Shown here: positions 1-64,000 of the stretch, piece after piece
Layout: each line of letters begins with the position of its first letter
How positions within the stretch are numbered: position 1 is the stretch's first letter
Origin: an uncultured delta proteobacterium
GTDB taxonomy: Bacteria; Myxococcota_A; Polyangia; Polyangiales; B10-G4
Direction: 5' to 3'
Length of the DNA: 64,000 nt
Assembly (NCBI GenBank): GCA_963727445.1
Contig: CAVSGI010000014.1
Location: 1-64,000 of the forward strand
Position numbers and translations under genes: made by a program
Notes under the pieces: generated by a model
What the model was told of the DNA's origin: nothing
The model's input: the letters and a program-made list of their open reading frames with translations, nothing else
Database searches by the model: none

Positions 1-3000
1 CGTCACGCCGACCTTTAGAAACCCCGACTGAAACCCCGACGGAGACGCCAACCGCCACGGCGACAGCGACGGAGACGCCACACCGACACCAACCGAGACA
101 GCGACAGCGACACCAACCGAAATCCCCGACCGAGACGCCAACCGCCAAGGAGACAGCGACGGAAACGCCAACCCAGACCGCGACCGACACCGACCGCGAC
201 AGCGACAGACACCCCGACAGAGACACCAACCGCCACGCCAACGGCGACCGAGACAGCGACTCAGACACCGACCGAAACCCCCACTGAAACCTCGACCGAG
301 ACCCCGACAGAGACGCCAACCGCCACGGCGACGGCAACCGAGACAGCGACTCAGCCACACCGACCGAAACCGCGACGGAAACCCGACCGAGACCCCGACA
401 GAGACGCCAACCGCCACGGCGACAGCGACGGAAACGCCGACTCAGACACCCACCGACACACCGACAGCAACGCCGACCGAAACCCCGACGGAGACTCCAA
501 CAGCCACGGCGACAGCGACGGATACGCCGACTCAGACACCGACCGACACACCGACAGCAACCCCGACAGAAACCCCGACGGAGACACCAACGGCCACGGC
601 GACAGCGACGGATACACCGACCCAGACCCCAACCGAAACACCCACAGCAACGCCGACTGAAACCCCGACGGAGACACCAACGGTGACGGCGACGGCGACC
701 GACACACCGACTCAGACTCCGACCGTCACGCCGACCAGCACCGCCACCGACACGCCGACGGAAACCCCGACAGCCACGCCGACCAGCACCGCCACCGACA
801 CGCCGACGGAGACCCCAACCGCCACGGCGACCAGCACGGCCGACTGATACGCCGACGGCGACCCCAACGGTTACGGCGACGGCACCGACACGCCGACTTT
901 GACGCCGACCGTTACGCCGACCAGCACCGCGACCGACACCCCGACGAACACCCCAACCGAGACACCAACGGAAACTCCGACGGAGACGCCAACCGCCACG
1001 GCGACGGCAACCGACACCCCGACTCAAACCCCGACCGACACGCCGACTGAGACTCCGACCGAAGCGAAAGACTCCGACGGTCAGGCCAACCAGCACGGCC
1101 ACTGGAACTCCCACGGAGACGCCAACATCTACGCCAACTGCGACCGACACACCGACGGTCACGCCGACGGAAACGCCGACCGAGACCCCAACAGCCACGG
1201 CGACCAGCACCGCCACCGACACCCCAACGGACACGCCAACCGAACAACGGAAACTCCACGACCCAACTCCCCCCCCTACCCCCGACGCGAGACGCCAACG
1301 GATCCACGGCGACGGAGACTGCGACTACACACCACTCAACCCCACCCCCCCTCCCCCCGACAGGTCACGGCGACCAGCACCACCACCACCGACACCCCGA
1401 CGGAGACGCCAACCTCCACGGCGACGGCGACCGACACACCGACGGTGACGGCGACTGCGACCGACACGCCGACTCAAACCCACCAGACGCCGACTGGGAC
1501 TCCGACGGATACGCCGACGGTCACGCCGACCAGCACGGCCACTGAAACTCCCACGGAGACGCCAACATCTACGCCAACTGCGACCGACACACCGACGGTC
1601 ACGCCGACCAACACGGCCACTGACACGCCGACGGAGACGCCAACCGTTACGGCGACCGCGACCGACACGCCGACTCAGACCCCGACCGAGACGCCGACTG
1701 GGACACCGACGGATACGCCGACGGTCACGCCAACCAGCACGGCCACCGACACCCCGACGGACACACCGGCGGAGAAGGCCAACCGCCACGCCGACTGCGA
1801 CCGACACGCCGACGGAAACCCCGACGGAGACTCCGACCGACCAGCACGGCCACTGACACCCCGACGGAGACCCCAACGGCCACGGCGACGCCGACCGATA
1901 CACCGACTCAGACCCCGACCGACACGCCGACTGACACCCCGACAGCCACCGTTACCAGCACCGCCACCGACACGCCGACGGAGACGCCAACCGCCGCGAC
2001 CTTGACGCCGACCTACACACCGACTCAAACCCCGACCGACACGCCGACGGATACCCCGACAGCCACGGTGACCAGCACCGCCACGGACACCCCGACGGAG
2101 ACGCCGACAGCCACGGCGACCAGCACCGTCACCGACACGCCGACGGAGACGCCGACAGTCACGCCAACCAGCACGGCCACTGACACGCCGACGGCGACCC
2201 CAACGGTTACGGCGACGGCGACCGACGCCCCGACGGATACCCCGACGGAAACGCCGACCGAGACCGCAACGGCAACGGCGACCGACACGCCGACTCAGAT
2301 CCCGACCGAGACGCCGACCGCTACTTTGACGCCAACTGAAAAGACCGAAACACAAGACGAACACCGACAGCGACGACGACCAACACGCCGACTCACACCC
2401 CGACAGTCACGCCGACCAGCACAGCTACTGACACGCCGACGAAGACGCCGACGGACACCCCGACGGAGACCCCGACAGCCACGGCGACAGCGACCGGCAC
2501 TGCAACGGACACTCCGACGGCGACACCGACCGTCACGCCGACCAGAACGCCCACCGACACACCGACAGAGACCCCAACGGTTACGGCGACGGCGACCGAC
2601 ACGCCGACTCAGATCCCGACGAACACCCCCACTGTAGCTTCGACGGATACGCCGACGGCGACACCCACGAGTACCGCCACCGCAACCCCGAGCGAGACGC
2701 GCACGGTTACGCCGACGAACACTCCCACGGAGACGCCCACCGAGACGCCGATAGCCACGCCGACCGAGACGGCGACTCAGACCGCGACGAACACACCCAC
2801 GGCAACTCCCACCGATACCCCAACGGGTGCGGCGACGGCGACCGATACGCCGACTCCCACATGGACTCAGACCCCGACCGGGACATCGACCAGTACGCCG
2901 ACTGCGACGCCGACCGGCAACCCCACCGATACGCCGACAGCGACATCCGTGAGTACCGCCACCGCAACCCCGACCGAGACGCCTACGGCCACACCAACGA

Positions 3001-3160
3001 ACACGCCCAGGGCGACGCCGACCGGTACCGCGACCGAAACTCCGACGTCGACCGCGATCGCGACGCCGACGGAAACTCCGACGGAGACGCCAACAGCCCC
3101 GGCGACTGCGACAGACACGCCGTCTCGGACGTCGACCGCGACGCCCCCCAGCACCGCCAA
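1..3160 (+). repeat. Thr/Pro-rich low-complexity coding repeat ([15 protein letters not shown]...), partial mucin-like linker of a surface protein; no start, domain or stop visible
   Basis: ACN-CCN codon pattern on + strand across 3.1 kb; frame switches repeatedly between ORFs 899..2005, 2002..2637 and 2949..; antisense gives VSVGVSVAV shadow ORFs. Confidence 0.85.
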
Positions 3161-3769
3161 TGCGCGCGTTGACGTCGACCCCGGACGCCAGACCGCTGGT
3201 GAACTGGTGGCGGGCCCAATGCCATTGCCAGCCGACCTGGGTGTAGGCGCCTATTTGCTCGGGGTGAACCACAGGAGTGCTGACCCGCCCATGATCGCTG
3301 GATTGAAACCGGGCGCTACGTTCGGATTGCCCAGGATGTCCCGATTGGGCACGCTGACGGTGAGGCCGAGCGGGAGTGCGAGGAACACCTCCGCCCCGAA
3401 ATCCGCGAGGGCGAAGGGGAAGCGAACTTCGGTTGGATGTCCCCGTTCACAGGAAGCTGTGTTCGTTCCCCGCGTTGTCGAAGGTCTCGGCGTTCCACCA
3501 GACGAGGCTCGACCGCGCACCGAGCGCCAGGTAGCGCATGAACGCGTACTCGGCGAAGACGTCGAAGCCGACCGTGGCGAGGAGATTGTCGTTTGTGTCG
3601 GGCAGGTTTTCGTAGTCGAGGTGGAGCTGTCCGGCGAAGCCCGCCACCATGCCGCCTCCGACGCGAACACCGTCCCGAAAGGGAGCGGGGGCCCTCCGCT
3701 CGTGCCTGGGCTGAGGCGGCGGTCGAGAGGGCGGCGACTCGCGAGTGCGAGGGACACGAACATGGGCAT
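3160..3769 (-). CDS. Putative outer-membrane beta-barrel protein, frameshifted, 3' end lost at the junction with the Thr/Pro repeat
   Basis: Stitched from ORFs 3251..3769, 3447..4073 and 2295..3272: signal-like start [15 protein letters not shown], then amphipathic aromatic strands [52 protein letters not shown]. Confidence 0.55.
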
Positions 3770-3778
3770 GGCCGAACT

Positions 3779-6334
3779 CTAGCCGGAGGTCGCAGCTCCG
3801 CCCAGTTCGGTCCCGCCTTCTTCCCCACGCGCAGAGGGACCTCGAGCGCGAAGGCCTGTCGCATGGCGTCGGCGGCGACCTCGGCGGCCGTCTCGAGCTC
3901 GTCCCCGTCGACCTCGAAGAGCACCTCGTCGTGCACCTGCAGCAGCGGCGCGGCGCGAAGCCGCGGGCGCGGAGCGCCTGGTCGGCGTGGAGCAGGCCGC
4001 GCCGGGACACGTCGGCCACCGAGCCCTCGTGGGTGGCGCGCCGGGCGAGCCGCTCCGCGTAGGCGCGCGCCAACGGTCGTTCGAAGTCGAGACCTCCGAT
4101 GGGCCAGCGGCGCCCGGCGAGGGTGACGATGAAGCCGCGCTTCGCGCCAGGCGCAGCTGCTCGTCCTGAAACGCCCGCACCACCGCGTAGCGGCGATCGA
4201 AGCGGTCGATGAGCTCCTTGGCCTCGCGGCGTCGACGCCGAGCTCGAGCGCCAGCGCGCTCGCGCCCTGGCCGGCGAAGGTCGCGAAGTTCACGACCTTG
4301 CCGATCTGGCGCTCCTTCTTGCCCGAGGCCTTCGCCGGATCGAGGTCGAGCACGGCGGCCGCCGTGAGCGTGCATGTCGGCTTCGTTCGCGAGTGGCTCG
4401 ACCAGCGCCGGGTCGCTCGTCAGGTGCGCGAGCACGAAGAGACCGAGCTGCCCGTAGTCGACGTGAGCAGGACGTGCCCCGGCGGCGCGAGAAGGCGTGG
4501 CGGATGCGCGCCATCTCGGGCGTCTGCCCGGCACGCGGCCGAGGTCGGGCGCCGAGCAGATGACGCGGCCCGAAAGAACGCGCCGGGTGAAACATCGCGT
4601 GCACGCGTCCGTCGTCGGCGATGCTCGCGATGAGGCCGTGACCCAGGTGTCCTTCAGCCGCCGCAAGAGCCGACAGCGGATCGACCAGCGGGACGATGGG
4701 GTGCTCGTGGTCGATGCGCTCGAGCGCGTCGGTCGCGGTGCTCCAGCCGGTCTTGGTCTTCTTGACGACCGTCAGCCCGAGATCCTCGAAGAGCACCGCG
4801 CCGAGCTGCTTGGTGGAGCCGACGTTGAAGCTCTTGCCGGCGAGCGCGTGGATCTCTGTTCGAGCTCTTCGCGGATCCGCTCGAAGTCGTCGCCTGCGCT
4901 GGCGAGGTCCGCGCCGTCCACGGCGATACCCGACAGCTCCATGCGCGCAGGTCTCGCGAAGGGCAAGGTACTCGTCCAACAGCGCTCGTCGGTCGTCGGC
5001 TCGAGCCGCGCCACACCTCGTCCGCCGCGCGGGCGAGGTGCGCCGCGTAGGCGGCCGCGACCGCCGTCCGATCGCGGCCCACGGCTTGCGCGCCCGGCCC
5101 ACGCCGCGCAACGCCTTCCTCGTCCAGCGCGCGGTGCAACACCTGCTGACCAGGAGGCAGATCGTGCGGCGCCCAGTTGCTCGGCTGGTGCAGGTGGGAC
5201 GCGGAGGCCGAGTCGCCAGCGATGCCCCTCATGGTGATGCCGCGCCGCGCGAAGGCGACGACAGCGCGCTTGAGGTCGTGCCCGACCTTCGGGCGCGCGG
5301 CGTCGGCGAGGAACGTGGCGAGTGCGTCGGGCACGTCGTCGAACACGGCGCCCGTCCCGCGAAGGGCACATAGAGCGCCAGGCCTTCGCTCTTCACGAGC
5401 GCGACCCCGGCGAGGCGCCCCGCGACGGGCGAGGGGTCCTCGATGAGCGCGTGGATGGCCACCGGCGCGCGTTCGAGCGCGCGAGCGCATCGGCGAGCGC
5501 GCCGCGTCGCGCAGACGGTGACCTCTACGTCGTCGAGGCGCCCCTCTCGGCTGCCAGCAGCTCGAAGAAGCCGAGCTCGGCGTAGAGGGCACCGAGCGCC
5601 GAAGCTCGGGCGGCTGAAGCCGAGCGCGTCGAGTGGCAGGGGCAGGTCGACGTCGATCGAGGCGGGCGCGCGCGAGCTCGCGTGCGCGTCGTCGAGCGAC
5701 GCACGCAGCGCGTTGCCGATGCGGCCTTCGATCTCGTCGGCCCTCTCCAGCGCCTCGTCGAGGGACCCGAAAGCCTCGATGAGCTGGGTCGCGCCCTTCT
5801 TGCCGAGGCCCTTGACGCCGGGGAGCGCGTCGTCGTCGCCGACCAGCGCGAGCCACTCGGCCACGTTCGCCGGCCCCACCTCGAAGCGCTTGCGCACGAG
5901 CTCGGGCGTGTAGCGAACGTCCTTGTAGGCGTCGTACCACCACACGCCATCGTCCACGAGCTGGGCCAGGCGCTTGTCGCTGCCGACGATGACGACGTCG
6001 TGGCCGGCTTCGAGGGCGGCCTGCGTGTAGGACGCGACGACGTCGGCGGCCGAGGAGGTCGTCGTCACGGTAATCCCCTGAGCACGCAGCAGATCCGGGA
6101 AGCGCTCCTGCTGCGAGGCGAGCGAGGATGACCAGCTCGAGGCGTCGGCGTCCGCATCGAAGATGGCCACCGCCATCTCCGGCTCCTTGAAGGCCAGGGC
6201 CCGCCGCAGCGCGCTGGTCGCGGCGAAGAGCGCGCCGGCGGGATCTCCTCGGGCGTCTGCCGGTCGTCGGAGACGCTCAGATACCCGCGCGACAGAAGAT
6301 TCGTCGCGTGGACGATGAGGAGCCGGTCGGTCAT
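3779..6334 (-). CDS. Divergent DNA polymerase I (family A) paralog with 5' nuclease-like, exo-like and polymerase domains; several frameshifts
   Basis: [20 protein letters not shown] (H3TH), [30 protein letters not shown] (thumb), [14 protein letters not shown] (motif A), [14 protein letters not shown] (motif B), [12 protein letters not shown] (motif C), GPNWAE C-terminus. Confidence 0.9.
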
Positions 6335-6869
6335 CCGCCGGCGGTCTCGGCGTGCTCGAGCTTTTCGAGGCCGCGCTCGAAGTCCGCGCCAATCACGGAG
6401 TCCATGCCCACGAAGAGGTCGAAGAGCTTGCCCATGAAGTCGTTCCTTCCCTCCATCCACCAGGTGACCTTCGTGCCATCCCCCTGCTCATCGAGGGCGA
6501 TGCCGACGTCGGCGGTGGAGGGGAAGGGCTCGATGAACTCGAGGTCGTAGGTGACCTCCTCGGCGCTGGCCGAGGTGATCGTCAACTTGCCCTTGCCGAG
6601 GTCGTCGTTGCCTTCCCAGGTGTACCAGGCGCCGACCCCGACGACGGATCGGAGTATTCGATGCGCGCGTGCGGATCGAGATCGATCCACGGGTTCCACT
6701 CGGTCACTTCTCGAGGTTCTCGAGGTGGGGGACGATCAGATTCGGCGTCGCGCTCATCACGCGGGTGCGCTCCACACGGTACTCGTCTGGTCGCATGGCG
6801 GCGGCGATGACCGGTCCCAGGTCAGGAGGAGGAGCACCACGCCCACCCCCAACGCGATCTTCTCTTCAT
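6331..6869 (-). CDS. SRPBCC (polyketide cyclase/START-like) family protein with N-terminal membrane anchor, frameshifted
   Basis: KIALGVGVVLLLL start; WNPW; GVGAWYTWEGNDDLGKG; DGTKVTWWM; IGADFERGLEKL; stop overlaps ATG of the PolA-like gene (ATGA). Confidence 0.8.
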
Positions 6870-7002
6870 GGAGCGGGAGGGTACGACAGCCCCCGCAGGT
6901 GGTCACGCGGCGGCGCCGCCCTCCGGTCGTTTCTCCCACTGGTCCCGGTCGAGGTCGGCGACCATCTCGTTTCCGGCGGTCTCCTCTTCTCGGCTCCCCT
7001 CA

Positions 7003-7288
<286 letters not shown>

Positions 7289-7439
7289 CGTCGTCGATGA
7301 GGTTGCAGCGTCGATGGGGATCGCGCGGTCGCGGACATCGCGGCTCGGGCACGGTCAGCTGCCCCTGCGGCGACGAGATGAAAGTGCCCATTATCTCCGC
7401 CGGTGGCGCACTGCGAGTTGCGCTGCGCCGAGGGCATCA

Positions 7440-8592
<1,153 letters not shown>

Positions 8593-8762
8593 CTACCGGC
8601 GCTCGGCCGAGGAGAACGCATCTATTATCGCGTCCCGATCGGTGCTTCCCTCGTCCCGCTGGCGGCTGCGAATATTCGCTCGGCCGCCTGGGCCAGCTCG
8701 CGCGCCTCCTGCGTGCTCGCCTGCACCGTCACCTCGCCCAGCCGAGGAAGCGTTGGAGGAAG

Positions 8763-8793
<31 letters not shown>

Positions 8794-9221
8794 GACAGGC
8801 GCGCCTCGCCCTCTTGCGCATGCGCCTGACCTGGCCGCGTCCATCTGCGCCGACACCGAAGCCTGCGACGCGCGCATGGACTCGCCCACCCAGGGCGTGG
8901 ACGCCAGCGAGCTCCGGAGTCAGCTTCACACCGCGGTTATCGCACATCGAAAGCGGCGGCTGCCGATCGAAGCCACCCTCCCGCCGGACGCGTCCCAAAG
9001 AAGGACCCGAGGAGCGCTACGCGGACGCCCAGAAGCTTCGTGCAGGCCCTCGAAGGCCACGAGCCGGGAGCATGGCCGAGACGCGGCGCGGTCCCGTGCC
9101 GATGACCCGCGAGCTGAAGCTGGCCCAGGCGGCCGCCCTCATCGCCCACGGCGCGTCGGCCGAGCAGACGGGAGGGGCTTTCGCGCCGCGGCCTCGCGGG
9201 CGACACGCTGGTGGTCTTCAC

Positions 9222-12200
9222 CGCCCTGCTCTTCGAGGCGCGGCTCGAGGATCTCCCGGCGCGCTCGCGGTAGTCCTCGAGCTTGGCGATGCGCAGGAGC
9301 GCGTCGATGGCCGGCTCGTAGTGCGAGTCGAGCCCGAGCACCTCCTCGTAGGTGGCGAGCGCGTCGGGCACGTCGTCGATCTCGCGCTCGAGCACCTCGC
9401 CGGCGCGGGGAAGAGCGCCACCCGCTTCTCCGCGTCCGCGGTCGGCGCGGCGCGGGCGCAGGTTGTCGAGCAGCTCCGGCCACATCGCCTGACGCTCGTA
9501 GAGCCGAGCGAGGGCTTCGATCGCGTCGGCGTTCTGGGCTCGTCGTCGAGCACGCGCTGGAAGGCGTCGATGGCGTCTTCGGGCTGCCCGAGCTGCTTCT
9601 CGAGAAGGGTTCCGAGGCGCCCGGCCAGCTCGACGCGCGACTCTGCCTCGGGCTCGAGGTGAGCGGCGCCGCAGCACCTCGGCGAGCTTCTCCGAGTTGC
9701 CGGCCGCCTGTAGAGGCGGTCGAGAGACTCGAGGGCGATGTCGTCCGAGTCGTTCTCGACGAGCGCCTACCCGTAGGCCTCGATGGCGCCTTCACGGTCG
9801 CCCAGGAGCTCTTCGAGCACCGAGCCTTCGCGCCTGAGCAGCTCGCCGCGCTCCTCCGGATCGAAGACGCGCTGCACCCGCCGGCCGAGGACGTCCACCA
9901 GCCCGCGCCAATCGCCGACCATCATGTGGAGCGGCTCGAGCGTCGACAGCGGCTCGAGGCGTCTGGGTCCTTCTCGAGGATTCGCTCGTAGGTCTCGATC
10001 GCCGACCGGGGATCGCCCCGATTCTCGTCGTGCACCTCGGCGATGCGGTTCAGGAGCTCGGTGACCCGCATGGGGTCGTCGGTCTTGGTGATCGCGGTCT
10101 CGTAGGCCTGGACGTGCTGGTCCCAGGCGTCGAGGAGCTCCGCCAGCCGTTCGATCTCGGCGCGCGTCGCGTCGTCCATCGGGTCGGCCGCGAAGGCGCG
10201 GGTCCAGGCGTGGAAGGCGAGGACGCCGTCACGGCCGCGCTCTTCGTGGATCCGGCCCACCTCTCCGAGGAGTCGAACCTTGTCGATCGGATCGTCGGCG
10301 ATCGCGGCCTGCGCCTCGAAGATGGCGATGCGCTTCCGCCACTCGTCGGCGCCCCGGTAGATGGGCTCGAGGATCTGGGTGATGCGCAGGCGGTCGTCCT
10401 CTGCGGTCACCATCTGCTCGAGCTTGGCGACGGTGGGCCCGAAGCTCGGGTCCATCCGCGTGATCTCCTCGAAGACGTCGAGGCCGCCGGCGCGATCGTC
10501 GAGCTGGTCGACGAGGAGCGCGCCGAGCCGATGCTTGAGCGGCACCTCGTCGTCGGTGCCCATCGAGACGTCCACCCGATGGCGGATGTGCTCCGCGAGG
10601 TCTTCCCAGCGCTCGCGCGCGCTGTAGAGACGGTCGAGGGCGTCGATCGCCCGCGGCTCGCGCGGATCGATCTCGAGGATGTCGCGATAGAGATCGATGG
10701 CCGCCTCGGGCTCCGACTTCTGCTCGAGCGTGGTTTCGGCCATCTTGTGCAGGAGCTCGATGCGCTCCTCGTCACTGGTGGCGACGTCGAGCCGCTCCCG
10801 GTCGAGGGAAACCAGGGCGTCCCAGTCCTCACGCCGGCGGTGAACCGAGTCGAGCGCGTCGAAGACCTCGCGGTCGGTGGGGTCGAAGTCGAGAGCGCGG
10901 CGGTAGTAGTTCGACGCCTTGTCGAGGTCGCCGGTCTTGTCGTCGTGGAGCTTGCCGGTGATGAAAGCGAGCTTGGCGGTCGCCGGCTCGTCGACGCTGA
11001 TCTCCGCGAGCGCCTCGCCGTAGATCTCCGCCAGCCGCTCGTGCTTGTCGAGCTTGCGGGCGAGGCGGGTCAGCGTGTCCCACACGCTCTCGTCGGTGGG
11101 CTCCTCCTGGAAGAGGCGCGCGTAGATCTCGAGCGCGCCGTCGAGGTCCTCGAGATAGTCCTCGTGGATCTGACCGAGGCGGCCGAGCCAGGTCTTGCGG
11201 TCCTCGACCACGTCGGAGGTCGCCACGCGCGCTTCGAGCACGGAGGTGACCTTCGGCCAGTCCATCGGCTGGAGGAACACGGGCTCGAGGATCTCGGCCG
11301 CCGCGGAGCGATGCTCCTCGTCCTCCATCAGCGACTCGAGCGCCTCGATGGTCGGCTGGTGGCTGCCGTCCAGGGCCAGCGCTTCGCGGAACTGATCGAT
11401 CGCCCGGTACATGTCGTCGAGGTGGTTCTGGGCGACGCGCCCGAGGCGATAGCGCACCTCCACCGCGTCTCCGGCGCCGCTGGAAGCCATGCTGTCCAGG
11501 CGCCGCTCGAGCACCGAGGCCAGGTCGTGGTATCGCTCGGCGCGCCGGTAGAGACGCTCGAGCCCTTCGAAGGCCGCCGGGCGCTCCTGTTCGCCGAGCA
11601 CCTGCTCGTACGCTTCGATCGCCGCCTCGACGTCGTCGAGGGCGGTCTCCGAGAGCTCCGCCTGTTGCAGCAGGAGCTGACGCGGCGCTCGGGATCGTCG
11701 GCGAGGTCGGTCTTGCGCCGCAGCACGTCGAGCAACCCGCGATGATCGTCCTGGCGCTTCTTGAGCGCCTCGAGAGCGTCGAGGGCCTCCATGTGATCGG
11801 GGCGCTCCTCGAGCACCTTGCTGTAGTACTCGCCCGCGAGCTCGTCGTTCTCGAGCCGGGAGACGGCGGCGTCGGCGATCTTGAGGAGGATCGACAGCGA
11901 CAGATCGCCGTTGAAGACGTCGCCCACGATCTCGCGGAGCAGCGCCACGTAGTCCTCGAAGCGCTCGGAGGCGACCGCGTGACGCTCGAGGTCGGACAAG
12001 AGGTCCTCGAGGTCGGGCTCGCCGAGGCCCGCCTTGATCGCGTCGGCCGTGAGGTCGAAGGCCCTCTCGGGCGACTCGAGACCGACGTCGGCGACCTCGG
12101 CGGCGCGGCGGAGCGCGGAGAAGCGCTCCATCGGATCGTCGGACTGCCCGGTGACGGTCAGCACCTCGATGAGCTTGTCGTAGTCGGCGGTCCCCTCGTA

Positions 12201-15200
12201 GCGGGGGATCAGCACCCGAGCCGCCGCGATGCGCGCGTGCCGGTCGTCGCTCGCGACCACCAGCTCGAGCGCGGTGAGCGCGCCCTCGTGGTCCGGCACC
12301 ATCGCATGACCTCGGCGTAGGCCTCGATCGCGCGTTCGACCTCGCCGGTCCGCTGGCGCATCAGCTCCGCGGCACGGAAGCGAAGACCCGCGCGCTCGAC
12401 CGGATCCTCGGTCTGCTCGAGCTCCCGTCCGACCACCTCGAGCAGGTCGTCCCAGCGCTCCGTCTGCTCATAGAGCCGGGCGAGCGCCGCCAGCACGTCG
12501 CGGTCGGCACCGAATCGAGCCAGCGCATCGTTGTAGGCGACGATGGCGTTGTCGGCGTCCTCGAGCTTGTCGTCGTAGATCTCTCCGATGCGCAGCGCGA
12601 TGCGCTTCTGCTCGGCCTCGTCATCGGTGACGTTGTCGTGGCTCGACAGCACGCCGATGAGGCGCTGCCACTGCTCGGCGCGCTCGTAGAGCCGCTCGAG
12701 GGCCTTCATCGCGTCGACGTCGGCCGGGTCGTGATCGAGTCGCTGCCGATGCGCGGCGATGGCGCCGTCGCGGTCCTCGAGGGTGTCCTCGAGGAGGTCC
12801 GCGAGTCGCACGAGCAGTGACTTCTTCTCTTCGACGTCGTGCACGAGCTCCACCTGCCGGCGCAGATCCTGGGCGAGGAGATCGAACTTCTGATGCCGAG
12901 GTGGATGCGCTCGAGGGCCCTCGACGCGGGCAGGACCACGTCGGGGTTGTCTCCGTCGGCCTGGATGAGCCGGGTGTAGGCCTTCTCGGCGTTCGCCGAG
13001 TCGTCGAGCTGCTCGTCGTAGAGCTTGGCGAGCTCCATCAGGAGCTCCGAGACCAGATAGGTGTCGGTCGTGTTCTGGACGGCCTCTTCGAGCACCTCGG
13101 CGCGCTCGCGTCCGCTCCCGAATCGTCGCCACCCGGGCCAGCTCTTCGCGCGCGCGACCGTCCGCGGGGTCGAGCGCCACGGCACGCGAGAGCGCGCTGA
13201 AGGCCTTGTCGACGTCGTGGTTCTTCACCTCGGCCAGCTCGGCGATGCGGAGCAGGAGCCCCACCTGCGAGCCCGGATCGGACAGATCCTCGAGCTGCAC
13301 CTCGAGGATGCGCGCGAGCTCCGCGTAGGCCCCTTGCGCTTCGTAGAGCGGCTCGAGGATGGCGGCGATGCGCTGGCGCTGCGGCGGCACCGAGATCAAG
13401 CGCTCGAGCGCCTCCTGAGAGCGAAGGTGCGTCGGGTTCTCCGCCAGGACCTGCTCGTAGTAGTCGACCGCGGTGGCCGGCTCTTCGAGCTTCTGCTCGT
13501 ACAGCGTCGCGAGCTCGAAGTTGGCATCGAGGAGGTCCTGCCCTTCGGCGCCGTCGAGCTCCTGACGGAGGAGCGCCGCGAGATCGCGCCAGCGCTCGGT
13601 GCGGCGGTAGAGCCGGTCGAGGGCCCGACGGCTGACCACGTGATCGGGCTCGAGCTCGACCACGTCTTGGTAGGCGCGGATCGCGAGCTCCGGATCGTCG
13701 AGGAGCTCCTCGAAGAGGAAGCAGACCTGAAGCAGCAGCTCGCGCTTCTGGTCGCCGTCGATGGTGTGGGCGATGCGGTTGCGGTAGAGGACCTGCAGGT
13801 CGTCCCACTTCTCGCCGTCGGTGAAGATCTGCTTCAGCGCTTCGAAGGCGCGCTCGTCGAGGGGATCCTGCGCCAGCACCAGCCGGTGGAAGGGCTCGGC
13901 AGAGGAAGGGTTGCCGAGGATCTCGTCGAAGATGGTCGCGGCGCGCGTCGCGAGCTCGCGCACGACCTCCGGGTCGAGCCCCCCTTCGTCGATGGCCATC
14001 GCATACGCGGCCGCGAGCGCTTCGTGCTTGCCCGCGCGCTCCGCCGCGTCGGTGATCCAATCCCAGAGCTCGGCGTCCGAGGGCCGCGCGAGGAAGGCGG
14101 CCTCGATGGCGTAGTAGGCGCCTTCGACGTCACCGAGCTCGGTACCGGCGAGCTCCGCGAGGCGCAGTCTGAGACCCGGATCTCGTCCGGGTCCTCGGCC
14201 TTCTCGAGACGCTTCTCGAGCACGTCGGCGAGCTTCTGATAGCTGGCCTTCGACTCGTACGCGTTCTCGAGGAGTCGGCCGACCTGCACCGACAGCTCCG
14301 GATTCGACTGCGCGAGGGCTTCGAGACCGGCGACCGCCATGTCGTGTCCGGGGGCGAGGCGCAGGACGTCGCTGTATGCGTCCACCGCGCCGGCCGGATC
14401 GGAGAGATGCATCCGCAACAGATCGCCGAGACGGAGGACGAGATCGATGCGCGTCGCGTCGTCGACGTCGAGCTCGCGGCGCCGGCGCAGGACATCGGCG
14501 AGATCGCCGTACCGCTCCGCAGCGCCGTAGAGGCGGTCGAGCGCGGCGAGGGCCTCGCCGTCGGCCGGCTCGATGGTGAGCAGCTGCGCGTAATGACCTA
14601 TCGCGGCGTCGGCGTCGTCGAGAACGTCCTCCTCGAGGGCCGCGAGCTCGCGAAGGCAGCGCACCTTCGTCTCGCCGTCGTCCGCGTGCTCGATCCGGTG
14701 CTGGTAGAGCTTGCGGAGATCGGAGGTGCGATTGTCGGCGCGGTAGAGACGGTCGAGCACCTCGATCGCTTCGGCGTCAGCGGGATCGGACGCGAGGATC
14801 TGCTCGAGCTGCTGGATGGCGTCGTCGGCGCGGCCGAGCTCTTCACCAGCGATGGCCGCCAGGCGGCGCCTCAGGCGCAGCGCCTCGTCTTCCGTGGCCT
14901 CGGAGAGTCGTGCCTGGTAGAGCGCGATCAGCGCTTCGTGCGCCCCTGCGCGGCCCGCCGCCGCTTCGAGCGCCTCGGTGGCCTCTTCGTCCGTCGGGGC
15001 GAGGGCATAGGCTTCCTTGGCCCAGCCGAACGCCGCCTGCTCGTCGGAGAGCCGGTCGACACAGAGACGGCGCAGATCCGTGAGCATCTCGAGACGCGTC
15101 TCGAGGGGGGCCTCCTCGGAGAGGTTTCGGAGCAGGATCTCCCGCATGGCCGCCACGCGCGGCCATTTCTCGTCCTTTTCGTAGATGGGCAGAAGCGCCG

Positions 15201-17540
15201 TCGCCGCGCGGACGTCGTCGGGACGAACGGAGAGCACCCGCTCCTAGTTCCGGAAGGCGCGATGGGGCTCGCCGATGCGGCCCTCGTAGATCTCGGCGGC
15301 GCGCACCGAGAGCTCGACCTTGAGCTCCGCGTCCTCCTCGCGCTCGGCGGCGCTGCCGAGCACGTCGACCAGCCCTTCCCAATCCTCGGTCTCGGCGTAG
15401 AGCGCCTCGAGGCCATCCCAGTCCTCTGCAGCGAGATAGGACTCGCGCAGGGTGCGCGTCGCCCGACCGTTGCGGGGATCGAGGGCGAGGATGCGCTTCC
15501 AGGCGCTGGCGGCCTGCGACGGCTCCGCAGGTGCTCGCCGTAGACCGTGCCCAGCTTGGTCAGGATCTTGATCCGCGCGCTCTCGTCCGCCTCGCGATCG
15601 CGCGCAGCTCGAGGACCTCTGCCAGGGTGCCCCAGTCCTTCTCGCGCTCCGCGAGCCGCTCGAGCGCGTCGATGGCGTCTTCGGTGTCGGGCGCCTGCTC
15701 GACCACCTCGCTCCAGAGCGCGATGGCGTCGGCGTTCTGGTGCAGCCGCTCGCCCGCGAGCTTGGCGAGCTCGATCTTGTTGGCCAGACGGACCTCGGGA
15801 TCGCTGGCGAGCTGCGACTCCTTCTCGAGGACCTCGTAGAGCGAGGTCCAGGCGCGCTTCTTTTCGTAGATCTCCTTGAGCTGCCCGAGCGCGCGACGGT
15901 TCTCGGGCTCGATCGCGACGACTTCTTCGAGCGGCTCGGTCGCCTGGTTGTAGTTGGCGAAGTGCTCGATCCAGAGATCCGCCACCCGCTGGTAGAGCGC
16001 GACCTTCTTGGTGGGATCGTCGGCCCCATCCGCCTGCCGCGTGAGCACCTGGATCAGGTCGTTCCAGCGGCCCATCGACTCGTAGGTGCGCGACAGCGCC
16101 GCGAGCGCGTCGCGTCGTCGGGGACGTGGGTGAGGATGGCGTTGTAGGTGTTGATCACCATCACGTCGAGGGCGAGCTTGTCCCGGTAGATCGGGACGAT
16201 CTCGCGCAGCAGCTCGACCTTGCGCTCGGCTTCCTCGTCCGGGAGCGAATCGATCTCGGCCTTCAGGAGCTCGACCAGGGCGTTCCACTTCTCGGCCTTG
16301 GCGTAGAGCTCGCGGAGCGCCGCGCGCGCCTCGGTGTGCTCGGGTGCCTGTCGCTGCACCGCCTTCCACGCGTCGACCGCGCGCTCCACCGTCGCGTCGC
16401 TGCTCTGCGCCGTGCGCGCAGCTCCACCGCGAGCTGGAGCTTCTGCTCCGGGTCCTCGGTGACGCGCTGCGCGTCAGCGAGGATGGTGAGCAGGCGCTGC
16501 GGATCCTCCGACGACGCCAGGTACTCGCGGTAGAAGTAGAGCATCCCCGGGTGCGCGGGATCGATCTTGCGCAGGCGATCGAAGTAGGGCTCGGCCTCGT
16601 CGGGGGCGGTGCGAATGCGCCAGTGCACCATGCCGAGCTGCAGCAGGATCCCCGGCTCGTCCTCGAGCTTGTGCCGGCTGCGCAGCGCGTCCTCGTAGAG
16701 CGCGACCAGACTGTCCCAGTCCTCGCGCTCGGTGAAGTACTCGACCAGGAAGCGAAGCGCCTCCTCGTGACCGGGAGAGAAGTCGAGAACCCGCTCGTAG
16801 CAGGACGCCGCGCTCTCCTCGTTCTCGAGGCGTCGGGTGAACACCCGCGCCGCGCGGACGTAGAGGTTGAGCTTTTCGTCCCGGTTGCGGGCGTGATCGG
16901 CGGCTTCGGTGAGGACCTTGGCGAGCGCCTCGAAGTTCTCGCGCGCGCGGAGCGTCTCGGCATAGAGGCGCGCAGTGCGGGTGGAGGCGGGATCGGCCTC
17001 GAGCGCCGCGGTGAAGAGCTTGTCCACCTCCTTGTCCCGGCCCCGCTTCTTGTACTGCCAGATCAGGGACGCGGCACGGGTCAACAGCGACGTCTTGAGC
17101 GTGGCGTCCGAGGCGTTGTTCGCCTCCTCCACGAAGCGCTTGGCGATCTGCTTCCAGTTCTCCGCGGTCTGTTCGACCTGCTCGATGGCCTCTTCGACCT
17201 CCGTGTCGTTGGGGCGCAGCTCGAGGGCGCGCTGGAAGGCGCCCTTCGCGCCTTCGTCGTCGAGGAGCTCTTCGTGGCGGATGCGGCCGAGCTCCTTGAA
17301 GAGCGCCGCTTCCAGATCGGGATCACTGCTGATGAGTGGGGCTTCGATCTCGATCAGCCAGGCCGCGGCGCGCAGCTCGCCGCGCTGCTCGTGCGACATC
17401 CGAGCCATCTCGAGGAGGCGCACTGGGTCCTCCTCCTTCGACCCGTTGGAGAGCACGTCGCGCAGACCCTGGATGGCCGACTCGTCGTCGGGGTCGTCCT
17501 GCAACATGCCCAGATAGTTCGAGAGCGTGAGCGAGCCCAT
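9222..17540 (-). CDS. Giant TPR-repeat protein (adventurous gliding protein AgmK-like), at least about 2700 aa, many frameshifts, truncated by the mosaic
   Basis: Consecutive minus ORFs 16263..17540, 16054..16389, 13834..15237, 12209..13999, 11328..12302 and 9922..11601 all carry AxxALxRLYxxxERWxDL TPR units; start MGSLTLSNYLGMLQDDPDD preceded by GGAG. Confidence 0.8.
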
Positions 17541-17734
17541 CGATTCTCCTGTCCCTTCGACTTCGGAGCGAGCTTTGGCCCCCCGTGGCTACGATCCGCC
17601 CCTGCCACGGAAAACCGAAAAGGTGAGAGATTCCAAAGATAAGCGAGTCCCGATCCGGGACCGGCGATGGTACCCGTCACCACCCCGGCCAAACAAGCCT
17701 TGAATGCGGCCTCGCCGGGACTTTCGCGCGGGCT

Positions 17735-18343
17735 TCAGCCGGCGCCGGGCCGGCGCAGCAAGCCTATGATGTGCTTCACCAATTCCGGTGTGATCCGACG
17801 GATGATGGAGACCAGATCCGTCGGCTCGCCCGGCGAGGGCATCAGCCCGTCGATCAGCTTCGCCGCGGCGCGGTAACTCTCCCCCACCCGCGCCACCCGC
17901 GATGACAGCGCGGGGGCGTCGGCGACCTCCCCCAGCGCCGACAGCTCGCTGGCCATCTGCGTGAGCTCGGCGGACTTGTCGCCGAGGCTGTGGCTCAGGT
18001 GTCGGGCGAAGGCGACGACGAGCACGTCGGGATAGGCGCCCGCCAGCTCGTAGTGGTCCCGCGCCGAGCCGCTGACGCGTACCCGCCTCACGATCCCGAG
18101 CGACTCGAGCGCCTTGAGGTTGTTGAAGACGTTGCTCTTGCTCCGCCCCAGCTCCTCGGCCAGGTCGTCCATCGAGCGGGGCTCGTCCCAGAGGATCAGA
18201 CAGGCGACGACCTGACCGCCGAGGCGCGTCACGTTTCGCCAGATGGCGCTGATCTCGGTCCCGACCACCTCGACGAAGGCACGTCGATGCTCGAGGACCG
18301 CTTCCTCTCGTTCGCGCTGACTCGCCTTCTTGCGCGTCGCCAA
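17735..18343 (-). CDS. GbsR/MarR-family winged-helix transcriptional regulator
   Basis: GQVVACLILWDEPRSMDDLAEELGRSKSNVFNNLKALESLGIVRRVRVSGSARDHY. Confidence 0.8.
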   Translation of the reverse strand: MATRKKASQREREEAVLEHRRAFVEVVGTEISAIWRNVTRLGGQVVACLILWDEPRSMDDLAEELGRSKSNVFNNLKALESLGIVRRVRVSGSARDHYELAGAYPDVLVVAFARHLSHSLGDKSAELTQMASELSALGEVADAPALSSRVARVGESYRAAAKLIDGLMPSPGEPTDLVSIIRRITPELVKHIIGLLRRPGAG

Positions 18344-18353
18344 GGCGTCGCCG

Positions 18354-19161
18354 TCAGAACAGGAAGATGGCGCCCGCCCAGGTGAGGGCGCCTAGCGTGA
18401 CCGTGCCGATCGCCATGTGCGTGATCGAGAGCGCATTGAGCGTGTCGTAGTTGTTGGCGCGATCGAGGCCGAAAGACTCGGCGTTGGCGATCACGATGCC
18501 CAGACCGAGCTGCGCGATCATTCCGATGAGATGCACCCACCGCAGGATCTTGTGCATGCGGAGGTTCTTCGCGTAATCGCTGTCGCCTTCATCGAGCCCA
18601 TCCGGGTCGGGCATCATCAACGATAGAGTGAAGGTCGCCGCGTAGAGCGCGGTGGTGAGCATGGCGGAGGTCAGGTGCACCACGGGCGTGCCGCTGCATT
18701 GGCTCTCGCCGAAGATGACGCCGTTGCCAGTGACGCAGGGCGAGTCCTGCAGCGCGCCGAAGTTGTACAGGTTGTGGTACTGGAACCAGCCGAGCAGGAC
18801 GGTGCCCAACATCGACGCCCAGGTGGCGATGCCGAGCGGTTTGTGGATCCGCTGGATCTCCGCCCGGCGGCGCATCATCGCGCCGTACTCCTCCATGGAG
18901 ACGCCGCCATCGTCCGAGTCGCTCTCCGCCTCCGCTGCCTGCGCGGCCGCTTCCTCGGGCGCAGCGACGTCAGCCGCTTCGTCGGCGTCGTCCGCTTCGT
19001 CGGCGTCGTCCGCGGCGATCTCGAAGCGGCGGCAAACCGCCGACGAAAGCAGCCTGCGCAGCCACCGGCGTGAGCGCCGACGGCGCGAGGGCAGCCGGAG
19101 GAGGTGTCAGAGCGAGCCCGAACACCGGAGTGGCGAGCACCAATGCGGTTAGTGTCCCCAT
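18354..19161 (-). CDS. Membrane protein: signal-like N-terminus, acidic linker, four TM helices with His residues; one frameshift near 19030
   Basis: ORFs 18970..19179 and 18354..18896; IHKPLGIATW, VHLTSAML, MHKILRWVHLIG, THMAIGTVT. Confidence 0.65.
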
Positions 19162-19206
19162 CGCCGGGCATCCTAGCAAAGGCTGGCCCGAAAGCCGCCT
19201 CTTGAT

Positions 19207-20126
19207 TCAACGGCGCAAAGATTGCACGCCGGCCTTGTGCACCTTGCCCGGGAGCTCGCGTCCGACCACCGCCTCTGCGACCTGCCCAGCCATCCAGAGC
19301 TTCTCGAGGTCGATCCCCGTGGAGATGCCCATCCCGTGCAGGGTGTAGACGAGATCCTCGGTGGCGAGGTTGCCCGCCGCGCCAGGCGCGTAGGGGCAGC
19401 CGCCGAGGCCACCCACCGAGGCGTCGAAGGTGCGGATGCCCATCTCGAGCCCCACCAGCACGTTGGTGAGGGCCGTCCCGCGGGTGTCGTGCAGATGCAG
19501 CGCGATCTGCTCGGGGGCAGCTTCGAAAGAAAGAGGGAGAGGATGTCCCGGGTCTGTACGGGGGTGCCGACCCCGATGGTGTCTCCGAGGGACACCTGAT
19601 AGCAGCCGAGGCCGAGGAGCTTCTCGGCGATCTCGAAGCCCTTCTTCGGATCGACGTGGCCCTCGTATGGGCAGCCCCAGAGCGTCGAGACGTAGCCGCG
19701 CACGCGGATCCCGGCGTTGACCGCGGGACCCACCACGTCGGCGAAGACGGCGAGGGTATCCGCCACCGTCTTGTTCACGTTCTTGAGGTTGTGGGTCTCG
19801 GAGGCGCTGATGAAGACGCCGATCTCCTCGACCTTCGCGGCCTTCGCCCGCTCGAGGCCGCGAACGTTCGGGCAGAGCGCGCTGAGGGTCACGCCCTCGT
19901 GCTTGGGCACCAGACGCACGACCTCCTCGGCGTCGGCCAGCTGCGGCACCCACTTCGGCGAGACGAAGCTCGAGATCTCGATGCGCCTGAGGCCCGCGTC
20001 GATCAGCGCTTCGATGAGGCGCACCTTGCGGGTCGTCGCGACGGTGACCGCTTCGTTCTGAAGCCCGTCGCGCGGGGAGACCTCGTAGACCGATACCTCC
20101 GCGGGCAGCGACGAGAAGAGGGCCAT
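19207..20126 (-). CDS. Hydroxymethylglutaryl-CoA lyase (one frameshift near 19520)
   Basis: EVSPRDGLQNE, SFVSPKWVPQLAD, SLGDTIGVGTP, ALHLHDTRG, GGLGGCPYAPGAAGNLATED. Confidence 0.95.
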
Positions 20127-20157
20127 GCGATTGCTATTGCTCCCCCCGGCGCGGCCG

Positions 20158-22140
20158 TCAAGGACTGGCGTGAGCGAGCCCCTCCAGGGGGTAGGGATCG
20201 ACGATGACCGCGAGGCCGTCGTCCCAGTGCGTCCGCATGAACTCGAGCCAGGCGCGAGCCGCCACGGCCGAGCCGGGCGTGCTTCCGTGGGTGGCCATCT
20301 CGACCATGCCGTCCTTCTCGATCACGTCGAATTGCAAGAGCCCCGCGGTGGCGGTTCCGTCCGCCACGTTGCCGCTCACCGGCGTCTCGGTGAGGCCGAC
20401 CAGGCCCGGCACCGGGCGGAGCACCTGCGGCGTGATGGGAACGTCGAGGGCGCGCGCCAGGCTCCAGCTCGCGACGTTCGGAACCGTGTTGTCGTCGAGG
20501 GCCACGCCGAGCAGCATGCTCGGAGGGGGCATGCTGCCGTCGCCGATCAGCCGGTCGCGGAGGATGTGCGGCGCGTAGCTCGCCCCGTCGCCGCGCTCGA
20601 TGATCGTCTGAAGGACGGGGAAGAAGCGCTCGACGTCCCCGGGCGTGGTCCCCGGCGGCGCGAGGAGCACGACGAGCGCGCCGAAATCCACCGACTCGCT
20701 GACGATGCTGGTGACCTTCGCACCCGGCACCGCGAGCATGCCCGCGGTGTAACGGTCGGTGAGGGCCAAGAGCTCGGGGCCCATGATGCCGCCGAGGGAA
20801 GCGCCTAGGTACGCCATCTGCGAGGCGTCGAGATCGACGACGCCGTCACCGTCCGCGTCCAGGCCCGCCTCGATGACGCGGGTGATCTGCAGCTTGTCGT
20901 AGGTGCTCTGGCGGAAGTTGTCGCGGAGCACCAGCCCGTTGACCGCCCGGGTGTCGAGGTCGCCGATGGCGAAGAACTCGAGGACCGTGCTCAAGGTCGC
21001 GCGACCCGGCATGTCGTTGGTCGGATGCTCGCCATGCTGCACCGCCGGGATGGCGATGGTCGCGACGTCCTCGGGCACGGTGTAGCGCGCGAGGGCTTCG
21101 CCCTGGGAGCGGTCGCCGCCGAGGCCGTGACCGAAGAGCACCGTGCGATACGGGGGCGTGCCGTCCCGTGGCAGCCAGACGCGAAGCGGCACCTGGTAGG
21201 AGCTGACGGGGGCTACCGCCGCCGGATCCTGGCGAACGACGCCGTCGGCGTCGCGGTAGTCCCAAGCGGTGAAGGTGCCGTCGCACTGCACCCACGCGGC
21301 GCTGCTGACGCACGCCAGGGGCGCGTCCAGGGCGTAGTCTCGCGAGGCGATGTCAGCCGCGATCGCCAGCGACTGGTTCGTGGTGGACTGGGTGATGAAG
21401 GTGGTGAGGGCCACCAGGTCGTCCACCGACTCGATGACGCCGAGGGAGATGAGGGCGTCGATCGCTTCGCCCAGCTCCGGCGAGGGCGACGCGAGCTCGG
21501 CCGCCATGTCGGCGGAGGGCTCGAGGCATCCGCCTGCGGCGTCCGTGAGGGCACGCGTCAGGAAGACCGCCGCGTGGGTGGTGGCGGGCAGCGGGCGCAT
21601 CGGCGCGAGGATCGGCGTTGCCCCTCCATCGCTGAAGCGCACCTCGACGGGGACGAGCTCCGGCCCTCCGTCGCCGAGCACCACGAAGCCCAGGCCCGCG
21701 GAGGGATCCGCCGTCTCCACACCGCTCGGCACCGCCTCCATGTCGAACGCGCGGCCGAAGCGGAAGTACGCGTCCGCGCTGACACCGAAGCCGTCGAGGT
21801 CCGACAGGTCCTCGGTGAACAGCGGCAGAAAGCCGCTGAGTCGATCCGAGAACGTCGGGTAGTCCTCGGCCAGGAACTGCACACGCTTGCCCGTGACGGT
21901 CGTCGGGTCGTCGACGAGAAGCGCGGGCTCGGGCCAGCGCGTCAGCTCCCCGTCGGTGGTTGAATACATGAGGTCGGTGCAGGTGGGGCCGGCATCGACC
22001 ATCGCGTCACCGCCATCGCCCCCGTCGGCGCCGCCGTCGTCCAAAGGCGCGGAGTCGTCACCGCAAGCGGCGGCTGTGACGACGAAGAAGCCGAGGAGGA
22101 TCGTGGGGAACAGAGGGGGGAGACGAAGGGAAGCGTTCAT
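20158..22140 (-). CDS. Lipoprotein with alpha/beta-hydrolase (lipase-like) domain
   Basis: Lipobox TAAAC, VLFGHGLGG oxyanion motif, YLGASLGG nucleophile elbow, DNTVPN, ATHG. Confidence 0.75.
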   Translation of the reverse strand: MNASLRLPPLFPTILLGFFVVTAAACGDDSAPLDDGGADGGDGGDAMVDAGPTCTDLMYSTTDGELTRWPEPALLVDDPTTVTGKRVQFLAEDYPTFSDRLSGFLPLFTEDLSDLDGFGVSADAYFRFGRAFDMEAVPSGVETADPSAGLGFVVLGDGGPELVPVEVRFSDGGATPILAPMRPLPATTHAAVFLTRALTDAAGGCLEPSADMAAELASPSPELGEAIDALISLGVIESVDDLVALTTFITQSTTNQSLAIAADIASRDYALDAPLACVSSAAWVQCDGTFTAWDYRDADGVVRQDPAAVAPVSSYQVPLRVWLPRDGTPPYRTVLFGHGLGGDRSQGEALARYTVPEDVATIAIPAVQHGEHPTNDMPGRATLSTVLEFFAIGDLDTRAVNGLVLRDNFRQSTYDKLQITRVIEAGLDADGDGVVDLDASQMAYLGASLGGIMGPELLALTDRYTAGMLAVPGAKVTSIVSESVDFGALVVLLAPPGTTPGDVERFFPVLQTIIERGDGASYAPHILRDRLIGDGSMPPPSMLLGVALDDNTVPNVASWSLARALDVPITPQVLRPVPGLVGLTETPVSGNVADGTATAGLLQFDVIEKDGMVEMATHGSTPGSAVAARAWLEFMRTHWDDGLAVIVDPYPLEGLAHASP

Positions 22141-23309
22141 CGGATCACGTCCGTGCGAATGAGGTCTGCATCTTGGCATTGGTAGCGGCGGAGCGACACC
22201 TCCCCCCCGATCGGCGTGGCCACCAGCAGAGCTTGCCCCGTCCAGATGGCCCGCGCATGCGCCGGGGCCAGCTCGTCGGGCAGCAGCGGGGCGAGACCGG
22301 CGGTCGCTTCGCCCAGCGGCACCTGCACGCGCTGACCGTCGGCGGTCAACACGGCGCGCGGCCGTCCTTCGCTGCACTCCACCGTCCGCGTCACGTGGGG
22401 CAGGGGCGTGCGCTCGGTTCCCATCTCGGCGACACGCACCCCGTCGACGAAGCCTCCCTCGCAGCGGCCCAGCATCACCGCGGCGCCCTCCCCCACCCGC
22501 GCGAGGCCGATGGGATCGCAACGGCTCAGCATTTGGTCGGCCTGCGCGTAGCGCGGCTCGAAGCGGATCGCATAGAGGGTCGTCTCGGGGGCGCCGTCCG
22601 TGATCGCGCAGAGCGCGTAGTACCAGGTGCCGTCTGCCCAGACGTAGCCGGGCACCGGCGTCGGGCAGACCTCCGGGATCACCAGCGGCATGCCTTCGCG
22701 CTCCGAGACCCCTTCGGGGCCGATGCGACGCGCGGCGAGGCGCGCGCAGCTCTCACTACCGCCTTCGGCGCAGGGGCCGCGGTCGCGGCGGTAGAGGAGC
22801 GCGAGGGTTCCGTCGGGCGCCCCCGCGAGGGCGACGTTGCCGCGCGTGACCCGCGTGACGACGTCCATCGGACCGAGCTCCGTGGTGGGCGCGAAGGTGG
22901 TTTCGCTCGCGTGGCTGACGCGCACGTAGACCTCCGGCCCCTCTTGCGACGCCCACGCCACCGCGGTGCGTCCGCCTCCGGCCGCCGCGGCGATCTCGAT
23001 GGCGTAAGGGGCGACCGGCGCGCGTCCACGCCAGACGGAGATCGTGTCGCCCGCACGCTCCCCCATCGGCCCGAGCGGATGAGCCGCCACGCCGCCGCCG
23101 TCGTCCGCCGGTGGGCCCACGAACAAGAGTGCCCCCCGGCCCGACGGGACGAGATCGAAGGCCGCAGCGGTGGCCACGCGCTTCGGCGCCAGCACCGGGG
23201 CGGGCGGGGGCGGCGCGGGCGCCGGGCTCGTGTCCGGCGATGGCTCGTCCCCGCAGTCGCATGCACCGAGCGACGCGAGCATCACGAGCGCAGCGAGCCT
23301 CAAGCGCAC
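22137..23309 (-). CDS. Hypothetical lipoprotein, beta-propeller-like
   Basis: MRLRLAALVMLASLGAC lipobox, Pro linker, beta-rich Cys-containing body; overlaps both neighbours. Confidence 0.65.
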   Translation of the reverse strand: MRLRLAALVMLASLGACDCGDEPSPDTSPAPAPPPPAPVLAPKRVATAAAFDLVPSGRGALLFVGPPADDGGGVAAHPLGPMGERAGDTISVWRGRAPVAPYAIEIAAAAGGGRTAVAWASQEGPEVYVRVSHASETTFAPTTELGPMDVVTRVTRGNVALAGAPDGTLALLYRRDRGPCAEGGSESCARLAARRIGPEGVSEREGMPLVIPEVCPTPVPGYVWADGTWYYALCAITDGAPETTLYAIRFEPRYAQADQMLSRCDPIGLARVGEGAAVMLGRCEGGFVDGVRVAEMGTERTPLPHVTRTVECSEGRPRAVLTADGQRVQVPLGEATAGLAPLLPDELAPAHARAIWTGQALLVATPIGGEVSLRRYQCQDADLIRTDVIR

Positions 23310-23503
23310 TCCCACTCCTTGCAGAAGACGACGGCGACGCGCGCGAGGTCTTCACCTTCGTAGCGGGCGCGGCGATGCTCCTCGTTGGGATAGCCGTGTC
23401 CGCACGCCCCGGAGCCCGGCTGGAAGTGGGCGCAGTCCTCGCAAGTGAAGAGCAGCCGAAAGCGTCGAGCCTCCTCGTGGAAGCGGGCGCTTCGGAGCTT
23501 CAC
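23300..23503 (-). CDS. Small Cys-rich protein (CEDC..C..C), 67 aa
   Basis: GTG overlaps rpiB stop (GTGA); FTCEDCAHF, ACGHGYP, VFCKEWE. Confidence 0.7.
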   Translation of the reverse strand: MKLRSARFHEEARRFRLLFTCEDCAHFQPGSGACGHGYPNEEHRRARYEGEDLARVAVVFCKEWECA

Positions 23504-23940
23504 GGCTCGATCTTCGCGACCCGCCGCTCGTGACGGCCGCCCTCGAAGCCCGCGCCGAGGAAGGCGTCGAGGATGTCGAGCGCGAGCCCCTGACCGACGA
23601 CGCGCGCCCCCATGCAGAGCACGTTGGCGTCGTTGTGCATGCGGGACAAGCGGGCGCTGAAGGTGTCGCTGCAGACCACGGCGCGCACGCCGTGGTGACG
23701 GTTGGCGCTCATGCTCATACCGACACCGGTGCCGCAGATCAGCAGGCCGAGCTTTGCTTCGCCCGACACGACCTTCGCCGCCACCGCATGTCCGAAGTCC
23801 GGATAGTCGACGCTGTCCGCCGAGTGGGTGCCCAGGTCGAGGACCTCGTAGCCGCGCTCGGCGAGGGCGGACTTCAGGGCGTCTTTGAGCTCGACGCCCG
23901 CGTGGTCCGCGCCGAGCGCGATCGTCTTTGCCTCAGACAT
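23500..23940 (-). CDS. rpiB: Ribose-5-phosphate isomerase B
   Basis: IALGADHAG, SVDYPDF, ICGTGVGM, HNDANVLCMGARV, FEGGRHERRV. Confidence 0.97.
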   Translation of the reverse strand: MSEAKTIALGADHAGVELKDALKSALAERGYEVLDLGTHSADSVDYPDFGHAVAAKVVSGEAKLGLLICGTGVGMSMSANRHHGVRAVVCSDTFSARLSRMHNDANVLCMGARVVGQGLALDILDAFLGAGFEGGRHERRVAKIEP

Positions 23941-25174
23941 GCTTCGCGAAGGCCAGGGTGACGTTGGTCCCACCGAAGCCGAAGGAGTTCGAGAGCGCCA
24001 CGCCGATGTCGCGCTTGCGCGCCTCGTGTGGCAGGAGCTCGAGGCCCTCGCAGCCTTCTTCGGGATCGTCGAGGTTGATGGTCGGTGGCGCGATGCCGTC
24101 GCGGATGGCCAGCGCCGTGAGCACCCCTTCGAGTCCGCCGGCCCCGCCGAGGAGGTGACCGTGCATACTCTTGGTGCTGGAGACCCAGAGGCCGTTCTTC
24201 GCGTGATCGCCGAAGACCGCGTTGATCGCCAACAGCTCCTGCATGTCGCCGGTGGGCGTGGAGGTTCCGTGGGCGTTGATGTAGTCGACGCGCTCGCGAT
24301 CCACCTTGGCGTCGGCGAGCGCCTGGCGCATCGCGCGCTGAGCGCCCTCACCTTCCGGAGCCGGCTGGGTCAAATGGTAGGCGTCCGCGGTGGCGCCATA
24401 GCCCACCACCTCGGCGAGGATGTTGGCACCGCGCGCGATCGCGGCTTCGCGCTCCTCGAGGACCATCACGCCCGCGCCCTCCCCGATGACGAAGCCGTCG
24501 CGTCCCTTGTCGAAGGGCCGGCTCGCCTTCTCCGGCTCGTCATTGCGAACCGAGAGCGCCCGGAGCGCGGTGAAGCCGGCGACGCCGAGGGGGGTCACCG
24601 CCGCCTCCGCTCCGCCCGCGAGAGCGGCGTCGCAGTCGCCCCGCTGGATCCACTTGAAGGCTTCGCCGATGGCGTGAGCGCCGGAGGAGCAGGCGCTGGT
24701 CGTGGTGTAGCTCGGCCCCTTGAGGTCGAAGCGCATGGACACCTGGCCGGGCGCGAGGTTCGCGATGGCGGAGGGGATGAAGTAGGGCGAAACCCTGCGC
24801 GGCCCCTTGTCGAAGAGCGCCCTGGCGTTCTTCTCGATGATCTCCATCGCGCACATGCCGACGCCGATGAAGGTGCCGGTGCGCTCCTTCAGGCGGTCGT
24901 CGGGCTCGAACCCGGCGCTCTCGATCGCTTCTTCGGAGGCGGCGATGGCGAGATGAATGAAGCGGCCCATCTCGCGGACGCGCTTCTTCTCGATGTACTT
25001 CTCCGGATCGAATCCGGTGCACTCGCCCGCGATCGTCGAGGCGTGCTTCGACGCGTCGAAGCCCTCGATGGTCGCAATCCCGCTCTTACCGGCGACGATG
25101 TTGTCCCAGCTGGTGACGAGATCGATACCGCACGGGCTGACGGCCCCGGCTCCGGTGATCACGACCCTTCGCAT
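23933..25174 (-). CDS. fabF: 3-oxoacyl-ACP synthase II
   Basis: RRVVITG, TSACSSGAH, YINAHGTSTPTGD, STKSMHGHLLG, SNSFGFGGTN. Confidence 0.97.
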   Translation of the reverse strand: MRRVVITGAGAVSPCGIDLVTSWDNIVAGKSGIATIEGFDASKHASTIAGECTGFDPEKYIEKKRVREMGRFIHLAIAASEEAIESAGFEPDDRLKERTGTFIGVGMCAMEIIEKNARALFDKGPRRVSPYFIPSAIANLAPGQVSMRFDLKGPSYTTTSACSSGAHAIGEAFKWIQRGDCDAALAGGAEAAVTPLGVAGFTALRALSVRNDEPEKASRPFDKGRDGFVIGEGAGVMVLEEREAAIARGANILAEVVGYGATADAYHLTQPAPEGEGAQRAMRQALADAKVDRERVDYINAHGTSTPTGDMQELLAINAVFGDHAKNGLWVSSTKSMHGHLLGGAGGLEGVLTALAIRDGIAPPTINLDDPEEGCEGLELLPHEARKRDIGVALSNSFGFGGTNVTLAFAKHV

Positions 25175-25234
25175 GGCTCGACTCCGTTCGACGTCGACCT
25201 CCAGCCGCGGGCGAGAGCGCCCGCGGCCGAGCGA

Positions 25235-25468
25235 TCACGAGTTGCGGGCCTGGATGTACGAAATGGCATCGCCGACAGTGCGGATCTTCTCCGTGTCCTC
25301 GTCGGGGATGTCGATCTCGAACTGCTCTTCGAACGCGAGGACCAGCTCGACGATCGCCAACGAGTCGGCGCCGAGGTCGTCGATGAAGGCCGATTCTTCC
25401 TTGATGTTGGCCTTGTCGACGTCGAGCTGCTGAGAAACGATTTCCTTGACCTTGTCTCCGATTTCCAT
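25235..25468 (-). CDS. acpP: Acyl carrier protein
   Basis: [31 protein letters not shown]. Confidence 0.97.
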
Positions 25469-25500
25469 CTTCCGCTCTCCGGGCCTTCTGGCCCATGGTT

Positions 25501-26247
25501 TCAGACGTACATGCCGCCGTTGACGCGCAGCACTTGACCCGTGATGTAAGACGCTTCGTCGCTCGCCAGGAAGAGCACCGCCGCGGCGACCTCTTCCGGC
25601 TTTCCGATTCTTCCGACCGGTGTTTGTTCGACGATTCCCTTTTGCGCTTCCTCCGGCAGATACGCCGTCATGTCCGTCTCGATGAAGCCGGGCGCGACCG
25701 CATTCACCGTGATTCCGCGCGATGCGTACTCCCGAGCCAGCGTCTTCGTCAAGCCGATGACGCCCGCTTTGGTGCTCGAGTAGACCGCCTGACCGGGATT
25801 GCCCGACTCCCCGACGACGCTGGAGAGGTTGATGATGCGTCCATGCTTCTTCCGCATCATGGGACGGATCGCCGCCTTGGCGCACCAGAGCGCTCCCCCC
25901 AGGTTGGTGCGCACCGTGGCCTCGAAATCCTCGTCCTTGACGCGCATCAGCAGCCCGTCGCGACTGATCCCGGCGTTGTTGACCAGGATGTCGACGTGCC
26001 CATGGGCCTTGAAGAGCTCGCTGATGGCCTCGTCCACGGCCTTGGCGTCGCCGACATCGAAGCGGCGGATCTCCGCGCTTCCCCCGGCCTCGCCGACGAG
26101 GCGCGCGGTCTCCGTCGCGGCCTCCTCGTTGCCCTGATAGTTCACCACCACGTGGGCGCCGGCACGGCCGAGGGCGACCGAGATGGCGCGGCCGATCCCC
26201 CGGCTGCCTCCCGTCACTACCGCGACTCTGCCCGAAAGCGAAAACAC
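25501..26247 (-). CDS. fabG: 3-oxoacyl-ACP reductase
   Basis: GTG start after [31 protein letters not shown]. Confidence 0.97.
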
Positions 26248-26258
26248 GTTCGTCCTCC

Positions 26259-27266
26259 TCAAAGACGCACCAGGGCGCTGCCCCAGGCGATCCCTCCCCC
26301 GAGGGCGCACATCAGAAGATTCTGGCCGGGCTTGAGCGAGCCGTCCCGCACACCCTCGTCGAGGGCGATGGGCACCGAGGCGCTCGAGGTGTTCCCGTAC
26401 TTGTCGATGTTCAGATAGAACCGGTCCATCGGGATGCCGCAGCGCTTGGAGACGGCCTCCAGGATGCGGCTGTTCGCCTGATGAGGAACGACCCAGTCCA
26501 CCTGGTCGGCGGTCAGCCCGGCGCGCTCGATGGCCGCCACGCTCGCCGAGGTCAGGTTCTTCACCGCGACCTTGAAGATGTCGCGGCCCAGCATGTGGAC
26601 CAGGTGTCGCTTCTTGTCGACGGTGTCGTGGGTGGTGGGCTCGCGTGAGCCTCCGCCCGGAATGCAGAGCGACTCCGCCAGACGCCCATCGCCGTAGATG
26701 TGCGTCGAGACGATCCCGCGACCGTCATCCCGTCCCGGACTGACCACCACCGCACCTGCGCCGTCACCGAAGAGGACGCAGGTCGTGCGGTCGTTCCAGT
26801 CGAGGACGCGCGACAAGAGCTCGACGCCGATCACCAGCACGTGCTTCGCCGCACCCGACTTCACGTACTGATCGGCGATGGAGAGCGCGTAGATGAAGCC
26901 GGCGCAGGCAGCGGCCAGGTCGAAGCCCGGCACCTCGTTGCGCGCGCCGATCTTCTGCTGGACGAACATCGCGGTCGACGGCAGCGGCATGTCCGGAGTC
27001 ACGGTGGCGACCAGGATCAGATCGATGTCGGTCGCCGCCAGCTCCGCCTTGACCAGCGCCCGACGCGCCGCTTCGGCTGCCATGTCGCTGGTGGATTCGC
27101 CGTCGGCCGCGACGCGTCGCTCGTGAATACCCGTACGCCCCACGATCCATTGATCGGTGGTGTCGACCATCTTCTCGAGATCGAAGTTGGTCAGCACCTT
27201 CTCCGGTACGTAATGCCCGGTCCCCGAAATCCGCGATGCGGGGTGGATGGTGGAGGACGCGCTCAT
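26259..27266 (-). CDS. fabH: 3-oxoacyl-ACP synthase III
   Basis: [26 protein letters not shown]. Confidence 0.97.
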
Positions 27267-27268
27267 CG

Positions 27269-27463
27269 TCAGCTATCGGCGTCTTCGGTTCCCTGCTCGA
27301 CCTGACGGCCCTTGTAGTGACCGCACGAGGGGCACACCCGATGGGGCACCATCATGTCGCCACAGTTGGGACAGGGGATCAGGTTGGGCGCAGTCACCTT
27401 GTCGTGATTGGCACGCCGCTGATCTCGCTTCATACGCGACGTTCGTCGCTTCGGAACGGCCAC
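27269..27463 (-). CDS. rpmF: 50S ribosomal protein L32 (zinc-binding CxxC form)
   Basis: MAVPKRRTS...CPNCG..PHRVCPSCGHYKGR. Confidence 0.97.
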   Translation of the reverse strand: MAVPKRRTSRMKRDQRRANHDKVTAPNLIPCPNCGDMMVPHRVCPSCGHYKGRQVEQGTEDADS

Positions 27464-27467
27464 GATC

Positions 27468-28016
27468 TCACTCCTTCTTGGGGAACATTCGGTCGGCGAG
27501 TGCTTCGAGGCCCTTCAGGCCCTTCCGTTCGCCGAAGTCTTTGGGTCCACGCACGTGCTCGGGGACCTCGATGCCGGGGCACGACTCTCTGCAGAGCGGC
27601 TGCATCGGAACCTCGAGGATGATCGACTCTCGCACCAGCTCGTCGAGGTCGATGTCGTCGCCGGTGTAGAACTCGCGCGCGATCTCCTCGGGGGTCAGCT
27701 CGAGCTCGTCCGGCTCCGGCCGATGCCCCTCACCCTTCGCGGTGAAGAGCGCCGCCAGGTCCACGTCGACGGGCACCGGCGCGTCCTCGAGACACCGGAC
27801 GCAGTCGGCGAAGATCCGCGTCTTGATCTTGCCCGTGACCACGATGTCGTCGCCCGATCGCTGGGCGAAGAGGTCCAACGCCCCGTCCTCGGCGCCCATG
27901 TCCGCCCGGAGGTCGGTCGTGGAGAGAGCGGACGCGATCCACCCCGGCGAGAGCTCGAAGTGATAGCTCTTGCCCTCGGAGTCGACGTCGGGGACGTGGA
28001 TCGCGAAGTGGGCCAT
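27468..28016 (-). CDS. yceD: YceD/DUF177 family protein
   Basis: CVRCLE, IDLDELVRESIILEVPMQPLCRESCPG; directly upstream of rpmF. Confidence 0.92.
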   Translation of the reverse strand: MAHFAIHVPDVDSEGKSYHFELSPGWIASALSTTDLRADMGAEDGALDLFAQRSGDDIVVTGKIKTRIFADCVRCLEDAPVPVDVDLAALFTAKGEGHRPEPDELELTPEEIAREFYTGDDIDLDELVRESIILEVPMQPLCRESCPGIEVPEHVRGPKDFGERKGLKGLEALADRMFPKKE

Positions 28017-28076
28017 GGGGGCAATTTGGCGGAATTGCAGAAAGAAACAGGGCCTCAGGGCCCTGCGGAACGCGCC

Positions 28077-28104
28077 ACTATACGAGCCGCTTTTCGGGTG
28101 TCAA
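28077..28104 (-). promoter_or_regulatory. Sigma70-type promoter for the yceD-rpmF-fab operon
   Basis: Minus strand TTGACA (28104-28099), 16 nt spacer, TATAGT (28082-28077), followed by GC-rich GGCGCG discriminator. Confidence 0.8.
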
Positions 28105-28111
28105 GCAGGCC

Positions 28112-29698
28112 TCAGGACCCGCCAAACACCAGGAAGTACGCGGTCGCGAGGGCTGCCAGCAGCACCACCATCACGAGGGCGACGACCTTTCTCTTCCCCG
28201 TCCCCGAGGAGCGGATGGGGGGCGGGGCGACGCCGCTGGCATCGGAGTGGGGGAGCACGATTCTGGGACGGCTCGGTGGGGCGGAGCGGTCGCGCCCGCC
28301 AGCGGGGCTCTCGTCCAGGGCGGGCACGGGCGCCGGGTCGGGGGTGGGCCCTTCGACCCGCAGCTCACCTTTTGGACCGCGCCGCATCTTGACGCCCGGT
28401 CGGGTGGGGGGCTCGGAGGCCGCCGGCGCCTTTCCTCGCGGGGCGGTCTGCGGCTCCGGCTCGCTGTCCTCCTCCAAGTCCAACACCACGGCGATGTCCA
28501 CCACCGCTTCCGGCTCGGGGGCGAGCGAGGGGTCGTCCTCGGCGCTGGGCTCCTCGAGGCTCGCCAACAGAACGTCCACCGGGTCTTCGGGGGGCGGCTC
28601 GGAGATGGGGGCCTTGCGGCGCCGCCCGCTCTTTTCGGAGGGATGGGCGATGTCGCTGCCGAGGGAGGTCTCCGAATGCAGGTCATGGACCGTGAGCACC
28701 CCGGGGCCCGAGGTGCCGTCGTCGGCCCCGAGCAGCGCCTGGCGCACCGCGAGGCGATCGTCGAAGTGGCGCTTCATGTACTCCGCCACCTGGGCGGCCC
28801 CGGCCGGCTGGCCCCGCTTGTAGAGGAACGCTTCGAGGTCGTCGGCGAGGGCCTTTGCGTCCGGATAGCGCGCGCCGCGGTTTCGCTCGATCGCCTTCAG
28901 CACGATCGTCTCGAGCTCCGGCGGATAGAACGGCCGCGCGGTGCGGGGCGGCTCGATCTCGGACATCACGACGTTGCGCGCGGTCTCCGCCGAGGAGTCC
29001 GCGCGGAAGAGGCGCCGGCCGACGGTCGCCTCCCACAACACGACGCCGAGCGCCCAGACGTCCGCCTGGCGATCGATGATCGCGCCCGCCCCGAGCTGCT
29101 CGGGTGCGAGGTATGCGATCTTGCCTTTGACCTGACCGACCTTCGTCGAGGAGATGTTGCTGCGCGCGCGGGCGATGCCGAAGTCGATGACCTTGGCGTG
29201 CCCGTCGTAGAGGATGACGAGGTTCTGTGGCGAGACGTCGCGATGAACGATGTCGTAGGAGCGGCCATCGGGATCTTTGAGCTCGTGGGCGGCGTGGAGC
29301 CCCCGGGCGGCGTCGGCCACCGTGCGCGCCGCGAGCCAGTAGGGAAAGCCGTTGGGCCCGCGCCAGGCACGGCGAATGATCGACGAGAGGGTCTCCCCCT
29401 CGAGGTACTCCATCACCAGGTAGACCAGCCCGTCCTGCTCGCCGAAGTCGAGGACGCTGCAGACGTTCGGGTGATGGATCTTCGAGGCGGTTCGCGCCTC
29501 GTCGAAGAGCATCCTCTTGAATGTCTCGTCCGCCGCGTGGTTGGAGTGGATGACCTTGATCGCGACCCAGCGGGAGAAGTCGTGAGCGCCGCCGAGCTGG
29601 GCCAGATAGACCGCCGCCATGCCGCCCTCGGCGATCTTGAAACGGAGCCGATACCTCCCGATCTGCGTGCCCTCGAGCCCCCGGGCCGGAGCGATCAT
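28112..29698 (-). CDS. Membrane-anchored Hanks-type Ser/Thr protein kinase
   Basis: IAEGGMAAVY, VAIK, HRDVSPQN, DFGIA, YLAPE, DVWALG; C-terminal TM helix. Confidence 0.95.
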   Translation of the reverse strand: MIAPARGLEGTQIGRYRLRFKIAEGGMAAVYLAQLGGAHDFSRWVAIKVIHSNHAADETFKRMLFDEARTASKIHHPNVCSVLDFGEQDGLVYLVMEYLEGETLSSIIRRAWRGPNGFPYWLAARTVADAARGLHAAHELKDPDGRSYDIVHRDVSPQNLVILYDGHAKVIDFGIARARSNISSTKVGQVKGKIAYLAPEQLGAGAIIDRQADVWALGVVLWEATVGRRLFRADSSAETARNVVMSEIEPPRTARPFYPPELETIVLKAIERNRGARYPDAKALADDLEAFLYKRGQPAGAAQVAEYMKRHFDDRLAVRQALLGADDGTSGPGVLTVHDLHSETSLGSDIAHPSEKSGRRRKAPISEPPPEDPVDVLLASLEEPSAEDDPSLAPEPEAVVDIAVVLDLEEDSEPEPQTAPRGKAPAASEPPTRPGVKMRRGPKGELRVEGPTPDPAPVPALDESPAGGRDRSAPPSRPRIVLPHSDASGVAPPPIRSSGTGKRKVVALVMVVLLAALATAYFLVFGGS

Positions 29699-29711
29699 GG
29701 GCTCGATCTTA

Positions 29712-30629
29712 TCAGGGGGAGGCGAGCCCGTCTGGGCCGAGGGAGAAGAAAGCTGGGCCCGACGGGGGTCGCTCTCCATCACCACGCACGGCCGCGGGGC
29801 CGGCGATCCGGCGCAGAACCTCCGAACGCTCGGGGCTGGTGCCGACCACGCGGCCGGCCGCCTCTCGCGGCCAGGCGTAGAGACCGCCGGAGGCCGAGAT
29901 GGCCTCGATGAGCTCGGCGAGCGCGGGCGAGCCCGCATCGGCGCCGCCGATGCCCTCCGCGATGCCGCCGGTCGGCGCCGCCCAGGCGACGAGGTAGCGA
30001 CGCTCGCCCTGTGCCGGATTGTCGAGCCGGTCGGCGCGGGCCTCGAGGTCGTCGGCGCTGAACCCGCAGGCATCGTCGGTGCGGGCGTATCGACCGCCCG
30101 GTGCGCCCGCGATCGGGATCAAGCTCTGGCCCGCGACAGAAATGCGATCGAGGCCGGACGCGTCGATGACGAGACCCCACGATTCGGCCTCTTCGAGGCC
30201 CTCCGCCACGAGGGTGGCGTCGTCGCGCCCGCCCGGGACGAGGAAGACGGGAAGCTCGAGCGCGCCGAGGGCGCGCAAGGTCGCGGAGAGGGCCTCGGCG
30301 TCATCACCCAGATCGCCGACCACGAGGACGAAGGAGAGATCGGCCTCGCGCACGGGGCCGAGCGCCTCTTCGAGATCGACCTGGGCAGGCGCTGGGCCCG
30401 CGAAGGCGGCGAAGCGAACGGGAGGCTCCGGGCCTTCGAGGGTCGCGACGCGATCTTCGATGCGGACGGTGACGTCCCCCAGCGTTCCTCCCCGCTCCGG
30501 ATCGGGCGGGTCCGCCGCGAGACAGCGCACGTGGGGAAAGGGCTCTTGGGCGCGGAGCCCTTCGGCGCCTCCGCCGCACGAGCCACAGCCCAAGAGGGGG
30601 AAAAGCAGGAGAGCGAGGAGGCGGCGCAC
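29712..30629 (-). CDS. Lipoprotein with degenerate metallophosphoesterase-like fold
   Basis: Lipobox PLLGC; VLVVGDLGDD and PVFLVPGGRDD sit where GDxxD and PGNHD occur in the family. Confidence 0.6.
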   Translation of the reverse strand: MRRLLALLLFPLLGCGSCGGGAEGLRAQEPFPHVRCLAADPPDPERGGTLGDVTVRIEDRVATLEGPEPPVRFAAFAGPAPAQVDLEEALGPVREADLSFVLVVGDLGDDAEALSATLRALGALELPVFLVPGGRDDATLVAEGLEEAESWGLVIDASGLDRISVAGQSLIPIAGAPGGRYARTDDACGFSADDLEARADRLDNPAQGERRYLVAWAAPTGGIAEGIGGADAGSPALAELIEAISASGGLYAWPREAAGRVVGTSPERSEVLRRIAGPAAVRGDGERPPSGPAFFSLGPDGLASP

Positions 30630-30661
30630 GACCGAGGGATACGTGCTGTCGGCGCTTCGCC

Positions 30662-31648
30662 TCAAGGAAAACCGAAGCCGCCCAGGCCGTCGGCCAGGTC
30701 GAGGGCGAGCCACGCGCCGGCGAGCTGGGCCACGACGAGGCTCGTCACGAAGAGCGCGCGGCGCCTCCGCGTCACGCGCGCAGGGGACAGGGACGGCGCG
30801 GCGAGGACGGCCAGCGCGAGAAGCGGAAGTGCGACGGCGGCGTAGTAGAGGAAGGCGTCGCCGGTCGCCGGCTCGTAGAGCTCGGCGATGATCGCGGGAA
30901 CCGTCAACACGTACGCCGCCGCGGCGGCCTGCTTCCACGACAGGCGTCCGAAGGTCTGGCGCGGATGGCGGATTGGCCACGCGAGCGCGAGGAGGCTCAC
31001 GAGGGCGAGGCAGAAGATCACCGCCGCCGCCATCCGCATGCGCGCGCGTGCGACCTCGGCTTCGAGCGCGCGGCCTTCGAATGTTTCGCTCAGACCTTCG
31101 TCCGAGAGGGTGCGAAGCGCCGCGCTCGTCTGGCCGAGCGCGGCGTTCGCCTCTGCGCGCGCGACGCCGACCGTGCGGCGGCGTGCGGAGGAGAGCGTCG
31201 GCGAGGCCGCGAGCGCTTCGTAGATGGGAAGCGCGCGCGCCGGATTGTCCCGCCGGCGAAACCAGCTCTCCGCCAGAAGGAAGAGCGCGTCGTCGCGCAC
31301 GGATCCGGGGGGCATGTCCCGGGTCGCGCGCTCGAAGGCGACCAGGCGATCATCGGTGGGCTGGGCGCGACGCATCTCCTCGAGCGCGGCGAGGGAGGTG
31401 AAGCTTCCGTCGGGGTCCCGCCGCGCGCGGAGGTAGTCGGCGCGTTGCTCGGCGCGGCGCCCGGCGCGGGTCCCCCTTCCCTCTTCGGAAGCGCGCTCGT
31501 AGGCCTCGAAGGCCGCGGCGAAGTCGGCCGAGCGCTCGGCCCCGCGCCCCGCTTCGAGAAGGTCGGCCGGCTCGCTCTGGGCGAAGGCGAGCCCCGGCCC
31601 TAGAGACAACAGGACCCAGACCCCCATCGCTTGGACCGCGGAGCGCAT
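30662..31648 (-). CDS. Exported TPR-like protein with C-terminal multi-TM region
   Basis: Signal peptide GLAFAQ, helical TPR-like body, four hydrophobic segments at the C-terminus. Confidence 0.6.
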   Translation of the reverse strand: MRSAVQAMGVWVLLSLGPGLAFAQSEPADLLEAGRGAERSADFAAAFEAYERASEEGRGTRAGRRAEQRADYLRARRDPDGSFTSLAALEEMRRAQPTDDRLVAFERATRDMPPGSVRDDALFLLAESWFRRRDNPARALPIYEALAASPTLSSARRRTVGVARAEANAALGQTSAALRTLSDEGLSETFEGRALEAEVARARMRMAAAVIFCLALVSLLALAWPIRHPRQTFGRLSWKQAAAAAYVLTVPAIIAELYEPATGDAFLYYAAVALPLLALAVLAAPSLSPARVTRRRRALFVTSLVVAQLAGAWLALDLADGLGGFGFP

Positions 31649-31667
31649 TTTCGCTACACCGTACTCG

Positions 31668-31802
31668 ATGACGACCATCATCATCACCGCTCTCGCCATA
31701 GGCGCCGTCGTGGGCGGTGGGATCGGGTTCAAGCTGGGCCGAGGCTACGAGCGCATCCGGCCCACCAAGAAGACGAAGAAGAAAAAGACGACAGCCCAAT
31801 GA
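31668..31802 (+). CDS. Small membrane peptide, 44 aa (below the ORF-track cutoff)
   Basis: MTTIIITALAIGAVVGGGIGFKLGRGYERIRPTKKTKKKKTTAQ; stop overlaps the MoxR ATG (ATGA). Confidence 0.65.
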   Translation: MTTIIITALAIGAVVGGGIGFKLGRGYERIRPTKKTKKKKTTAQ

Positions 31803-32644
31803 CTGAGAGCTTCACCCGCTTCGGCGGCACCGAATCCTATCTGACGAACGACGTCGCTCGAGGCGGCCGTGAACTGCGCGCTGGCCCTGGAGAAGCCGCT
31901 CCTCGTCCGGGGCGAGCCGGGGACGGGCAAGACCCTCCTCGCCGAGGCGGTCGCCGAGGCGCTTCGACATGCAGCTCATCACGCTGGCACGTGAAGAGCA
32001 CGACCCGCGCGCAGGACGGCCTCTACGTCTACGACACGGTGCAGCGTCTCTACGACTCGCGCTTCGGCGACGGCGACGTCCGGGACATCAATCGATACAT
32101 CAAGATGGGCCCGCTCGGGCGCGCTTTCGCGCTCGGACGAGCGGGTCGTGCTGCTCATCGACGAGATCGACAAGGCGGACATCGAGTTCCCGAACGATCT
32201 ACTGCACGAGCTCGACCGGATGCGCTTCGTGGTCGAAGAGACCGGCGAAGAGGTCGCGGCGAAGCATCGCCCGGTGGTGATCATCACCAGCAACGCCGAG
32301 AAGGAGCTCCCCGACGCTTTCTTGCGCCGCTGCGTCTTCCACTTCATCGACTTCCCGACGCCGGAGCTGATGCGGCGCATCGTCGACGTGCACCATCCGC
32401 AGCTCGACGCGTCGCTCGCGACCCAGGCCATCGAGACCTTCTACGAGCTCCGCTCGATGAAGCGCCTGCGCAAGCGCCCGAGCACCAGCGAGCTCGTGGA
32501 CTGGATCGCGGTGCTCGAGCGCGCGGGCGTCCGCGACGTCAAGCTCGATCAGTCGATGCCCTTCCTCGGCACGCTGCTGAAGAAGGAGCAGGACCTGGTC
32601 GCGCTCGCGGATCAGCTCGCCGGCGGCCGAGCTGGCGGTCCTGA
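31799..32644 (+). CDS. MoxR/CoxD-like AAA+ ATPase, frameshifted
   Basis: PLLVRGEPGTGKT, WHVKSTTRAQDGLYVYD, LLIDEIDKAD, TSNAEKELPDAFLRRC. Confidence 0.92.
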   Translation: MTESFTRFGGTESYLTNDVARGGRELRAGPGEAAPRPGRAGDGQDPPRRGGRRGASTCSSSRWHVKSTTRAQDGLYVYDTVQRLYDSRFGDGDVRDINRYIKMGPLGRAFALGRAGRAAHRRDRQGGHRVPERSTARARPDALRGRRDRRRGRGEASPGGDHHQQRREGAPRRFLAPLRLPLHRLPDAGADAAHRRRAPSAARRVARDPGHRDLLRAPLDEAPAQAPEHQRARGLDRGARARGRPRRQARSVDALPRHAAEEGAGPGRARGSARRRPSWRS

Positions 32645-32651
32645 CGCCGAG

Positions 32652-33850
32652 ATGATTCGTCCCGTTCCTCTACGAGCTGCGCGCGCGCGACGTGCCGGTG
32701 GGGACGCAGGAGGCGCTCGCGCTCGCGCGGGCGCTGCGGCGCGGCTGCACGAGAGCTCGAGCTCGACGGCTTCTATCACGTGGCTCGGGCGCTCCTGGTG
32801 CACTCCGAGGCGCACCTGGACGACTTCGACCAGGCGTTCCTGAAGCACTTCGAGGGCGTCGAGGTCGAGGCGAAGGCGCTGAAGGACGAGCTCTTCGACT
32901 GGCTCCGCGAAGCCGCGGAGCGACGCCACGAGCTCACCGAAGAAGAGCGCGCGCTGCTCGAGCAGTTCGACCTCGAGGAGCTCCGCCGCATGTTCGAGGA
33001 GCGCCTGCGCGAACAGGACGAGCGCCACGACGGCGGCAACAAGTGGATCGGGACCGGCGGCACCTCGCCCTTCGGGCACTCGGGCAAAGCGGCGCGCGAG
33101 GGTTTCCGGGTCGGGGGCCCAGGCGGCGGCCGGAGCGCGGTGAAGGTCGCCGACGCGCGCCGCTATCGTCCGTATCGGAGCGACCTCACCCTCGACGTCC
33201 GGCAGATGGCGGTGGCGCTACGCAAGCTCCGCGCCTTCGCGCGCGAGGGCGGCGAAGAGGAGCTCGACCTCGAAGCGACCATCGACGAGACGGCGAAGAA
33301 CGCGGGCGAGCTCGAGATCGTGACGCGCCCGCCGCGACGGCCGAACACGCGCGTGATCCTGATGATGGACGTCGGCGGCTCGATGGATCCCGTACGCCCA
33401 CCTGGTCTCGCGCCTCTTCACGCGCCGCGAGCAAGGCGACGCACTTCAAGGAGCTCCGGACCTACTACTTCCACAACTGCGTCTACGGCCACGTCTACGA
33501 AGACGGAGACGTTCGACGACCCGTCCGCGTGCAGCGACGTGCTCGCCGACTGCGGCCCCCACTACAAGCTCATCGTGGTCGGCGACGCGCTGATGGCTCC
33601 CTACGAGCTCCTCCACGCCGGCGGCGCGCTCGACCTCGGCGAGGACACGGCGTCGAAGGCATCGTCTGGCTGATGAAGCTCGAGGACCACTTCGACCGCA
33701 GCGTGTTGGCTCAACCCCGAGCCGGAGCAGTACTGGCACGGCAACACCATCGAGTACATCCGCAACGTCTTCGAGATGTTCCCGCTGACCTTGAGCGGCC
33801 TCGGCGAAGCGGTGACGCATCTGGTGAAGGCGCAGCGCGCGAGGTCGTAG
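32652..33850 (+). CDS. VWA-domain (CoxE-like) partner of MoxR, frameshifted
   Basis: HDGGNKWIGTGGTSPFG, MDVGGSMDP MIDAS motif, YYFHNCVY, VGDALMAPYEL, WLNPEP. Confidence 0.9.
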
Positions 33851-33931
33851 GGGGACGCGGATTCGAGGCGGCGCGACCGCTGTTCGACGCGAAGCGCCCG
33901 CGTCCGTGATCGCGCGGGGTACACTCGCCCC

Positions 33932-36900
33932 GTGGTCTACCGCGAGTCTGCACGGCGGTCGCAACAGGAGCAGGCGCCGAGTGAGGTGCTGCTCCGCGTC
34001 GACGTGACCGGACCCGCGGGGGCGGACGGCCGACACGGAGCGCCGGGCGCGAGCGGGAGCTTTGCGGGTCAGGATGGGGGCCGCGGTGGCGATGCGACCG
34101 AGGCCCACGCGGGTCAGAACGGCGGCGCCATCCTCGTGACCCTGAGCGAGCCGACGCGCGGGCAGGTCCGCCTCACCGGCGAGCGCGTCGCCCCGGACGG
34201 GAGCCGCACGGCGATCGACGAGACCCGCGACGTCGGCGACTACGGCTTCATCGATCTGGTCGCGATGGGCGGGGCTGGCGGTCACGGCGGCAACGGCGGC
34301 GACGGAGGACACGGCGCCACCGGCCGGCGCGGCAGCGACGCGACGCGCTACTCGAGCGGCGGCAATGGCGGTCCGGGCGGCGATGGCGGCGATGGGGGCA
34401 ACGCGACCAGCGGCGCGAACGGCGGCGCGGGCGGAACCGTCGTCGTCCGAGTTCGCGAAGAGGAGACCCACCTGTTGATGCTCATCCGGCGGAGCGTGAG
34501 CGGCGGCTCGGGTGGGCAGCCGGGACGCAACGGACAGGGCGGCTACGCGGGCTCGGGCGGCGCGGGCGGCAGCTCCCACTCCTGGACCACCACCGAGCAC
34601 TACACCGACGCCCAGGGGAACGCGCAGACGCGCACCCACTGGCATCACAACCCCGGCGGCTCCGATGGTCCCTCCGGTTACCCGGGTCGGGCCGCCGTCG
34701 CGCCAGTGCACGCGGGCGCCGACGGCGCCGACGGCCGCTACGCCATCGAGGTCGTCGACGCCGCCGGCCGCATCACCACCTACCCCGAGCGCTACGACCT
34801 GCGGCTCATCTCATTCGAGCACGCCTCCGAAAACGAAGACGGGATCTACGAGCCCGGTGAGCGCGTGCGCGTCTTCGACCTGAAGGTGCGCAACGTCGGC
34901 GGCATGCCGACGCCGAAGCACCAGAAGATCCTTCTGCACCTGAAGAGCGACGCGATGGTGCACCCCGAGGACGAGAGCCTCGAGCTTCCTCCGTCCCTCG
35001 CCGCTGGCTACGAGGTCGTCCTCTCCGCCAAGCCGCTCCACCTCCGCCTCGGCGACTACCGCCCCACCGGTCCCGCCGACGCGTGGTCGGTCACGCAGAC
35101 CATCCGCCACGGCGCGTACATGCCCGCGGTGGAGCGCGCCTTCACCCATTACGAGACCGAAGGGAGCGTCGCTCTCGGACGCTTCGACATCCGATTTCCC
35201 GTCGAGCTCACCGACGTCGAATGCCTCCACAGTCTCGCTGGAGGCCAGGCCTCGTCCCTCGCCTTCACCGTCGTGTCGCGCTCCCAGCGGATGTTCGGCG
35301 CGGAGGGCGATCTCGGGCGGGCGCTGCGCATCAAGCTATTCCTGTCCGACAGCGAGCTGTCGGACGCCGACGTCGTCGCGACCGATCCCGAGGGACGCGC
35401 CCTGTCCCTCGACGCCGGCCACGTGCGCGAGATCCCGCGCCTTCGCCCCGAGGAGGCGATGCGCTTCGAGTACGTGCTCGGTGTGGGGGCAGAGGCCGAG
35501 GAGTACGCCGCCGCGCGGGTCTGGCTCTCCCTCGACCTCGGCCACGTGGAGCGTCCTCTCGAGACGCGCCCAATCCAGTACCGCGACCACGAGATTCGCG
35601 TCGCGCGCCGCTACCAGCACACCCCCGGCGCGCGCACCGTGCTGGTGGTCAGCCACCGAACGAGCGCCGATACCCTGGCTGCGTGGCAGGTGGCCGCCGA
35701 GCATCTGGGCTTCCCCCTCGACATCCTCGACCTCAGCTACGAGGGGCGACTCGACCCCCTGGGCCCGCGCGACGATGGCCCCTCGATCCTCGAGCGGGTC
35801 GACGCGGGCACCCTCATCGTGTTGAACGACGTGGTGGAGACGCCCCAGGGCGCGACGCCAGCCTCGACCTTCTTCGACCTCGAGCGGGTTCGAGACGCCA
35901 TCGCCCGCGGCCTCGACGTGGCCTTCGTCGGCGAGCCGGCGGACCTCGCCGCCCTCGTGCCGCAGGCCGCTGCCGAGGCAGAGGCGCGCTTCGACGAAGA
36001 AGGCGATCTCGTGAGCGCGATCGCGAAGACCGACGGGCCCGTCGACTTCGAGCTCGCCCTTCACCGCATCGGCTTCTGGTTCGAGGCGCCCACCGAGACC
36101 CTGGTCGCGGAGCGGGCCTTCGCCTTGTCGAAGCGTCTCGCGGCGCGATTCCCTGCGCGGCGCTTCATCGTGGTCTACCACCATCACGTCGAGCGGACCC
36201 ACGAAGGCTACGTGGTGCGCCGGTGGCGCGCCGGGAGCCTTCGGGTGCTCTCGCTCACCGTGCCCGGCCAGGGTCGGGTCCTCGAAGCCCAGGTGAACGA
36301 GGCGATGCGCGCATCGCCCGACTATCCGGTCTCCCTCGAGAACCTCTCGGTGCTCCTGCTCGCGCGCGGCTTCGACGAGCGCCTCACACTCCTGGCGAAG
36401 ATGGCCCACGGCGCCATCGACACCGACGCCGCCCGCGCCCTGCTCGACGCCATGCTCGTCGACCTCGCCGCCGAGCAGCAGAGCATTCTGGTCACCGGCT
36501 TTCGCAAGGGGCTCGGCCGAGACGACCTCCTGAAGAACCTCCCCCTGCTATGCGCCCTCGCCGATCGCGCGGCCCGCGGCGACCTCGACGTCGACCCCGA
36601 GAGCGAGCTCGGTCGAGAGCTGTGCCGCTTCGTCGGCCGGCTCCGCTTCTTGACCACCAGCCAGGTTCGTCTCTGGGAGTGGCCCCTTCTCTTCCTCCGC
36701 CGTTCGGTTTCGCTCCGGGGGGCCACGCTCCGCCTCCTCGAGCGCTTCGTCGCCGACACCCTGGCCAAGAATCCCCTCCCCGATCGCGCCGTCGTCCGCA
36801 CCCGCCAGGCACAGGAGAGGATCGACGACGTGGTGTCGGCGCTCCGCGACGCGCACGACAAGGATTCGAAAGGTGGCCGCCACGCACCTGCTCACCGGGC

Positions 36901-37175
36901 CCATCGAGTGGAGTTGGCTCACCGCCGACGTGGAGCGGCGAAGGACGGCGGAGGAGCGCGTTCTGTCGAAGCAGGAGCACGACACACTGGCCACGGAGCG
37001 AAAGGCCCAGCGCGCGCTCGCGCGCGAGCTCGAAGCGCGATGCGCGGACAATCGCCAGGCCCTGCTCCGGCCCCTGCCGGGTACGCGGATCCGCGTCGAG
37101 GGAAGCGCCGGGCAAGCCGTGCTCGCGGGGGTCGACGCCGCCGCGGAAGAGGACCAGTCGGTTTTTGGACCGTGA
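33932..37175 (+). CDS. Large hypothetical protein (about 1080 aa) with Gly-rich N-terminus; frameshift near 36870
   Basis: ORF 33932.. with GC3-rich codons; GGxGGxGGDGG repeats, then ENEDGIYEPGE..VRNVGGMPTP; true C-terminus in ORF 36873..37175. Confidence 0.8.
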
Positions 37176-37200
37176 GATCCCTTCTTGAGATGGTCGGGCC

Positions 37201-37866
37201 ATGGAAGGGCAGCCCGTCAGGCTCGCGCTCCGGAGCTTGTCGGAGCTCTGTCAGCGGGCCCAGCGACTCGCGTTCAGTGGCGACCTGATCCTCCGGGAGC
37301 ACGACGGCGCGGAGCATCGCCTCGTCTTCCGGAACGGCGCCGTCGTCGACGTACGCATTCGCGGACACTTCGATCCCATCCTGAGGCGGCTCTTCGAAGA
37401 GGGCTCACTCGATCCCGAACAGCTCGTGCGCGCCCTGGAGGGCCTCGGCCAAAGCCGCCGGCGCGCAGGAGACCTCGCCATGGAGCTCGGCGTGCCCCGG
37501 CGCACCCTGCACCGAGCGCTGGCGAATCAGGGTCGGCGGCGCTTCGCCTCGCTCGCACGCATCGCCCGCCAGAAGGGCCGTGATGCCTGGCTCCATCGGC
37601 GTGAGGTGCGCCACGCCGAGGTGGCCTTCCGCCTCGACGTCGCCTCGCTCTTGCGCGAGCTCGGCCCACCCCCCGCACCGGCGATGACGCGCGCTCCCCC
37701 CAACCCGAAGAGGACCAGAAAGGACCGGCGGCGCGCCCTCAGGCGCATGGCCTTCGCCCTGCATCCCGACCGCCACCAGGACCTGAGCGAGCGGGAGCGC
37801 GCCGATCTCTCCCGGCGCCTCGCCCAGCTCACGGCCCGTTTCCATCGCGACCACGATGCAGGGTGA
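37201..37866 (+). CDS. DUF4388-like N-terminal domain plus C-terminal J-domain-like (HPD) protein
   Basis: FSGDLILREHDGAEHRLVFRNGAVV; ALRRMAFALHPDRH. Confidence 0.7.
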   Translation: MEGQPVRLALRSLSELCQRAQRLAFSGDLILREHDGAEHRLVFRNGAVVDVRIRGHFDPILRRLFEEGSLDPEQLVRALEGLGQSRRRAGDLAMELGVPRRTLHRALANQGRRRFASLARIARQKGRDAWLHRREVRHAEVAFRLDVASLLRELGPPPAPAMTRAPPNPKRTRKDRRRALRRMAFALHPDRHQDLSERERADLSRRLAQLTARFHRDHDAG

Positions 37867-37978
37867 GGCGTGGTGACGGCGCTGGCCCCCCGAATGTCCG
37901 GGGGCGAGGACGGCCGAAGGTACGCCCCATCGTTTCTCCCCTGGCGACGGCGGCGCCTTCGGTGCAAGCTCGGGCCCC

Positions 37979-38653
37979 ATGGGAGTGGTGCTCACGGCCT
38001 TCGTCGCCGGCGTCGCGCACGTGGTGGCCGGGCCCGATCACCTCGCGGCGGTCAGCCCCTTCTCCGTCGGCCGCGGGCGCAAGGCCTGGAAGGTCGGCTT
38101 TCGTTGGGGCATCGGCCACGCCCTCGGGACGCTGGTGGTGGGCCTGGTCGCGCTCCTCGCGCGCGACCTGATCCCCGTCGAGCTGCTGTCGACCTGGGGT
38201 GAGCGCCTGGTCGGGGTGGTGTTGATCGCGGTGGGCGTCTTCGCCGTACGGAGCCTGCTCCGCACCAGGGTCCACACCCACACCCATACCCACGAGGGCG
38301 TGACCCACGCACACATCCACGCGCACGTGGCGGGTAACCTCGACCACGCCCACGAGCAGCACGTCCACGACCACTCCCCGACCTCGATTGGCGCTCTGCA
38401 CGGCCTCGCTGGCGGCTCCCATCTCCTCGGAGCCCTCCCCGCCCTGGGTCTGGCTTCCGCCTTCCAAGCCGGCAGTTACCTGGTGGCCTTCGCCGTCGGG
38501 GCGGTCGCCGCCATGACCGCCTGGACCGCTGGACTGGGCGCGGCCGCGGGTCGCCTGTCGATCGTCTCCGAAGGGGCGGCCAGCGCCTTTCGCTGGACCT
38601 TCGCCCTCGCCGCCATCGCCATCGGCATCGCCTGGCTGGTCTGGTCCATCTAA
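37979..38653 (+). CDS. UreH/NiCoT-like nickel/cobalt transporter with His-rich loop
   Basis: HVVAGPDHLAAV, WGIGH, HTHTHTHEGVTHAHIHAH, GALHGLAGGSH; about six TM helices. Confidence 0.8.
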   Translation: MGVVLTAFVAGVAHVVAGPDHLAAVSPFSVGRGRKAWKVGFRWGIGHALGTLVVGLVALLARDLIPVELLSTWGERLVGVVLIAVGVFAVRSLLRTRVHTHTHTHEGVTHAHIHAHVAGNLDHAHEQHVHDHSPTSIGALHGLAGGSHLLGALPALGLASAFQAGSYLVAFAVGAVAAMTAWTAGLGAAAGRLSIVSEGAASAFRWTFALAAIAIGIAWLVWSI

Positions 38654-38750
38654 CCCCCCTTCATCCTCCCTTGCGCGCGGTGCCCCGATTGGCTAAGTAC
38701 CGCCCGCATCTGGGTTTTTGGGCTCCTCGCGACCGCGCGAGAACGCGAAG

Positions 38751-40019
38751 ATGGAGAAGCTCCGCGCCGTCAAAGGAATGAACGACATCCTCCCGGGGGA
38801 GATCCCCCGCTGGCGGAGGGTGGAGGAAGCGTTCCGAGCGATTACGGGCTGCTACGGCTACTCCGAGGTGCGCACCCCGGTGGTCGAGCCGACCGCCCTC
38901 TTCACCCGCTCCATCGGCGACACCACCGACATCGTCGAAAAGGAGATGTACTCCTTCGTCGACAAGGGGGACGCGGCGCTGACCCTCAGACCGGAGGGCA
39001 CGGCCTCCGCCGTCCGCGCCTTCATCCAGCACTCGGTCTACGCCCAGACCCCCGTGACCAAGTGGACCTACCTCGGCCCGATGTATCGGCGCGAGCGTCC
39101 GGCGAAGGGGCGCTACCGGCAGTTCTATCAGCTCGGCGCCGAGATCTACGGCGATCCCGGCCCCCACGTCGACGCCGAGCTCATCGAGATGCTGGTCCGC
39201 TTCCTCACCGGCCTCGGCGCCCAGGACGTCGAGGTCCTGATCAACTCCCTCGGCTCCGGCGAGACCCGTCGCCGCTACCGCGACGCGCTGGTGGCGTACC
39301 TCACGCCCCACAAGGATGCGTTGAGCGAGGACTCCCAGCGCCGCCTCGAAGTGAATCCGCTCCGGGTCATCGATTCGAAGGCGCCTCAGGATCAGGAGAT
39401 CGCGAAGGGCGCGCCGAGCATCCTCGACCACCTCGGCGACGACGACCGCGCGCACTTCGACGCTTTGAAGAGCGCGCTCGAGAGCCTCGGCGTGCCGTAC
39501 TCCGTCGACCCCACCATCGTCCGGGGCCTCGACTACTACACGCGCACGCTCTTCGAGGTGAAGGGCCGCGGAGGACAGCTCGGCGCTCAGGACACCATCT
39601 GCGGGGGCGGCCGCTACGACAACCTGGTCGCGGAGCTCGGCGGGCCGCCAACGCCCGCGATCGGCTTCGCCATCGGCATCGAACGGCTCTTGATGGTGAT
39701 GGCAGAGGATGACGCGGCCCACGGCCCGAGCGTCTTCGTCGTCACCCCGAACGCCGATCTGCGCGATGACGCCCTGGTCGTCCTGTCGAAGCTCCGCAGC
39801 GAGCAGATCTCCGCCGACGCCGACCTCCGCGGCAACTCCCTCAAGAGTCAGATGCGGCGCGCCGACAAGGCGGGCGCGAAGGCCGTGGTGATCGTCGGCG
39901 AGGACGAAAAGGCGCGCGGCGCCGTGCTGCTCCGGGATCTCGCGACCAAGTCACAAGAGGAAGTCCCCAAAGAGGACCTCGGTGCGCGGGTGCGCGCGCT
40001 GCTCGGAGAGGCGGGATGA
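38751..40019 (+). CDS. hisS: Histidine--tRNA ligase
   Basis: KGMNDILP, LRPEGTA, YRRERPAKGRYRQFYQ, VRGLDYY, GGGRYD, GFAIGIER. Confidence 0.98.
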   Translation: MEKLRAVKGMNDILPGEIPRWRRVEEAFRAITGCYGYSEVRTPVVEPTALFTRSIGDTTDIVEKEMYSFVDKGDAALTLRPEGTASAVRAFIQHSVYAQTPVTKWTYLGPMYRRERPAKGRYRQFYQLGAEIYGDPGPHVDAELIEMLVRFLTGLGAQDVEVLINSLGSGETRRRYRDALVAYLTPHKDALSEDSQRRLEVNPLRVIDSKAPQDQEIAKGAPSILDHLGDDDRAHFDALKSALESLGVPYSVDPTIVRGLDYYTRTLFEVKGRGGQLGAQDTICGGGRYDNLVAELGGPPTPAIGFAIGIERLLMVMAEDDAAHGPSVFVVTPNADLRDDALVVLSKLRSEQISADADLRGNSLKSQMRRADKAGAKAVVIVGEDEKARGAVLLRDLATKSQEEVPKEDLGARVRALLGEAG

Positions 40020-41809
40020 TGCGGGCGCCCGCGTTGATCGCGATCGCCATCGTCCTGTCGGGGCTCTTGGCGGCACCGGCGCGGGTCGGGGCGCAGCAGA
40101 ATCCGCCTGCCGAGGGCGAGGAAGAAGAAGGCGACGCCGCCGAAGGCGACGACGGCTCGGGCGACGACGACGACTGGGACGAAGAAGAGGGCGAGCAGGA
40201 CGAGGGCGACGGCGACGCGCAGCAGGCCGAGCCAGAGCGTCCACAGCAGCGCCAGACCCAGCCGGCGGGCGACGACGACGACGACTGGGACGAGGAGGAA
40301 GAGGAAGAAGAAGGAGAAGAGGAAGAGGAGGCGCCCGAGGACGAGCCGCTGGGAGGAGACACCACCAGCTGGGTCCAGGGGGGTCCCCCTGCGGCGACCG
40401 ACGAGGACTCGACGCTCGTCATCCCGCCCCTCTTCTTGCGGATGACGCGCGGCGACACCACCACCACCGCCGTCTTCCCTCTCTTCTTTCAGGAAGAGTC
40501 GCCCGACGACCTGTCGCGCATGATCTTCCTCTACTACTACCGGCGCAGCCTCGAGGAGAACGCGGACGTCCTGTTCCCTCTGTACTGGTCCTTCCGCGGC
40601 GTCGATTCACTGACCTTCTCGATACCGCCGGTCTACTACCACTACGACGACGACGGCTTCGACTGGGGCATCGCGCCGCTCATCTTCGACGGGCGCAGCG
40701 GCGACAGCGTCTACACCATCATCCCGCCGCTGCTGACCTTCTCCTACGCCGACGAGGACGAGGCCTACACCCTGGCGACGATCTTCTGGCGCTACCGCGA
40801 ACGCGAAGCCGTGCGCTGGGGCATCTTCCCTCTCGTCTGGGACCTCGCCACGGAGCTGAATCGGGACACCTTCGCGTTGCCCTTTTTCTTCCGCTTCTCC
40901 GATTACGAAACGGAGAACGTGCTGACCGTGGTGCCGCCCGTCTACCACGAGGAGGATCCGGAGCACGCCCTCTTCGGCGTCGCGCCGCTCTTCCATCACT
41001 ACCACGACGCGACCGGCTCCTCGCTCACCCTGCCGCCGCTCCTCTTCCATTACGGAAACTTCGACGGCGACGTGCGCCTCTTCAACCCGCTCTTCCTCTA
41101 CTTCGACGTCGACGACGAGCGCACGTTCCTCACCTGGCTGTACCAGCGGCATCGCGGGGCGACGGAGCTCGACGCGGTGGCGCCCTTCGTCTTCAGCTAC
41201 CGCGATCCGCGGGAACACTACTCGAGCCTGGTGATCCCCCCGCTGCTCTGGACCTTCTCCGGGCCCGCCTCCACCAACACGGTGGTCTTTCCCTTCTTCG
41301 GCTACTTCCACGAGCCCGGTCTCTTCTCCACCTACGCCACCCTGCTCACCGTCCACAACGTCCGACACGACGAGGACGCGGGCTTCACCTGGATCTTCCC
41401 GACCATCCAGCTCGAGCACGATCCCGACAAGAGCATCGTCAACTTCCACCCCCTGCTCTATTCGCGAAACGAAGAGGAGTACCGCCACCTCGTCATCGCG
41501 CCCATCCACTGGGACTTCGAATGGCGTGACGAGGACTACCGGGCGACGGTGGATTTCCCGATCTTCTGGCGCTTCCGCAGCGGCCCCGAGGTCAAACAGG
41601 TCCTGCTCAACACCTACTATCGCGAATACGAAGAGGACGGCGCCTCCGGGTGGGAGTTCCACTTCTTCCCGCTCTTCGCGTTCGGAAAGCCGCGGCCGAG
41701 CGACCACTGGTGGAGCATCCTCTACGGCCTCGTGGGCTACCGACGACAGGGCAGCTACGGACAGACCCGGCTCTTCTGGATCCCCTTCCAGACCGACGGG
41801 CCGGACTAG
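40016..41809 (+). CDS. Exported protein with acidic linker and aromatic/Pro (FPL/PPL) beta-repeat body, possibly outer membrane
   Basis: Signal peptide, D/E-rich tract, about 20 repeats of the xxFPLF/xxPPLL type; ATGA overlap with hisS. Confidence 0.7.
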   Translation: MMRAPALIAIAIVLSGLLAAPARVGAQQNPPAEGEEEEGDAAEGDDGSGDDDDWDEEEGEQDEGDGDAQQAEPERPQQRQTQPAGDDDDDWDEEEEEEEGEEEEEAPEDEPLGGDTTSWVQGGPPAATDEDSTLVIPPLFLRMTRGDTTTTAVFPLFFQEESPDDLSRMIFLYYYRRSLEENADVLFPLYWSFRGVDSLTFSIPPVYYHYDDDGFDWGIAPLIFDGRSGDSVYTIIPPLLTFSYADEDEAYTLATIFWRYREREAVRWGIFPLVWDLATELNRDTFALPFFFRFSDYETENVLTVVPPVYHEEDPEHALFGVAPLFHHYHDATGSSLTLPPLLFHYGNFDGDVRLFNPLFLYFDVDDERTFLTWLYQRHRGATELDAVAPFVFSYRDPREHYSSLVIPPLLWTFSGPASTNTVVFPFFGYFHEPGLFSTYATLLTVHNVRHDEDAGFTWIFPTIQLEHDPDKSIVNFHPLLYSRNEEEYRHLVIAPIHWDFEWRDEDYRATVDFPIFWRFRSGPEVKQVLLNTYYREYEEDGASGWEFHFFPLFAFGKPRPSDHWWSILYGLVGYRRQGSYGQTRLFWIPFQTDGPD

Positions 41810-41816
41810 AAGCTAT

Positions 41817-41987
41817 CTCAACACTCAGCGCTCGCGAACTGCATGACCGCGCCGAAGGGAGGGTCCCACCCCGGGGCTCGGGGACCTTGCAGATGCGAGC
41901 GCTTGTTGGGCTGGGGCGGAGCCCCACTAATCTTAGTCTAGGGGCGGGATCCGGAACAGGAACGGGATCCGGAACGGGATCCGGATC
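41817..41987. repeat. Structured intergenic palindromic element (REP-like or ncRNA) between convergent genes
   Basis: Nested inverted repeats AGCGCTCGC/GCGAGCGCT, CTGCA/TGCAG, GGTCCC/GGGACC; hairpin TGGGGC-GGA-GCCCCA; then GGATCCGGAAC repeats. Confidence 0.55.
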
Positions 41988-42547
41988 TACTGGTCGCCGT
42001 AGTCGATCGGCTCGGCTTCCACGGTGGCCGTGCTCTGGGTCTGCATGTCGGCGGGCAGGTAGTCGCCTGCGGGGAACTCGATGAAGAGGTAGTGATACGC
42101 GCCCTCGGAGGGCTGCACGCTCACGCTCGGCGTGACAGCGGCGCGCATCTCGAGGACCAGGGCGACGTCGTGGCCGCGCCGCTCGACCTTGGCGCGGGTG
42201 ACAGGGGTGTTGAAGTAGCGCGTCTCGAGCGGACGGCGATTGTTGCGAAGGTGGATCCCGAGGTTCTCGAGGATGATCACCGCGCGCCCGCTCTCGTTCT
42301 CGACGCGGTACTGGACCGGCTGCGTCGTCTGTACGAAGAAACGGCTGGCGCCGTCGGGACGCGCTTGAAAGCCGGGCCAGGTGAGCAGGCGTGCTTCGCC
42401 GCTCGGGGCCCGGGGCGGCAGATGCCCGGTGCCGGGGGTCACGCCGGCGTACTCGCCGACGGGGTGCGGGCCCGTGTTTTCCTGCGCCAATGCCGCCGCA
42501 GCGAAGCCGAGACCGATGACCAGGGACAGAGTGAGGGCGCGTCGCAC
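41987..42547 (-). CDS. Exported AMIN-domain-like protein
   Basis: Signal peptide AAAALAQ; LTWPGFQ..SRFFVQ, NNRRPLETRYFNTPV, YLFIEF. Confidence 0.6.
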   Translation of the reverse strand: MRRALTLSLVIGLGFAAAALAQENTGPHPVGEYAGVTPGTGHLPPRAPSGEARLLTWPGFQARPDGASRFFVQTTQPVQYRVENESGRAVIILENLGIHLRNNRRPLETRYFNTPVTRAKVERRGHDVALVLEMRAAVTPSVSVQPSEGAYHYLFIEFPAGDYLPADMQTQSTATVEAEPIDYGDQ

Positions 42548-42638
42548 GAGGAGATCGTAGCGGAGCCCGGCTGACCGCCGCAAAGAATGGGCGTGGAGCG
42601 GGATTCTCCCTTCGAAAACGTTAGTATCCGGCCGCCCG

Positions 42639-44145
42639 ATGCACTCGGTCCTCGCCACCATCATCGTCGGTTGGGGTGCGATCTACGCGTACGCCGCCTT
42701 CTACGGCCTCGCCCTGTTTCGGCAGCGCCCCGAGCGCCGGGAGTACCTCTCCTTCGGCCTGGTCGGGGTGGCTCTCGTGGTGCAATGCGTGGGGGGGGCG
42801 ATCCTCACCGACGCCCACGACCTTTCGACCGGCGATCTCGGCCATGCGCATCAAGACGCTGGGCACCGCGTGGACGCTCGCCTTCCTCCACCAGTTCTCG
42901 GTGCAGCTGGCCAACCTGCGCTGGGGCCGCCTGGTGAAGCTCGGCCATGCCTGGGCGATCCTCAACACCGTCCTCGCTCTGAGCGGCTTGTCGACCGTGA
43001 ACGGCGAGATGGCCCCTGCCCCGACGTGGGGCCTGGCGGCCGCGCCCGATTACGTCGAGCCCCGTCTCTCGATCGCGGGGAGCATCGGTGTCGGCCTGGG
43101 CTGTTTCCTCGTCGCGTCGACGCTGGCGGCGTTGTCGCGCGCCGGACAGCGGGACCCTCGGGCCAAGCTCGTACTCTACGCGTTCATCGCGAACACGCTC
43201 GCGGTCTTGAACGACATGTTGATCCAGGTCGCCTCGCTGAGGTCGTACTACCTGACCGAGCAGGCGGCGCTGCTCACCGTCGTGGCGGTCAGCGCGATCC
43301 TCCTCGATCGCTACACCCGCACCAGCAAGGAGCTGGACGTGCGGACGCTGCAGCTCTCGACCAGCGTGGGCGAGCTGCGCCACACCGAGGCGGAGCTGGT
43401 GAAGAAGGAACAGCTCGCCGCGGTAGGGCTGCTCTCCGGGCTCATCGCCAATCAGGTCGAAAAGCCCCTGGCACGCATCAAGGAGACGACCGCGGGCCTT
43501 CGGGACGAGAACATCGCCGAGGAACGTCAGCGGGAGCTCCTCCCCCGTCTGGAAGAGGAGATCGATCGGCTCAACCGACTCGTGGACGACCTGCTCGCAT
43601 ACGCCCGCCCGGTGAAGCTTCAGGCACGCCCCGTCGGCATACGCGAGCTGATCGGGGACTGCGTCTCGGCCAAGATCACCGGAAGCGACGCGGTGCTCTG
43701 TGAGGTGGACATCGACGACAGCCAGCCGGTGATCTACGGGGACGCGGATCTGCTGCGCACCGCCATCGGCCACGTCCTCGACAACGCGCTCGCGGCGATG
43801 GACCAGGGAGGAGAGCTCCGGATCGTCGGCCGCGCTGGCACCGAGGTCGACGAAGCGACGGTCCTGCTCACCATCACCGACACCGGCGAGGGCATGGACC
43901 AGGACACGCTGGATAGCGCGCGGGATCCCTTCTTCACGACCCGTCCGCGAGGCACCGGCATGGGGCTCGCCATCGTCGACCGCATCGTCAAGCTCCACGA
44001 CGGCGCCGTCACCCTCGAATCGGTCCGCGGAGGTGGGACCACGATTCGGCTCACCCTCCCGGTGGGGATCGAGGGCGCGAGCTCCTCGGGAGACGATCAC
44101 CAGAGGCGCCCGCGGGCCGAACGGGCCGAGGAGGGCGCGTCATGA
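42639..44145 (+). CDS. Multi-TM sensor histidine kinase-like protein lacking the phospho-acceptor His; one frameshift near 42830
   Basis: KEQLAAVGLLSGLIANQVEKPL at the H-box; VLDNA, DTGEGM, PFFTT, GTGMGL boxes intact. Confidence 0.85.
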
Positions 44146-45569
44146 TCTCCGACATCGGCGCGATGACCATGGCGTGGGCCGCGGTCGAGCTGGCCATCGG
44201 CCTGCACGGCCTCTCGATCCACATGCGGCGCCCGACCGACCTCGAGTACCTCGCGTTCGCGATGCTCTGCTTCGGGATGTCGGTCTACACCTTCGGAGCT
44301 GCCTCACTCACCGACGCCAGCTCCTACGCCGACGGGACCACGGCCATGCGCATCGCCTACGTCGGAGCACCCGTCGCCCTGGGATCGTTCTGCGCATTCG
44401 CGGCGCTCCTCGATCCCGCCCACGGCTTTCGGGTCGCGAAGCTCGCCGTGTTCTGGTCGGCGCTCGGACTCTTCGCGAACCTGGCGGGCCTCTTCTTCGA
44501 TCCGGAGAAGCGCGCCACCCGCTCGCCCTACCTCGAGCCCCAGATGAGCGCCGTGGCCATCTTCTGGGTGGTCGGCACCTGCCTGCTCATCGGCTTCACC
44601 ATCGTCCGCGTGGCGGGCCGCGCCCGCGAGGACCGCGACCTCATGATCCTCAGTGCCGGCTCGTTCCTGCTGGTGGCAGCCGCGGTGCACGACCAGATGG
44701 TGCACCTGTTCGGATTTCCGGGTCGCGTCTACATCCTCGAGCACGCAGGCGTGGTCGTGAGCTTCTTGCTCTCGTACATGCTTCTGAGGCGTCTGGCGCG
44801 CACCGAGAGCGAGCTCGAGGAGCGAACCGCCGAGGTGGCACAGAGCTATCGCGAGCTGAGCCGCGCCCAGGGAGACCTGATCAAGAAGGAACAGCTCGCG
44901 GCGGTGGGTGGGCTCTCGGCGGTGATCGCGCACGAGATCCGCAACCCCCTCGCCATCCTCCGCAACGCCGCCTCCGGCCTCAAGCGCCCGGCCCTCGGTG
45001 CAGAGGATCGCGAGACGCTGCTCCAGATCCTCGACGAGGAGTCCGATCGGCTGGGGCGCCTCTCCTACGACCTCGCCACCTACGCCCGACCCCTCGATCC
45101 GAGCTCCGAGCCGGTGCACCTCCGCGCGCTGCTCGAGGACTGTGTGGAGCACGCGCGGCGGCTGGAAGCGGCGGAGGGGATCGACATCGAGCTGCTTCTG
45201 GGCGAGGGGCCGGACCTGGTGGCTGGAGACCCGGCTCTGTTGCAACACGCCATCCGCAACATCGCCGAAAACGCGCTTCAAGCCATGCGCGGCGGCGGCC
45301 GCCTCACCATCCGCACGATGCGAGCCACGCTCGAAGGCCGAGACGCGATCCGGCTCGAGATGGAGGACACCGGAGAGGGCATGGACGTGTTGGTGCAGGG
45401 CAAGGCGCTCGATCCCTTCTTCACGACGCGCGCATCGGGGACCGGGCTGGGCCTCGCGATCGTCGACCGCGTGATGAAGGCGCACGGCGGGGCGCTCGAG
45501 ATACGAAGCCGCTACGGCCAGGGCACGACGGTGGCGATCACGTTGCCGACGACCGAGGTGGGCCCATGA
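44142..45569 (+). CDS. Multi-TM sensor histidine kinase
   Basis: KEQLAAVGGLSAVIAHEIRNPL, ENA, DTGEGM, PFFTT, GTGLGL. Confidence 0.93.
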   Translation: MISDIGAMTMAWAAVELAIGLHGLSIHMRRPTDLEYLAFAMLCFGMSVYTFGAASLTDASSYADGTTAMRIAYVGAPVALGSFCAFAALLDPAHGFRVAKLAVFWSALGLFANLAGLFFDPEKRATRSPYLEPQMSAVAIFWVVGTCLLIGFTIVRVAGRAREDRDLMILSAGSFLLVAAAVHDQMVHLFGFPGRVYILEHAGVVVSFLLSYMLLRRLARTESELEERTAEVAQSYRELSRAQGDLIKKEQLAAVGGLSAVIAHEIRNPLAILRNAASGLKRPALGAEDRETLLQILDEESDRLGRLSYDLATYARPLDPSSEPVHLRALLEDCVEHARRLEAAEGIDIELLLGEGPDLVAGDPALLQHAIRNIAENALQAMRGGGRLTIRTMRATLEGRDAIRLEMEDTGEGMDVLVQGKALDPFFTTRASGTGLGLAIVDRVMKAHGGALEIRSRYGQGTTVAITLPTTEVGP

Positions 45570-47462
45570 AGATCGGGCTCGACCACGCCATCTCGCCGTC
45601 TTCCTGCTGCGACCTTCGCGTAGATCCAGGGGCGGCGGCGGTCGCTTCGAGCTCGACCTCGAGTCGCCCTGTCCGCTCACCGTCGGCGACCGGCCCGTCG
45701 GGTCCCGGAGCGTCGAACGTGCGATCGGCGGTGCCGTGCGCGCGTGCGCCCGCACTGCGGTCGGGCCGATGGCCTCGAAGTCGCTCCCCATCGGATGCTC
45801 CGCCGCGCGCGAGATCGAGGAGGATCTTGGCACGCCGCTGGTCGCGTAGCAGCGGCGCTCGCGGATGGCCTCGAGGATCGCCTCTCGGGCTCGTCTCGCG
45901 TCGCCTGCACGGCGGTCAGACCCGCAGCGGAAGGGATCGCGCTTGCGCGCCACGCCGTGGTGGTAGAGCAGCCCGTGTCCGTCCGAGCAAGCGATGAAGC
46001 CGAAGCGCTTCCCGCGCCGCGAGCACCGCTTCGACCATCTGGTCGCGCAGGTCGCCGCGCGCGCCGAGCGGATGGTCGGCGTAGCACGTAGCACCGTGGC
46101 AGGAGCAGATCTCCCAGACCGGCTGCCCGACCGGGTCGTGCGCCTCCTCGTCGGCGCCGGTCCAGCCGACGTGGTGCGGCACCGCGAAGCCGCCCAGCGC
46201 CTCCGCCGCGCCGCGACCAGATCCACGCCCTCCGGCACGTCGTCGCGGCTCACGATGCACGGACCGCCCGAGGGCGGCAGGTAGACGACCTTGTGCCCGG
46301 GCCCCGGATACATGCGGCCGGTCCACTCGTAGGCGATCAGGGTCGCGAAGCGCCCCCCGCGTCGTCGTGGCGATCGGCCACCGCTGTCGAGATCGCCCAC
46401 TCGCCGGGGCCGATGCGCTTGCCGATGAACGACTCGTGATCGGTGAGCGCGCAGAAGTCGTCGCCGTACGGCGTAGCGCGCGCGCAGATAGGGCTCGTCC
46501 GCGCGTGCCGCATGCCGTCGGAGTGCGCCGAGTGCTGGTGGATGTCGCCGAAGAGGGTACGCCGGCCGTCCCTCGCCGCCGGGTCCGGGCGCGCGGTCGT
46601 GCGGGCGACGTCGCGGTGCGGACGGTCGTTGAGCCGAACGCGGGCCGGCGCGAGCGCGGGGCGCCCGCCGCTCGGCGGGTCGAGAGCTCGAGGCGCGATG
46701 CCTTGCGTTCTCGCGTCGCGCGGTGAAGAGGCGCCCGTCGGACGACCGCGCGCGACCGCGACCCAGCGGCCGCGACAGCCCCAGCCAGCCCGTCGCCGAG
46801 CGGCGCGCGCTCGCGCCACCCGCCGACGCTCAGCGTCCTGCCGATAGAACGGTGTGCGAGCCGCGGCCGAAGAGCGCCATCGCGCCGTCATCTCCGACAG
46901 CTAGCGTCGGAAACTCGAAGGACTGCTCCTCGCCCTCCCGGTCGCGATCCCGGTCGCGCATCTCCGCCGCGGCGCGAAGACCCGCCCCGCCTCGTCGACG
47001 AAGCGAAGCGCGATCCACTTGGCGAGGTCCGGCTCGCCCATCGTCCTCGCGGACGTTGTGGTGGAAGGCGACCCACGCGCCGCCGGTCGCGGCGGCCACA
47101 GCGGGCGCCGCGGCGGTGCCCCACGCGTCCCACACGAGCACCTCGTCGCCGGCGGGTGTCGTCAGGACCACGCGCGAACGATAGCCGGTGCGGCGCACGT
47201 CGACCCTGAAGCCGTTCGCCTCGTCTCGATCTTCGACCGAGGCGTCGTCGGTGGGCGCCGGCTCGGCGCCCGGCGTCAACGCGGGGACGGCTGGGGCGAA
47301 GTCGGTGGCGGTGGGCTCACCGACCTCGAGGGACGCGGAGAGCGCGAAGGTGAGCACGCGCTCGCCCTGACGCTCCCAGGCGATCACTGAAAGCCGCGCA
47401 CCGTCCCCCGAGGCGACGAGCCGCGGGCTGCGTAGATATCGGTCGGTGCTCTGGGTGATCAC
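45538..47462 (-). CDS. DUF3604/PHP-like metallohydrolase, heavily frameshifted
   Basis: FGDIHQHSAHSDG, ALTDHES, AYEWTG, VPHH, EICSCHG, FGFIACSDGH, RRCYATSG, AWSSPIF. Confidence 0.75.
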
Positions 47463-47465
47463 GCG

Positions 47466-49725
47466 TCAGTTCACGTAGCCCAGCGCGCGAAGCTGGTCGC
47501 GGATGGTGTCGTCCATCTCCGCGCTCTGGCTCTGGAGCTGGACGCCCTGGCCCTGCACGGCGTCCTGCCAGTGGCTGCGGTCGGTCGCGCCGAGGAACTG
47601 CCCCAGCATGATGCGCATGAAGCGGGCGGCGACCGGATGCTCGTGGCGGTCGAGCTCGTGCTCCTCGCCCGGATCGTCTCGGAGGTCGAAGTAGGTCGCG
47701 TTGATGCCGCGCAAGACCATCTTCCAGCGGCCCGCGCGGATCACGCGGCGGTCGTTCTGGAAGTCGCTGAAAGCGACCTGCGGTCCGGGCGGGAGCTCGC
47801 CGCGGGTGAAGCCCAAGAGGTCGCGCCCCTCGGTCTGCGGCATCGGTCGTCGACGCCCACCGTCGAGGTGACCGTCGCCGGGATGTCGAGGGTGCCGACC
47901 GTCTCGGTGACCGCGCCGCTCGGGCATCCCGGGGCACGTGCACCATGAGCGGCACGTCGAGCAGCTCCTGGTAGATGGAGTGGCCGTGGCCCCAGGAGCC
48001 GTGCTCGTCGAACTCCTCGCCGTGATCGGAGGTGACGACGAAGAGCGTGTCGTCGCCATACCCCGAGCTCCTTCAGGCGCTCGATGAACGGCCCAGGTCG
48101 TGGTCGTGCTGGGAGATCTCGCCGTCGTGGAGCGCCGCGAGGCGCTGGCGGTCGCTCTGCGTCGAAGGTGATCGCGCTGCGCTTGGCCTCCTCGAGCAGC
48201 TCCGGCGTGCTGCCGAGGCGTCACCTGCCCCGCGTAGTCCTCGCGCGAGTCGTACATCTGCCGGTACTCGGTCGGGCGGGTCGTAGGGCACGTGGGGGTC
48301 GATGGTCTGCACGTAGGCGAAGAAGCGCTCGTCCTTGTGCGCTTCGATCCAGTCGCCCGCTTCCTGAAAGACGTTCTCGGCGTCGGTGCTCTTGTTCTCG
48401 CGGATGAAGTTCGTGTAGTGGTCCCAGCCCTGGTCGAAGCCGAAGCGGTCGGAGACGTAGCCGTTGGCGATGAAGCTTCCGGTCGCGAAGCCGTTGTCGT
48501 GCAGGTGCTCGCTCAGGAGCAGGGCCTCGTCGGAGAGGCGGGACTCGCTCTCCTTGGCGCCGTGGCTGGTCGGAAAGAGCCCGGTGAGGACCGAGGCCAC
48601 CGAGGGCTTGGTCCAGTTCTCCGCCGACTGCGCGCCGAGGAAGAGGCTCGACTCGCCGGCCAGCGCTTCGAGGCGCGGCGTCTGCACGCGCGAGCGGGGA
48701 TTGAAGGGCTTGAGCTTCTCCGCGCGGAGGGTGTCGACGAGGAGCACCACCACGTTGCGCGCGGGCTCCCGCTCGGTCTCTTCGATCTTCGGCAAGAGGA
48801 TGCGCGGGAGGCTGAAGCCGACCCGACCGTCGCCCTCCCCTTCCGCGACGAAGTCGATGCGGGCGACCTTGCCCGCGAAGGCGGCGAGGTCGACGACCTG
48901 GTCCTGCCACTCACCATTCGCCTGGCCGGCGTAGAGCTGGGTGCGCGAGCCGCCCTCCGCCGTGGCGAAGACCTTCACGTTGGCGGCCGCACCCTCGGCG
49001 CCGGTGCCGAAGCCGAGGCGCGCGCCGGCCGGGATCTGCTCGTAGAAGCTGACGGTGGTGGGGCGGCGGAGGGCGATGGCGCGACGGCTCTCCTCGCCCA
49101 TCATCATCTCCTGGACGAGCTGGCCGTAGCGCGGCGCTTCGAACTCGCCGCCGGGGATGGAAGCGCCTTCCACCACGCGGATCGACTCGATGGCCGCCGC
49201 GACCGGCTGGCCGTCGATCATCTCGGTGCCGCCGAAGCGCATGAGCAGGTAGTTCTCACCCACCTCGACGTGCTCGGCCGCGATGGTGATGTCGTAGTCG
49301 CGGAACTGGTCGCCCTCCTCCAGACGGATCAGCTCCTGCTGATTGCCGTTGAGGAAGAGGCTGAGGTTGCGGCTGCCGACCGGCTTGGCGCGGAAGCGGA
49401 GGGTCACGGGCCCGGCCTGGTCGACCTGGAAGAAGACGCGCCCGGTGTCGCCGACGTAGCTGAAGGTGACGTCGCCGGAGGACTCGTCGCTCACCCACCC
49501 GGTGCGCCACTGCCCGACCGTGTACTTCATGCGGGCCGGGGTGCCGAAGTCGATGAAGGTGCCGTGGTGGTCGATGTCGGCGAGGTGCGCGCGCTCGAGC
49601 AGGTCGATGTGCGTCCGCATCTCCTCGAACGCCTCCGGCCCCTCGGCCGCCTCCTCGTCGTCGTCACACGCGAAGCCCGCCATCGCCAAAAGCGCGAGCC
49701 CCAGAGTCCAAAAGCGCCTGCTCAT
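47466..49725 (-). CDS. Sulfatase-superfamily lipoprotein with N-terminal beta domains; frameshifted near the 3' end
   Basis: Lipobox AGFAC; NVVVLLVDTLR, NWTKPSVASVLTG, DPHVPY, TSDHGEEF, GHGHSIYQE. Confidence 0.88.
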
Positions 49726-50089
49726 CGATTCGCCCTCCTCCATGGACAGTGCGCACCTGTCCAGGTGATTGGTCGGGCTGTAGCACGCAGGATCGCGGGG
49801 GGGCAAATAAGCGGCGCGGTCGCCTCGGGGGGGGGCGCGGTCCGTCTGGGGCGCGCGGTTCGTCTGCACGGACCGGGGATGCGAAACACATCGGACTTTC
49901 GCAGGATCACTCCGCGCCGTGCGTTTGTGACGAAGAGCACCTCCTCGCCCGAGTAGATACGCGTCGAATGGCGTCTCCTCCCGCTCCGGCGCCTCGCGGT
50001 AGGTGGTCACCGGCAGAGGATACCGGAGACGGACGGCGGCGCAGACGTTGGCCTCGACCTGCCCGTGACGACTTCGGACGTGCTGAGCG

Positions 50090-54648
<4,559 letters not shown>

Positions 54649-54651
54649 CGG

Positions 54652-55689
54652 TCACCCCTCGCGCGCGAGTCGCTTCGCGGCCCACGCCGCCGCCTCGCGC
54701 ACCACGTCGGAGGGATCGGCCGTCGCCTTGTCGCGGATCACGGGCAGGTGACGCCGGTCGCCGCTGTTGCCGAGCGCGACGAGGACGTTGCGCGCCATCC
54801 GCTCTCGCCCCGCGCGCCGCAGCGGGCTCCCTTCGGACCACGCGAGGTAGCTGGCCTCGTCCATCGCGAGCAACGCCTCCGCATCCACCTCGAAGCGCGC
54901 ATGGGGCGCGAAGGCCTGGGTCGCCTCCACCGGCTCGGGCGCGGTTCGGTTGAAGGGGCAGACGTCCTGGCATACGTCGCAGCCGAAAGCCCAGTCGCCG
55001 AGACCGGGACGCAGCGCCTCGTCGATCGCGCCTTCGTGCTCGATCGTCAAGTACGAGATGCAGCGGCGCGCGTCGAGCTCGCGCGGACCGACGAAGGCCT
55101 CGGTCGGGCACGCATCGAGGCAGAGCCGGCACGCGCCGCAGCGCTCCGCCATCGGCGCATCGGGGGCGAGCTCCGCGCTGGTGACGAGCGCAGCGAGAAA
55201 GACGTGCGAGCCCAGCCCCGGCACGATCAGGCAGCTGTTCTTGCCGACGAAGCCGACGCCCGCGCGCTGGGCCCAGGCGCGCTCGAAGACCGGCATCGAG
55301 TCGACGGAAGCGCGCACCTCGGCGCCTTGCTCGCGAAGCCATCGCGCGAGCTTGCGCAGGCGCTTGTGCAGCACGTTGTGATAGTCCCGACCGCGCGCGT
55401 ACTTCGCGACGCGGAGCGGCGCCGGGCCGGTATCGCCTCCGGGGCGCGCGTAGGGCGCGACCAGCACGACGATGCTCCGCGCCGAGGGCAGCATGCCTTC
55501 ATTGCGTGGATCGATGCGCACCTCGGCGGTGCGATCCATCCAGGCCATCTGACCCTGCCTGCCCGCGGCGAGCCACGCGCGCAGCCTCTCCCCTTCCGGC
55601 GACAGGCGCTCCGCTTTCGCCACGCCCACGCGCGCGAAGCCCAACGCCGCTGCGCGCTCCACGAGCTCGGCCTTCGAAGGCTCGCTCAC
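54652..55689 (-). CDS. queG: tRNA epoxyqueuosine(34) reductase
   Basis: YARGRDYH, GFVGKN, CGACRLCLDACPT, RCISYLTIE, FGCDVCQDVCPFN; GTG at 55689 chosen over the ORF-track ATG. Confidence 0.95.
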   Translation of the reverse strand: MSEPSKAELVERAAALGFARVGVAKAERLSPEGERLRAWLAAGRQGQMAWMDRTAEVRIDPRNEGMLPSARSIVVLVAPYARPGGDTGPAPLRVAKYARGRDYHNVLHKRLRKLARWLREQGAEVRASVDSMPVFERAWAQRAGVGFVGKNSCLIVPGLGSHVFLAALVTSAELAPDAPMAERCGACRLCLDACPTEAFVGPRELDARRCISYLTIEHEGAIDEALRPGLGDWAFGCDVCQDVCPFNRTAPEPVEATQAFAPHARFEVDAEALLAMDEASYLAWSEGSPLRRAGRERMARNVLVALGNSGDRRHLPVIRDKATADPSDVVREAAAWAAKRLAREG

Positions 55690-55718
55690 CTGGAGAGCAT
55701 ACCGTGGCATCATGGGCC

Positions 55719-56711
55719 ATGCGCTTCACGCCTTGTCTTTTCGCCATCGCCTCGGCGCTGGTCGCCCTCCCCGCGTCGGCGCAGCAGACCATCGCCTACG
55801 ACACGCTCTCCGCAGACTCGCCGGTGGCGGTGACCTGCGGCTTCTGCTCGGGCGAGCGCTTCGGCGTGATCTTCCGCGATCTGCCCGCCCCCGCCGTGGG
55901 GCTGAACGCCGACGACTTTCCGATCCAGCTCCAGGCCATGCAGATCGCGCTCGCCAGCGCAGACGCCATCGGCAGCGCCGCCTCCTACACCTGCAGTGGC
56001 TCCACCGTCGCCGGGATGGCCTCGGTGGGGATCGCCATCTACGCGGGCGAGACCGTCCCCTCCGACATCACCGCCATGCCCGCTGACGACGTCTGGCCGA
56101 GCGAGAGTCTGGTCTACTCGAACCCCGACGTGCCGGTGGAGCGCAGCGTCGCGGACGAGACCGGCTCGGCGAGCTACACGGTGAACTTCAATCGCCTGGT
56201 GCTCGAAGACGACCTCGGCGCCCCCTTTCGCGTCGAGGCGCCGAACACCTACGTGCGGGTGGTCGTCACCCTCAATGGGGGCACCGATTTGTCCAGCGCC
56301 TCCTGCGACGCGTTGATGCTCGAGCCGCCGAGCGCTTTCGCGGTGCGAGACAACGACGGCGTCATCGCCAACGAGCGCGACTTCATCTACGCCGACGGCG
56401 CCGGCTGGATCTGGAACGAGGACGTCCCGGGCGGGGGGATCAGCGGAGACTGGGCGCTGCGCCTCGAGGTCGTCGCCGAAGGGATGCCGATGGCAGACGG
56501 GGGCACGACGATGCCCGACGCGGGACCGGCGGATAGCGGGAGCGGCGCCCCCGACAGCGGAGGCGGCGGGGACGGGAGCGCGGACACGGGCACGACCGGC
56601 GACGATGGTGGGTGCAGCGCGGTCGGTGTGGTCCGTCCTGCGTCGCCGTGGGGGCTCGTCGCCCTTCTCTTCTTCTTCGGCCTCGCAATCCGTCGCGCCC
56701 GTCGGCTTTGA
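55719..56711 (+). CDS. Surface protein with MYXO-CTERM tail (paralog 1)
   Basis: Signal ASAQ; DDGGCSAV..PWGLVALLFFFGLAIRRARR tail. Confidence 0.8.
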   Translation: MRFTPCLFAIASALVALPASAQQTIAYDTLSADSPVAVTCGFCSGERFGVIFRDLPAPAVGLNADDFPIQLQAMQIALASADAIGSAASYTCSGSTVAGMASVGIAIYAGETVPSDITAMPADDVWPSESLVYSNPDVPVERSVADETGSASYTVNFNRLVLEDDLGAPFRVEAPNTYVRVVVTLNGGTDLSSASCDALMLEPPSAFAVRDNDGVIANERDFIYADGAGWIWNEDVPGGGISGDWALRLEVVAEGMPMADGGTTMPDAGPADSGSGAPDSGGGGDGSADTGTTGDDGGCSAVGVVRPASPWGLVALLFFFGLAIRRARRL

Positions 56712-56759
56712 CCCCGGACCAGCCGCTCACTTACCTTGAATGAACCCACAGGAGTCCTG

Positions 56760-57974
56760 ATGCGCCCCACCTTCGTTTCTGCTTGCGTGACTCTCCTCGC
56801 CCTGGGCGCCCTCGCCTCCCCCGCCGCCGCACAACGCACCGTCGCCTACGACACGGTGAGCGAGATGACGCCCGCTGCCGTCTCGTGTGGCTTCTGTGCA
56901 GGCGAGAAGTTCGGGGTGATCTTCCGCGAGCTCGGGCCGAGCGTCGGCCTTCAGACCGACGAATTTCCGCTCACCATCAACGCCTTCAAGATCGCGGTGG
57001 CGAGCGCGAGCGTGACCTTGGACACCACCACCTTTTCGTTTCAGTGCGTCGGCTCCGGAGCCGGTGGAACCGTGGGTGTGACGATCGAGGCCTACGCGGG
57101 GCCCACGGCCCCGACGGGATCGATCCTGTCGAACCCCATGGATGGACCGTGGCCGGGCGAGACCATGGTCTTCGCCCAGAGCGCGGATCTCGAACGGAGC
57201 GTCGAGACCACCCCGGGCAGCAACATGTACAACGTGATGATCAACACCGTCATGGTGGACGGCGGTGCGATGGTGGATGCGTCGAACACCTACGTGCGTG
57301 TCGTCGCGACCATCCCGAGCGGCGGGTCGAGCGAATCCTGTACCGCGTTGATGCTGGGACCTCCCGGTGCGGTCGGCATCCGGGACGACGACGGCCGCAT
57401 CGACAACGAGGTCGGTTTCGTCTACGCGATCAACGAATACCCCTCCCTCGGTGGCATCCCGGCGGGCTGGCACTGGAACGAGGACATGATGATCGAGAAC
57501 CCGACCGGTGGCCCCCCCGGCATCGGCGGCGACTGGCTCATCCGCATGGACATCTCGCCCGCTTCCGGCCCCCGGCCGGACGCAGGGACGATGACCCCCG
57601 ACGGCGGCACCGCGGACACCGGCACGCCGCCGATGGGCGACAGCGGCATGGCCGCCATGTGCAGCGCCGACAGCGAGTGCGCGGGCGGCGAGGTCTGCGA
57701 GTCGGGGATGTGCACGCGGGTCTCCTGCACCACCGCCACCGACTGCGGCGGCGGCATGACCTGCGTCGGGGGTCGCTGCCGCAACCTCTGCGGCGCCGAC
57801 GCCGAGTGCGCGGGCGGTGAGGTCTGCGACACCGCCGCCGGCTACTGCGTCCCCGTGGGCAGCGGCGGCGATGGCGGCTGCGGCTGCCATGTTCAGAAGC
57901 CCGGATCGCTCCCGCCCCTCTTCTTCCTCTCCCTCGCCGTCCTCGGCCTGGCGCTACGACGCCGCCGGACCTGA
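56760..57974 (+). CDS. Surface protein with Cys-rich repeats and MYXO-CTERM tail (paralog 2)
   Basis: Signal AAAQ; CSADSECAGGEVC repeats; DGGCGC..LFFLSLAVLGLALRRRR tail. Confidence 0.82.
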   Translation: MRPTFVSACVTLLALGALASPAAAQRTVAYDTVSEMTPAAVSCGFCAGEKFGVIFRELGPSVGLQTDEFPLTINAFKIAVASASVTLDTTTFSFQCVGSGAGGTVGVTIEAYAGPTAPTGSILSNPMDGPWPGETMVFAQSADLERSVETTPGSNMYNVMINTVMVDGGAMVDASNTYVRVVATIPSGGSSESCTALMLGPPGAVGIRDDDGRIDNEVGFVYAINEYPSLGGIPAGWHWNEDMMIENPTGGPPGIGGDWLIRMDISPASGPRPDAGTMTPDGGTADTGTPPMGDSGMAAMCSADSECAGGEVCESGMCTRVSCTTATDCGGGMTCVGGRCRNLCGADAECAGGEVCDTAAGYCVPVGSGGDGGCGCHVQKPGSLPPLFFLSLAVLGLALRRRRT

Positions 57975-58162
57975 TCCCGCAGCGAGAACGACCGCGAGGC
58001 CACCCGAGCTGGCGTCGAGCGAGGCGAGGCGAGGCGAGGCGCCGAGGGGCTCACCATTGGCCGCAACTTCCGCGGCGGGGGACGGAACCGGACGGCCCAT
58101 TCGGCCCGGGCGAGGCCTCGCCTCCCCCGTCCCGTCCGTCCGGACGGACCATTCGGCCGAGG

Positions 58163-58522
58163 CGGACCGCTCTCGGAGGCAACGGGCGATGGGTCGGACT
58201 TCGGGCCGCGTCGACGGACCGCTCTCGGAGGCAACGGGCGATGGGTCGGACTTCGGGCCGCGTCGGCGGACCGCTCTCGGAGGCAACGGGCGATGGGTCG
58301 GACTTCGGGCCGCGTCGGCGGACCGCTCTCGGAGGCAACGGGCGATGGGTCGGACTTCGGGCCGCGTCGACGGACCGCTCTCGGAGGCAACGGGCGATGG
58401 GTCGGACTTCGGGCCGCGTCGGCGGATCGCTCTCAGAGGCAACGGGCGATGGGTCGGACTTCGGGCCGCGTCGGCGGGCCGCTCTCGCGGCAACGGGAAG
58501 CGGTCGGACTTCGGTCCGCCGT
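58163..58522. repeat. Tandem array of a 52-bp unit, six near-identical copies plus one degenerate
   Basis: CGGACCGCTCTCGGAGGCAACGGGCGATGGGTCGGACTTCGGGCCGCGTCG(A/G) starting at 58163, 58215, 58267, 58319, 58371, 58423 and 58475. Confidence 0.95.
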
Positions 58523-58593
58523 GCGCGCATTCCTGGCGACCCTGGTAGTACCCCCCGCGCGCTCTGCCGTACCCCCTGAGGCCGCTCGACGAT

Positions 58594-60441
58594 TCAACCG
58601 ACGGTGGCGCCCGCAGGAACCGCGGGACTGCGACGCGGCACGTCGCCGTCGTCGTGATCGCCGCCGCCGTGTCCATGTCCGTCTCCGTCTCCGCCGCCGT
58701 CTCCGTCACCGTCACCACCGCCGCTGTCTCCGCCACCGCCGCCGTGACCGTGACCCGTTCCCCAGGTCGGCGCGGCGTCGCGCGGGACGATGCCGCCGGG
58801 CTGCAGATCGCGAAGCCCGCCCCCGCCCTGTGACGGGGGCGTGCGCAGGATGTAGGGCTCGGCGTTGAAAGTGCCGCACTGGCGCGCGTTCCGATAGAAG
58901 CCCCAGTGCACGTAGACCTTGCCGTCGCCGCTCAGGATGGACGAAGGCGCCTCGGGATAAGGCTGGCCGCGCATCACCGCGTTGTACGCGCCGTAGTCGA
59001 AGGGCAAGAGGCCGCTCGGCTTCACCACGCCGATGCGATGCACCGTCCCATCGCGGTTCAAGATGATCTCCAGCTTCGTCATCAGCGTGATGTCGGCGAA
59101 GGGAGAGGTCCCGCCCGCCGGCAGGCCGCCCAGGAACCGGTCCGCGTACTCGCGATGGATCCGCCGGTGCACCGCAGCGATGTAGGTCGCGAAGGGTGAG
59201 GCCGCCGCGTTGAGCGCGGTCTGATTACCGGGGCGCACGTTCGGCGTGAAGTTTTCGATGGCAGCGCGGAACTCGCGCCAGGTCTGCTCGCGGTTGTTGC
59301 CCCTGAGGCGCGACTGGCGCTCCTGGAGGTAATGCTCGCGCTCTTCGCGGAGCTGGTCCTCCGTCATCACCTCTTCGAACTGACTCCAGCTCACGCGCAG
59401 ATCGGGACCGACCCTGCCGCTGCCCCGACCAGCGCCGCGCTCGCCCACGCGCCCGCGCCCGATGCGCCCCGCGCGCCGTCCGCTGCCGGCCTCACCGCGA
59501 CCGAAGCCGGCGATGGCCGGCCCACCGCCGTCTCCCTCGCCCTCCCCTTCAGGTCGCTCGCGCACCGCGACGGTGAAGCTCCCGTTGCCGTCGTTGACCT
59601 CGATCAGATGCACGCGCTCGCCGCCGCCCGACCGCTGCGCGCCGCCTTCGTCGCCTCCGCGCGGGTCCGCGTCGGAGGATCCCGACGCCGAATCGGCCGA
59701 CGCGACCCGCCCGGTGTCTCCCCGCGCCTGTGTGGAGGGGGGAGGTGTGTCGGGCGCCTCGCGCGGCCGCTCCATGTTCGCTTCGATCTCGGTCGGCGTT
59801 CGGACGTCGCTTCCTTCCATCTCGCGCGCGTCGGCCACCTCCACGTCGTCGGCGTTGCCGAGCTCCTCGGACTCGGACTCCTCGGAGGGCATGCCCGCCG
59901 CCTGCTCCACGTCGTCGCGGGCGTAGTTCCTCAGGCGCGCCACCGTCTCCTCTTCGACGGTGTTGTTCTCCTCGGCGATGTAGTTGGTGTCCGGCGGCGG
60001 CTGATCCGGGTTCTGGCTCCGCTGCTGGATCGCCTGCTTGTTCATCGCCTCGGGCGGCGGCGTGGGCTGTGGCTCAACCTGAGCGACCTGCTGCTCTTCC
60101 TGCGGCTGCTCTTCTTCCTCTTGCTGCTCTTCCTGCTCGCGCTCTTCTTCCTGCGTCTCCTCGCGCCGCTCGCGCCGCTCGCGCCGAGCGCGCTCGCTTC
60201 CATCATCCGGCGCCTCCGGCGCTTCGACCGCTTCGTCCTGCGCGGCCTCGGCCGGCTCTTCGGCCATCGGCTCCCCCACCTCGAACTCGATCTCCACAGG
60301 AGGGGCGTTCGAGGCCACGTGCTCTTCGGCGAACTTCTTCGCGAGATAACCCAGCACCTCGTACACCGGCAGGTGGACCGCCAGCGACGCGAGGAGCGCG
60401 ATCGAGAAGACGATGAAGGTGGGCGGGAGGAAGCGGCGCAC
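58594..60441 (-). CDS. TonB C-terminal-domain protein with long acidic/Gly-rich linker
   Basis: N-terminal TM with SLAVH motif; KLEIILNRDGTVHRIGVVKPSGLLPFDYGAYNAVMRGQPYP. Confidence 0.8.
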   Translation of the reverse strand: MRRFLPPTFIVFSIALLASLAVHLPVYEVLGYLAKKFAEEHVASNAPPVEIEFEVGEPMAEEPAEAAQDEAVEAPEAPDDGSERARRERRERREETQEEEREQEEQQEEEEQPQEEQQVAQVEPQPTPPPEAMNKQAIQQRSQNPDQPPPDTNYIAEENNTVEEETVARLRNYARDDVEQAAGMPSEESESEELGNADDVEVADAREMEGSDVRTPTEIEANMERPREAPDTPPPSTQARGDTGRVASADSASGSSDADPRGGDEGGAQRSGGGERVHLIEVNDGNGSFTVAVRERPEGEGEGDGGGPAIAGFGRGEAGSGRRAGRIGRGRVGERGAGRGSGRVGPDLRVSWSQFEEVMTEDQLREEREHYLQERQSRLRGNNREQTWREFRAAIENFTPNVRPGNQTALNAAASPFATYIAAVHRRIHREYADRFLGGLPAGGTSPFADITLMTKLEIILNRDGTVHRIGVVKPSGLLPFDYGAYNAVMRGQPYPEAPSSILSGDGKVYVHWGFYRNARQCGTFNAEPYILRTPPSQGGGGLRDLQPGGIVPRDAAPTWGTGHGHGGGGGDSGGGDGDGDGGGDGDGHGHGGGDHDDGDVPRRSPAVPAGATVG

Positions 60442-60531
60442 GGTGGGCCTTGACTACTTATAGTCGCCCGGCGGCCGGAGCAACGCACGCCCCCATGAGC
60501 ACCGCGAAATCCGTCGGTTTTTCAGGACCCT

Positions 60532-61218
60532 TTAGCGGACCCGCACGGTGGCCCGTCCGGAGCCCGAGGCGCCCTGAGTCCGCACCGTCCCCGATCCCTG
60601 GACCCGCACCGTGCCCCGCGGCCGATTGTTCCGCCGGCGGTTCTGCTGGCGGACGGTCGTGGTGGGTCCCCGGGGAGGGCCGACCGTTCGGACGGTGGTC
60701 TGACCCCTGGGCTGCTGGACGACGGTGGTCGTGGTGCGGCCGCGGGGGCGGCCTCCGACCCGGATCGTCGCCCGGGGGGCAGCAGGCTGGACCACCACGT
60801 TGGTCCGCGGCCGCTGGACGACCACCCGGGAGCGGCCACTGGCCGGACGCCAGGAGCCGGTGACATAGACATACCCGTTTCCACGGCGCTCCCAGCGGGG
60901 CTGGATGTAGACGTGGTTCACGCGCCCCTGAACCCAGTAGCCGTTCATCCAGACGTACTGGTTCCCATTCCACTCCCAGTGGCCATCCACCCAGACCGAG
61001 TTCGGGTACGGCGCCGGGGGCCGCGCGTTGACCGCGATCGTCGCCTGGGCGGGTGGAGGCGCCTGATAGACCACGACACCTTGGGCCGCCGGAGCGCCGG
61101 CGGTCGCCGAGACGGTGCCCGAGTACGTCACGGTGCGGGCGGGCCGCGCCCGGACGTAGCAGCCGCTCGCGAAGAGGCCGACGAGGGCGAGGGCGGCAAG
61201 TGTGAGGGAGCGGATCAT
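60532..61218 (-). CDS. WxxGxW (YXWGXW) repeat lipoprotein
   Basis: Lipobox ASGC; VWVDGHWEWNGNQYVWMNGYW, YVYVTGSW; Arg-rich tail. Confidence 0.85.
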   Translation of the reverse strand: MIRSLTLAALALVGLFASGCYVRARPARTVTYSGTVSATAGAPAAQGVVVYQAPPPAQATIAVNARPPAPYPNSVWVDGHWEWNGNQYVWMNGYWVQGRVNHVYIQPRWERRGNGYVYVTGSWRPASGRSRVVVQRPRTNVVVQPAAPRATIRVGGRPRGRTTTTVVQQPRGQTTVRTVGPPRGPTTTVRQQNRRRNNRPRGTVRVQGSGTVRTQGASGSGRATVRVR

Positions 61219-61286
61219 GGGGCCTCCGGGGGCGCCGTGTGATCTCCTCGACACGGCGCGGGGGTTCGTGCTCTGGTCCGAGCAGT

Positions 61287-62415
61287 ATGACTGAGCTCGT
61301 ATTGGACGACGAGACTCTCTCCGAGCTTCATTCTTGGGGCTTCGATCGCGCGACTTTCGAAAAACTGAGGGAAAAGCTGAGATCTCGGGGGGATCTTCAG
61401 GCTGGTAACCGCATCTCGGGACGGGTGGAGGTGCCTCCCGAGGGGGCGGTCCGGACCCTGCCCAAGACCGGAGACGCGGCGCGAGGGGAGCTCGCGGCGG
61501 CCGGCCGTGCGGCGATCGCTCGGGGTGAGGTGGGGGTGGTGATCCTCGCCGGCGGGATGGCGACGCGCTTCGGCGGGGTGGTCAAGGCGCTGGTGCCAGC
61601 CATCGACGACCAGACCTTCCTCGATCTGAAGCTCCGGGACGTGCGGAGCGCGGCGGCGCGGAGCCAGGGGCGGATCCCCCTGCTCTTGATGAGCAGCTTC
61701 GCGACCGATGCCGCGATCCGCGAGGCCACCCTGGGCGCCGGCGACCGACGCGGTGCCGGTGGAGGTCTTCGCCCAGCACATCTCGATGCGCCTGACGCCA
61801 CAGGGGGACCTCTTCTGCGAGGCCGACGGCAGCCCTTCGCGCTACGCCCCGGGACACGGGGATCTGACCTTCGCCCTTCGCGAATCGGGCGTGCTCGCGC
61901 GTTTCCGCGAGGCGGGCGGCAAGGTCCTCTTCATGTCGAACGTCGACAACCTCCTCGCCACCGTCGACGAAGCGGTGATCGGCGCGCACCTCGCGTCGGG
62001 GGCCGAGGTCACCGTGGAGTGCGTCGACAAGGAGCCGGGGGACAAGGGCGGCGCGCCGGCGCTCGTGGATGGACGGCTCGAGATCGTCGAGTCCTTCCGC
62101 TTTCCCGAAGGCTTCGATCAGGACCGCATCGGCGTCTTCAACACCAACACCCTGCTCTTCGACGCCGCCGCCATCGATCGCGACTTCGACCTCTCGTGGT
62201 TCGCCGTCGAGAAGAAGGTGGACGGACGCGCCGCCATCCAGTTCGAGCACCTGGTCGGGCAGCTCACCGCGTTTCTTCCGTCTCACTTCCTGCGCGTCGA
62301 TCGCGACGGGCCGGACGGCCGCTTCGCACCGGTGAAGGATCCCGACGAGCTGGATCGGCGACGGCCACAGATCCGCGCGGCCCTCGAAGCGCGGGGCATC
62401 CTCGAAGCGACGTGA
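61287..62415 (+). CDS. UTP--glucose-1-phosphate uridylyltransferase, eukaryote-type UDPGP family; frameshift near 61730
   Basis: LAGGMATRFGG..K, PGHGD, SNVDNL, DKGG, FNTN, QFE, RFAPVK. Confidence 0.88.
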
Positions 62416-63566
62416 GCAGGGGCCCAAAGCACACCTTCGCCCTCGTGGCGCTCTTCGTGCTCGCTGGCTGCGACGAGGAGAGCCACAGCGACGTCGCCTG
62501 CGTCTTCGGTGACGAGCACCGCGTCGCCGCGGCGCGGGGCGGGTTCAGCACGGTCCGCGTCGCTGAGCTCGGCGATGGATTCGCCGCGATCTGGTCGAGC
62601 CACGAAGGCGCCTTCGTTCGCGCCATCGACGGCGAAGGCACGCCCACTGGCGCCCCCGTTCGAATCGGCGCCGGGTGCGATGCGGGGATGGACGCCGCCA
62701 CGACGGCGACCGGGCTGGCGGTCGCCTGTCTGATCGCGGCCGTGCCGGCACAGGACAAGCCCGGCTTGGTCTCTCTCGTCACCATCGACGACAGCGGGCA
62801 CATCCTGTCGCGCCGCACTGTCGGCGAGGTGGGCGAAGGCAGCCGCGGCATCAGCCTGGTGAGCAAGGATGGGCATCTCGCCCTCGCCTACTTCGACGGA
62901 GAGCGGCGCGCGGTGTTCTTCGCCGACGCGGACGAGGGGCCGAAGCCCGAGCCGCGGATGCTTTCTCGCGAAGGGCCGACGGCCGGCCCGCCACGGCTCT
63001 TCGTGGACGGCGACAGGCTCCTGGCGACCTGGGCCGAGACGGTCACCGATCCGATGAACGACACGCTCGTGGGCGAGGTGCTGATCTCGGATTTGGAGTC
63101 GGAGCCGGCGCGCTTCGCGAACGTGCTCTACGACGACGCCCAGCCCGTACTGACCCGCGACGCGGAGGGCTTGGTGGTGGGCTTTCGGGACGAGAACCCC
63201 GCCGGCTCCCGGGTCGGCCTCTTCACCGCGCGCGTCGGCGACGACCTCGAAAAGGACGGCGAGCTCTGGCGGGTGGGTCGTTCGGACGCGGCCTCTGGCG
63301 TCGCGCTCTTTCCCTGCGCCGGCGGCCTCTACGCCGTCGCGCCGCACACCTACAGCCGCCGGGAGATGCTGGTCGGCGTCTCCCGCCTCGACAGCCACCT
63401 CGATTCGATCGCTGGCGAGCGGCAGATCTACACCAGCGGCGCTCGCTACGAGCACGGCACCGGCACCTGCAGTGACGGCGCCGCACTGCTCCTCGTCGCC
63501 CAGCGCGCTCAGACGCCCTCGGGCGAAGCGGTGCTCAAGTCCATGACGCTGCGCTGCGACCGCTGA
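62412..63566 (+). CDS. Hypothetical lipoprotein, beta-propeller-like
   Basis: GTGA overlap with upstream stop; lipobox VLAGC; beta-rich repeats. Confidence 0.7.
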   Translation: MSRGPKHTFALVALFVLAGCDEESHSDVACVFGDEHRVAAARGGFSTVRVAELGDGFAAIWSSHEGAFVRAIDGEGTPTGAPVRIGAGCDAGMDAATTATGLAVACLIAAVPAQDKPGLVSLVTIDDSGHILSRRTVGEVGEGSRGISLVSKDGHLALAYFDGERRAVFFADADEGPKPEPRMLSREGPTAGPPRLFVDGDRLLATWAETVTDPMNDTLVGEVLISDLESEPARFANVLYDDAQPVLTRDAEGLVVGFRDENPAGSRVGLFTARVGDDLEKDGELWRVGRSDAASGVALFPCAGGLYAVAPHTYSRREMLVGVSRLDSHLDSIAGERQIYTSGARYEHGTGTCSDGAALLLVAQRAQTPSGEAVLKSMTLRCDR

Positions 63567-63614
63567 GCTCGGGCGCTTGCCCGGAGGTTCCGCACCTGAC
63601 ACAAGCGTCGGGTC

Positions 63615-64000
63615 GTGCCGCGCGTCATCCCAGAGCTCGCCCCCCCGAAGCATCCCCTCGAGCGCCTGCCCGAGGAGTGGGAGGCGACCCTCGCCGAGTG
63701 GGGCGAGCCGCGCTATCGCGCGCTTCAGATCTTCCACTGGATCCATCGCCGCGGGGTCACCGACGCCGCCGAGATGACGGATTTGTCGAAGAAGCTTCGC
63801 GCGCGACTCGTCGCCGACGGCCTGTCGATGCCCCTGAGCATCACCCACGTCCACACGTCCGCCGATCGGACGCGCAAGATGTTGGTGACCATGGGCGACG
63901 AGCGCACCGTGGAGACGGTTCTGATCCCGCAGCTCCGCGATGCCGACCCCGACCGCGACGACGAAGAGGACGAGGTGCTCCCGGGCCGCGTACCGGGCCC
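63615..64000 (+). CDS. rlmN: Dual-specificity RNA methyltransferase RlmN, 5' part (runs off the window)
   Basis: GEPRYRALQIFHWIH...EMTDLSKKLR...SADRTRKMLV...VETVLIP. Confidence 0.88.
   Translation, partial: MPRVIPELAPPKHPLERLPEEWEATLAEWGEPRYRALQIFHWIHRRGVTDAAEMTDLSKKLRARLVADGLSMPLSITHVHTSADRTRKMLVTMGDERTVETVLIPQLRDADPDRDDEEDEVLPGRVPG

Follow-up and report, generated by a model that had tools for sequence, protein, structure and literature searches.

Glycine at the steric gate and a replaced nucleotide-selection pocket in a conserved, mostly myxobacterial family of DNA polymerase I paralogues

What kind of enzyme is encoded by a DNA polymerase I gene that has kept its catalytic aspartates and has exchanged its steric-gate glutamate for glycine? 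Such a gene lies on the minus strand of the DNA analysed here (the first 64,000 nucleotides of contig CAVSGI010000014.1 from an uncultured delta proteobacterium, hereafter the window). The five polymerase motifs quoted in the preliminary description are all present on this strand. The extent then given for the gene, 3779..4700, is too short: its true start is at 6334, and the full-length gene of about 850 codons (3779..6334) includes 5'-nuclease-like and 3'-5' exonuclease-like domains. It is interrupted by many one-base assembly errors, because of which its motifs are spread over all three frames. A cleaner copy with two frameshifts, 91% identical to the window copy, is present in the same genome (G000:C10:795128-797716). 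Alignment of the two copies reveals 44 gap events, 37 of which are bases absent from the window, and 220 substitutions, of which 114 fall at third positions. The whole segment 3160..6976 duplicates G000:C10:794481-798332 with 91.4% identity and is a diverged allele with long-read errors. It is followed by a patchwork of short pieces (30-560 bp) that match other contigs; the wider neighbourhood of this copy is therefore an assembly artefact. Two other minus-strand genes lie within the segment. The upstream one (6331..6870) is an SRPBCC (polyketide-cyclase-like) gene, its stop codon overlapping the start of the polymerase gene in ATGA; the downstream one (3160..3769) is small, matches no Pfam family and begins like a signal peptide. 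Both are also found at C10 and neither is conserved across the family of polymerases to which the gene belongs, termed here the Gly-gate ('gamma') family.

The N-terminal region of the window copy (5570..6334, matching PF02739 and PF01367) is a 5'-3' nuclease (FEN)-like domain that is predicted to be inactive. D13 is replaced by His and D140 by Arg (GSDKRLAQL, 5955-5984), and the helical arch is deleted. The domain still has its H3TH motif (5808-5849) and, at 5904-5942, the conserved stretch WWYDAxKD-RY. It is followed by a vestigial 3'-5' exonuclease domain (5020..5540, a weak PF22619 match), which has no DxE motif and contains a conserved stretch of 13 letters at 5158-5199. The thumb (4634..4763), including the R-L-K-D helix, keeps its contacts to the upstream duplex. 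Motif 2, the TGR region (4529..4573), carries N675D and N678R (E. coli Pol I numbering) with Q677 relaxed and, across the family, R668 relaxed as well. In motif A (DYGQLGLF, 4436..4459) the catalytic Asp (4457-4459) is kept and the steric-gate Glu is Gly (GGT, 4442-4444). Motif B (4264..4311) keeps R754, K758 and F762 and has Ala for Y766. In the stretch TLAGRRWP (4101..4124), Trp takes the place of the Arg that contacts the template backbone (R728 in Taq, R802 in M. smegmatis). Motif 6 (4011..4055) keeps R841, carries N845R and Q849E and has gained a near-invariant His, and motif C (LQVHDEV, 3922..3942) keeps D882 and E883, with H881 relaxed in the family.

Conservation was counted over 106 intact genomic coding sequences and 122 database proteins. 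Residues D705, Q708, H734, R754, K758, F762 and D882 are retained in every one of them, and the E883 equivalent (E800) in 104/106 genomic copies and 122/122 proteins. The replacements E710G, Y766A, N845R and Q849E are likewise fixed (106/106 and 122/122), the invariance of Y766A among the 106 copies being partly by construction because this residue was in the search pattern. Residues G627, A683, R762, H765 and E766 (P0001 numbering) are invariant in both sets. N675D and N678R are fixed too, and with the gate change come some two dozen further fixed swaps. One distant member, P0127, is an exception, with Asn at 766 and without the new His. The retention of R668 suggested in the preliminary description applies to the window copy, which has Arg, but not to the family (Arg in 96/122 proteins and 44/106 genomic copies); similarly, the change of R712 to Phe does occur, but His or Tyr is also found at this position. 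The H881 equivalent is His in 69/122 proteins and 19/106 genomic copies. The family-wide relaxation of R668 and H881 and the dead-looking 5'-nuclease domain had been overlooked earlier.

Mapping of contacts onto the family reveals which parts of the active site have been altered. The metal and triphosphate ligands given for M. smegmatis Pol1 in passages of PMC7102940 (D684, Q687, H713, R733, K737, position 741, D861 and E862) correspond by alignment to residues present in 106/106 copies (E800 in 104/106) and 122/122 proteins. Contacts of the thumb to the upstream duplex (N558, S561, Q564, T581, T586, T587, R611, R615 and R660) survive, whereas those at the templating base and beyond are lost, the template-side contacts S648, S748, Y750 and R802 being changed. 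In the 5'-nuclease domain, D13 is Asp in 1/106 copies, D115 in 0/106, and D140 is Arg in 106/106; YKxxR is found in 0/106 copies as against 117/120 canonical proteins. All eight 5'-nuclease carboxylates of M. tuberculosis Pol1 are described as essential in passages of the same paper (PMC7102940). From its residues, the domain thus looks kept but dead. An AlphaFold model (pLDDT 92.4) has the Pol I fold.

It is very improbable that the gene is a decaying pseudogene or a sequencing artefact. The roughly 40 indels of the window copy and the frameshifts at C10 are what such a reading has in its favour, but the same residues occur in the 106 intact genomic sequences and the 122 database proteins, and 114 of the 220 substitutions between the two copies fall at third positions. 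None of the homologues reverts to the canonical motifs. The ratio dN/dS is 0.07-0.34 with a median of about 0.13 in the 16 pairs of more than 86% identity (pairs that are not independent), far below 1 and indicative of purifying selection; the 5' domain taken separately gives 0.09-0.44. Over all 3142 pairs with 0.1<dS<0.8 the median is 0.43, a value inflated by synonymous saturation at high GC, for which reason only the 16 closest pairs were used. Indel noise and decay are therefore rejected for the family. The earlier view that the swaps in the window are not indel noise is borne out, since the C10 copy and intact homologues carry the same residues.

The Gly-gate family is monophyletic, patchy and mostly myxobacterial, and is present in 8 of the 251 genomes of the phylum. 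Its stem in a tree from a quick search mode is 0.84 substitutions per site. Canonical polA was verified by its motifs in 24 of the 26 carriers examined, the source genome included. With swaps that are fixed and under purifying selection beside a canonical polA, the proposal of a second, specialised PolA is supported. One cultured carrier, Labilithrix luteola DSM 27648 (locus L127/L244), is available. Another copy, 84-85% identical to the myxobacterial ones, lies on a contig with a polA 69% identical to Sinorhizobium/Shinella, and a tRNA-Leu adjoins the gene in three of six loci scanned. A phage or plasmid origin was not found, the best phage and plasmid matches having at most about 31% identity, and IMG/VR gave 0 exact-pattern matches. 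A degenerate DNA pattern for motif A, run over 301 genomes, matched no more often than the reversed control pattern and was not used to count carriers. The genes are currently annotated as 'DNA polymerase I' or hypothetical protein; the clusters returned by the ESM Atlas are all Pol I-named, the first one mostly from Myxococcota. Literature searches found no description of the family.

The undescribed system suspected at this locus turns out to be a stand-alone gene, for no neighbour is conserved across 81 clustered loci. Ser/Thr kinases, at 21 loci, and sigma-54 activators, at 14, are the most frequent neighbours; we take both to be common gene families of the carrier genomes. No DNA-related gene (ligase, Ku, repair) recurs beside the polymerase in these loci, and scanning of the flanking proteins does not place it within defence islands. 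Ku is found in 17/23 carriers (G027 counted among them) versus 19/33 non-carriers, and six carriers are without it; a link to NHEJ is thus not supported, the gene showing neither dependence on Ku nor linkage to it. A full-length RNase HII match is present in 20/23 carriers versus 15/24 other genomes, kin among these not being independent, and was not found in Labilithrix luteola. No SOS box is evident by eye in 105 upstream regions, in 55 of which TAnnnT stands 5-30 nt ahead of the start, versus 1-4/105 in control windows. A beta-clamp motif was matched in 48/106 copies with a regular expression too loose to interpret.

Comparison with bacterial Pol I, named PolA1 in the relevant passages of Timinskas et al. 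2026 (PMC12926913) and cluster 1 by Czernecki et al. 2023 (PMC10201439), shows the same FEN, exonuclease and polymerase architecture, a TM-score of 0.89-0.90 over the Bst large fragment at about 30% identity, and shared metal, triphosphate and thumb contacts. The Gly-gate family differs from it in the six fixed replacements at 710, 766, 845, 849, 675 and 678, in the relaxed R668 and H881 and in the loss of the 5'-nuclease carboxylates and helical arch. All three members scored against the NCBIfam Pol I models PRK05755 and TIGR00593 fall below the curated cut-offs (533-573 versus 720 bits; 436-472 versus 600), whereas the control P0004 is above cut-off. P0004 belongs to a second myxobacterial Pol I paralogue (DWSQIELR / NFATIYGQG / PDLQRTP; also L041-L043, L252-L254 and L279), whose members are the closest relatives of the Gly-gate family in an exhaustive search, with 36-41% identity, and occur in only some Gly-gate carriers. 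They share N675D, N678R and the GQG after motif B but, unlike the Gly-gate family, keep E710, Y766, N845, Q849, R668, H881 and the 5'-nuclease motifs.

The same Glu to Gly change at the same position is known from evolved or engineered enzymes that incorporate NTPs, namely Taq SFR3 and AA40 (E615G) and Pol theta E2335G (CS13), as described in passages of PMC6158600. These laboratory constructs keep Tyr671, Asn750 and Gln754, whereas in the natural family the pocket has been rebuilt throughout. A Gly is likewise found five residues past the Asp of motif A in T7-type RNA polymerases (D537/G542), and their motif B shares the R-x3-K-x7-(Y)-G spacing. However, T7 RNA polymerase retains Tyr639 where the family has Ala, the Gly-gate N-terminus is of the FEN and exonuclease types rather than promoter-binding, and the best fold matches are to Pol I. 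A parallel between T7 H784 and the new His was considered and is not claimed, its register being ambiguous.

Filling of short gaps or ends with ribonucleotides in non-growing cells, as proposed below for the Gly-gate enzyme, is also attributed to Prim-PolC/LigC, the LigD polymerase domain and DinB2. Passages of PMC5663958 describe RNA filling of short gaps by Prim-PolC in stationary phase, and mycobacterial DinB2 is mentioned among ribonucleotide-patch enzymes in a part of PMC12926913. These enzymes have unrelated folds (AEP and Y family) and ligase or Ku partners, whereas the Gly-gate gene is linked to none. APEX/PolA2, PolA3 and CCPol belong to family A and, like the Gly-gate enzyme, are accessory to Pol I rather than substitutes for it. 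PolA2 and PolA3 are without the 5'-nuclease domain that the Gly-gate family has. APEX/PolA2 is actinobacterial, which the Gly-gate family is not, and Gly-gate members score far below cut-off against PRK14975; PolA3 is prophage-borne with an active proofreader, in contrast to the missing DxE and the absence of a phage location here. CCPol keeps E710 and F762, prefers dNTPs and sits in an MP/helicase operon on a mobile element, whereas the Gly-gate gene has neither E710 nor such an operon. The DRT-associated PolA (PADLOC RTasPolA) is matched only weakly (E 2e-10; 38 and 32 bits), and no reverse transcriptase is present among the 160 flanking proteins scanned.

With moderate confidence, and arguing from sequence, we infer that the Gly-gate enzyme is an active nucleotidyltransferase with an accessory role, derived from Pol I, which accepts rNTPs, extends distributively and works on nicks, short gaps or ends. 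Instead of ordinary copying, its task would probably be to patch DNA ends, or to cap them, using ribonucleotides. The thumb would grip the upstream duplex, and at a nick or short gap the dead FEN/H3TH domain would probably hold the duplex on the downstream side, while the intact two-metal, triphosphate-binding centre would extend the 3'-OH by one nucleotide or a few. Ribonucleotides would be accepted because the steric gate is Gly, a view that the E710G engineering precedent supports. Given that Y766, N845, Q849, R668, H881 and two contacts to the template backbone have been exchanged or are no longer strictly kept, the templating base may be read with little stringency or by a remodelled surface of the protein (R762, H765 and E766), and extension would be distributive. 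Working alongside canonical Pol I, the enzyme would most likely serve in the 'ribo-patch' repair of gaps and ends that are damaged or abasic, in cells that are not growing and are poor in dNTPs. According to passages of PMC10520511, Klenow loses fidelity when E710, R668, N845 or Y766 is mutated singly, and a change at R668 or Q849 alone weakens binding or catalysis; the activity of the Gly-gate enzyme may therefore be low or need the new R/H/E network. Since the replacements do not vary either, a rebuilt pocket is more likely than the simple error-prone behaviour suggested earlier. It is also conceivable that Q849E restores a carboxylate near the 2' position and could re-close the gate.

The same invariance, together with the loss of downstream-template contacts (R802W), would suit a protein-templated or template-independent terminal transferase, a possible but rather unlikely alternative. 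Such an enzyme would attach one particular (ribo)nucleotide to the ends of DNA; Arg762, His765 and Glu766 would recognise the incoming base within the space that Y766A opens, and the addition would mark or block ends, for example those of invading DNA. Rev1 and the CCA-enzyme would offer an analogy. The stand-alone, patchy and portable nature of the gene, with its tRNA-Leu adjacency and the copy on a Sinorhizobium/Shinella-like contig, fits this reading; R841 and the thumb-template contacts are nevertheless kept, the gene is outside defence islands, and the PADLOC match is weak with no reverse transcriptase neighbour. Stated at its fullest, and just as tentatively, the idea is of a family-A scaffold turned into an RNA-synthesising, protein-templated nucleotidyltransferase, in which an invariant Arg/His/Glu triad of helix Q would replace the templating base. 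It would place a defined ribonucleotide at nicks or ends of DNA and serve as a stand-alone, horizontally mobile end-marking or defence enzyme. If true, this would parallel, in cells, the switch from DNA to RNA polymerase seen in T7 RNA polymerase.

Two further readings concern the pocket and the direction of the reaction. Two large-to-small and two small-to-charged changes share one pocket, and passages of the literature place the residues close together (Taq E615 hydrogen-bonds Y671, PMC6158600; Bst Q797, R615, E658 and D830 lie near one another, PMC10520511). Glu766 could thus stand in for the gate carboxylate and Arg762 fill the Tyr hole, leaving an ordinary dNTP-specific gap-filling or lesion-bypass polymerase without nuclease. 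F762 is kept, as this would predict, but the gate works via a side chain at 710 that is absent here, R668 and H881 are relaxed, and the two dozen or so further fixed swaps and the stem of 0.84 substitutions per site also speak against such a repack, which we regard as improbable. Quite improbable is a non-synthetic enzyme, either removing 3' ribonucleotides or blocked ends by pyrophosphorolysis or acting as an NTP and DNA sensor or scaffold. It would account for invariant pyrophosphate-binding residues beside relaxed primer-activating R668 and H881, and for dead-looking nuclease domains still under purifying selection; forward synthesis, however, needs those same residues, and no partner gene is present.

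To our knowledge, all family-A enzymes have been assumed to carry the steric-gate Glu, Y766, N845, Q849 and R668. The Gly-gate lineage, which is widespread and cellular, has exchanged these residues together and holds the replacements near 100%. If the enzyme is active on rNTPs, it would be a natural answer to the problem of turning Pol I into a polymerase of RNA or 2'-modified nucleotides, which engineers have only partly solved, and the family offers a test case for the origin of single-subunit RNA polymerases from family-A DNA polymerases. A single gene and an available cultured strain make the proposal directly testable. For the myxobacteria, the Gly-gate enzyme is a candidate repair or defence route.

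Three-frame translation of the window's minus strand recovers all the motifs quoted in the preliminary description of the Gly-gate gene, which encodes a Pol I paralogue with Gly at the E710 steric gate: motif 2 (4529–4573), motif A (4436–4459), motif B (4264–4311), motif 6 (4011–4055) and motif C (3922–3942). The extent assigned there is too short, and the true start lies at 6334, where it shares bases with the stop codon of an SRPBCC gene. Pfam matches in the gene comprise PF02739/PF01367 (5' nuclease), a weak PF22619 region, which is a vestigial exonuclease, and pieces of PF00476 in three frames. In the host genome (9.47 Mb, 27 contigs, 85.6% complete), three loci match PF00476. Its canonical polA is located on contig C6 (DYSQIELR, VIYG, NTPIQG; 529 bits), and a second Gly-gate copy with the same two neighbours as the window copy is present at C10:795128–797716.

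Window positions 3160–6976 are 91.4% identical to C10. The two copies differ by 44 gap events, 37 of which are bases absent from the window, and third codon positions take 114 of the 220 substitutions. The window copy looks like a diverged allele with long-read errors on top. The residue swaps in the motifs are identical between both copies. Positions 6992–9225 are a mosaic of 30–560 bp scraps from seven other contigs, most of them 95–100% identical; a pgk piece (91%) and groEL-like and rpoC pieces are among them. This stretch is a chimeric assembly whose genes are not real neighbours, and gene context in the window is therefore uninformative. The contig starts with a long, frameshifted, low-complexity Thr/Pro/Glu-rich repeat (1–3159) that matches only itself in the genome, and a very long frameshifted TPR-repeat gene occupies 9925–15500 of the minus strand.

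Four of 40 relatives (G013, G022, G024 and G027) carry the gene. Searching with the polymerase domain of the family reference P0001 gave 120 clusters at 68–76% identity among the matches listed, which together with the seeds make up a set of 122 proteins chosen by similarity, not by pattern; an exhaustive search added members at 48–54% identity. The GTDB genomes yielded 197 confirmed stretches, of which 80 were kept, and a motif scan of genomes found at least 119 loci, with cultured Labilithrix luteola DSM 27648 among the carriers. Most record titles name Polyangiaceae, Sandaracinaceae, Kofleriaceae/Haliangiales, Labilithrix, Archangium/Myxococcaceae or generic Deltaproteobacteria. The spread is patchy, with the exact pattern in 8 of 251 genomes of the phylum (reversed control, 0). 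The exact pattern gave no hit in IMG/VR, and phage and plasmid proteins are at best ~31% identical to the family. Databases label members as DNA polymerase I, 'polymerase' or hypothetical protein.

For five genomes not labelled as myxobacterial (G526–G530), polA was compared. Identity to the reference sequences is 83% in G527 and 64% in G529, both myxobacterial-like, and 54% in G530, whose affiliation is ambiguous; the G528 search returned only a fragment. The polA of G526 is alphaproteobacterial (69% identity to Sinorhizobium/Shinella) and lies alongside a family copy (L106) 84–85% identical to the Labilithrix type on a 1.06 Mb contig, G526:C2. This copy reflects either horizontal transfer, possibly between phyla, or misassembly.

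Residues were compared between 106 intact genomic Gly-gate copies and 120 canonical Pol I proteins, with residues matched to Taq and M. smegmatis Pol1 by phmmer; P0001 numbers are Taq + 12 in the polymerase core. E. coli numbers follow the preliminary description, PMC10520511 and standard numbering. Kept in 98–100% of the copies are D622 (D705), Q625, H651, R671, K675, N678, F679, G684, R758, D771, D799 and E800, together with thumb residues S501, Q504, T521, S526 and R549 (T527, 97%). Swapped and fixed are E710G, Y766A, N845R, Q849E, N675D and N678R, as well as K-to-R at 553 and 774, Y-to-W at 558 and R-to-W at 740; as this set was fished with NFATFAGQ, invariance of A683 (the Y766 position) in it is partly built in. 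New invariants include R580, S581, F582 and H765. Relaxed positions are R668 (R 44, H 36, Q 17, E 6, D 2, T 1), H881 (L 66, V 20, H 19, I 1), R712 (H/Y/F) and Q677. Codon choice at the swapped positions differs synonymously among copies (Gly GGG/GGC/GGT; Arg six codons). The similarity-chosen set agrees, with G627, A683, R762, H765, E766, D622, D799 and E800 in 122/122 proteins. The distant P0127 has Asn at the A683 position.

Contacts were mapped on the M. smegmatis Pol1–DNA structure (PMC7102940). The family retains every metal and triphosphate ligand and nearly every upstream-duplex contact, whereas template-side S648, S748, Y750 and R802 and primer-base R646 and N656 have changed or become relaxed. 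The 5' domain has Asp at D13 in 1/106 copies, at D115 in 0/106 and at D116 in 14/106, and D140 is Arg in 106/106; the arch is ~13 residues shorter, and YKxxR occurs in 0/106 copies versus 117/120 canonical Pol I. In M. tuberculosis Pol1, according to PMC7102940, eight of eight 5'-nuclease carboxylates are essential. The altered domain is still conserved (dN/dS 0.09–0.44), suggesting a binding role.

Among the 16 closest pairs, dN/dS is 0.07–0.34 for the whole gene and 0.02–0.28 for the polymerase domain. A quick ML tree of 73 rows places the family in one clade (SH-aLRT 100, stem 0.84), joined via the long-branched P0135 among relatives of the DWSQIELR paralogue. Shallow groups are mostly as in the canonical polA tree while deeper groups differ, so the gene descends vertically inside families, alongside losses and occasional transfer. 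The AlphaFold2 model (pLDDT 92.4, pTM 0.86) retrieves, among the Foldseek matches listed, Pol I-type structures only.

No conserved neighbour was found across 81 loci, and a scan of 160 flanking proteins gave a mixed assortment. A -10-like hexamer lies 5–30 nt upstream of the start in 55/105 loci and a Shine-Dalgarno site in 17/105, so the gene would usually be transcribed from a promoter of its own, with a short leader. In three Archangium/Myxococcaceae loci (L090:6554–7989, L099:201–1725, L157:4507–4737) the gene directly follows a tRNA cluster whose last member is tRNA-Leu(tag), with tig-clpP nearby in L090 and L099. There is no clear dependence on Ku (17/23 carriers, 19/33 others) or RNase HII (20/23 carriers, 15/24 others). 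L. luteola (G041, L127) lacks a PF01351 (RNase HII) match, and several other Polyangiales give only weak partial PF01351 matches, which may reflect real loss or the first-look filter of the search.

Invariant chemistry with the gate removed would give a nucleotide transfer that accepts rNTPs. The retained thumb and the predicted-inactive FEN/H3TH domain point to a nick, gap or end as substrate. Processive, faithful copying is disfavoured by the loss of the minor-groove reading network and of residues at the primer terminus. NTP incorporation was gained in Taq SFR3 and AA40 E615G and in Pol theta E2335G, according to PMC6158600. T7 RNAP has a Gly at the same spacing after the motif A Asp, and PMC8155940 describes a role of this G542 at the 2'-OH. 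Prim-PolC and DinB2 have unrelated folds, yet the family may work alike.

We put at about an even chance the reading that the enzyme is an accessory, rNTP-accepting filler of gaps or ends. A protein-templated or template-free transferase is unlikely, if the foremost of the alternatives; a dNTP polymerase with compensating changes is less likely again, and a role in excision or sensing somewhat less so still. It is highly improbable that the gene is an artefact. The earlier proposal of a rewired family-A polymerase is supported in part: its observation stands, as does a specialised second PolA beside a canonical polA. Motifs confirm the canonical polA in 24 of the 26 carriers looked at; G013 has one by score only, and G528 yields only the fragment.

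Timinskas et al. 2026 (PMC12926913) define PolA1, PolA1-like, PolA2 and PolA3 and list L. luteola among their genomes; the main text, as far as available, mentions no steric-gate variant. The 19 family-A clusters of Czernecki et al. 2023 include none from myxobacteria in the accessible portion of PMC10201439. Literature searches, which covered few subscription journals, found no description of the family, which on tested features falls outside canonical Pol I, APEX, PolA3, CCPol and T7 RNAP. It is a subfamily of family-A polymerases, undescribed so far, whose active site has been rebuilt.

Its nearest relative is the DWSQIELR paralogue, for which we met no name. This apparently fully active protein (DWSQIELR/NFATIYGQG/PDLQRTP; P0004) occurs in some Myxococcota (L041–L043, L252–L254, L279, L292). 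A prophage-like 1567-codon frame at L039:3420–8120 (G020:C41), with a capsid-like gene nearby, appears by eye to combine a primase-like N-terminus with a helicase-like ATPase and a family-A polymerase domain, the PolA part being the one scored. Two weak, divergent PolA-domain matches (L245 and L246, G041:C1; 91 and 40 bits) lie towards the beginning of the record for the L. luteola chromosome.

P0135, P0137 and P0127 are either intermediates or more strongly diverged proteins. P0135 retains the gate Glu, yet its R668 position is His and its arch is shortened. In P0137 motif A is DWHQLDLR and N845 is gone. These proteins may help to order the changes.
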